Position numbers and translations under genes: made by a program. A stretch of 25,290 nucleotides of DNA, from the IMG/VR virus record IMGVR_UViG_3300007992_000014, positions 1-25,290 of that record; one strand, given 5' to 3'. Of the stretch, positions 1-25,290 are shown piece after piece (within the stretch, counting starts at the first letter, position 1; each line of letters opens with the position of its first letter). Origin of the DNA: a virus (Duplodnaviria > Caudoviricetes). Below the pieces are notes generated by a model, which made no database searches, was not told the origin of the DNA, and saw only the letters and a list, made by a program, of their open reading frames with translations.

Positions 1-1164
1 GATTCGGATGTTACAAAAAGAAACGCCAATGGACAGACTCGTTCAGGACTCTATTCTTTGTTCATACCTATGGAATGGAACTACGAAGGATACATTGATT
101 CTTATGGCTTACCTGTATTCGACACACCAAAAAACAAAGTCGAGGATCCACACGGAACAAGAATAACGCAAGGTGTAATAAATTATTGGAACAATGAGGT
201 TGAAGGTTTAAAAGACGATCAAGACGGTTTAAATGAATTTTATAGACAGTTTCCACGTACAACTAAGCACGCATTTAGAGACGAGTCTAAACAATCTTTG
301 TTTAATCTAACAAAAATATATCAACAAATAGATCATAATGAAGATAATAGAAACTCATTAAACGTAACAAAAGGTAGTTTTCAATGGGAAAATAGCCAAA
401 AAGATACTAGAGTTGTTTTTATGCCAAGTAAAAACGGTAGGTTCTTAATAACATGGGTTCCGCCATCTCACTTGCAAAATAAAAGATATATAAAAAATGG
501 AGTTAATTATCCTGGAAATGAACACTGTGGAGCATTTGGTTGTGATCCATATGATATATCAGGTACCGTAGATGGTAAAGGTTCTAATGGAGCTTTGCAT
601 GGTTTAACAAAATTTAGCTTAGAAGAGGTTCCACCCAATCATTTCTTTTTAGAATATATAGCTAGACCTCAAACTGCTGAAATATTTTTTGAAGATGTAT
701 TAATGGCTTGCGTATTTTATGGTATGCCAATATTAGCAGAGAATAATAAACCAAGATTATTATATCATTTTAAAAGAAGAGGTTACAGAGGTTTTGCAAT
801 GAACAGACCTGATAAAAAAATAAATAAATTATCTATAACAGAAAGAGAAATAGGTGGAATACCAAACTCTAGCGAAGATATAAAACAATCTCACGCTTCT
901 GCAATAGAAACATATATAGAACACTTTGTTGGATTAAAGGAAAGTGGATATGGAGATGTTTATTTCCAAAGAACATTAGAAGACTGGGCTCAATTTAACA
1001 TAAATAATAGAACAACACATGATGCTTCTATTAGTTCAGGCTTAGCTTTAATGGCTTGCAATAAACATAGATATTCTCCAGTAAACAAGATAGAGTTACC
1101 CTCGATTGATCTTGGTATAAAAAAATACGATAACAAAGGAACTACATCAAAAATTATAAGTTAA
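1..1164 (+). CDS. terL: Terminase large subunit, C-terminal part with RNase H-like nuclease domain; 5'-truncated by the window
   Basis: Frame is open from base 1 (DSDVTKRNANGQTRSGLYSLFIPM...), so the ORF-track start at 58 is not the true start. Acidic nuclease motifs FGCDPYD, LAENN and THDASISSGLA. Stop overlaps the portal start (TAATG at 1162-1166). Confidence 0.9.
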   Translation, partial: DSDVTKRNANGQTRSGLYSLFIPMEWNYEGYIDSYGLPVFDTPKNKVEDPHGTRITQGVINYWNNEVEGLKDDQDGLNEFYRQFPRTTKHAFRDESKQSLFNLTKIYQQIDHNEDNRNSLNVTKGSFQWENSQKDTRVVFMPSKNGRFLITWVPPSHLQNKRYIKNGVNYPGNEHCGAFGCDPYDISGTVDGKGSNGALHGLTKFSLEEVPPNHFFLEYIARPQTAEIFFEDVLMACVFYGMPILAENNKPRLLYHFKRRGYRGFAMNRPDKKINKLSITEREIGGIPNSSEDIKQSHASAIETYIEHFVGLKESGYGDVYFQRTLEDWAQFNINNRTTHDASISSGLALMACNKHRYSPVNKIELPSIDLGIKKYDNKGTTSKIIS

Positions 1165-3554
1165 TGAATATATATACTAACACCAATAGTGCTTTCCCTA
1201 GTCAAGTAGTGAGTGATGCAGAAAAAGCAAGTATTGAATACGGTAGTCAAGTAGCTATGGCTATTGAATACGAGTGGTTTCGCTCAGGAAGAACTGCTGG
1301 TAATAGATACTTAACTAATTGGAATAATTTTCATGATTTAAGGTTGTATGCTCGTGGAGAACAAAGTATACAAAAATACAAAGATGAATTATCTATAAAT
1401 GGTGATTTATCTTATTTAAATTTAGACTGGAAGCCAGTTCCAATATTATCTAAGTTTGTTGATATAGTTGTAAATGGTATATCCTCAAAAACATATGATA
1501 TAAAGGCATACGCTCAAGATCCTTCTTCTGTAAAGAAAAGAACAGAATACGCTTCTAAGCTACAAGAAGATATGGTTGCTAAAGAATTTTTAGATGGACT
1601 AAAGTCTACGCTAGGTATAGATTTATATCAAAGTCCAAACCCAGAAACAATACCTGAAACTCCAGAAGAATTAGAGTTACACATGCAACTTTCTTACAAG
1701 CAGTCTGTTGAAATAGCAGAAGAAGAAGCTATATCTACTGTTTTAGCTCAAAACAAATACGATTTAATAAGACGTAGAATAAACATGGATCTTACAACAA
1801 TAGGTATTGCTGCTAGTAAAACTAGCTTTAATATAGCCGAAGGTGTTACTGTTGACTATGTAGATCCAGCTTATATGGTTTATTCTTACACAGAAGATCC
1901 AAACTTTGAAAATATATATTACGCTGGTGAATTAAAATCTATAACAATACCTGAGCTTAAAAAAGAGTTTCCCAACATATCCAGTAAAGAACTGGAAAGA
2001 ATACAAAAAATGCCAGGCAACAGATCTTATGTTACTGGTTGGGGTGATTACGACGAAAACACTGTTCAAGTATTATATTTTGACTACAAAACGTATCACA
2101 ATCAAGTTTTTAAAATAAAACAAACTGATCAAGGTTTAATGAAAGCCTTAGAAAAACCAGACACGTTTAATCCACCGGAAAATGATAACTTTGAAAGAGT
2201 ATCTAGGTCTATTGAGGTTTTATATAGTGGAGCAAAAATATTAGGTACAGACACTATGTTAGAGTGGAAGTTGTCAGAAAACATGACTAGACCTCACGCT
2301 GATACAACTAGAGTAGAAATGAATTACGCTTTATGTGCACCTAGAATATATAAAGGTAGAATAGAATCTTTAGTAAGCAAGTGCGTAGGTTTTGCTGATA
2401 TGATACAATTGACTCATTTAAAGCTGCAACAAGTTTTATCTCGTATGGTGCCAGATGGTGTGTATTTAGATATGGACGGACTTGCAGAAGTTGATTTAGG
2501 TAATGGCACAAACTACAACCCTGCAGAAGCACTTAATATGTACTTTCAAACTGGTTCTATTGTAGGTAGATCTTTAACTCAAGAAGGTGAGTTCAACCAA
2601 GGTAAAGTACCTATACAAGAACTTAATAGCTCAAGTGGTCAAGCTAAAATAGCGGCGCTTATACAAACGTATCAGTATTATTTACAAATGATACGCGATG
2701 TAACCGGACTTAACGAAGCAAGGGATGGCACTACGCCAGATAAAGGAACTTTAGTAGGTTTGCAGAAAATGGCCGCTAACGCATCCAATGTAGCTACTAG
2801 ACATATAAAGCAGTCTAGTTTATATTTAACTCTTAGAATAGCAGAGAACATAGCCTTAAAACTAGCAGACGCACTGCAGTTTCCATTAACTAAAAACGCT
2901 TTACAAAACTCTATATCAACATATAACATAAAAACTTTAGAAGAAGTTGCTAGGTTAAATCTTCATGACTTTGGTATATTTTTAGAACTAGAGCCTGATG
3001 AAGAAGAACAAGCGAAATTAGAAGAAAATATACAAGTTGCTTTGCAGAAAGGTGGTATTGATTTAGAGGATGCTATAGACTTAAGGCAGATAAAAAACCT
3101 TAAATTAGCTAATCAAATGCTTAAAATTAAGCGTAAGAAAAAAGCTAAACAAGACCAAGCAGCTCAACAAGCAAACATAAAAGCACAGGCAGATGCTCAA
3201 GCAGAAACAGCAGAAAAAACAGCTATGGCTGAAGTGCAAAAGCAAGAAGCCATATCTGGATCTAACGTTCAGTTTGAGCAAGCTAAGTCTCAATTTGAAA
3301 TGCAAAGGATGCAAATTGCTGCTCAGATAAAGCAACAAGAAATGAAAATACAACATCAGTATGACTTAGAGCTTAAGCAGATGGATATTCAGCAAATACA
3401 ACAAAAAGAAGATAAAATAGAAAACCGTAAAGATCAAAGAACTAAAATACAGGCTACACAACAAAGTGAGATGATAAGTCAAAGGAATAATAAAACAGCT
3501 CCTATAGATTTTGAAGCCCCAAACACTGCTAAGCAGTTTCCAACAGTTTTATAA
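1164..3554 (+). CDS. Portal protein (796 aa) with a long Q/K/E-rich C-terminal coiled coil (P22-like barrel)
   Basis: Directly after terL and translationally coupled to it; size; portal-like segments (LDWKPVPILSKFVDIVVNG, IRDVTGLNEARDG); helical Q-rich C-terminus. Confidence 0.88.
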   Translation: MNIYTNTNSAFPSQVVSDAEKASIEYGSQVAMAIEYEWFRSGRTAGNRYLTNWNNFHDLRLYARGEQSIQKYKDELSINGDLSYLNLDWKPVPILSKFVDIVVNGISSKTYDIKAYAQDPSSVKKRTEYASKLQEDMVAKEFLDGLKSTLGIDLYQSPNPETIPETPEELELHMQLSYKQSVEIAEEEAISTVLAQNKYDLIRRRINMDLTTIGIAASKTSFNIAEGVTVDYVDPAYMVYSYTEDPNFENIYYAGELKSITIPELKKEFPNISSKELERIQKMPGNRSYVTGWGDYDENTVQVLYFDYKTYHNQVFKIKQTDQGLMKALEKPDTFNPPENDNFERVSRSIEVLYSGAKILGTDTMLEWKLSENMTRPHADTTRVEMNYALCAPRIYKGRIESLVSKCVGFADMIQLTHLKLQQVLSRMVPDGVYLDMDGLAEVDLGNGTNYNPAEALNMYFQTGSIVGRSLTQEGEFNQGKVPIQELNSSSGQAKIAALIQTYQYYLQMIRDVTGLNEARDGTTPDKGTLVGLQKMAANASNVATRHIKQSSLYLTLRIAENIALKLADALQFPLTKNALQNSISTYNIKTLEEVARLNLHDFGIFLELEPDEEEQAKLEENIQVALQKGGIDLEDAIDLRQIKNLKLANQMLKIKRKKKAKQDQAAQQANIKAQADAQAETAEKTAMAEVQKQEAISGSNVQFEQAKSQFEMQRMQIAAQIKQQEMKIQHQYDLELKQMDIQQIQQKEDKIENRKDQRTKIQATQQSEMISQRNNKTAPIDFEAPNTAKQFPTVL

Positions 3555-3559
3555 CTGTT
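3542..3559 (+). other. Small hairpin overlapping the portal stop codon
   Basis: AACAGTT-ttat-AACTGTT, a perfect 7-bp inverted repeat; AT-rich and weak. Confidence 0.35.
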
Positions 3560-3585
3560 TATTAATTATTTAATTATATTATATT

Positions 3586-4779
3586 ATGTCAGAAGAAGTA
3601 AAAACAAATGAACCTGTTAAACAGGAAGGTGAGTTTAAATTAAAAAAGAAAACACCTAAAAAGTTTGCAAAAACAAGTAACGAACCTGTTAAAGTAAACG
3701 TCAAAGAACCTTTGGTTGAATTAGAATCAGAGATTAAAAAAGTAGTAATACCTAAAAAAGAAGAAGATGCCATTCAAGTCGGAGAAACAGAGGAAGTATC
3801 TGTGGAAGAACCATCCGGAGATAGCACAAAGGTGGGAGAACCTATACAAGAGTCCAACGAGGATGTTGAAGGGTTTTCTCCAATCAAAGAAGTCGAAGTA
3901 AAAGAGGTTGAACAAGAATTAGAAAAAGCTATACAAGAAGAAAAAATACTTGGAAAAGCTTTACCAGAAAACATTGAAAAACTAGTTTCTTTTATGGAAG
4001 AAACAGGTGGAACTATTGAAGATTACACAAGATTAAATGCTGATTATTCTTCAGTAGATGAAAATATATTATTAAAAGAGTATTATAAAAAATCTAAACC
4101 TCATTTAGATGATGAGGAAATAAACTTTATCATGGAAGATAATTTTTCATTTGATGAAGATATAGATGAACAGCGAGAAGTCCGTAAAAAGAAACTCGCA
4201 AAAAAAGAAGAAATTGCAAAAGCTAAAAACTTTTTAGAGGAAACGAAGAAAAAATATTACGACGAAATCAAGTTGAGACCCGGCGTTACTCAAGACCAAA
4301 AAAAAGCTACAGACTTTTTCAATAGATACAATAAGCAGCAAGAAAAAGCAGAGCAACAACACGCAAGGTTTAAAGAAGATACTAAACAACTGTGTAACAA
4401 CGAATTCGAAGGTTTCGATATAAAAGTTGGAGAAAAAAGTTATAAGTATAATATTCAAAATCGAGACAAAGTTGCAGAAAACCAATCAAGTATTAACAAC
4501 CTAGTCGGGAAGTTCCTAGACTCTGAAGGTAATGTTAAAGACACGAAAGGTTATCACAAAGCTATGTACGCCGCTGATAACGTAGATAAAATCGCCGCTC
4601 ATTTTTATGAACAAGGAAAAGCTGATGCCATTAAAGACGTTGTTAATAAATCAAAAAATCCAAGTGATTCTCTAGCTAGAAAGTCTCAAGGTGATGTGTT
4701 TATTAACGGTTTTAAAGTTAAAGCTATTAGTGGTGCAGATTCTACAAAACTTAAAATAAAAACAAAAAAATTTAACTAA
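3586..4779 (+). CDS. Probable capsid scaffolding protein (397 aa, very E/K-rich, helical)
   Basis: Between portal and major capsid genes; low-complexity acidic N-terminus, charged coiled coil and basic C-terminal tip (KLKIKTKKFN), as typical of scaffolds. Confidence 0.72.
   Translation: MSEEVKTNEPVKQEGEFKLKKKTPKKFAKTSNEPVKVNVKEPLVELESEIKKVVIPKKEEDAIQVGETEEVSVEEPSGDSTKVGEPIQESNEDVEGFSPIKEVEVKEVEQELEKAIQEEKILGKALPENIEKLVSFMEETGGTIEDYTRLNADYSSVDENILLKEYYKKSKPHLDDEEINFIMEDNFSFDEDIDEQREVRKKKLAKKEEIAKAKNFLEETKKKYYDEIKLRPGVTQDQKKATDFFNRYNKQQEKAEQQHARFKEDTKQLCNNEFEGFDIKVGEKSYKYNIQNRDKVAENQSSINNLVGKFLDSEGNVKDTKGYHKAMYAADNVDKIAAHFYEQGKADAIKDVVNKSKNPSDSLARKSQGDVFINGFKVKAISGADSTKLKIKTKKFN
3767..3901 (+). 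CDS. Overprinted 44-aa basic protein in the +1 frame of the scaffold gene: MPFKSEKQRKYLWKNHPEIAQRWENLYKSPTRMLKGFLQSKKSK
   Basis: ATG 3767 to TAA 3899-3901; A-rich leader with A at -3; resembles from memory a widespread small phage protein type (MPFKS..QR..(L/M)..N.PE.A..W); scaffold codon usage becomes G/C-ending across this stretch. Confidence 0.7.
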   Translation: MPFKSEKQRKYLWKNHPEIAQRWENLYKSPTRMLKGFLQSKKSK

Positions 4780-4795
4780 TTAAAAACTTAAAATT

Positions 4796-6271
4796 ATGAG
4801 TTTATCTCCACAATTCGGAGGGTTAATCCCTTCACAAGTTCAGGAGGTATTGAACAGCAACTACCTACAATTTAACGGTGGTGGTGGTGCTGGTGATACA
4901 AACACCTTTGCACAACAATACTTACCTGAAGTATACGAACAAGAAGTAGAGCGTTATGGAAACAGAACGTTATCTGGATTCTTAAGAATGGTTGGCGCTG
5001 AAATGCCAATGACATCTGATCAAGTAATTTGGTCTGAGCAAAATAGATTACACATCGCTTACACAGGCGTTGGTGTAGCTGTTGGACCAGGTGCTGGAAA
5101 TGACACAGCTATAACTTTACCAGCTGCACAAGCTAACGTTGTTTCTATTAACGATACAATTGTTATTTTAGATCCTGTAACTGGAGCTGAAGCTAAAGCT
5201 ATTGTACAAGATTCTGGTGCTTACACAGCTTCTGGACTTGGTGCTCAAGTTCTTACTGTACAAACTTTTGATAATGTAGCTCTTATCCCTGCAAACGGAT
5301 GGTCAGCTGCTTTAGATAAAAAAGTATTTGTATACGGTTCTGATTACAGAAAAGGAACTGATACTGTTCAAGGTAGCGTTACTGCTTTAAACCAAGGACG
5401 TATAAGTGTTGATCCTCAGCTTACACAATACTCTAACTCACCAATCATATTAAGAAGCCAGTACGTAGTATCTGGATCTGATATGGCTCAAATTGGATGG
5501 GTAGAAGTTGCAACTGAAGACGGAACATCTGGATACTTATGGTACTTAAAAGCTGAGTCTGAAACAAGACTACGTTTTGAAGATTACCTAGAAATGAGTA
5601 TGGTAGAAGCTGAATTTAACCAAGTTGGTGGTGCTGCAGGAGTTGCTGCAAGCCCAGGATCTGAAGGTTTATTTGCTGCTATCCAAGCTAGAGGTAACGT
5701 ACAATCAGGATTTACAGCTGCTGCTGGTCTTGATGAGTTCGATGCTATTCTTAAAAACTTAGACACTCAAGGTGCTATTGAAGAAAACATGCTTTTCTTA
5801 CAGAGACAAACTGCTCTTGATTTTGATGATATGCTAGCTAGCATCTCTGGTGGATACGCTGGAGGAACTGCTTTTGGTTTATTTGAAAATTCAGAAGAAA
5901 TGGCTCTTAACCTTGGATTCTCAGGATTCAGAAGAGGTTCTTACGATTTTTACAAAACTGATTGGAAATACTTAAATGACGCTTCTACACGTGGTGCTAT
6001 CAATGGTATTAATTCAATTGAAGGCGTATTAATTCCTGCTGGAACTTCAACAGTATATGATCAAATCTTAGGAACTAATATCCGTAGACCTTTCTTACAC
6101 GTACGTTATAGAGCTTCACAAGCTGACGACAGAAGAATGAAGTCTTGGTTAACTGGTTCTGCTGGTGGTGCATTTACTTCAACTCTTGATGCTATGGAAG
6201 TAAACTTCCTATCAGAAAGATGTTTAGTAACTCAAGCTGCTAACAACTTTGTATTATTCAAAGGAATCTAA
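4796..6271 (+). CDS. Major capsid protein (491 aa, probable HK97 fold with an insertion domain)
   Basis: Follows the scaffold; strongly biased codon usage (GCT, GGT, TAC, AAC, TTC) typical of highly expressed genes; size; followed by a GC-rich hairpin. Confidence 0.88.
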   Translation: MSLSPQFGGLIPSQVQEVLNSNYLQFNGGGGAGDTNTFAQQYLPEVYEQEVERYGNRTLSGFLRMVGAEMPMTSDQVIWSEQNRLHIAYTGVGVAVGPGAGNDTAITLPAAQANVVSINDTIVILDPVTGAEAKAIVQDSGAYTASGLGAQVLTVQTFDNVALIPANGWSAALDKKVFVYGSDYRKGTDTVQGSVTALNQGRISVDPQLTQYSNSPIILRSQYVVSGSDMAQIGWVEVATEDGTSGYLWYLKAESETRLRFEDYLEMSMVEAEFNQVGGAAGVAASPGSEGLFAAIQARGNVQSGFTAAAGLDEFDAILKNLDTQGAIEENMLFLQRQTALDFDDMLASISGGYAGGTAFGLFENSEEMALNLGFSGFRRGSYDFYKTDWKYLNDASTRGAINGINSIEGVLIPAGTSTVYDQILGTNIRRPFLHVRYRASQADDRRMKSWLTGSAGGAFTSTLDAMEVNFLSERCLVTQAANNFVLFKGI

Positions 6272-6285
6272 TTGATTCAACAAAT

Positions 6286-6333
6286 GTAATTCTTACCCTC
6301 GTTGAACTGACGGGGGTAATTATTACTCTTATT
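6286..6333 (+). terminator. Stem-loop after the major capsid gene (probable intrinsic terminator or stabilising hairpin)
   Basis: TTACCCTCGT (6293-6302) pairs with ACGGGGGTAA (6310-6319) with one G-U; outer GTAAT/ATTAC pairing; only a broken U-tract. Confidence 0.65.
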
Positions 6334-6355
6334 AACATTTATATTATATTATATT

Positions 6356-7174
6356 ATGGCTAAACAAGCTAAAGCAGAAGCTGTTGAGGTTGCACCTCAA
6401 GAGGTAGCGGTAAAAACTGCACCTAAAAAACCAACAAAACCTAGTTGGGAAATAAAAGACAGAATCTATTATCTTAAAGGGAATAAAACACCATTAACTT
6501 ATACTATACCTGGTAGGCATACAAAAAAGCACGCGTTGCTTTATTTTGATGAAAAAATAGGTAAGCAAAGAGAATTAAGATATGCAACAAACCAAGACTC
6601 ACCGCTTGTAGATGAACAAAATGGAGAGTGTACGATGGGGCATATTATATTTAAAGATGGTAAAATGATAGTAGATAAATCTAAACAAAATTTACAAAAG
6701 TTATTATCTCTATACCACCCATTAAAAGATAAAGTGTATAATGAATTTAGCGCAGTTGCATTAGCTGAAGATGAACGAGACATACTTAACAGTCAAGTAG
6801 AGGCTATGAATTCAGCTTTAACAATGGACGTGGATTTTGCAGAAGCTATATTAAGAGTTGAAGTAGGATCTAAGGTAAACGAAATGAGTTCTAAAGAAAT
6901 AAAAAGAGATGTTTTATTGTTTGCTAGACAAAACCCTTCGTTGTTTATATCGTTAGCTAATGATGAAAATGTTCAACTTAGAAACTTTGCTATTAGAGCT
7001 AATGAATTAGGTATAATAAAAATGTCTTCAGATCAGAGATCATTCTTATGGGGTACAAATGGCAGAAAATTAATGTCTGTTCCTTTTGATGAAAACCCTT
7101 ATTCAGCATTTGCCGCTTGGTTAAAAACTGATGAAGGAGTAGAAGTTTATAGATCTATAGATAAAAAACTATAA
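6356..7174 (+). CDS. Hypothetical protein (272 aa) downstream of the major capsid gene; possibly an assembly or minor head factor
   Basis: Clean ORF with phage codon usage; position only, no recognised motif. Confidence 0.6.
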   Translation: MAKQAKAEAVEVAPQEVAVKTAPKKPTKPSWEIKDRIYYLKGNKTPLTYTIPGRHTKKHALLYFDEKIGKQRELRYATNQDSPLVDEQNGECTMGHIIFKDGKMIVDKSKQNLQKLLSLYHPLKDKVYNEFSAVALAEDERDILNSQVEAMNSALTMDVDFAEAILRVEVGSKVNEMSSKEIKRDVLLFARQNPSLFISLANDENVQLRNFAIRANELGIIKMSSDQRSFLWGTNGRKLMSVPFDENPYSAFAAWLKTDEGVEVYRSIDKKL

Positions 7175-7194
7175 AAACAAGTGATACTATATAT

Positions 7195-7216
7195 AGGCGG
7201 TTTAGGCCGCCTTTTT
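7195..7216 (+). terminator. Rho-independent terminator
   Basis: AGGCGGT-ttag-GCCGCCT GC-rich stem running into a T-tract, about 20 nt after the stop at 7174. Confidence 0.8.
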
Positions 7217-7236
7217 AGTATATAAAAATAAAATAA

Positions 7237-8049
7237 ATGGCAATAAGTGTAAACACAGTATATCAAACAGTTCTATATATATTAAATAAAGAGCAAAGAG
7301 GTTACGCACCTCCAGACGAGTTTAATAGTATAGCTAACCAAGTACAACTTGAGATATTTAACTCTTATTTTCCAGACGGAAGTCAAATTAACCGTCAAAA
7401 CCAAAGAAACACTCAAAACGACACTGAGTATTTTAACACATTTGATAACCTTTCATATAGAATAACCCCATTTATACAAGAAGTAACATTACAATTACAA
7501 ACCACTCCAAATGGTGGTACTGCTGTATATGGTGATGGTATTAGTTTTTTCTACCCAGCAGTAGATCCTACAACTGGAAATGCAAATCCTGAAATATATT
7601 TGTTTGGACAAGTTACATTTACATACAATGGTAGTCCAAAATACGAATCTGTTGCTCAAAGAACTAGTAAAAAAGAGTACACTAGAATAGAAAAATCTAA
7701 ATTAACTAAACCAACAAGTAGTCATCCTATATATTACAATTACGGTGTATATAATCCTTCTGGAAACGTTAATTCTGGTTACTCTATTATAACCTCTCCG
7801 GTTCCTGATTCTGTAACTGCTAGTGTTGTAATGTGGCCAAATCCTCCAATATGGAATTTTACAGGAGGTTCTTACGGGCAGTACATATATAGCTCAAGCA
7901 ATTCTAATGACTTTAGTTTAGATATTTCTGAGCAAACTAATTTAGTTACAAATATATTAAAGTACTTCGGAATTGTAATTAACGATCCTACTATTATACA
8001 AACCGCTACACAAGAAGCGGCTAAAGTTGAACAAAACGAAAAAGCTTAA
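7237..8049 (+). CDS. Probable head-tail adaptor / tail ring protein (270 aa)
   Basis: Helical N-terminus (VYQTVLYILNKEQRGY..PDEFN..ANQVQLEIF), beta-rich middle and helical C-terminus, as in P22 gp4-like and crAss-like ring proteins; synteny. Confidence 0.62.
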   Translation: MAISVNTVYQTVLYILNKEQRGYAPPDEFNSIANQVQLEIFNSYFPDGSQINRQNQRNTQNDTEYFNTFDNLSYRITPFIQEVTLQLQTTPNGGTAVYGDGISFFYPAVDPTTGNANPEIYLFGQVTFTYNGSPKYESVAQRTSKKEYTRIEKSKLTKPTSSHPIYYNYGVYNPSGNVNSGYSIITSPVPDSVTASVVMWPNPPIWNFTGGSYGQYIYSSSNSNDFSLDISEQTNLVTNILKYFGIVINDPTIIQTATQEAAKVEQNEKA

Positions 8050-8052
8050 AAA

Positions 8053-9288
8053 ATGGGATTAATAACAGAAACTAACCAACAATATTACTCGGGCTCTCAA
8101 AGCTTTAGAGGTAATCCAGGCGACTCAGCTAATCAAAAATTTGCAACAACTTTTGACACTGATATAAAACTAGGCTCTACAACTAGTTGGAATCCAACCT
8201 ACATAAATTACTCAGCAAACAATTTTAAATTATACACAAGTCCAACTGGTTTACCCGGTACTTGGTCAGAGTGGATAACAGAACTAAAAGTTGAAAATAA
8301 TATCATAGAGCTAGTAGGTTTACCTGGGGCTAATGCTTATATTGTAGTTCAATTAAAGTCACTTAGTGGAGGTAAATATGGTAACACGGACACGCAAAAA
8401 GCATATGGCCAAGCTGTTGAAGATAATTATGGTGAATACGCTTATGTTAAGCTAGGTGACATAATAGATAATTACATGATTGGTTACGTTGGTGATGGTA
8501 AAATAATTCAAACAGCTAAAAAATCTGACGTATTATTTTTTGCAAAAAGATCTTTACAAGAATTTAGTTATGATACATTAAAAAGTATACACTCTAGCGA
8601 ATTAACTATACCTGAATCTTTGTCTTTAGCTATACCACAAGATTACGTAAACTACGTTAGAATGTCTTATATTGATCAGCTTGGAGTTAAAAGAATAATA
8701 TATCCAGCTAACAACTTAACTATAAATCCTTACAATACTTTTCTTCAGGACAAAGCAGGATCTCCTTTGCAAGATTCTTTAGCAGAAAACGTAGAAGGCG
8801 ACTCTATAACAGAAGAAAGATGGAGTAAAGCTAATGATAATTTAATAAATTCTCAGTTTTTTAACAACGACTATGGTGATGCTTATTCTTACTTTGGAAA
8901 TTTAAATGGATCTTTTAATTGGGGTAGACAATATGGTCTTGATCCTCAAAACGCACAATCTAACGGATGGTTTGGTATAGATGAAAGAGAAGGTAAATTC
9001 ACTTTTTCTAGTAACTTAACAGGTAGGTTAATTGTTTTAGAATATGTGTCAGATGGTTTAGCTTATGATATAGATACTAAAGTACCTAAATTAGCAGAAG
9101 ACGCTATGTACAAAAGCATATCTTATGGTTTAATAGCTAATAGAGCTGGTCAACAAGAATACGTGGTTCAAAGGTTTAAAAAAGAAAGATCAGCTGCTTT
9201 AAGAAACGCTAAGATAAGATTATCAAATATTAAGTTAGATGAAATAACTCAAGTAATGAGAGGTAAATCTAAATGGATAAAACACTAA
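8053..9288 (+). CDS. Probable second tail ring / tubular structural protein (411 aa)
   Basis: Adaptor-like pattern (AKRSLQEFSYD, IPQDYVNYVRMS, IVLEYVSDG, VPKLAEDAMYKSI); lies between adaptor and nozzle genes. Confidence 0.6.
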   Translation: MGLITETNQQYYSGSQSFRGNPGDSANQKFATTFDTDIKLGSTTSWNPTYINYSANNFKLYTSPTGLPGTWSEWITELKVENNIIELVGLPGANAYIVVQLKSLSGGKYGNTDTQKAYGQAVEDNYGEYAYVKLGDIIDNYMIGYVGDGKIIQTAKKSDVLFFAKRSLQEFSYDTLKSIHSSELTIPESLSLAIPQDYVNYVRMSYIDQLGVKRIIYPANNLTINPYNTFLQDKAGSPLQDSLAENVEGDSITEERWSKANDNLINSQFFNNDYGDAYSYFGNLNGSFNWGRQYGLDPQNAQSNGWFGIDEREGKFTFSSNLTGRLIVLEYVSDGLAYDIDTKVPKLAEDAMYKSISYGLIANRAGQQEYVVQRFKKERSAALRNAKIRLSNIKLDEITQVMRGKSKWIKH

Positions 9289-9294
9289 AATTTA

Positions 9295-12200
9295 ATGGCT
9301 AAGTCTACAAACACTTTTTTGAAATCCAAGATGAATCAAGACTTGGATGCTCGTATAATGCCTAAGGGTGAATACAGATCTGCAAAAAATGTTCAAGTAA
9401 GTGCTTCAGAAACAGAAAATGCTGGTTCACTTGAAAACATACTGGGTAACTCTAGTGTTTTAAACACACAAACTTTAACAGGTGTCAGTGGTCTATATTG
9501 CATAGGTCACAGGGTTCATAATGAGTCTAGTAATGTTTATCTATTTTTTACAAACTGGGACGGTTTAGTTGGTGGTCAAAAACCAATACCTTATTATCCA
9601 GCAGCTAAAAACTTTATAATACAATATAATTCTCAAACTCAAACCTCTAGAATTTTAATTAGTGGTGCTTTTCTAAATTTTTCAAAAGAAAATCCTATAT
9701 ATGGTGTTAATGTTTTAGAAAGTTTACTTTTTTGGACAGACAATAGAAACCAACCTAGAGTTATAAACATTGAGCAAGCTGAAGAAAATCCTTTTTATTA
9801 TACTACTGAAGATCAAATATCGGTGGCTAAATATAACCCATACAATTGTATAGATCTTTTTCAAGAAAGTTATTTATCTTCTACAGATAACGCTTACGAG
9901 TCAACTCTTAAAGATGTGGTTTCTAAAGAACTAACTAACGGTGGTTACGGAAGAGTAAACGCTGCTCAATCAGCTGGATTAACCACTGTTGTTGTTAATA
10001 GCTTCGTTGGAGATATAAGCTTAGTTAATGGAGAATATGGCGTAGCCGCTAGTGTAGGTTACACTGACCCTATAACTGGTCAAATAATACCTATAAATAA
10101 CGCTACCTTAAGCTCAGCTGTTTATACCAGTAGTAGTTCTACATGGACTTTAACTATAGCTAATGGTGTTTTTCCTCAGCTAACAGTTTTAAGTGATATT
10201 GTTTTAAATCCAAACCCTTATTACGACTCTAAGTTTGCTGGTGATCCAGATTTTTTAGAAGATAAGTTTTCTAGATTTAGTTATAGATTTAAATACGAAG
10301 ACAACGAGTATTCTATATTTGCTCCATTTACACAAGCGGCTTTTATACCAGAACAAGATGGTTATTTTTTATACGTAAAAAAACCAAACTTATCAGAGAT
10401 AGAAGACGAAAGCGACACGTATAGAAGTACTACTGTTTCTTTTATGCAAAATAAAGTTAACGATATAAAGTTAAGAATACCTCTACCTTTTAAAAACTAT
10501 GACATACAGAATAGTTTAAAATTAAAAGAAATAGATGTACTTTACAAAGAGTCAGATTCTACAGCTGTAAAAGTTATAGACACTTTAACTATAGACGAGA
10601 TACAGCAATCTGCTGGTATTTTTACTGTTAATGGCGCTGTTACAAACTCAGTAGGACCTTTTAACATAGACAACATAAAAGGAGGTGTTGTTGTTGGTGG
10701 TTTAGTAACTGGTTTTGGTATAGTTGGTAAACCTAAGATAACTGTTTTTGAACCTACTAATCCTAATAACCCTTCAGCTGGAGGTCAGGTAACTTTAGAT
10801 CTACCTCAAACCTTAGTTGACAACGTGGTTTTAAAAGTTAATGACCCTGATTATTTTGTTTTTAACTATCAATCAAAAAAACCATTTAAAACACTTCCTG
10901 AAGCGGATCTTATAAGGGTGTATGATAAAATACCTGTAAAGGCTCTATCTCAAGAAGTTTCAGGAAACAGGGTTATATATGCTAATTTTCAAAATAAGCA
11001 TACTCCGCCTAAATCCTTAAATTACAATGTATCGGTTTCAACTAAAGCCAATTTTGATTTAAAAATAGAAGAAGGATCTATACTTGGAGGTCCTTATAAT
11101 GGAACTACAATAAAAATAAGAAAAGGCTCTGTACCGCCTAGTGTTGGAGATTTTATATCTTTAGTGGTAGGTACTGGTAGTATACCGGAAGAAACAGAAG
11201 TTGTTTCGGTTACTGAAAACCCAGCAGGATCTGGTGATTATGATGTAGTTTTAACTAACTCGGTTACAAACCTAGTTGCAGCTAATATAGTTTTATTTGA
11301 ACCTGGCTCAGATACTTCACAAACATCTAGCATAATAGAATATCCTAACCATAGTGTTAAATCTAATAGAAACTACCAAGTTGGCATTGTTTTGTCTGAT
11401 AGATATGGTAGAACCTCTACTGTTATTTTATCTAATAACAAAGATACTATAGTAGTAAACGGTATAGGTTACTCTGGTTCTACCATATACTCTGCATATA
11501 TAGACCCTTCTATAATACCTTCTCAATGGCCTGGTAATTCTATAAAGCTTTTATTTAATCAAGCTATATTTTCAACATTAAACAAACAAACTGGAACACC
11601 TGGATTGTACAACGGGGATTCAGCTAGCTTAGCTTATAATCCTTTAGGTTGGTATTCTTACAAAGTTGTTGTAAAACAAACGGAGCAAGAGTACTACAAT
11701 GTTTATTTACCTGGTATAATGGCTTCTTATCCATCTGACGCCACTTTAGAATTAGGTAAAACTTCACATATAGTGTTGATAAACGATAATATAAATAAAA
11801 TACCAAGAGACTTAACAGAGGTTGGTCCTGAGCAAAGGCAATTTAGAAGTTCTGTTAGACTTTTTGGTAGAGTTGAAAATACAAACAACCCAATTATACC
11901 TAGCACTGATATTGGTAGCAGTAACAAACAATACTATCCTGAAAGATTTACAGATATAGTTTCTACAATATCAACTGTTAGAGATTTATTTGAATATCTT
12001 CCTTTTTCAGATGAAGCTCCTAGACCAGATTATTTTCCTCAATTTTATTCTTTAGAATCAAACCCTTTGATAGCTAGAATAAGTACTCATAAGAAAATAG
12101 GACAAACATCCGTAACAAATTACGAAACGGTTAGCGCTCAATCAGCTGTAGCAACAACAACAGACATAATAAGATTAGCAAGCATAGCTGGTGATACATC

Positions 12201-14142
12201 TACAATTAACGCAGGCGACAAAGTTTTAGGGTCTGGTTTTCCAGATGACTTAGTAGTTGAGACACCTGGATTTACCGCAGAGCAACCTATTTCAAATACA
12301 CCTGCTTTTGCAACCGCTGCTTCTTCAATAAGTAATATTATAGAAGTTAACACAACAGGTAATCCTGCTATATCCATAACTGTTGGTGATTTAGTTACAG
12401 ATCCAGCCAACTCAAACACTATACCAGCAGGAACAGTTATAACATCTATACAAGCAGCCACAACAAGTCCTGCTGCGTTTGCTAAACTTACTTTAAGTAA
12501 CGTTGTGCAAATAGCTGGCGGTGTTAATATAACAATATCAAACCCAGCTAGAATAAAAGTAAATAAACCAGTAAGCGTTGCAGCTGATCAAACTATAACT
12601 ATAGTTAACGATGAGGTACCTGGTATACAATACTTAGCTGTTTACGAAACAGAACCTGTAGAAAGTTTGTTAGATATATTTTGGGAATCATCAACAACTG
12701 GTTTAATATCTGATTTAAATAATTCTATAATAAATGGTTCTTCTGGAGCAGCTAGCTTTAGTAGTTTAAATCCTAGTCCTTTTACAGAAGGTTTAGCAAG
12801 CGGTGGGGAAATATTTGCAGCTCCGTTTAGTATTTTAGATAATTTTGGGCAAGTAATTCCTTTTAATCAAATAGATGAAACTTTAGAAATAGTAAGTGTT
12901 TCAAACGCAATACCACAAGAATTTAGTCCACCTTACTTTGAACTAGTTCAAGTTTCAGGTAACAACTTGTTTAACATAGTTACTACAGCGGCGTACTTTA
13001 ACGCTATGTTTTATAACTATTCTGAACCTTCAAGAACTTTTATTTTTAATTTTAAAGCAACAATAAATGGATTAATAACGTTTTTTGAAGAAGAAGTGGT
13101 CTTGCAAAACGTTTCACCGGTTATATCAGCGCCAACTCAAGGTCAAACTTTCTCAGCTACTCCATCGACTTCAATAATAACAACAATAAACGCTAAAAAC
13201 GGTAGCGCTAATAACTCAGGTTCAAACTCTTTGTCTGGTATTTTTAACGATGGAGATTGTACTATAATATCTCAAACATCTGGATCTGCAACAGGACCAA
13301 GCGTCGAATACTTTGGTATACAACCTTTAATTACATCAGGAGCTACTAGCGCTACATGGCAATTAAAAAATCTTTTTGTTGATGAACTACCCGTAGAAAC
13401 TTACTATCTTACAATACAAGTTCAAGATGCTGGTGGTGGAAGTTTTGCTGACACTGTAGATATAATAATAAACATGGGTGTAACAGTAACTAAGGTTTAT
13501 CAAAAAGTAACTATTACTTATAGCGATGTTGGCTTGCCAAACGAAGATGAGTATCCACCAAACGGAGCTCCTGGTTATAATTCCAATTGGCATAACCAAG
13601 CTTGGGGTAAATGGTGTATGCAGTTTCAAACTTATTTTTATGTAGCTACCGGACCTACTTCATCTCAGGGTTGGTATATATTTAATGGACCATTTAGTAA
13701 TTCAAGTTATAATTATTTCTGGACTTGGGCTGGTGGGGTTGATGATTCTCCAGTTGGTCCACAAACTACTTGGTCGCCAAACGGAACAATGGTCAATGCT
13801 CTGGCTGATGAAAACAATGTTATACAAGTTAACTTTGCTGAATCAAACACAACAATATACGAATTAAAAAGAGGAGGAACGGAAACAGCTGTTTTTAACG
13901 AGTGGTTCAATGGTAGCGGTGGATCTAGTAGCTGTAGGTATTCACAAAACTGGCCATACGCGAGTGGGTATACTTATTTTGCAGATGCTGTCCCTGCTGG
14001 CTGTGGTGAACCTGGAAATACTGTTCCACTTTATTGTGTTCCCGGTATGGAAAACGGAACATGGACAGGAAAAGCTTTAGATATAACCGCAAACGCGGCT
14101 CTATTTGGTTTAGATCAATATACTTTTGCTGTAGTAACTTAA
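9295..14142 (+). CDS. Large tail nozzle / 'stabilisation' protein (1615 aa) with inserted beta-repeat domains, cadherin/Ig-like domains and an aromatic C-terminal domain
   Basis: N-terminus NTFLKSKMNQDLDAR..P.GEYR.A.N and LLFWTDNRNQPRVINI resemble P22 gp10-like / crAss-like stabilisation proteins; beta-rich; cadherin-like NVSPVIS...YYLTIQVQDAGG near 13108-13440. Confidence 0.68.
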   Translation: MAKSTNTFLKSKMNQDLDARIMPKGEYRSAKNVQVSASETENAGSLENILGNSSVLNTQTLTGVSGLYCIGHRVHNESSNVYLFFTNWDGLVGGQKPIPYYPAAKNFIIQYNSQTQTSRILISGAFLNFSKENPIYGVNVLESLLFWTDNRNQPRVINIEQAEENPFYYTTEDQISVAKYNPYNCIDLFQESYLSSTDNAYESTLKDVVSKELTNGGYGRVNAAQSAGLTTVVVNSFVGDISLVNGEYGVAASVGYTDPITGQIIPINNATLSSAVYTSSSSTWTLTIANGVFPQLTVLSDIVLNPNPYYDSKFAGDPDFLEDKFSRFSYRFKYEDNEYSIFAPFTQAAFIPEQDGYFLYVKKPNLSEIEDESDTYRSTTVSFMQNKVNDIKLRIPLPFKNYDIQNSLKLKEIDVLYKESDSTAVKVIDTLTIDEIQQSAGIFTVNGAVTNSVGPFNIDNIKGGVVVGGLVTGFGIVGKPKITVFEPTNPNNPSAGGQVTLDLPQTLVDNVVLKVNDPDYFVFNYQSKKPFKTLPEADLIRVYDKIPVKALSQEVSGNRVIYANFQNKHTPPKSLNYNVSVSTKANFDLKIEEGSILGGPYNGTTIKIRKGSVPPSVGDFISLVVGTGSIPEETEVVSVTENPAGSGDYDVVLTNSVTNLVAANIVLFEPGSDTSQTSSIIEYPNHSVKSNRNYQVGIVLSDRYGRTSTVILSNNKDTIVVNGIGYSGSTIYSAYIDPSIIPSQWPGNSIKLLFNQAIFSTLNKQTGTPGLYNGDSASLAYNPLGWYSYKVVVKQTEQEYYNVYLPGIMASYPSDATLELGKTSHIVLINDNINKIPRDLTEVGPEQRQFRSSVRLFGRVENTNNPIIPSTDIGSSNKQYYPERFTDIVSTISTVRDLFEYLPFSDEAPRPDYFPQFYSLESNPLIARISTHKKIGQTSVTNYETVSAQSAVATTTDIIRLASIAGDTSTINAGDKVLGSGFPDDLVVETPGFTAEQPISNTPAFATAASSISNIIEVNTTGNPAISITVGDLVTDPANSNTIPAGTVITSIQAATTSPAAFAKLTLSNVVQIAGGVNITISNPARIKVNKPVSVAADQTITIVNDEVPGIQYLAVYETEPVESLLDIFWESSTTGLISDLNNSIINGSSGAASFSSLNPSPFTEGLASGGEIFAAPFSILDNFGQVIPFNQIDETLEIVSVSNAIPQEFSPPYFELVQVSGNNLFNIVTTAAYFNAMFYNYSEPSRTFIFNFKATINGLITFFEEEVVLQNVSPVISAPTQGQTFSATPSTSIITTINAKNGSANNSGSNSLSGIFNDGDCTIISQTSGSATGPSVEYFGIQPLITSGATSATWQLKNLFVDELPVETYYLTIQVQDAGGGSFADTVDIIINMGVTVTKVYQKVTITYSDVGLPNEDEYPPNGAPGYNSNWHNQAWGKWCMQFQTYFYVATGPTSSQGWYIFNGPFSNSSYNYFWTWAGGVDDSPVGPQTTWSPNGTMVNALADENNVIQVNFAESNTTIYELKRGGTETAVFNEWFNGSGGSSSCRYSQNWPYASGYTYFADAVPAGCGEPGNTVPLYCVPGMENGTWTGKALDITANAALFGLDQYTFAVVT

Positions 14143-14167
14143 TTAAAAAATAGGTAATAATAAACAT

Positions 14168-15871
14168 ATGGGTGCGGTAATTGAAGTAAAATATTTTAAT
14201 ACATTTATTCTGAACAAAACTAACAATGGTTCAGAAATGCCAATATGGAATGGCTCAAGAGGTATACCTAAAGACTTAGGAGGTTACGACGTGATTTCTG
14301 GAACAGTAGACGCTAACAACTGGGTTATTGAAGAATCTAGAATAAGAGGAGGTTACAACAATACATCTGTAGATTTTGGAGCTAAAGCATATATAGTAGA
14401 AGAAGACAAAGATGCTTCATTTTTAGGCAACTCATTAATATATTCTGGACCGTTCAACTCTAGAACTGGTATAAATAAAACAAATGTTTTTTCTGTTGGA
14501 GAAGACATAACTAAGTCGGCAGATCCAGCTAATGGTTCTATACAAAAACTATACGCTTCTGATTCAAATCTAAACGTTTTTCAAGAATTAAAAGTAAGTA
14601 GAGCATTAATAGATAAAGACGCTATATATTCTGCAGAAGGTGGAGGATCCGTGACGTCTAGCAATTTAGTAATAGGTGTATTACAACCTTATACTGGAGA
14701 ATACGGTATAAGTAAAAACCCAGAAAGCTTTGCGCAGTATGGTTATAATCAATATTTTGCTGATAAAAATAATAATGTAATAATAGAGTTAAACAGAAGT
14801 GGTCTTAATGAAATATCGTCAAACGGTATGAAAAACTTCTTTAGGACGGAATTAGAAAACACAAATAATTCAATAAGTGAAGGTTTTGTTACCGCTGGTT
14901 TTGATGTTTATAACAAACAATATGTGACTTCTATAAAAGGAAATCCCGTTCTTAATTCAAATTCTAACTATTATACTTTGTCTTATGATAGTAAGTATAA
15001 TGGTTGGGTGAGCTTTTTTGATTATAAACCAGAACAATTATTTAGCTTAAAAGATAAGTTTTATAGTGTTTCTAGCGGTAAGCTTTGGCAACATTATAGC
15101 ACAACAGCACCAAGAGGTAGTTTTTATGGAACAAGTTATCCTAGCACTGTTGACCTTATAGTAAATGACAATCCAGTAAAGTCTAAATCTTTTTTAACTG
15201 TAGCTTATGAAGGAAGTAATGGTTGGAGAGTAGAAAAAGCTGGAGCTGTTTCAGACCCAACAGGTACTCAGTTTTCTACTTCTTCGCAAAGCTGGATAGA
15301 AACTTTTGATTCTAGTAGCATAGTTCCTAGTTATTACGAAGGAGAATATACAGTTGTTCAATCAAACGCTATTGCTAGCGCAGCATCTACAAACGCAACT
15401 GTAATTATACAAAACCTAGTAGGTACTTTTGGTTCTAATAACCAAGTTATAATACCTGTAGATTCAACTGTAACTGGACCAGGTGTTTCTTTAAGTACAA
15501 AAGTTGTTAGTTACAACGCAACAACAGGCGCGTTAGTTGTTAACCAGAATTTAAATATATTAAAACATGCTCAACTTTCCTTTAGCAGATTTGTTAATAG
15601 AGGAAGCTACAATGCTGTTTTTGGAACAGCCACTCCTTCTTTTATAAATAAATATTACGAGGGTTTTAATAGAAAAGAAAACAAGTACGTTGCTAGTTTG
15701 ATAAATAATTCAAGAGTTAGTGCAGGAGAAGTTAATTTTGCCCAACAAATAGCAGGTATAAAAGGTTTTTACGCAACAGTTAGAATGTCGACAGATACAA
15801 CTACAGACCCAGGAGGTGAAAAGCAATTGTTTCAAGTTAGTACAACTTACACTCAAAACAATGGCTTTTAA
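14168..15871 (+). CDS. Tail protein resembling the C-terminal half of a stabilisation/nozzle beta-propeller (567 aa)
   Basis: Propeller-like motifs GSIQKLY, YGISKNPESFA, YFADKNN, ISSNGMKNFFR and TLSYDSKYNGWVSFFDYKPE. Confidence 0.62.
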   Translation: MGAVIEVKYFNTFILNKTNNGSEMPIWNGSRGIPKDLGGYDVISGTVDANNWVIEESRIRGGYNNTSVDFGAKAYIVEEDKDASFLGNSLIYSGPFNSRTGINKTNVFSVGEDITKSADPANGSIQKLYASDSNLNVFQELKVSRALIDKDAIYSAEGGGSVTSSNLVIGVLQPYTGEYGISKNPESFAQYGYNQYFADKNNNVIIELNRSGLNEISSNGMKNFFRTELENTNNSISEGFVTAGFDVYNKQYVTSIKGNPVLNSNSNYYTLSYDSKYNGWVSFFDYKPEQLFSLKDKFYSVSSGKLWQHYSTTAPRGSFYGTSYPSTVDLIVNDNPVKSKSFLTVAYEGSNGWRVEKAGAVSDPTGTQFSTSSQSWIETFDSSSIVPSYYEGEYTVVQSNAIASAASTNATVIIQNLVGTFGSNNQVIIPVDSTVTGPGVSLSTKVVSYNATTGALVVNQNLNILKHAQLSFSRFVNRGSYNAVFGTATPSFINKYYEGFNRKENKYVASLINNSRVSAGEVNFAQQIAGIKGFYATVRMSTDTTTDPGGEKQLFQVSTTYTQNNGF

Positions 15872-15899
15872 TAAATAATAGATATTAAAATAAAAAAAT

Positions 15900-16562
15900 A
15901 TGTTACCATCAATAATAGGAGCTTCATTAGGAGTAGTTAGCGGAATTTTTGGAGCAGCTTCAGCTAAAAAAAAGGCGCAAGCAGCTAAAGCAGAAAGATT
16001 AAAACTTCAAGCTAAACTAAAAGATCTAGAAAATAATAGACAACAAATAATAAACCCTTATGAAGGGATTCAAGATCTTAGCGCTATGATGAATAATCCT
16101 TTTTCTAGCTTAGGCGTAGCTACTGGAGCAGCTGAAATGAAAATAGAAGAAGCAGATATATCTTTAGCTAATACGTTAGACCTAATGAGATCAACAGGAC
16201 AGAGCGCTGGTGGAGCTACTGCATTAGCTCAAGCAGCTTTAAGATCTAAAAAAGGAGTTGCGGCGAGTATAGAGCAACAGGAGGTTAGAAACGAAATGCA
16301 AAGAGCTCAAGGTGAAGCTACCTTAAACCAGCAACTTACAGGAGAGCAAAGAAGATTACAACAAGCTGATGTGGCAGGTGCGCAGTTTCAATTTAACACT
16401 AGAGAATCAAGACAGATGCAAGAGCTTGATAGAACTTCTGATTTATTATCTGGAGCTCAAAATAGAGAAAACGAAGCGTTTAGAGATGAAACCTCAGCTG
16501 TTACAGGTATGTTTGGATCTCTTGCTGGTATAGCCGGCGAAAGACTAAGTATGGAAGCTTAA
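15900..16562 (+). CDS. Probable ejection / DNA pilot protein (220 aa)
   Basis: Gly/Ala-rich hydrophobic N-terminus (IIGASLGVVSGIFGAASA), Q/A/E-rich coiled coil and Gly-rich amphipathic C-terminus; first gene after the tail genes, where P22 gp7 / T7 gp14-type proteins sit. Confidence 0.65.
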   Translation: MLPSIIGASLGVVSGIFGAASAKKKAQAAKAERLKLQAKLKDLENNRQQIINPYEGIQDLSAMMNNPFSSLGVATGAAEMKIEEADISLANTLDLMRSTGQSAGGATALAQAALRSKKGVAASIEQQEVRNEMQRAQGEATLNQQLTGEQRRLQQADVAGAQFQFNTRESRQMQELDRTSDLLSGAQNRENEAFRDETSAVTGMFGSLAGIAGERLSMEA

Positions 16563-16574
16563 TAAAAAACAAAG

Positions 16575-17675
16575 ATGGAAAACAAAAATATCATAAATAA
16601 TCTTATAATAAAACAAATAAACGAAAGTGATGCGATAGCTTATAATTTAGATTATCTAGCTAGCCCAACTAATGCTGAGTTTAATTTGTTAAATAAAGCT
16701 TATCAATACACTGGTAAAATATATGCTAAACTAAAGTTATCTATACAAAACAACTCTTGTATTAGTGAAAACTGTGAGTTAGAAACTAAAAAATTACTTG
16801 AACTAGAAAGTGCTCCTCAAAAATCTTTAGATTTTTTATCAGATGTTATATCTCAAGTTTCTACTGTTGATGAGCCAAATTTTGATCCTAATAATAATTT
16901 TGTTTATACTGTTGTATATTCTTTATTAAGTTCAAAACCAGGGTTTAGCATAAACGATGGTTATGACGCAAAACTAAACCTTTTACACGATGGTACTCAG
17001 CAATTAGTTTTTAGCGGACCAGGTATAGAGGGAGAGTTCATAATAAATAACAGTGCGTTATCTTCATTACTTGAGTCAGGAACTTCTTTGGTTGTTTCCA
17101 CTCCTGATATAAATAAAGACATGCTAAGTCTGTTAAAAGACGTAGGTGTATTTAGTGAAGACATGGTTGACGAAGAAGGAAACTTAAAACCAGAAGCTAA
17201 AATAACTGAAGAGTTTATATTAGTTGATGCAGAATGTAACCCTATATATAAAATTATAGATTTAGGTGACAATAAAGGTAGAAACATACTTCAATACGAC
17301 ATGGATAAAATTAGTAAAAAAACAGATCCATTTATAAATGCAGAGATATCTGGTTTGTTAAGCTCTGAACAAGATGCTGTTGCTGCTTGGAACGTATATA
17401 TAGCTCAAGGAACTAGTCAAGAAGAAGATGATCAAATGGTTCAAAACGCAAACGCTGGTCATAAAAGTTGGTCTTATGAAAAAGACTTACCCTTGTCTCA
17501 AAGTAATAAAGTTTTATTTAGAAAAAAATATAAAGAGTATTTTATGAAAAATTATTTAAAACAATTTACAACAAATCAATTGCCTTCTGTAAAAGCAGAC
17601 GCTGCTGTGTTTGATCTTGAAGAATCAAAAAAACAAGAAGCTCAGAAATTTTTAGCTGATAACGACTTAAATTAA
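16575..17675 (+). CDS. Hypothetical acidic protein (366 aa), probable second internal virion/ejection protein
   Basis: Clean ORF between the pilot-like gene and the giant gene; function from synteny only. Confidence 0.5.
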   Translation: MENKNIINNLIIKQINESDAIAYNLDYLASPTNAEFNLLNKAYQYTGKIYAKLKLSIQNNSCISENCELETKKLLELESAPQKSLDFLSDVISQVSTVDEPNFDPNNNFVYTVVYSLLSSKPGFSINDGYDAKLNLLHDGTQQLVFSGPGIEGEFIINNSALSSLLESGTSLVVSTPDINKDMLSLLKDVGVFSEDMVDEEGNLKPEAKITEEFILVDAECNPIYKIIDLGDNKGRNILQYDMDKISKKTDPFINAEISGLLSSEQDAVAAWNVYIAQGTSQEEDDQMVQNANAGHKSWSYEKDLPLSQSNKVLFRKKYKEYFMKNYLKQFTTNQLPSVKADAAVFDLEESKKQEAQKFLADNDLN

Positions 17676-17680
17676 ATTAA

Positions 17681-20600
17681 ATGAACGAATTAGAATTATT
17701 CACTGCTTCTCTTAAAGACTTAGGTTTATCTAAAGACGAAAGAATAAAGAGAATTAAAGAGTGGAAAATATCAAACAAACCTTTAGATGTTAAAGAGGAA
17801 AAACCAATAGACTTAAAAGTTGAAACTGAAATATCTAAAGAAATTAATAAAGATATAAACACTGTTAAACCAGCAAAGACAAATGTCTCTACAAGTGCGG
17901 ATCCAACTGTGGAGACAGAAAAAGATACGGGATCCAACTCGGAAGTTGCTTTATCGGGATTACCTATTGATCCTATTCCACCGGAACCAATATTTCCTTT
18001 TGCAGATGAAAACGCTGCACCTTTTGAATTCAACCAAACATACACAGCTCCACCTGGTGAAACTTTTGACTATGGCGATGGTGCTTATAAATATACGGTA
18101 GATCCAATAACCTTACAACCAATTTTTTACGCTAAAGCGTTAGGTTCGGATGAGTGGGTTGATACTACCGGTGATGGTTTAGCTACTATGTTGGTTGCAT
18201 CTAGATTAGGTTTTGTTGATGATTTTAATATTGATGATTATATACAAGCCGAAAAAGAAATACAAAAACAAGAACCTAAAAGTGAACTTGACCAACTCGA
18301 AGATGGTTTTGTTATGGAAGATGGTGATAATGTTGGGGACTTAGATGAGGTAGTTGTTTACGCGTTTAAAAAAGACGAAACAGCTGTAGAGAAAAAAATA
18401 AGACTAAACTACGAAAAATATCAAGAAGCAAGTGATGTTACTCTTAAAGAATATTTAGCTATTCAAAATGAAGTAGGTTTAATTAACTTAGACACTCAGG
18501 TAACAGAAACAGTAAAAGCTATTCCAAACTCTAACCTTAGCGGAATGGACTTGAAGATGGCTTATCGATCAGAAGGTACAACTGAAAATGTAACTACCAC
18601 TACGATTCCTTACGAAGAAGAAAGAAATATAGCTATTTCATTTTTACAAAGCCAAAGAGAAGAAACATCTAATGAGGATCCTATAACTGAAGCTGAAATA
18701 AGAGGTGTAACAAAACTGCAAATTGCAAGAGATAAATACACAGCTTTAAAAGATCAAAAAAATAGAGATTACTTAAGTGATATAAGTGACGAAGAAAGAA
18801 AACAAAACCATGATTACGCTCTTGGTATTGAAAGTACTTTTGATCCAGAAATTGAGGAAATCAAACTAGTAGAAGAGTTTGAATCTTTAAAAAATAGCGA
18901 TATAGTTAAAACTGTAAACTTAATGAGTGTTGAGTTACAAAGGGTTTATGAACAAATAAATACTTTAGGTGCAGAAATAAAAGAAAAACAAAAAATTGGT
19001 ATTAATTCTTTAGATGATCAAAATACGTATAATGCTTTAGCAGCTAGTTTTAATAAAAGATCTAATGTATTAAGCGCTGAAAGAAAAACAATACAACAGC
19101 AATTTGACTTAATTAATTATGATTACGCAGAGTTTATTGCTACTAACGAAGTAAAAAGCACTGCTGAAGAAAACTTAGATTACTTAAGAAGAAGTTATAG
19201 TTTATCAGAAAAATATTTTGGAAAACCATCTATGAGTGGAATTTCATTTGGCGGAGGTGGATTAGCGCCTGTTACATTTCCTAATGCCGTAGGGTTTTTT
19301 ACAGATAGTGAACTTGGTATGGAATTGCTTAACACCACCATGAGTTGGGCGCAAATAATACTTCAAACAGTAGCGACTGTTGAAGATAAAACTATAGCTG
19401 GTGCTGGAGTATTAGCACCAGGCTTGTTTATGTCTAAAACACTTGCTCAAGCATTAGGTGATGATTTTTTAGAAGCTCAAGCGGGTCTTAAAGACTTAAT
19501 TGAATTAAGAAAAAATAAATTCGTAAAAGATGTTAATTTTGGTAAAGGACCAAATGGATCTTTTTACTCATTTTCTAATTTTTTATATTTTCTTAGTCAA
19601 ACAGCTGTAGAACAACTGCCTTTTTTTGCTACTGTTGCTATACCAGGAGTTGGCCTTTATTTAGCCGCGTTATCAGCTGGTGGTGATTATTACGTTGATG
19701 AATTTAATAGAGCAAAGGCTAAAGGCGTTGAGTTTGATAGAGAAAAAACTTTAGCAAAATCTTTTGGCTTTGCGCTAGTTGAAGGTTTAGGTAGTGCTTT
19801 ACCTATGAAAATGCAATTCAAGTATATTCAAAACTTAAAACTTGATAAGCAAACTCTTGAATCAGGAGTAGGAGCTTTTTTTAGAGATGTAAGAAAAGCA
19901 GCTCCAGATTTCTTAAAATTAACCGCAGCAGATGTTGGTGGTGAAGTTTTAATTACTCAATTGTGGCAAAATGTTATATCCGGAAGACCTATGTACGAAG
20001 GTTTTGGTGAAGCTGGTTTTACGTCTTTAATATTCTCAACAAGTTTTACAGGAGTTCCAATAATAGCAGGAGCTTCAATGAGAGCTTTATCTGATCCTAC
20101 TACAAACGCAGAGTTTGATCAAAACGTTAGAGATATAGCTGAGTATCAAGAAATTATAGCTAAGAATGAAGGTGGACCAGAACTTGATATCAATACAAAA
20201 ATTTACTATAAAGGTCTTATAGATGATAAATTAAAAAGAAACGATGACATACTAAAAGAAAGAAGTAAATTAATAGATTTAAACCTAGACGCCACTGGTT
20301 GGAAGCTTTATGTCAACTCTATAAATAGACTTACTTATCTTAAAGAACAAGCTATATCACTTAGAGCAGAAGCTAAAAAACCTGGAATAACGATTGATGT
20401 ATCAAAACAAATAGCAGCGCTAGAACTTGAGTTTTCTATAACCAAATCAAACCTAGATGCTTACTTAGTAGCTTTCACTAAAAGGTTTGGATTGCTTTCT
20501 GTTTCTGTCCAAAACGATTTAAAAGATAGAGCTAAAGCAAAACTAAAATCAAAAGGTAATAACAATCCTTCTGATGCTCAACTACTTAATATAGCTGAAC

Positions 20601-23600
20601 AGTTGTACACTGAAGATACTATAAGAGATAATGCAGAAAATGATTTTGCTATGATATCTCTTTTACGTGGAAAAGGAATAAATATAAATTATAGTATATC
20701 AGATACTAATGCGGATGCTTTAGCGGCTTTCACAGAAATGGTTAACGCTAGAATAGCAGATCCAAATATCCAGTTTAGAGGTTCTAAAGTAGATCCTATA
20801 AGTAAAGAAGAAGCAGGTAAAAAAGAAATAGAAGACTTTAAAGCTGGGTTAAAAAACGGTACTGTAAACGGTGTTAATTTGATATCTATTAACGTAAAAA
20901 CAGGTCAACCAGTTTACGACTCTGTAGTTACTATAGAAAATGCTATATTAAATAATAATGGTAGAGTAGGTTTACACGAAGTAACTGGTCATGTTATTTT
21001 TACAGAAGCTTTAGGTACTAATCCAGCTGCTTTTAAATCTTTAGCTGGAACTATATTAACTTATCTTGCTGAATTTGATCCTAAAGCATATGTTAGAATA
21101 GCACGTAAAACCGAGGGCCAAGGTTTTGACGAAGTGTTAACTGTTTTCTTAGAAGAATTAGATAGAATTAATTTTGAAAAAGGTAAAGAGCAAGGTTTTT
21201 GGTCAACCTTAGGTATTGGATTTAATAAAGCAACATCTGAAGCTGTTGGCAAAGATTTTGATTATGACTTTAAAGGGGCTAAAGATGTAGTAGAGTTATT
21301 AAGACAAGTGGCTGAGGGATATAAAAACCAAACTCTAACACAGGATTCAATAGATCAAATAATAAATAGTGATGCTTGGCAAGGTAGTATTGAAGGTCAA
21401 TTAGATGACGGTAGCGTAGGCTTAGATGAGGTTTTACTTACAGGTTCTAAAAAATCAGAATCAATATCACCTGAAGGAGCTAAGTTTTTATCTGAGTGGA
21501 GAAAAGGTTTGTTCACTAATGAAGATCTAGTGTTAATGATTAGACAAGGAGCTGCAAAAGATAAATACCCAGCGGCTGAAGCTTTTGTTGAAGCAAATTT
21601 TGGAGTTATAAAACCAATAATAGGTTACGAAAGAAGAGGAACAAAAGGCATAGATGAAAACGGTGTAAAACAAGCTATAATAGAACTTATCATTGGTGGA
21701 GAAGGTGCTAAGTGGAGTGGCAAAACAACAGCGTTGTTTGAAGAAGGTGAAGGTTATAATCCTGATTTTGCTGTAACAACTTACATACGAAGACTAGGTG
21801 ATAGACGAGATAAAATATATGAAAGAGCTAAAGAACTTGGTGATACTGTATTTGATACTAACGAGTTAGATTCTACCTCAGAGGGTACTGTTGATATTGA
21901 AACAACACAGCCAACTGAACAAGCAACAACAATTGAAGTTGATCCCTTCAAGGTCATGAAAGATTCTAACGTTGATGCCATAGTAGCAGACGTTAAAGAA
22001 AAAATAGAATTATCAGAAATAGATTTAGACAACATAACTTTAAAAGATTTAAAACCTTTTGCAGAGGTTGCTGCTCAGCAAATAGCAGATCAAATAGGTA
22101 TACCTGTTTCACGTATATTAAATCCTAAGGACAATTTACGTAAAGGCGAAGTTACACCTATACAGATGTTTATAAAAAACAATGGCCCAGCTTTACTATC
22201 TATGTTAAAGCAGATAAAAGGTAATGCTGACATACAAGTTGTAAAAACTAAAAGCGGTACAAAGAAAATAGGTGGTGAAGGTAGGAAACTTGGTCAAAAA
22301 TTATTAGATGCTTTTTATATAAAAGGACCTAAAGTTAATAATCAAATACAATACAAGTTAGATCCTAGCAAGTTAAACTTACCTTATTTCTATTCTGTGT
22401 TTGGTATGGATTCGTCTGGTAATATAAAAGACGCTAGATCAGGAACAGCTCAAGCAACTAAAAACTTGATGGAGCTTTTGTCTAGACTTCAAACTTTAAA
22501 AGGAATTGAATTAGCAATTGATCAACAAATAGAAGAAGGCGCTACAACTGAGTCTGAGGGTAAAAGACAAAAAGTACAAGTAAAAAGATCTGAAAGTATT
22601 TCAGTGGAAAGAGACTTTAAAAAAGGAGTATTTGTAGTTCCTATTCCTGATCTAACGACGGTTGTAACTCAAAGAGTGAACAGTAAAGGAGAAACAGTTA
22701 AGGCTAGGAAAGTAGACTTAACAACTCCAGCTGGTATAAAAATAATAAATGATTTAAAAGGTTTTTTTGAACTACATCCTGAGCAAGCTTATTTATTTAG
22801 ATCAGGTATGACAGGTGGGTTTGGTTTTACATTTACAGACACACCTACTTTTGATAAAATATTTCCTGGGTTAGAAACTACAGGTGATTTAACTAGACAG
22901 AAGTATACTGTAATTGGTGGATATCAAAATGGTGCAGCAATAACAAAGTTAGTAGAAGACCCTGATTTAATAAAAAAGAAACAAGACCTGCTAAAAGATT
23001 TATTTTTAAACATACAAAGTTATATTAAGAAAAATCCAGACTCTGCTTCAACTTTTTCGTTATGGCAAATGGAATCTAGTAAAGACCAAAATCATCCAAT
23101 AAGATTTTTAGCACCAACTGTTTTTTATGCTATAGATCCTTTTACAAAGCGAATAAAATTAGATGTAAAAGTGACAGAAGAGCACATGATGCCTAATGTT
23201 CAGGCTGGAAAATCACTTTTAGACGCGGCTATAAAAGGTAAAGTTGAAAGTGAGTTTGATAATATTATATCCAAGTCTTATGGTCAAGGTGGTCTTAGAT
23301 ATTTAAACGATTTAGCGTTAGAGCAATTTGGATTATTAGATAGACTACCTAAAAGTTATTACGATTTAGTTGTACCGCTTTTAGAAGCTGGAAAATTAGA
23401 TTTTTTACCTGCTGGTATGGCGTCTTGGATAAGATACAGTGAAAACAATGTAGCTAATCCTTTTGAATATAGTCTTATTAAGCCTAATATAACGATAGGT
23501 GAATTATTTGTTGGTAAACTAACAGGATTAGATGGGTTGAAAGGAGCTGATTTCCAAGTTGGAATTGACATGGCAGGCATGAAAGCTAATGGTTTAATAA

Positions 23601-25290
23601 CTAGAGTTCTTACAGGTGACATGACAGTTGAAGCTGCTAAAGCAGAGTTTAAAGTTTATCAAAGATTATTAAAAGATAAGGTAGCTTCTTTTAACAGCAA
23701 TAACGTTAATTTTGGTTCTAAAACAAAACTAAGTCAAAGCATATCAGGTCAAATAGAAATACTAAATAACTATGACACAGCTTTAGAAATGTCTAGGAGA
23801 ATAAATCCTCCGGTTATGGGTATATCTGTATTAGATTTTGATGACACTGTAGGTATAACAAGTAGTAAGATAGGTGTTACAATGCCTGATGGAACTTTTA
23901 AAAAGATAGACGCTACTGAGTTTGCTTTAGAACATACTAACTTAGAAGATATAGGTGCTACTTTTGATTTTTCTGAATTTAACAAAGTTATAGGAGGAAA
24001 ACGAGGACCGTTATTTGGTAAGTTGAAAAGAGCTGTAGAAAAATATGGAAATAAAAATGTATTTATATTAACAGCTAGACCTGCTGGAGCTGCACCAGCA
24101 ATATATGCTTGGTTAAAATCAGAGGGCGTAACTTTAATAGAAGGAAACATAGTAGGTTTAGCGAATGGAGCTCCACAAGCCAAAGCTAACTGGATAGTTA
24201 GTAAAGCAGCTGAAGGTTATAATGATTTTTATTTTGCTGATGACGCTATTAAAAATGCACAAGCGGTTAAAGCTGTTTTAGATGTATTAGATATAAAGTC
24301 TGAAGTTCAAATAGCTAAACAAAGCAAGTCAATTGTTTTTACCTCTATAATAAACGATATTATAGAACAAAAAACTGGCATAGAAGCTTATAAGCAATAT
24401 TCCGCTGCTAAAGCTCAAACAATAGGAGCTAGTAAGGGTAAGTATAATTTCTACATACCTCCTTCTGCTGAGGATTTTACAGGATTACTATATAAGTTAT
24501 TAGCAAAAGGAGCTGTAGGAGATGCTCAAATGGCTTTCTTTAAAGATAATTTACTTGATCCATACAATAGAGCTGAAATTCAAATTGGAAAAGCAAAAGT
24601 TTCAGCTGGTGCAGATTTTAAAGCGCTTAAAGCTAAGTTTCCTAAATTACCTAAAAGTTTTAAAAAACAAACAGGTGTAGGTAGATTTAACTATGAACAC
24701 GCTATTAGAGTTTATTTATGGGATTCACAAGGGATGACAGTTCCTGGTTTATCTAAGGCAGATCAAAAACAATTAGTTGATTTTATTAAGGCTGATCCTG
24801 ATTTAAAAGTTTTTAGTGATGAATTAATAACTATACAAAAAGGTAAACCTTACCCTAAACCAGGCAAAAGCTGGGTTGCTGGGACTATAACAACAGATGT
24901 TATAAGTGGAATTAATAAAATAAACAGGGCTCAATACTTACAAGAGTGGCAGCAAAATGTAGATATTATATTTGCACCTGCTGTATTAAATAAATTAGAA
25001 GCCGCGTTTGGGCCTGCTTATGTTAAAGCTTTGAAAAACTCTATTCAAGCTCAAAAAATAGGTAGCAATAGAACCTCTGCCGCTGATTCTATTACAACAA
25101 GATGGTATGATTGGATAAACAACTCGGTAGGTGTTGTAATGTTTTTAAATACTAGATCAGCATTAATGCAAATGATATCTAATGTAAACTTTATAAATTG
25201 GAGTGATAATAATCCTATAAAGGCAGCTAAAGCATTTGCTAACCAGCCTCAGTACTGGAAAGATGTAATGTTTTTGTTAAACTCTCCATA
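17681..25290 (+). CDS. Giant multidomain internal virion / ejection (polyvalent) protein, at least 2536 aa, 3'-truncated by the window
   Basis: ATG at 17681 (MNELELFTASLKDLGLSKDERIK...), 5 nt after the upstream stop; the frame reads open to the window end (...YWKDVMFLLNSP). Absent from the ORF track because there is no stop. Third gene of the ejection cluster. Confidence 0.9.
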   Translation, partial: MNELELFTASLKDLGLSKDERIKRIKEWKISNKPLDVKEEKPIDLKVETEISKEINKDINTVKPAKTNVSTSADPTVETEKDTGSNSEVALSGLPIDPIPPEPIFPFADENAAPFEFNQTYTAPPGETFDYGDGAYKYTVDPITLQPIFYAKALGSDEWVDTTGDGLATMLVASRLGFVDDFNIDDYIQAEKEIQKQEPKSELDQLEDGFVMEDGDNVGDLDEVVVYAFKKDETAVEKKIRLNYEKYQEASDVTLKEYLAIQNEVGLINLDTQVTETVKAIPNSNLSGMDLKMAYRSEGTTENVTTTTIPYEEERNIAISFLQSQREETSNEDPITEAEIRGVTKLQIARDKYTALKDQKNRDYLSDISDEERKQNHDYALGIESTFDPEIEEIKLVEEFESLKNSDIVKTVNLMSVELQRVYEQINTLGAEIKEKQKIGINSLDDQNTYNALAASFNKRSNVLSAERKTIQQQFDLINYDYAEFIATNEVKSTAEENLDYLRRSYSLSEKYFGKPSMSGISFGGGGLAPVTFPNAVGFFTDSELGMELLNTTMSWAQIILQTVATVEDKTIAGAGVLAPGLFMSKTLAQALGDDFLEAQAGLKDLIELRKNKFVKDVNFGKGPNGSFYSFSNFLYFLSQTAVEQLPFFATVAIPGVGLYLAALSAGGDYYVDEFNRAKAKGVEFDREKTLAKSFGFALVEGLGSALPMKMQFKYIQNLKLDKQTLESGVGAFFRDVRKAAPDFLKLTAADVGGEVLITQLWQNVISGRPMYEGFGEAGFTSLIFSTSFTGVPIIAGASMRALSDPTTNAEFDQNVRDIAEYQEIIAKNEGGPELDINTKIYYKGLIDDKLKRNDDILKERSKLIDLNLDATGWKLYVNSINRLTYLKEQAISLRAEAKKPGITIDVSKQIAALELEFSITKSNLDAYLVAFTKRFGLLSVSVQNDLKDRAKAKLKSKGNNNPSDAQLLNIAEQLYTEDTIRDNAENDFAMISLLRGKGININYSISDTNADALAAFTEMVNARIADPNIQFRGSKVDPISKEEAGKKEIEDFKAGLKNGTVNGVNLISINVKTGQPVYDSVVTIENAILNNNGRVGLHEVTGHVIFTEALGTNPAAFKSLAGTILTYLAEFDPKAYVRIARKTEGQGFDEVLTVFLEELDRINFEKGKEQGFWSTLGIGFNKATSEAVGKDFDYDFKGAKDVVELLRQVAEGYKNQTLTQDSIDQIINSDAWQGSIEGQLDDGSVGLDEVLLTGSKKSESISPEGAKFLSEWRKGLFTNEDLVLMIRQGAAKDKYPAAEAFVEANFGVIKPIIGYERRGTKGIDENGVKQAIIELIIGGEGAKWSGKTTALFEEGEGYNPDFAVTTYIRRLGDRRDKIYERAKELGDTVFDTNELDSTSEGTVDIETTQPTEQATTIEVDPFKVMKDSNVDAIVADVKEKIELSEIDLDNITLKDLKPFAEVAAQQIADQIGIPVSRILNPKDNLRKGEVTPIQMFIKNNGPALLSMLKQIKGNADIQVVKTKSGTKKIGGEGRKLGQKLLDAFYIKGPKVNNQIQYKLDPSKLNLPYFYSVFGMDSSGNIKDARSGTAQATKNLMELLSRLQTLKGIELAIDQQIEEGATTESEGKRQKVQVKRSESISVERDFKKGVFVVPIPDLTTVVTQRVNSKGETVKARKVDLTTPAGIKIINDLKGFFELHPEQAYLFRSGMTGGFGFTFTDTPTFDKIFPGLETTGDLTRQKYTVIGGYQNGAAITKLVEDPDLIKKKQDLLKDLFLNIQSYIKKNPDSASTFSLWQMESSKDQNHPIRFLAPTVFYAIDPFTKRIKLDVKVTEEHMMPNVQAGKSLLDAAIKGKVESEFDNIISKSYGQGGLRYLNDLALEQFGLLDRLPKSYYDLVVPLLEAGKLDFLPAGMASWIRYSENNVANPFEYSLIKPNITIGELFVGKLTGLDGLKGADFQVGIDMAGMKANGLITRVLTGDMTVEAAKAEFKVYQRLLKDKVASFNSNNVNFGSKTKLSQSISGQIEILNNYDTALEMSRRINPPVMGISVLDFDDTVGITSSKIGVTMPDGTFKKIDATEFALEHTNLEDIGATFDFSEFNKVIGGKRGPLFGKLKRAVEKYGNKNVFILTARPAGAAPAIYAWLKSEGVTLIEGNIVGLANGAPQAKANWIVSKAAEGYNDFYFADDAIKNAQAVKAVLDVLDIKSEVQIAKQSKSIVFTSIINDIIEQKTGIEAYKQYSAAKAQTIGASKGKYNFYIPPSAEDFTGLLYKLLAKGAVGDAQMAFFKDNLLDPYNRAEIQIGKAKVSAGADFKALKAKFPKLPKSFKKQTGVGRFNYEHAIRVYLWDSQGMTVPGLSKADQKQLVDFIKADPDLKVFSDELITIQKGKPYPKPGKSWVAGTITTDVISGINKINRAQYLQEWQQNVDIIFAPAVLNKLEAAFGPAYVKALKNSIQAQKIGSNRTSAADSITTRWYDWINNSVGVVMFLNTRSALMQMISNVNFINWSDNNPIKAAKAFANQPQYWKDVMFLLNSP
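17873..17939 (+). promoter_or_regulatory. Candidate -1 programmed ribosomal frameshift signal (in-frame GCA_AAG, 5-nt spacer, H-type pseudoknot)
   Basis: Stem 1: TGTCTCTACA (17884-17893) with TGTGGAGACA (17908-17917). Loop GGATCC (17899-17904) can pair with GGATCC (17930-17935) across an A-rich 12-nt linker. Confidence 0.45.
20850..21340 (+). other. Zincin-like metallopeptidase domain within the giant protein (boundaries approximate)
   Basis: GLHEVTGHVIF (HEVTGH at 20975-20992) preceded by beta-strand-like segments and followed by DEVLTVFLEE (21128-21157), a candidate third-ligand helix. Confidence 0.7.
21515..22120 (+). other. Sigma-70-like module (region 2-like segment plus helix-turn-helix) within the giant protein
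   Basis: TNEDLVLMIRQG...AAEAFVEANFGVI...YNPDFAVTTYI resembles sigma regions 1.2/2.1-2.3; QQIADQIGIPVSRI (22076-22117) resembles a sigma region 3/4 HTH. Confidence 0.55.
23090..23460 (+). other. HNH / His-Me-finger-like nuclease domain within the giant protein (boundaries approximate)
   Basis: VTEEHMMP (EHxxP at 23180-23194), then a strand-helix YGQGGLRYLNDLAL, then LLDRLP and a terminal WIRY (23426-23437). Confidence 0.5.
23810..24316 (+). other. HAD-superfamily phosphatase domain within the giant protein
   Basis: All four HAD motifs in order: ISVLDFDDT (DxD, 23834-23848), FILTAR (24062-24079), Lys at 24182 and FYFADD..KN (DD at 24239-24244). Confidence 0.88.

Follow-up and report, generated by a model that had tools for sequence, protein, structure and literature searches.

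The window, a stretch of 25,290 nucleotides (IMG/VR record IMGVR_UViG_3300007992_000014), carries the head and structural module of a tailed phage, including further structural genes past the capsid gene (Table 1). Inside a scaffold-like gene, in its +1 frame, lies a small ORF for a basic peptide of 44 amino acids. The ORF and its translation had been proposed in an earlier, sequence-only reading and were verified here: it begins with ATG and is contained wholly within the larger gene. We refer to the peptide and its homologues as family A, to the surrounding gene as the outer gene and to the site of nesting as the slot.

Table 1. Location of the features discussed in the text.
Feature	Position	Strand or accession	Basis or remark
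Terminase large subunit, C-terminal part	58..1164	+	phrog_6681, E 9.9e-78; context
Portal gene	1164..3554	+	phrog_6547, E 1.7e-147; context
Scaffold-like outer gene, 397 aa	3586..4779	+	Position between portal and major capsid genes; acidic
N-terminal region of the outer protein, housing the slot	3586..3900	+	Acidic, predicted disordered; composition, structure model, selection
Putative initiation region, A-rich and weakly folded	3746..3766	+	A at -3, -6, -12, -13; folding z 0.80
Nested family A gene, 44 codons, +1 frame of the scaffold-like gene	3767..3901	+	ATG start; homology, selection
Probable major capsid gene	4796..6271	+	phrog_13704 'virion structural protein', E 5.5e-86; context
Giant ORF, >2536 aa, leaving the end of the window	17681..25290	+	Size and position resemble the alternative host gene of relatives
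Family A, Cys subtype, in giant structural gene of Elemovirus elemoA_7-9A	L688:4501-4629	NC_055852.1	Unannotated
Family A, Cys subtype, in giant structural gene of Manatee Spring phage	L689:4001-4132	MW202828.1	Unannotated

The nested peptide has a pI of 10.4 with 12 K/R, and contains no Cys and no hydrophobic signal. The 45 outer residues over the same span include 14 D/E (pI 4.05) and belong to a predicted disordered N-terminus, in keeping with the acidic linker described previously; residues 1-100 of the outer protein are predicted with block pLDDT of 35-52 and without secondary structure. The sequence-only reading also remarked on G/C-ending codons in this part of the outer frame. The codons it listed are present, but their enrichment is weak (GC3 15/45 versus 73/352, Fisher p = 0.084). 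An open +1 stretch of 41 codons is by itself unremarkable (about 4% at the local stop density), and it is homology and frame-specific selection, not ORF length, that set the nested ORF beyond chance.

The outer gene resembles a scaffold gene in lying between the portal and capsid genes and in encoding an acidic, helical and partly disordered protein. The label 'scaffold' is taken from position and composition; nothing characterised matches the protein. Searches of Pfam, PHROG, NCBIfam and the PDB gave no match from which to name the gene, the matches at E <= 0.001 were all uncharacterised or unnamed viral proteins, and the predicted model matched nothing in the PDB. The predicted fold is similar to that of an uncharacterised protein of Cellulophaga phage phi18:3 (E 3.5e-7) and weakly to proteins of phi14:2 and cr127_1, hinting at a common head-gene family. 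The product of the capsid gene is 35-42% identical to structural proteins of Elemovirus and Cellulophaga phages, and the C-terminal part of the outer protein shares 36% identity with an Elemovirus 'structural protein'. These phages are the nearest cultured relatives of the window, so the host is likely a flavobacterium.

Homologues of the nested gene

A protein search with the 44-mer returned 75 small homologues at E <= 1e-3 among 82 candidates. Family A is defined by the motif MPFKS..Q...HP..A..W followed by a basic tail, with a conserved core of 23 residues and variable tails. The sequence-only reading had staked the reality of the gene on conservation of the ATG and of the W, P and N residues and on the existence of stand-alone homologues, and on these points it was borne out. 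AlphaFold predicts two short helices for the peptide (residues 6-15 and 17-27) and a flexible tail, with block pLDDT of 85-91 over residues 1-20.

A DNA pattern scan of 4/64 parts of IMG/VR located family A at 119 loci: 71 nested in the scaffold gene (always in the +1 frame), 37 as free short genes and 11 heading longer ORFs. The scaffold gene is lacking at 48/119 of the matches. Annotated stand-alone members are known from Streptomyces phage FlowerPower and from phage 023Pt_psg01, where the gene sits between portal and GroES/head genes; weaker matches occur in cyanophages. Where flanks were available (33 distinct free loci), 10 loci have a gene for terminase, portal, capsid or head assembly within two genes and 8 have a GroES gene, head, packaging or GroES genes together reaching 18/33; lysis genes adjoin three and a DNA polymerase gene one. 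These counts have no baseline control.

Free family A is placed just upstream of a phage GroES gene in L090, L093, L102, L113, L114, L128, L150 and L151, and phrog_32603 stands between the two in six of these eight. The family A core also heads proteins of about 100-680 aa (L087:2501-3385, L126:1372-1929 on the minus strand, L146, L158, L582, L694 and L701), several of which directly follow the portal gene; those scanned had no PHROG match. In a Cys subtype (L230:3159-3281, L266:3100-3234, L533-L652) two conserved Cys flank a Trp, and the pair could form a disulfide or bind metal. In a collection of 185,579 genomes family A was present at just 17 loci, most of them on MAG contigs and three with the phage layout of the window, so family A is not a host core gene. 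Family A at L698:3001 and L703:3001, on contigs from MAGs labelled Cytophagales and Saccharimonadales, lies within back frames that are open for >870 codons upstream and >1000 downstream.

The nested ORF was recognised by its motif in 77/80 related scaffold loci, a set that is biased because one of the six search patterns overlapped the start, and in which two loci are near copies of the window. A diverged form is present in L077; L068 and L079 are outside that count, and the L068 record holds the nested ORF as well. In L068/L664 the nested gene is intact, while the outer frame has a break six codons upstream of the nested ATG, owing either to an error or to a real split.

Selection on the two reading frames

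Selection was measured on 61 distinct genes joined by 60 spanning-tree pairs, after two short gene calls, duplicates and L077 were dropped; the pN/pS values are uncorrected simple counts, from related sequences and non-independent frames. Over codons 1-28, pN/pS is 0.046 in the +1 frame versus 2.9 in the outer frame, and over the tail of the nested gene the +1 value is 0.18. The outer value exceeds 1 because synonymous change is suppressed, and does not denote positive selection. Third-position change in the outer frame drops about tenfold, to 0.012 over the core versus 0.105-0.12 elsewhere; the suppression of outer synonymous sites across scaffold homologues, which the earlier reading had suggested as a check, is thus seen over the nested ORF. 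The flanks are under ordinary outer-frame selection (pN/pS 0.32 upstream, over residues 1-60, and 0.16-0.20 downstream). In a deeper set, codons 10-24, which fall outside the search pattern, gave 0.22 in the +1 frame and 1.43 in the outer frame, with an outer control of 0.17. The nested frame is under purifying selection.

The outer frame is also coding through the overlap. All 78 of the 78 5'-complete unbiased scaffolds read through without a stop for 352-430 codons. The codon for Phe3 is TTC in 68/68 nested versus 12/48 free copies. TTT would make a stop in the outer frame, so the use of TTC in nested copies keeps that frame open. Lysine is encoded by AAG and AAA at 410:261 in nested copies and at 142:259 in free copies, and the AAG preference of the former produces an acidic back frame, with D+E at 27% in nested versus 12% in free copies. 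No excess of promoters was detected (6 found versus 4.3 expected).

Sequence upstream of the nested start

In 54 unbiased loci, A is enriched upstream of the nested ATG at -13, -12, -11, -8, -6, -5 and -3, and its share is 76-96% at -14 to -11, -8, -6, -5, -3 and -2 versus a background by codon position of 36-51%; the p values of this enrichment are inflated by relatedness. The nested start is thus kept within an A-rich context of the Bacteroidota type. A at -3, -6, -12 and -13 favours initiation in Flavobacterium, according to the accessible text of Baez et al. (PMC6847099). Small parts of the window are shared by 24 marine RNA runs, and the four examined proved to be contigs of relatives, bearing no information on strand, start or level, and were left out of the evidence.

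Contents of the slot and a second family

The contents of the slot were surveyed with a C-terminal scaffold motif in 1/64 parts of IMG/VR, which gave 80 flanked loci, 78 of them complete, after 40 short ones were dropped; classes were assigned by regular expression with three corrections by eye. In these 78 unbiased scaffold genes the slot is occupied 42 times by family A and 14 times by a second family, B; two slots contain relics and 20 are empty, pointing to apparent dispensability in some relatives. In a sister clade, B is present in 6 of 71 complete scaffolds and the slot is empty in 65. A family A relic with an internal stop was seen in L267/L681, and a degenerate copy in L225.

Family B is an unrelated basic ORF of 40 aa in the same slot (L226:4766-4885 on the minus strand, L398:5083-5202 and related loci). 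Homology between A and B is undetectable (hhalign probability 0.3%; best cross-HMM E about 0.05). The family B pattern gave 120 matches, 118 nested, one cut by a contig end and one free, and free copies exist in unrelated large phages; the protein database yielded just two B proteins, and GenBank phages yielded none. Within family B, pN/pS is 0.17 in the +1 frame versus 1.9 in the outer frame, over a span that includes codons fixed by the pattern.

The slot is exchangeable between A and B. L265, which carries A, and L226, which carries B, match in their flanks and are 83% identical at the C-terminus; their sequences part at the nested ATG. In a quick tree of 110 C-terminal domains the slot states interleave with a minimum of 23 changes, and its starred branches force at least six changes for A and at least five for B. 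An AU test on 30 rows rejects a single B clade (p 3e-5 without a distant member), although the rows were picked after the first tree and recombination could touch the C-terminal domain too.

Family A in a giant outer gene

Family A also occurs, again in the +1 frame, in the middle of genes whose products exceed 1000 aa and give no match to the scaffold profile. Nine such sequences gave pN/pS of 0.22 in the +1 frame versus 0.96 in the outer frame, and 0.32 versus 1.05 outside the pattern. Of the 16 sister-clade records whose scaffold slot is empty, 12 have A in the giant gene, including 7/7 that are at least 90% complete; the four records without a family A match are 40-67% complete. Two near-complete empty-slot records, G001 and G002, gave neither A nor B. 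The search missed a known copy in G038, and such absences are therefore soft. No record has more than one A match, A is in 0/6 B-slot records, B was found in 6/41 records searched, all six of them B-slot, and none of the 46 records searched has both.

The same A subtypes are found in both outer genes, and scaffold copies of the Cys type score higher against giant-gene copies than against other scaffold subtypes. With a Cys-type query, 68 Elemovirus records gave a match. The copy of elemoA_7-9A is a 42-codon ORF at codon 1221 of the 'structural protein' gp21, at an offset of +1 (from 54224 of the RefSeq record). The giant ORF of the window resembles this alternative host gene in size and position. 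Its N-terminus is acidic and proline-rich; the part inside the window has no match to A or B, and no second copy of either is present in the six frames of the window.

Discussion

Taken together, these data make it fairly likely that the window carries a conserved +1 gene in a predicted disordered acidic linker, read from its own ATG on late head mRNA, captured ready-made and predicted to encode a basic two-helix peptide that would bind nucleic acid in head assembly.

With regard to function, our tentative choice, held at slightly under even odds, is a nucleic-acid-binding peptide of the virion or of its assembly. Late nucleic-acid binding is favoured because of the charge, the size and the recurring head-module setting. 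The window peptide has no match in Pfam, PHROGs or NCBIfam; Foldseek, VIA-align (best Z 2.6) and a PDB sequence search yielded nothing meaningful, and no structure or family match supports DNA binding. The PDB sequence matches proved to be designed repeat proteins, reached through a short repeated motif, and were rejected. The accessible text of PMC7077304 contains no virion proteomics.

A late action on the ribosome or on translation, ArfA-like or hibernation-like, with A and B as functional substitutes, is an unlikely but serious reading. Weak matches to DUF7230 are seen in 5/14 B members (best E 0.0019, below the cut-off), and B has Atlas neighbours at 0.92 whose clusters include ArfA in 23% of their members and DUF7230 in 20%. 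Family A is carried by phages of very different hosts, which would fit a universal target. According to the accessible text of PMC12753301, a pelagiphage gene with an ArfA domain shows high expression at both early and late times. However, the Pfam ArfA family matches 0/14 B members, B's Atlas recognition score (2034) falls short of the reliability line, family A has no ribosome-related match, and the gene of the window is A, not B. The mutual exclusion of A and B from single records would suit functional substitutes, yet it is partly a consequence of there being a single slot.

A role of the A core in capsid targeting or as an assembly adaptor, with a head protein or a GroES-type chaperone as its binding partner in place of nucleic acid, is in our view distinctly unlikely. 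Such a role would agree with a 25-residue core heading longer proteins in 11/119 matches, several directly after the portal gene, with the GroES neighbours of free copies, and with the invariant residues of family A, which include P, W and Q and are atypical of a mere polycation. The accompanying portals, however, are of different PHROG families (phrog_6547 here, phrog_1216 at free loci), and a single conserved protein partner is therefore hard to name. Nucleic-acid binding remains our preferred assignment.

Regarding origin, we consider the nested gene to be, with good probability, a captured and exchangeable cassette. According to the distribution criterion, as given in the accessible text of Sabath et al. 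(PMC3494269), the more widely distributed frame is the older one, and the wider distribution of the small gene thus marks it as the older frame. The sequence-only reading described the gene as overprinted; in the sense of a new frame born in the scaffold gene this did not hold up, since the small gene is far wider and the outer residues over the slot are derived. Free homologues occur in unrelated phages, where a gene born de novo would have none outside the clade of its host gene. The nested gene is probably not newly overprinted in the scaffold gene.

The converse history, in which family A originated de novo within one of this phage group's virion genes and only afterwards became free-standing elsewhere, is very unlikely in our judgement. 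The diversity of the nested copies, which form several subtypes, would agree with it, as would the Cys subtype, classed as nested in 115/120 pattern matches (one of which, L589, is a chance match of 6 codons), and the fact that Glu-rich linkers yield Lys-rich +1 frames by composition. Against this, phages that infect Streptomyces, cyanobacteria and other hosts carry free copies, whereas nested copies are confined to a narrower set; empty-slot relatives have nothing equivalent to the outer residues over the slot; and family B is likewise free in unrelated large phages.

Capture would have required an intermediate. The back frame of free copies contains a mean of 5.5 stops and is stop-free in 0/48, so direct insertion would truncate the outer protein; no capture event was observed among the 48. 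In L526 (1959-2341, minus strand), an upstream gene of 61 codons shares its final 29 nt with a free family B gene in a +1 relation, with a further small basic ORF of 44 aa just upstream, and this kind of end overlap suggests one route of capture.

As to how the +1 frame is reached, the nested gene very probably uses its own start codon. A programmed +1 frameshift that would fuse the N-terminus of the scaffold to a basic tail is highly improbable, even though the +1 frame is open from 3749 in the window and the string CCT AAA AAA G lies just upstream, both as the sequence-only reading had observed. Across the family, a CCN AAA AAA G string is present upstream in only 3/79 close and 1/54 unbiased loci, with the ATG kept, and the +1 frame is open for just 1-9 codons before the ATG in 50/54 loci. 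The rarity of the string and the short upstream opening make independent initiation the likely route. Furthermore, the outer codon bearing the AT of the nested start is GAT or AAT in 54/54 unbiased loci, and the nested ORF and the free genes begin at the same Met. Three single-member database proteins (P0001-P0003) do join both frames, though in the opposite order, starting in the nested frame and continuing in scaffold or mixed frames; they are probably indel errors.

The prospect that the ORF is an untranslated by-product of outer-protein conservation or of an RNA or DNA element is negligible, as variation gathers at +1 third positions, the opposite of outer-driven conservation, folding over the overlap is unremarkable (z -0.64) and does not account for the conservation, and annotated stand-alone genes are strongly similar to the nested ORF. 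The nested ORF is almost certainly a real, translated gene.

We propose that a small phage gene arrived at the slot ready-made rather than being born there. A Lys-rich gene with AAG codons reads as Glu-rich one base back, and a disordered acidic linker would tolerate such a sequence; the roughly five stops of the back frame would be purged by synonymous change, leaving a portable linker cassette. Recombination may then move the cassette between linkers or swap in another. Translation would start at the cassette's own ATG on late head mRNA, and the basic two-helix peptide is predicted to bind nucleic acid during head assembly. On balance, we also lean towards a broader view in which the disordered acidic linkers of virion genes serve as exchangeable parking slots: at least two unrelated, stop-purged basic families would form portable +1 cassettes, about one per genome, that take each other's place and move between non-homologous outer genes, with the back frame supplying the linker.

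If A and B are functional substitutes, they would represent a late function that has escaped annotation in a marine phage group that is very abundant; about 11,000 IMG/VR stretches (stretches, not genomes) are estimated to carry the scaffold motif. The nested genes are unannotated, including in the two GenBank/RefSeq records inspected. Because Elemovirus is cultured, has a known Flavobacterium host and carries a nested copy whose start can be removed without altering the outer protein, expression and function are testable. Full nesting in phages is usually ascribed to de novo overprinting or to a fixed partnership such as Rz/Rz1. The present case suggests a third route, in which disordered linkers capture small genes that already exist and exchange them, aided by the Lys/Glu frame relation. 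A literature search covering main texts, chiefly from outside the subscription journals, found no published description of family A or of this arrangement.

Several known families and systems invite comparison. Phrog_1375 and DUF3008 (PF11450) are likewise small and basic, and weak phrog_1375 matches (E 8e-4 to 0.016) were obtained for 5/15 small proteins tested, all of family A; the nearest Pfam-bearing Atlas cluster to family A in this comparison is at 0.82. The window peptide itself matches neither, 0/44 alignment members match DUF3008 at E <= 0.1, and a literature search for 'DUF3008' found no paper. The likeness to ArfA (PF03889) and DUF7230 (PF23876) concerns B only and lies in a short basic C-terminal motif of the K..KK.Y.RK.KHK type. 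Family B is below the Pfam gathering score (17 bits for DUF7230 with the first member, against a cut-off of 27; ArfA 0/14), and whereas ArfA carries a GKGS-type motif, family B does not. PhiX174 J and the internal proteins of T4 are small, basic DNA-packaging or internal virion peptides encoded among head genes. Family A resembles them in size, charge and setting, with no match in sequence or structure.

De novo overprinted viral genes, as described in the accessible text of PMC3494269, are likewise dual-coding, with synonymous change suppressed in one frame. In contrast to them, the inner gene here is the wider, more constrained and thus older frame, and the outer linker is the novel sequence.

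The closest layout is that of lambda Rz1 inside Rz, where, as for nested family A, a larger phage gene fully encloses a small one in its +1 frame. An embedded o-spanin (Rz1), which would have a lipoprotein signal with a lipobox Cys and lie within the gene of an inner-membrane i-spanin in a lysis cassette, was considered as the identity of the 44-mer and rejected, given the peptide's lack of Cys and of a hydrophobic signal and the location of the outer gene between the portal and capsid genes. In the accessible text of Kongari et al. (PMC6139136), spanins occur in separated, overlapped and embedded layouts, one outer family may carry several inner families, and no family was found that combines embedded members with overlapped or separated ones. 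Rz and Rz1 make up a single lysis complex, whereas family A has no known partnership with its outer protein. Unlike the spanin families, family A is found free-standing, nested in the scaffold-like gene and nested in a giant gene unrelated to it, and its slot may be empty. The nested layout itself is thus known from Rz1 in Rz, and what appears to be new is a single family that is free in some phages, nested in two unrelated outer genes in others, and replaceable.

Follow-up and report, generated by a model that had tools for sequence, protein, structure and literature searches.

A giant putative ejection protein encoded in the window, the whole 25,290-nucleotide stretch of viral DNA analysed here, is probably a self-processing polyprotein: an embedded zincin-like metallopeptidase appears to bind short serine-centred tags at four module joints and likely cuts its own chain there. 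We put the probability of this reading at about 0.72. Among relatives the tags covary with a single zincin residue, which makes them likely self-cutting sites, and the comparison of homologues makes it very likely that the zincin reads them. An earlier note on this DNA had seen a repeated K-x-S-x-S-I linker at the domain boundaries and proposed that it is recognised by the embedded zincin, which would release separate effectors after injection. The recognition part of that proposal is strongly supported by comparison of homologues, in which the match to the zincin is a statistical coupling: the tags are enriched at boundaries and change together at the protein level, they follow the zincin tree and pair in charge with one of its residues, and they are lost in relatives that lack it.

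Results

The giant protein and its setting

The giant putative ejection or cargo protein (17681..25288, on the + strand, as are all features below) runs to 2536 aa, with its 3′ end cut by the window end, and its close homologues are 2944-3003 aa at full length. Its source is a marine, crAss-like phage of the Flavobacteria type, which likely injects the protein into the host. Packaging in the virion and delivery to the host are suggested by its position after the muzzle genes, for which there are Pfam matches in the window, and by its synteny and N-terminal homology with phi18:3 gp123, an annotated MS-detected virion protein. Two upstream genes of 220 and 366 aa (15900..17675) occupy, by synteny, the slot of smaller virion or ejection proteins, and the 220-aa product matches Calle2_3 at E 5e-4 (among 13 proteins). 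The capsid protein of the window has its nearest cultured relatives in Panino (45% identity), Elemovirus (42%) and Callevirus (35%). A hydrophobic segment at aa 646-664 (19616..19672; hydropathy 1.84), likely the membrane-inserting part, lies in an N-terminal region common to the giant proteins of Elemovirus, Callevirus and Baltivirus (HMM E 6e-27 to 7e-20).

Pfam scans of the whole giant protein and its pieces gave nothing informative and no LPD family, and Foldseek searches against the PDB gave no match at E <= 0.001 for either structure model. A BFVD search returned 12 matches, all from uncultured viruses or unnamed, and tblastn against cultured phages gave no match to any of three queries (C-terminal block, HAD piece, one zincin), while a search for longer homologues with the zincin alignment found 3 proteins only. 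In marine data we estimate that the family spans about 990 viral and 2900 metagenome stretches.

The zincin-like domain

The domain at about aa 974-1230 (20600..21370) is supported as a zincin-like metallopeptidase of gluzincin type by its motif and a middling fold match. Its predicted zinc-binding and catalytic motif, HEVTGH (20975..20992; aa 1099-1104), is an HExxxH variant of the kind described for the MPTase of polyvalent proteins (PMC5512222), and in the structure model it falls in helix 132-149, the presumed active-site helix, with three strands before it. E1151 (21131..21133), in helix 185-194 of the model, is the predicted third zinc ligand. H1099, E1100, H1104 and E1151 are invariant among 93 rows that were picked on HExxH, a selection of which E1151 was not part. 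Compared with known zincins the model scores Z 4.0-5.8, below the trust level of the fold-search tool, as is its match to PPEP-2 (Z 5.2, rmsd 4.7, 151 aligned); among zincin members, M78 was matched in 5/68 and SprT-like in 3/68, at weak E. The residue N1091 (20951..20953), designated H-8 because it stands eight positions ahead of the first His of the motif, lies in the loop before the active-site helix of the model and is the predicted specificity determinant.

The downstream modules

Downstream of the zincin, the earlier note had placed a sigma domain, an HNH domain and a HAD domain, and these labels fared unequally. In module 2 (21470..22582), aa 1275-1384 resemble ECF sigma region 2, with many ECF sigma region-2 chains at a middling Z of 4-6.4 and an Atlas lead of 0.89; Pfam gave no match to sigma region 2 in this module. 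Module 3 (22604..23725) carries conserved EEHxxP, Y-x-Q and R-Y and may be nuclease-like; the HNH label found no family match, there being no consistent Pfam match in 36 members and no PDB sequence match under E 0.5, and in the fold search of the model that includes module 3 the matches were taken up by the HAD domain. The HAD label stands, supported by a DxD motif and the HAD fold: a predicted phosphatase of the T4 Pnkp 3′-phosphatase type occupies aa 2044-2215 (23810..24325), with DFDDT at aa 2052, a profile match to phrog_415 (E 0.003) and a model that matches 5uj0 at Z 13.3 (rmsd 2.6, 128 aligned), the match stopping at the B4 tag. A conserved C-terminal block (24338..25288), about 720 aa in full-length homologues, is nearly tag-free, with 11 matches in 81,682 aa.

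Several unrelated effector-type domains (sigma-2-like, module 3, HAD) share one polypeptide with an MPTase hub, the zincin. The modules vary among homologues and are mosaic, and their identities correlate weakly with each other; residues 1401-1600 are 91-96% identical to L005 and 59-66% identical to L001, otherwise the closest homologue.

The tags in the window protein

Four in-frame copies of K-x-S-x-S-I, spaced 378, 381 and 197 aa apart, lie where the earlier note had put them: B1, KKSESIS (21449..21469; aa 1257); B2, KRSESIS (22583..22603; aa 1635); B3, KLSQSIS (23726..23746; aa 2016); and B4, KQSKSIV (24317..24337; aa 2213). Their DNA differs at synonymous sites, as had been observed, the core Ser being written TCA, TCT, AGT and AGC. 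All four tags are in predicted coil or loop. B1 ends a 30-residue low-confidence coil after the zincin, B2 is in low-confidence coil near the construct end in both models, B3 is in a short loop between two helices (pLDDT about 70) and B4 in a short turn after the last HAD strand (pLDDT 60/52). The B3 and B4 loops are 4-6 residues long in the model, which leaves a protease little room as long as the chain stays folded.

The pattern K.S.SI, chosen after the fact, occurs four times in the giant protein, and more than two copies arose in 0/20,000 shuffles. An exhaustive pattern scan of the same protein found QxxLKD four times at a Poisson p of 3.9e-7, versus 4.8e-7 for the tag; since QxxLKD is equally unlikely, the count in a single protein is not decisive, and we dropped the shuffle statistic as proof because of this look-elsewhere effect. 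The 11 other ORFs of the window contain no K.S.SI and only scattered matrix matches, the best of 9.7 bits in the 220-aa protein. A fifth match that had been suggested, RRSYSLS (19187-19207), is present as a sequence and fails as a motif: in homologues its Ser column holds N/D or a gap, with S in 3% of 115 rows, and close relatives read KRNYS.

The tags across homologues

The motif is conserved in a shorter form than the one first described. Across 117 homologues the conserved core is [K/M/R]-[F/A/S/E/Q/L]-S-K (in a stricter form, [K/M/R]-[F/A/S]-S-K), and the 'S-I' part is restricted to the lineage of the window protein. We rejected K-x-S-x-S-I as a family motif because it is too narrow: even the looser [KR]-x-S-x-S-[ILVM] has four copies in L001 and L002, three in L012 and 0-2 in the remaining 19 of the first 22 loci.

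In homologues the tags cluster at the four joints that carry them in the window protein, the boundary enrichment for which the earlier note had proposed to test. In a motif-masked alignment of 99 proteins (fragments and 5′-open ORFs, 15/114 representatives, were left out), tags were found in 12+14+30, 46, 40 and 66 sequences at the joints, with 0-16 in the other bins. A matrix built on B4 only gave 8.96 versus 0.89 matches per 1000 aa for the B1-B3 zones, and shuffling within zones, which keeps composition, yielded a mean of 15.6 and a maximum of 28 in 200 trials against 124 observed. Tags of at least 4 bits stand at 80/117, 95/116, 79/111 and 104/116 joints; in the L049/L051/L208 lineage B4 is lost with the zincin intact. 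Of the failings that could be looked for here, namely a motif that is not conserved, lies off the boundaries or is buried, none was found.

Within a protein, tags at different joints resemble each other, with an identity of 0.427 versus 0.255 (0/400 permutations), and the same holds in 44 proteins under 42% identity (0.393 versus 0.233); the flanks of the tags have no such excess. One homologue, L161, has L-[AS]-Q-K at all four joints.

Coupling of the tags to the zincin

Tag similarity correlates with zincin identity (rho 0.34, 6084 pairs), more than with the flanking modules. Among 1619 of 6555 pairs, the remainder having been dropped for too few aligned columns in the poorly aligned N-terminal control modules (median identity 0.13-0.14), the coupling was rho 0.52 and beta 0.50, reached in 0/150 permutations. 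The zincin-less proteins L011 and L172 were left out of these distance tests. Two B4 traits needed 6 and 11 parsimony changes on the zincin tree, versus 17 and 21 when mapped on a tree built from the neighbouring C-terminal block.

The coupling is sharpest at one zincin residue. Where H-8 is Asp, the residue two after the core Ser (Ser+2) is basic in 34/35 proteins, and where H-8 is not Asp, Ser+2 is non-basic in 55/58; the exceptions are L076, L043, L110 and L216. These counts cover the 93 of 110 proteins that were scorable, 17 with fewer than two scorable joints being excluded, and do not include L011, L172 and five EExxH rows. Per site, Asp at H-8 accompanies 121 basic and 0 acidic residues of 135, while Lys or Arg accompanies 0 basic and 10 acidic of 24. 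Found after the fact, H-8 ranks first among 1036 columns (phi 0.89; runner-up 0.71). The link persists at B4 taken at a fixed offset (33/2/5/51) and is by far strongest at +2 (0.90 versus 0.13; at +1, 0.87 versus 0.69). In starred sister clades, H-8 and Ser+2 undergo nested switches and charge reversals; on the zincin trees the switches are few, the starred pairs numbering 2 and 4 (p 0.5 and 0.125). No zincin column was a clear winner for tag positions -2, -1 and +1, or for Arg versus Lys at +2.

In L011 and L172, which lack the zincin, B1 and B2 are absent and B4 has a Ser-to-Asn change; L011 retains the Ser at B3, and the zincin loss represents a single lineage. Consistent with this, though not a test of it, Panino gp69 and phi18:3 gp123 share the N-terminal region without HExxH and without a repeated high-scoring tag.

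Discussion

Proposed mechanism and alternatives

We propose that the zincin binds the serine-centred tags at the four joints and cuts its own chain there, which would free a sigma-like piece of 378 aa, a module-3 piece of 381 aa, the HAD phosphatase of 197 aa and the C-terminal block. H-8 would line a pocket for Ser+2, where Asp and Lys/Arg would form a salt bridge in one group and small or neutral residues would take that place in the window protein, and the scissile bond is likely just after the Ser or one residue later. The timing is the weakest step: cleavage that accompanies or follows ejection into the host is slightly favoured, and maturation in the head or before packaging has a little under an even chance.

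The zincin might instead read the tags without cutting, acting as a peptide-binding hub whose docking of the joints serves folding up, packaging, autoinhibition or threading of the chain. The covariation results would suit such a hub, since they show recognition and not hydrolysis, and so would the 5/117 proteins in which EExxH replaces HExxH with the tags retained (rows that were identified by eye, the zincin HMM having missed them). N4 vRNAP, too, is packaged uncut, with its MPTase region needed for encapsidation (PMC5512222), and with ArdC no proteolysis was observed (PMC7213743). Against docking, HExxH or HExxGH, and with it the catalytic Glu and both His, is kept in 110/117 homologues, and the Glu of the third ligand does not vary among the aligned rows; a single domain would need to dock at four places; and the tags occur only where cuts free whole domains, the disordered linker that the model places inside module 2 (aa 1389-1417) being tag-free. 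We regard docking without cutting as unlikely.

It is still less probable that the tags are read by some other factor, such as the ejection channel or a different protease from host or phage, and that they are linked to the zincin through common descent. The few independent switches on the zincin tree leave room for it, as do the poor alignment of the N-terminal control modules and the possibility of proteases encoded beyond the 25-kb window; yet ancestry fits poorly with a single zincin column that beats 1035 others with complementary charge and with reversals inside starred clades, with tags that decay where the zincin is deleted, or with a B4 that follows the zincin tree and not its C-terminal neighbour.

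A DNA-level origin, in which the tags are micro-repeats serving as recombination joints for module shuffling or products of gene conversion, would suit the mosaic, weakly correlated modules but is largely refuted. Synonymous codon identity between tags is 871/1555 (0.56) versus 0.535 expected; because this is near expectation, their likeness is at the protein level, and the core Ser matches in codon family in 223/397 pairs versus 0.55 expected, with TCN and AGY at every joint. A chance origin, or a structural tendency of linkers rich in Lys and Ser such as helix capping, is likewise largely refuted: equally unlikely patterns exist in the same protein and B1, B3 and B4 each precede a predicted helix, but the zone shuffles, the change in step within proteins and the coupling to a residue 160-1100 aa away would go unexplained.

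If self-cutting by the zincin is true, it accounts for how separate effectors arise from an injected chain of 300 kDa and why modules remain usable after a swap. More broadly, and with odds only somewhat better than even, phage giant ejection proteins may be polyproteins with a readable, evolvable protease code, in which the charge preferred at Ser+2 depends on one residue of the active-site loop and the tags are all retuned together once the protease alters or a new one is swapped in. Sequence alone could then predict the cut sites and the effectors released, and the same logic may extend across polyvalent proteins, with a separate tag for each clade (of Q-type in Elemovirus).

Comparison with known systems

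Autoproteolytic domain release by the MPTase of polyvalent proteins was proposed in 2017, with three possible times: prior to packaging, inside the head, or once injected (PMC5512222). Those proteins resemble ours in being giant multidomain virion proteins in which an MPTase is embedded, the HEXXXH variant among them; we found no recognition motif, site or specificity residue named there, and 'linker' occurs 0 times in the main text of that paper. In the portion of the literature available to us we found no published site code for polyvalent-protein autoproteolysis. N4 virion RNA polymerase and P1 DdrB/DarA are likewise virion proteins with an MPTase, unlike ours in that we found no repeated site reported for them; P1 DdrB is processed to 76 kDa (PMC5512222), and recombinant N4 vRNAP with HExxH showed no degradation (PMC13434306). 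ArdC gave no HhaI proteolysis, and its E229A mutant was functional in conjugation (PMC7213743). The self-cutting reading is weakened by the intact N4 vRNAP, by ArdC and by the EExxH clade that keeps its tags.

Among Bacteroidetes-infecting podoviruses, crAss-like phi14:2 likewise carries zincin-containing cargo (gp65-gp66-gp67), and related fused polyproteins are described as 'likely cleaved'; the same study proposes no cut sites and suggests that the zincin might digest peptidoglycan instead (bioRxiv 10.1101/2020.03.07.982082). Unlike the phi14:2 type, the giant protein has no recognised RNA polymerase, nor was one recognised elsewhere within the 25-kb window. A cultured parallel is Elemovirus gp18 (YP_010108995.1; host Flavobacterium sp. 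BAL314), which has the same gene position and is homologous in its N-terminal region, at E 6e-27, and in its zincin, at E 2e-15, but is unlike in its modules and C-terminal part. Downstream of its zincin, R-[F/Q/M]-Q occurs three times (3 versus 0.39 expected; noticed by eye, after the fact), so that gp18 termini would be predicted at 1683-1688, 2079-2084 and 2302-2307, and its H-8 is Lys with a non-basic +2. We found no proteomics of this family or of Elemovirus in the literature.

The family supplies exact candidate sites, a predicted specificity residue and natural charge-swap pairs, namely L013 (H-8 Asp, tag SKK) against L124/L177 (Arg/Lys, SKD/SKE) and L028 (Asp, SKR) against L031 (Arg, SKL), together with protease-less natural knockouts and a cultured relative in Elemovirus on Flavobacterium BAL314, so the question of self-cutting is open to direct experiment. 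In picornaviruses, one embedded protease, 3C, recognises short junction motifs repeated along the polyprotein; here the putative enzyme is a metallopeptidase in the cargo of a DNA phage with swappable modules, and the likeness is one of analogy only.

Results

The window comes from a crAss-like podovirus and is its structural module: terminase, portal, and capsid genes and two genes of muzzle type, with genes of 220 aa and 366 aa lying between the muzzle-type genes and a giant open reading frame at 17681-25288, which encodes 2536 aa, is open at the window end, and has close homologues of 2944-3003 aa. The muzzle-type protein at 9295-15871 is split over two genes (1615 + 567 aa); in the inspected cultured relatives it is mostly a single gene of 946-1612 aa. 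The nearest relatives of the capsid protein come from an uncultured spring virus (48%), Maribacter phage Panino (45%), Elemovirus (42%), Callevirus (35%), and Baltivirus phi18:3 (22%). The gene order muzzle, small, medium, giant is common to the window and those cultured relatives, the products of the last three genes in phi18:3 are annotated as virion-detected by mass spectrometry, and the N-terminal region of the giant-protein family matches four tested cultured giant proteins (E 6e-27 to 7e-20), unlike that of the ctfjg026 giant protein, for which no N-terminal match was obtained. From this synteny, annotation, and shared region we infer that the giant protein would be packaged and ejected.

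The earlier note had read K-x-S-x-S-I copies at the domain boundaries of this protein as a candidate autoproteolytic cleavage code. All four copies are present and in frame, at aa 1257, 1635, 2016, and 2213 (spacing 378, 381, and 197 aa), and mark the joints B1 to B4: zincin (HEVTGH) to sigma-like module 2, module 2 to module 3, module 3 to HAD, and HAD to the C-terminal block. The weak fifth match, RRSYSLS (19187-19207), is not the motif, as it aligns with R-[N/D]-Y-S of the N-terminal region in homologues. Shuffling the window protein 20,000 times never gave more than two copies. Because the pattern was chosen post hoc, and QxxLKD likewise occurs four times in the window protein with an equal Poisson p, homologues were needed to judge it. 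Residues 1401-1600 (21881-22480) share 91-96% identity with locus L005 and just 59-66% with L001, which elsewhere reaches 77-98%; this points to a mosaic block from a recent module exchange.

Scans with the C-terminal block, three of viral and one of metagenome data, yielded the homologous loci L001-L246; the first 171 gave 114 representatives at <85% identity, 99 of them near full length, and 18 later additions made 117 proteins. In a motif-masked alignment of the 99, tags pile up at the four sites of the window protein (12+14+30, 46, 40, and 66 sequences), against 0-16 sequences in the other 20-residue bins. A matrix trained on B4 only, at a fixed offset, matches ten times more often in the B1-B3 zones than elsewhere (8.96 versus 0.89 per 1000 aa). 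Pooled tags give the consensus A(51%)-K(69)/M/R-F(31)/A(31)-S(96)-K(72), and the 'S-I' half of the tag is a variant of the window protein's lineage. Tags of at least 4 bits occur at 80/117 B1, 95/116 B2, 79/111 B3, and 104/116 B4 joints; at 8 bits they are scarce in the C-terminal block (0.13/1000 aa) and the N-terminal half (0.35/1000 aa). The 220-aa gene (15900-16562) has one matrix match, LRSKK (aa 114-118, 9.7 bits), possibly a substrate in trans, or chance. The tag-like KRSEAPN inside the sigma-like module, conserved in L025, L030, L031, L034, L065, L134, and others (16/99 rows in its bin), is likely unrelated. Shorter members lack the HAD module (L019, L020, L055, L078, L079, L084, L089, L138, L141, and L142), and most of them retain an FSK, LSK, YSK, or PSE tag before the C-terminal block. 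The frame at L006:7862-12181 begins only within module 2, its upstream part probably split off by a frameshift or stop, whether an assembly error or real.

Tags are more alike between joints of one protein than across proteins (identity 0.427 versus 0.255; 428 pairs, 0/400 permutations), also among 44 proteins below 42% identity (0.393 versus 0.233), and flanking control positions show no such excess. In L161 (3257-11956), whose zincin shares no more than 25% identity with any other, all four joints read L-[AS]-Q-K, with Gln for Ser.

How alike the tags of two proteins are tracks the identity of their zincins (rho 0.34) more closely than that of any other module (0.03-0.16; 6084 pairs). With B1 omitted and N-terminal controls added, the zincin rho is 0.52 and its partial beta 0.50 (0/150 permutations; others at most 0.11), on the 1619 of 6555 pairs that were usable and with poorly aligned N-terminal controls. 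B4 traits change 6 and 11 times on the zincin tree, whereas the tree of the adjoining C-terminal block requires 17 and 21 changes. Of 14 independent pairs on the latter, 12 show Arg at +2 changing jointly at B2 and B4, and 0 show opposite changes (p 0.0005); on the zincin tree the pairs are too few (p 0.125-0.25).

A mutual-information scan singled out N1091, the zincin residue eight before the first His (H-8). Where H-8 is Asp, the second residue after the core Ser (Ser+2) is basic at 121/135 sites and acidic at 0; with Lys or Arg it is basic at 0/24 and acidic at 10, and with any other residue basic at 27/182. Per protein, counts for H-8 Asp/non-Asp by Ser+2 basic/non-basic are 34/1/3/55 (93/110 scorable), 11/0/0/20 among proteins below 42% identity, and 33/2/5/51 at B4 at fixed offset, in the same data in which the link was detected post hoc. 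H-8 is the top of 1036 columns for Ser+2 charge (phi 0.89, runner-up 0.71); the contrast is large at +2 alone (0.90 versus 0.13, against 0.87 versus 0.69 at +1), overall Lys/Arg content is equal, and the other tag positions yielded no comparable zincin column. In the starred clade of L030/L031, H-8 went from Asp to Arg while tags went from SKR to SKL/SKI; in another, L124/L177/L211 have Lys or Arg at H-8 and SKD/SKE tags, next to L013, which has Asp and SKK. The window protein, with Asn and Ser, is consistent with this code; L076, L043, L110, and L216 are exceptions. The zincin of L216 (4325-12373) nests with the SKT-type L037/L038 and its tags are SKR-type, so that it may be a recent zincin swap whose tags are not yet re-tuned. 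Starred independent pairs number just 2 and 4 on the zincin trees (p 0.5 and 0.125, 0 opposite); the C-terminal tree has 17 pairs, of which 14.6 are same and 0 opposite (p 6e-5), although a single origin may be counted there several times through repeated zincin swaps.

AlphaFold2 models were made of aa 965-1665 (pLDDT 74) and aa 1610-2270 (pLDDT 84). B1 is predicted at the end of a low-confidence coil of 30 residues; for B2 both models predict coil, again of low confidence, but close to a construct end in each. B3 is predicted in a 5-6-residue loop with a helix on either side, and B4 in a 4-residue turn following the last HAD strand. The disordered linker within module 2 (aa 1389-1417) is tag-free, so tags are not a feature of all linkers. 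As for the domain labels proposed before, HAD holds (T4 Pnkp 3'-phosphatase, Z 13.3, rmsd 2.6, 128 aligned, the match stopping at the B4 tag); the zincin region, which resembles several zincins, and aa 1275-1384, which resemble ECF sigma region 2, have middling matches (Z 5-6.4), and HNH for module 3 was not confirmed. N1091 sits in the modelled loop directly ahead of the active-site helix. In thermolysin-type enzymes this stretch lines the primed subsites, from which the cut is predicted just after the Ser or one residue further.

Discussion

The tags sit at the module joints, are conserved, change in step within proteins, and are coupled to the zincin, which is likely their reader. Recognition, the part of the earlier interpretation that fares best, draws strong support from tag similarity and B4 traits that track the zincin and from the match of H-8 to Ser+2; the reading as a whole is partly supported. 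The zincin very probably binds the tags, and we put the probability that it would cut its own chain there at about 0.72. The short modelled B3 and B4 loops would suit cutting of a chain unfolded for tail passage, and so mildly favour release during or after ejection over maturation in the head, which is nearly as likely.

The zincin might also be a non-cutting docking domain, an improbable alternative on present comparisons. Among the 117 homologues the motif is HExxH or HExxGH in 110 and EExxH in 5, and the domain is absent in 2; the EExxH clade (L139, L034, L150, L167, and L159), missed by the zincin HMM and recognised by eye, keeps the downstream Glu and still carries tags, mostly KASKG/KASRG/KESKG. 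That another factor reads the tags is more doubtful still. In the single zincin-less lineage (L011 + L172), where the N-terminal region passes directly into module 2, B2 reads LEDTSLDVV or LEDKSLDVV and then ENTV or EGTV (LEDTSLDVV-KASKK in L202), B4 reads KANK and KKNK in place of KASK, and B3 is KSFK in L172 and a retained LSSK in L011. Two observations speak against this pattern: the EExxH clade retains its tags, and the lineage of L049/L051/L208 has lost B4 though its zincin is intact. DNA repeats could make tags alike within a protein but are very hard to credit, since identical tag residues share codons near expectation (871/1555, 0.56, versus 0.535; core Ser codon family 223/397 pairs versus 0.55), and the likeness is thus not at the DNA level. 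Chance is just as implausible: the zones hold 124 B4-matrix matches against a within-zone shuffle mean of 15.6 (maximum 28).

In published work, polyvalent proteins are defined with a HEXXXH variant noted, and autoproteolysis is proposed for one or another of three stages, with P1 DdrB given as a processed and N4 vRNAP as an unprocessed case (PMC5512222); fused crAss-like polyproteins are considered likely cleaved, with a zincin in gp65 (bioRxiv 10.1101/2020.03.07.982082). Recombinant N4 vRNAP showed no degradation (PMC13434306), and ArdC gave no HhaI proteolysis, its E229A change being dispensable for conjugation (PMC7213743). The phi24B gp47 metallopeptidase is assigned to peptidoglycan, and SSP linker motifs are described in a protein other than gp47 (10.64898/2026.04.10.717836). 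No proteomics was found in the accessible text of PMC7077304, and no paper describing junction motifs or specificity residues in proteins of this kind was found in the literature covered, in which subscription journals are thinly represented and to which the Iyer supplement could add.

The giant protein of ctfjg026 (L251) carries a linker QQNAVQKQ and two HEFGH zincins; the similar QEDA(VQKQ) occurs three times upstream of the zincin in Elemovirus gp18 (L250), at aa 881, 1087, and 1219. The gp18 zincin is homologous to that of the family (E 2e-15), its H-8 is Lys, and downstream of it lie R-F-Q 1683, R-Q-Q 2079, and R-M-Q 2302 (3 observed versus 0.39 expected, post hoc). Elemovirus gp18 offers a cultured test system for the tag code; the tags of the family as a whole turn the standing autoproteolysis hypothesis into one open to a precise experiment with natural controls.

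Follow-up and report, generated by a model that had tools for sequence, protein, structure and literature searches.

The giant gene and its genomic context

The window analyzed here is a stretch of 25,290 nucleotides of phage DNA (IMG/VR record IMGVR_UViG_3300007992_000014), and belongs to an uncultured phage of ∼60 kb that is distantly crAss-like and related to Flavobacteriia phages. The virion gene block of this phage is closed by a giant ORF (17681..25288, + strand), which encodes 2536 aa in the window, is open at its 3′ end, and has a near-identical full-length form of 2937 aa (P0002). As the final large gene of the block, it is sited after crAss-type muzzle genes and domains in the gene order of the window. 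In cultured relatives, the product of the syntenic giant gene carries the annotation of an MS/MS-verified structural protein (Cellulophaga phage phi40:1) or of a structural protein (Flavobacterium phage elemoE). Based on the synteny with proteomics-verified giants, and on a single TM-like segment, the giant protein is likely virion cargo that would be ejected with the DNA. The TM-like segment (19616..19678, + strand, aa 646-666) is the sole strongly hydrophobic one, with a Kyte-Doolittle mean of 1.66 over 19 residues as calculated on P0002. It should be noted that the giant protein has no sequence similarity to the syntenic giants of phi40:1 and elemoE, that the family HMMs score at most 3.3 bits against the giants of elemoE, phi40:1, phi13:2, and MW202828, and that a tblastn search of GenBank phages with aa 1201-1700 and aa 1774-2536 returned zero matches.

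Several unrelated features are found along the protein. The sequence HEVTGH (20975..20992, + strand, aa 1099-1104) is located at the place of the zincin-type HExxH of relatives; the HExxH is found at a similar position in the giant ORFs of 7/8 relatives, and the clade of the window has HExxxH instead. Toward the C terminus lies a HAD-phosphatase-like domain (23807..24322, + strand, aa 2043-2214), which carries the DxDxT motif LDFDDT and matches PHROG 415, a polynucleotide kinase family, with an E value of 0.0031. The possibility that the ORF encodes a crAss virion RNA polymerase was considered and rejected: DFDxD, the catalytic motif of this two-barrel type of polymerase, is present in the giant ORF of one of eight relatives and is not conserved, LDFDDT is the HAD motif, and a phmmer search of the giant protein (P0001) against PDB sequences gave zero matches at E≤1.

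A complete relative (G001; 63,259 bp with direct terminal repeats of 509 bp) provides a wider view of the gene content of this lineage. No RNA polymerase was found in the 47 ORFs of this genome that were scanned, and one separate, free sigma factor was detected (E 5.8e-19). The complete relative also contains five repeated sites of the form TTACAAACAAAATA-N9-10-AACAGATAATATAA. This promoter-like repeat motif is not enriched in the window, where six matches at two mismatches were counted vs 2.84 expected.

A conserved sigma-2-like domain in giant phage proteins

An initial annotation of the window had proposed that a sigma-factor-like domain is embedded in the giant protein (interval 21515..22582), based on three motifs. 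All three are present where they had been placed, namely TNEDLVLMIRQG at aa 1279-1290 (21515-21550), YNPDFAVTTYI at aa 1359-1369 (21755-21787), and QQIADQIGIPVSRI at aa 1466-1479 (22076-22117). The first two fall within a sigma-70 region-2 (sigma-2)-like helical domain (21500..21838, + strand, aa 1274-1386, 113 residues), as predicted by an AF2 model of aa 1254-1660 (407 aa). The model was built on 12 sequences and has a pLDDT of 72.1 overall, with blocks of 63-88 in the sigma-2-like domain. The acidic linker of the initial annotation was also recovered as a Thr-rich segment (21845..21934, + strand, aa 1389-1418; model residues 136-165) that is predicted to be disordered, with a pLDDT <50.

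To place the predicted fold, the model was compared with 48,161 PDB representatives using VIA-align. The best match was region 2 of sigmaE, with a Z value of 6.4 over 92 aligned residues (rmsd 5.7), and further rows corresponded to SigK (5.5), CnrH (5.4), Rhodobacter sphaeroides SigE (5.2), AlgU (4.9), SigB (4.6), and region 2 of SigC (4.5). A sigma factor is named in 13 of the best 16 rows and two more are initiation complexes. The sigma-2 helical fold is thus recognized on the predicted model with modest Z values (≤6.4), at which helical bundles may share merely a common arrangement. Foldseek alone, when queried with the whole 407-aa model, gave nothing at E≤0.001. Re-examination of the Foldseek list revealed sigma or holoenzyme chains in 36/37 of the best rows, all of which align solely to model residues 1-145.

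The sequence evidence was gathered at the level of the family. An alignment of 126 family sequences was compared by hhalign with a sigma alignment of seven sequences only, resulting in a P value of 1.8e-4 and a probability of 48%; the 86 aligned columns follow the register of regions 1.2/2.1-2.4. None of 61 controls reached this value: the reversed alignment gave a P value of 0.83, the minimum of 30 column shuffles was 0.28, and the minimum of 30 block shuffles was 0.058. The comparison was not significant when the clade of the window was used by itself (P 0.32) or when the target was a single phage sigma. The Pfam model Sigma70_r2 (PF04542) matches the homologous stretch in the 2204-aa frame of one relative with 19.6 bits (E 1.5e-5 per record, HMM positions 24-65), which falls below the gathering score of 24 bits. 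This lone match aside, the model is silent in the giant ORFs of 10/11 records searched and has zero matches in the window at E≤10, and the domain is therefore not a member of PF04542 by gathering score. Consistent with this, hmmscan detected no sigma family in P0001 and its 369-aa region (Pfam and PHROGs), in eight family members at E≤10, or in 42 of the 113 profile matches described below at E≤0.05. A homologue search with the sigma-2 alignment, covering lengths of 62-228 aa, recovered nothing beyond three fragments belonging to this family, with no free-standing sigma among them. An Atlas feature search pointed to viral clusters named sigma-70 region 2 (score 0.89), which was treated as a lead only. 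Overall, the evidence at the sequence level is weak. Nevertheless, the resemblance to region 2 asserted by the initial annotation goes beyond chance, given that the fold matches are almost all sigma-2, that the hhalign result stands apart from its controls, and that the Pfam region-2 model responds in a relative.

Inspection of the alignments revealed how the domain has diverged. After the 2.2 helix, the family carries a signature of a hydrophobic residue, D/N-P, a few residues, and (S/T)-T-Y, a loose version of which is found in 100/126 family sequences. In alignment A2, the stretch from the 2.2 helix to YNP is longer by ∼20 residues in the clade of the window, which agrees with the insertion in region 2.2 that had been reported from the window sequence. 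Among the aromatic and basic residues of regions 2.3/2.4 by which sigmas melt and recognize the −10 element, a single aromatic (Y or W) is kept after the FDP-like turn in the groups of alignment A2, which lack the Trp pair found in primary sigmas. Such residues are likewise fewer in ECF sigmas.

The domain is not restricted to the window. A profile search returned 113 cluster representatives at E≤0.001 (clusters at 50% identity), 83 of which are at least 1000 aa long. The sigma-2 region and the C-terminal half are the parts that can still be aligned between distant family members. Conservation of the sigma-2-like domain thus extends across a large family of giant proteins from phages.

The alpha/beta domain and the region-4 question

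The best conserved part of the flagged interval is a compact alpha/beta domain of ∼220 residues that follows the linker (21935..22588, + strand, ∼aa 1419-1636). When modeled separately as aa 1415-1651, AF2 returned a pLDDT of 83.2 and a pTM of 0.82. The domain contains the motif IPVSRILNPKDNLRKG (22100..22147, + strand, aa 1474-1489), which is nearly invariant in the family; in alignment A3 (17 sequences) the invariant or nearly invariant columns are I60, P61, V62, S63, R64, I65, P68, D70, N71, L72, R73, K74, and G75. The start of this motif had been read as the helix-turn-helix of sigma region 4. In the model, the helix after the turn is four residues long and is followed by an invariant Pro.

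No search that we carried out connects this domain with sigma region 4. The region-4 models PF04545 and PF08281 have no match at E≤10 in five records including the window, and neither does TIGR02937, the NCBIfam model of sigma70-ECF that covers regions 2 plus 4, at E≤10 in five records. Foldseek found 0 matches in the PDB at E≤0.001. The best VIA-align Z value was 3.6, to unrelated proteins, with no sigma or HTH chain among the 50 rows listed, an absence that does not by itself exclude sigma-4. One match was obtained in BFVD (E 4e-5, TM 0.64), where it corresponds to part of a different giant protein from a virus, and an Atlas search with the domain gave no usable match. The lone profile match in PDB sequences, to lactate dehydrogenase (E 0.0038, over the DNLRKG stretch), was discarded as a chance match.

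These results do not sustain the region-4 reading of QQIADQIGIPVSRI, which is part of a domain with no match to a sigma-4 or HTH fold and on which PF04545 and PF08281 are silent. As for an embedded sigma factor in general, the proposal holds for a region-2-like domain in a giant protein at the end of the virion block, and is not supported for a fuller sigma: neither region 3 nor region 4 was found, and the motif resembling EIA..LGIS..RV belongs to an unrelated-looking domain. The giant protein is thus predicted, on the basis of these models, to hold a sigma-2 module and no whole sigma factor. Since no sigma-4 was found, reading of a −35 promoter element is not expected.

Possible roles and relation to known systems

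Our current, tentative hypothesis, to which we assign a little less than an even chance, is that the giant protein holds a diverged sigma-2 domain that, on entering the cell together with the DNA, would attach to the clamp helices of the host RNA polymerase and probably guide the polymerase to the incoming genome or keep it tethered there. Because the sigma-2-like domain lies in a giant protein that is likely particle-borne, infection would deliver a polymerase-docking module along with the phage DNA. The initial annotation had suggested that a virion-delivered sigma or sigma mimic could drive early transcription or DNA entry coupled to transcription, or could compete with the primary sigma of the host. 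In this pathway, the giant protein would be packaged in the particle and ejected into the cell, the upstream zincin-type site may release the sigma-2 module, and the module would bind core polymerase by analogy with sigma-2 and T4 gp55, acting before any phage gene is expressed. A bolder extension, which we regard as rather doubtful, is that this crAss-related, Flavobacteriia-type lineage swapped a virion RNA polymerase for a virion-delivered sigma module. At the site of DNA entry, the ejected sigma-2 would then capture the core polymerase of the host and start or pull in the first transcripts before phage gene expression, which would make it the first injected sigma-like factor.

The same fold and profile evidence could also describe a decoy, in which the ejected module occupies the beta-prime clamp helices, or holds the polymerase at the entry site, and thereby blocks host sigma and shuts off host transcription without starting any phage transcription. 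The missing sigma-4 and the poorly conserved aromatics of region 2.3 suit a binder better than a promoter opener, and the promoters of the phage itself are already served by a complete, free sigma in this lineage. However, such a module would probably enter in few copies per virion, judging from the ∼6 copies estimated for each large cargo protein of crAss001 (PMC10172136), and would face thousands of host polymerases. We consider a decoy unlikely. Equally unlikely, in our estimation, is that the domain truly descends from sigma-2 but has lost its contact with RNA polymerase and serves a different purpose in the ejection protein, for example gripping DNA (single-stranded or entering) or a further protein of the phage. 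This would fit its extreme divergence, to which Pfam is blind in 10 of the 11 records, the insertion at the 2.2 helix in the clade of the window, the constant fusion to the second conserved (alpha/beta) domain, and the presence of other, unrelated HAD-like and zincin-like modules in the protein. It is at odds with the observation that Pfam and hhalign match best exactly at regions 2.2-2.4, the core-binding and −10-reading part, which suggests that the sigma-2 surface has been kept by selection.

Convergence, that is, an ordinary four-helix arrangement in a mostly helical giant with no common descent from sigma factors, would account for the modest Z values, for the lack of Foldseek hits at E≤0.001 and of any Pfam match above the cut-off, and for an hhalign probability of just 48%. 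In that case a mix of helical bundles would be anticipated, whereas the match list is nearly pure sigma; hhalign keeps the right register through 86 columns, a result that no control approaches, and the Pfam region-2 model picks out the homologous stretch in one relative, all of which renders convergence quite improbable. Finally, a nearly complete sigma (regions 2, 3, and 4) that reads two-part promoters is very improbable, since QQIADQIGIPVSRI, which by eye looks like the beginning of a sigma-4 helix-turn-helix, belongs to the alpha/beta domain, its post-turn helix has four residues and precedes the invariant Pro, the region-4 models are silent, and none of the full-length sigma chains listed in the fold searches could be aligned past model residue 145.

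The significance of a sigma-2 module that docks on the host polymerase can be seen from the routes to early transcription that are known for phages: promoters recognized by the host holoenzyme, an injected RNA polymerase (N4 and crAss-like phages), and modification of the host polymerase by injected enzymes (T4 Alt). If our hypothesis is correct, a particle-borne, sigma-type polymerase-docking module would constitute a fourth route, and the very large cargo proteins of this widespread group of phages (113 clusters), which lack annotation, would gain a function for one of their parts. A search of the literature for a virion-carried sigma or sigma domain found no description of one.

In comparison with the sigma-70 family, the domain has the same predicted fold as sigma-2 (PF04542), especially that of ECF sigmas such as E. 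coli sigmaE (PDB 2mao, 1or7), and the profile register of regions 2.1-2.4. In contrast to sigma-70 proteins, which are free proteins of 170-600 aa, it is a 113-residue module mid-way in a 2937-aa protein, with no sigma-3 or sigma-4 found, a score below the Pfam cut-off, and, in the clade of the window, a ∼20-residue insertion in region 2.2. The late-promoter factor gp55 of T4 provides a precedent for a phage-borne sigma-2-like domain, and the corresponding chain (7d7d_F, from PDB 7d7d) appears in the fold list with a Z value of 3.8. For gp55, a sigma-2-like domain alone suffices to contact the clamp helices and to recognize a −10-like element (PMC7892883). Unlike the module described here, which resides in a likely virion-carried giant, gp55 is a free 185-aa protein that is made post-infection and works with gp33 and the sliding clamp; this minimal type of sigma combines sigma-2 with a helix-loop-helix and confers basal initiation that is promoter-specific.

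The architecture predicted for the giant protein resembles that of the polyvalent proteins of phages and conjugative elements (PMC5512222), which are very large, enter with the DNA, and are composed of unrelated modules strung together with a zincin-type site that is thought to process them. Jump-starting transcription is listed as a theme in the abstract of that paper (Iyer et al. 2017), and the word sigma has 0 occurrences in its main text. Pfam detected none of the LPD domains named there in the giant protein or in the eight family members scanned.

Lastly, the gene position of the giant protein is that of virion-delivered transcription enzymes. The giant cargo proteins phi14:2 gp66 and its neighbors gp65/gp67, crAss001 gp47/49/50, and the N4 vRNAP are encoded after tail or muzzle genes and enter the cell with the DNA to launch early transcription (10.1101/2020.03.07.982082; PMC10172136). 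No orthology of the giant ORF to phi14:2 gp65 was demonstrated, with the family HMMs scoring at most 3.5 bits on gp65-gp69. In contrast to phi14:2 gp66, crAss001, and N4, there is no polymerase in the giant protein, and the phage would borrow the enzyme of its host instead of carrying one.

A giant protein at the end of the virion gene block

The 25,290-base record is estimated to hold ∼40% of the genome. All of its large ORFs lie on the + strand, in the order large terminase (end part only), portal, capsid and ring-type virion proteins, two genes with Crassvirus muzzle domains (PF25731, E 3e-14; PF25729, E 7e-8), two genes without annotation and, last, the giant ORF, which runs from 17681 to the window end and is open at its 3' side (2536 aa). 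A full-length form of the giant protein, P0002, has 2937 aa and is 100% identical to the window protein across aa 1240-1660. The portal has its nearest GenBank phage relative in an uncultured 60.9-kb podovirus (49.8% identity), and is 40% identical to those of Flavobacterium elemo phages and 26-36% identical to those of Cellulophaga and Tenacibaculum phages. A giant gene likewise closes the same virion block in the elemo and Cellulophaga relatives, as seen for elemoE gp18 (3694 aa, annotated 'structural protein'), phi40:1 gp101 (1691 aa, annotated from MS/MS proteomics), and phi13:2 gp127 (1990 aa). No sequence similarity between the window's giant and these three proteins was detectable; we therefore infer packaging in the virion from gene position, together with one TM-like segment (aa 646-666).

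A word-indexed search returned 27 proteins at E≤0.001, mostly of 2100-3000 aa, and 23 loci were obtained from IMG/VR scans. The relatives form two groups, 63-100% and 27-36% identical to the window over the region. Between the groups, the alignable parts are confined to aa ∼1278-1650 and aa ∼1730-2870, which makes the interval 21515-22582 one of two conserved parts of a fast-evolving protein. The conserved C-terminal half also carries a HAD-phosphatase-like module (window 23807-24322) with LDFDDT, ILTARP, and FADD motifs and a match to a PHROG polynucleotide-kinase family (E 0.003). On the 34-kb contig of one relative the giant gene is broken (L012:10001-11168; 25 stops in one frame of the matched stretch) and appears in the protein database as two pieces, P0019 (1491 aa) and P0020 (1440 aa); the break is a frameshift or an assembly error.

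The sigma-2-like domain

The initial annotation described positions 21515-22582 as a sigma-factor-like domain, with regions 2 and 4, embedded in a structural or ejection protein. The three motifs on which it relied are present at aa 1279-1290, 1359-1369, and 1466-1479, in agreement with its coordinates. An AlphaFold2 model of aa 1254-1660, built with a shallow alignment of 12 sequences (mean pLDDT 72.1), contains a helical domain at model residues 11-133, where 10-residue blocks have pLDDT values of 63-88, then a disordered stretch (residues 136-165) and, after residue 165, a second structured part. The disordered stretch lies between motifs 2 and 3 and is acidic, as had been noted, and Thr-rich. 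The proposed insertion in region 2.2 is also borne out by the 16-sequence family alignment (A2), in which the window's clade has ∼20 additional residues after the 2.2-like helix and before YNP. The likeness to region 2 is plainer in distant members than in the window, as in GILDLIQEYKPESNVPLAAYINKFLPARTIEASRR, FMNKMIQHIRNFDPSKNDSLEGWINSQ, and LLDKFNPRINDNWSTYAGSQL.

A Foldseek search with the whole model gave no match at E≤0.001, and chains of sigmaH, SigI6, sigmaB, and sigmaE were among its weak rows. VIA-align of the model against 48,161 PDB representatives placed E. coli sigmaE region 2 at the top (PDB 2mao; Z 6.4, 92 aligned, rmsd 5.7); this and the following Z values lie under the safe level for a helical-bundle match taken alone, and the structural argument therefore rests on the family-specific list of matches and not on the scores. 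The next rows were SigK (5.5), CnrH (5.4), R. sphaeroides SigE (5.2), AlgU (4.9), S. aureus SigB (4.6), and SigC region 2 (4.5), with WhiG, BldN, SigI6, ShbA, SigA domain 2, and sigmaS lower down and chain F of the T4 gp45-dependent activation complex at Z 3.8. The top 16 rows comprise 13 named sigma factors, two initiation complexes, and one unrelated protein (Rap1a). When the 879 best Foldseek chains were given a second look, sigma or holoenzyme chains made up 36 of the 37 top rows (sigmaE 1or7_B, Z 5.5; the exception, RidL, at rank 22). All of these sigma alignments, those of full-length sigma chains included, fall within model residues 1-145. A sigma-2-like helical bundle is predicted at motifs 1 and 2, with match lists that are almost purely sigma.

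Pfam models barely register the domain. At E≤0.1, neither the giant protein nor the 369-aa region matched any family, no sigma family was found in eight full-length members at E≤10 or among 42 profile matches at E≤0.05, PF04542 had no match in the six frames of the window at E≤10, and TIGR02937 was absent from five records. Among 11 records searched, a PF04542 match within the giant ORF was found in one, the relative G008 (2204-aa frame; 19.6 bits against a cut-off of 24; HMM positions 24-65; E 1.5e-5 for that record). The matched stretch, EDFKSEFMNKMIQHIRNFDPSKNDSLEGWINSQISNKVKQVL, aligns in A2 with the window's IDENGVKQAIIELI...YNPDFAVTTYIRRLGDRRDKIYE.

Profile comparison was carried out with hhalign against seven sigma sequences, namely six E. 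coli sigmas and the free phage sigma of G001, the nearest complete genome. A2 gave P 0.0048 (29 columns, regions 2.2-2.3), eight distant sequences gave P 0.0011 (66 columns), and the window's clade alone gave no significant match (P 0.32). With a 126-sequence family alignment, the result was P 1.8e-4 (probability 48%, 86 columns), with the alignment starting at 'GD..AF..L' (regions 1.2/2.1) and continuing in register through 'DLIQEG..G...A...FDP..G..FSTYA..I'. With the same query, the reversed sigma alignment gave P 0.83, and the minimum P was 0.28 in 30 column shuffles and 0.058 in 30 block shuffles. An Atlas feature search of aa 1261-1515 provided, as a lead only, the viral clusters 'sigma-70 region 2 domain-containing' and 'gp112 family' at 0.89; PF04542 is found on 13% of the members of the latter.

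Taken together, the structural and sequence evidence makes it quite likely that aa 1274-1386 adopts a genuine sigma-2 fold, shared with sigma factors by common descent. The domain probably descends from sigma-2 and would work like it; however, it scores too low for Pfam membership and does not amount to a whole sigma factor.

Searched against 1.84 billion representatives, the A2 profile matched 113 proteins at E≤0.001 (nine at ≤1e-10). At least 1000 aa are present in 83 of these, with the domain typically at residues 700-1400, and the 30 shorter ones are either fragments or free proteins. Two short matches, P0079 (171 aa) and P0121 (349 aa), have a further Pfam domain each, P0079 a UvrB/UvrC motif (E 4e-7) and P0121 an IS1595-type transposase domain (E 3.5e-8), and the module may therefore occur outside giants too. 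No cultured carrier was found among GenBank phages. The literature searched, outside of which lay subscription journals, yielded no description of a virion or ejection protein with a sigma domain, and 'sigma' occurs 0 times in the main text of the polyvalent-protein paper (PMC5512222).

The second domain

Within the interval, conservation is highest in the motif IPVSRI-x2-P-x-DNLRKG, which starts with QQIADQIGIPVSRI and is invariant or nearly invariant in 17 sequences. Folded alone with these 17 sequences (a shallow alignment), aa 1415-1651 gave one compact alpha/beta domain (pLDDT 83.2, pTM 0.82). Sigma-4 has a long recognition helix, whereas the helix that follows the 'GIP' turn of motif 3 in the model has four residues and is followed by a conserved Pro. 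PF04545 and PF08281 had no match at E≤10 in five records, Foldseek of the domain against the PDB gave 0 matches at E≤0.001, Atlas gave no usable match, and no sigma or HTH regulator stood out in 50 VIA-align rows (best Z 3.6, T7 Ocr and a designed repeat). The reading of motif 3 as region 4 is not supported. In BFVD, the domain (window 21935-22588) had a single match (E 4e-5, TM 0.64), to a 1017-aa chunk taken from a large protein of a different uncultured virus and labelled UDP-N-acetylglucosamine kinase. This suggests that the second domain recurs as a module among giant phage proteins.

Transcription in the lineage and a possible role for the module

G001 (63,259 bp; direct terminal repeat of 509 bp) encodes a giant of 2959 aa, its sole ORF >1700 aa, which shares ∼68% identity with that of the window across the region. 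PHROG scans covered 47 of its 65 ORFs, the virion-block ORFs being left out because their window counterparts had already been scanned. Matches included ligase, Erf and exonuclease, primase/helicase, ThyX, MazG, ribonucleotide reductase, lysis genes, GroES/GroEL, tail fibres, and an 'RNA polymerase sigma factor' (phrog_351, E 5.8e-19). The latter is a free sigma of 253 aa in the replication-gene arm (4465-5226, +; L026:1396-2157), with 22.2 bits against PF04542 (24.4 with neighbours) and, by eye, a region-4-like tail.

Neither an RNA polymerase nor a DNA polymerase was found among the 47 ORFs scanned. Across eight relatives, there was no second giant ORF after the giant gene and no conserved DFDxD motif. 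A sequence search of the PDB, where the phi14:2 polymerase is represented, gave no match to the giant protein, and family HMMs did not match phi14:2 gp65-gp69. The lineage therefore apparently uses the host polymerase throughout, with one ordinary sigma gene in the replication arm and a sigma-2 module in the particle-gene giant. A DFDYD string at window 21248-21262 (aa ∼1190-1194) fits the DFDxD of RNA-polymerase active sites; it occurs in just one of the eight relatives and is therefore taken as chance.

A two-part motif, TTACAAACAAAATA-N9-10-AACAGATAATATAA(T), occurs five times at the right end of G001 (L037:169-227, 368-426, 804-862, 1427-1485, and 2472-2530), in the gene-poor 3.3 kb adjoining the terminal repeat. 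With their TATAAT-like element, the copies resemble a group of early promoters. The window shows no enrichment of the motif (with two mismatches allowed, 6 matches were counted and 2.84 expected). Two tRNA T-arm-like strings of the GTTCGATTC type (L037:786-810 and 3215-3239) suggest tRNA genes at this genome end.

We propose that the giant protein would be packed in the virion, as are the syntenic phi40:1 and phi14:2 giants and the crAss001 large cargo proteins (PMC10172136), and ejected ahead of or together with the DNA. Its hydrophobic N-terminal third would help to form a conduit and the C-terminal two thirds would reach the cytoplasm. The chain may be cut by an upstream zincin-type site, a step also proposed for polyvalent proteins (PMC5512222) and phi14:2 gp65 (10.1101/2020.03.07.982082). 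HExxH is present in the giant ORFs of seven of eight relatives; the window has HEVTGH (HExxxH, 20975-20992) in its place, so that in the window's clade the site may have changed or lost its activity.

The sigma-2 module would bind host core polymerase at the clamp helices of beta-prime. Our first-ranked reading, a tentative one, is that it starts transcription or tethers polymerase to the entering DNA. Starting, tethering, and blocking would look alike in sequence. Ranked next, and each less likely, are a decoy that just blocks host sigma and a sigma-2 descendant put to another use. T4 gp55 is the precedent for a sigma-2-like domain acting without the rest of sigma: its sigma-2-like domain alone can bind the clamp helices and read a -10-like element (PMC7892883).
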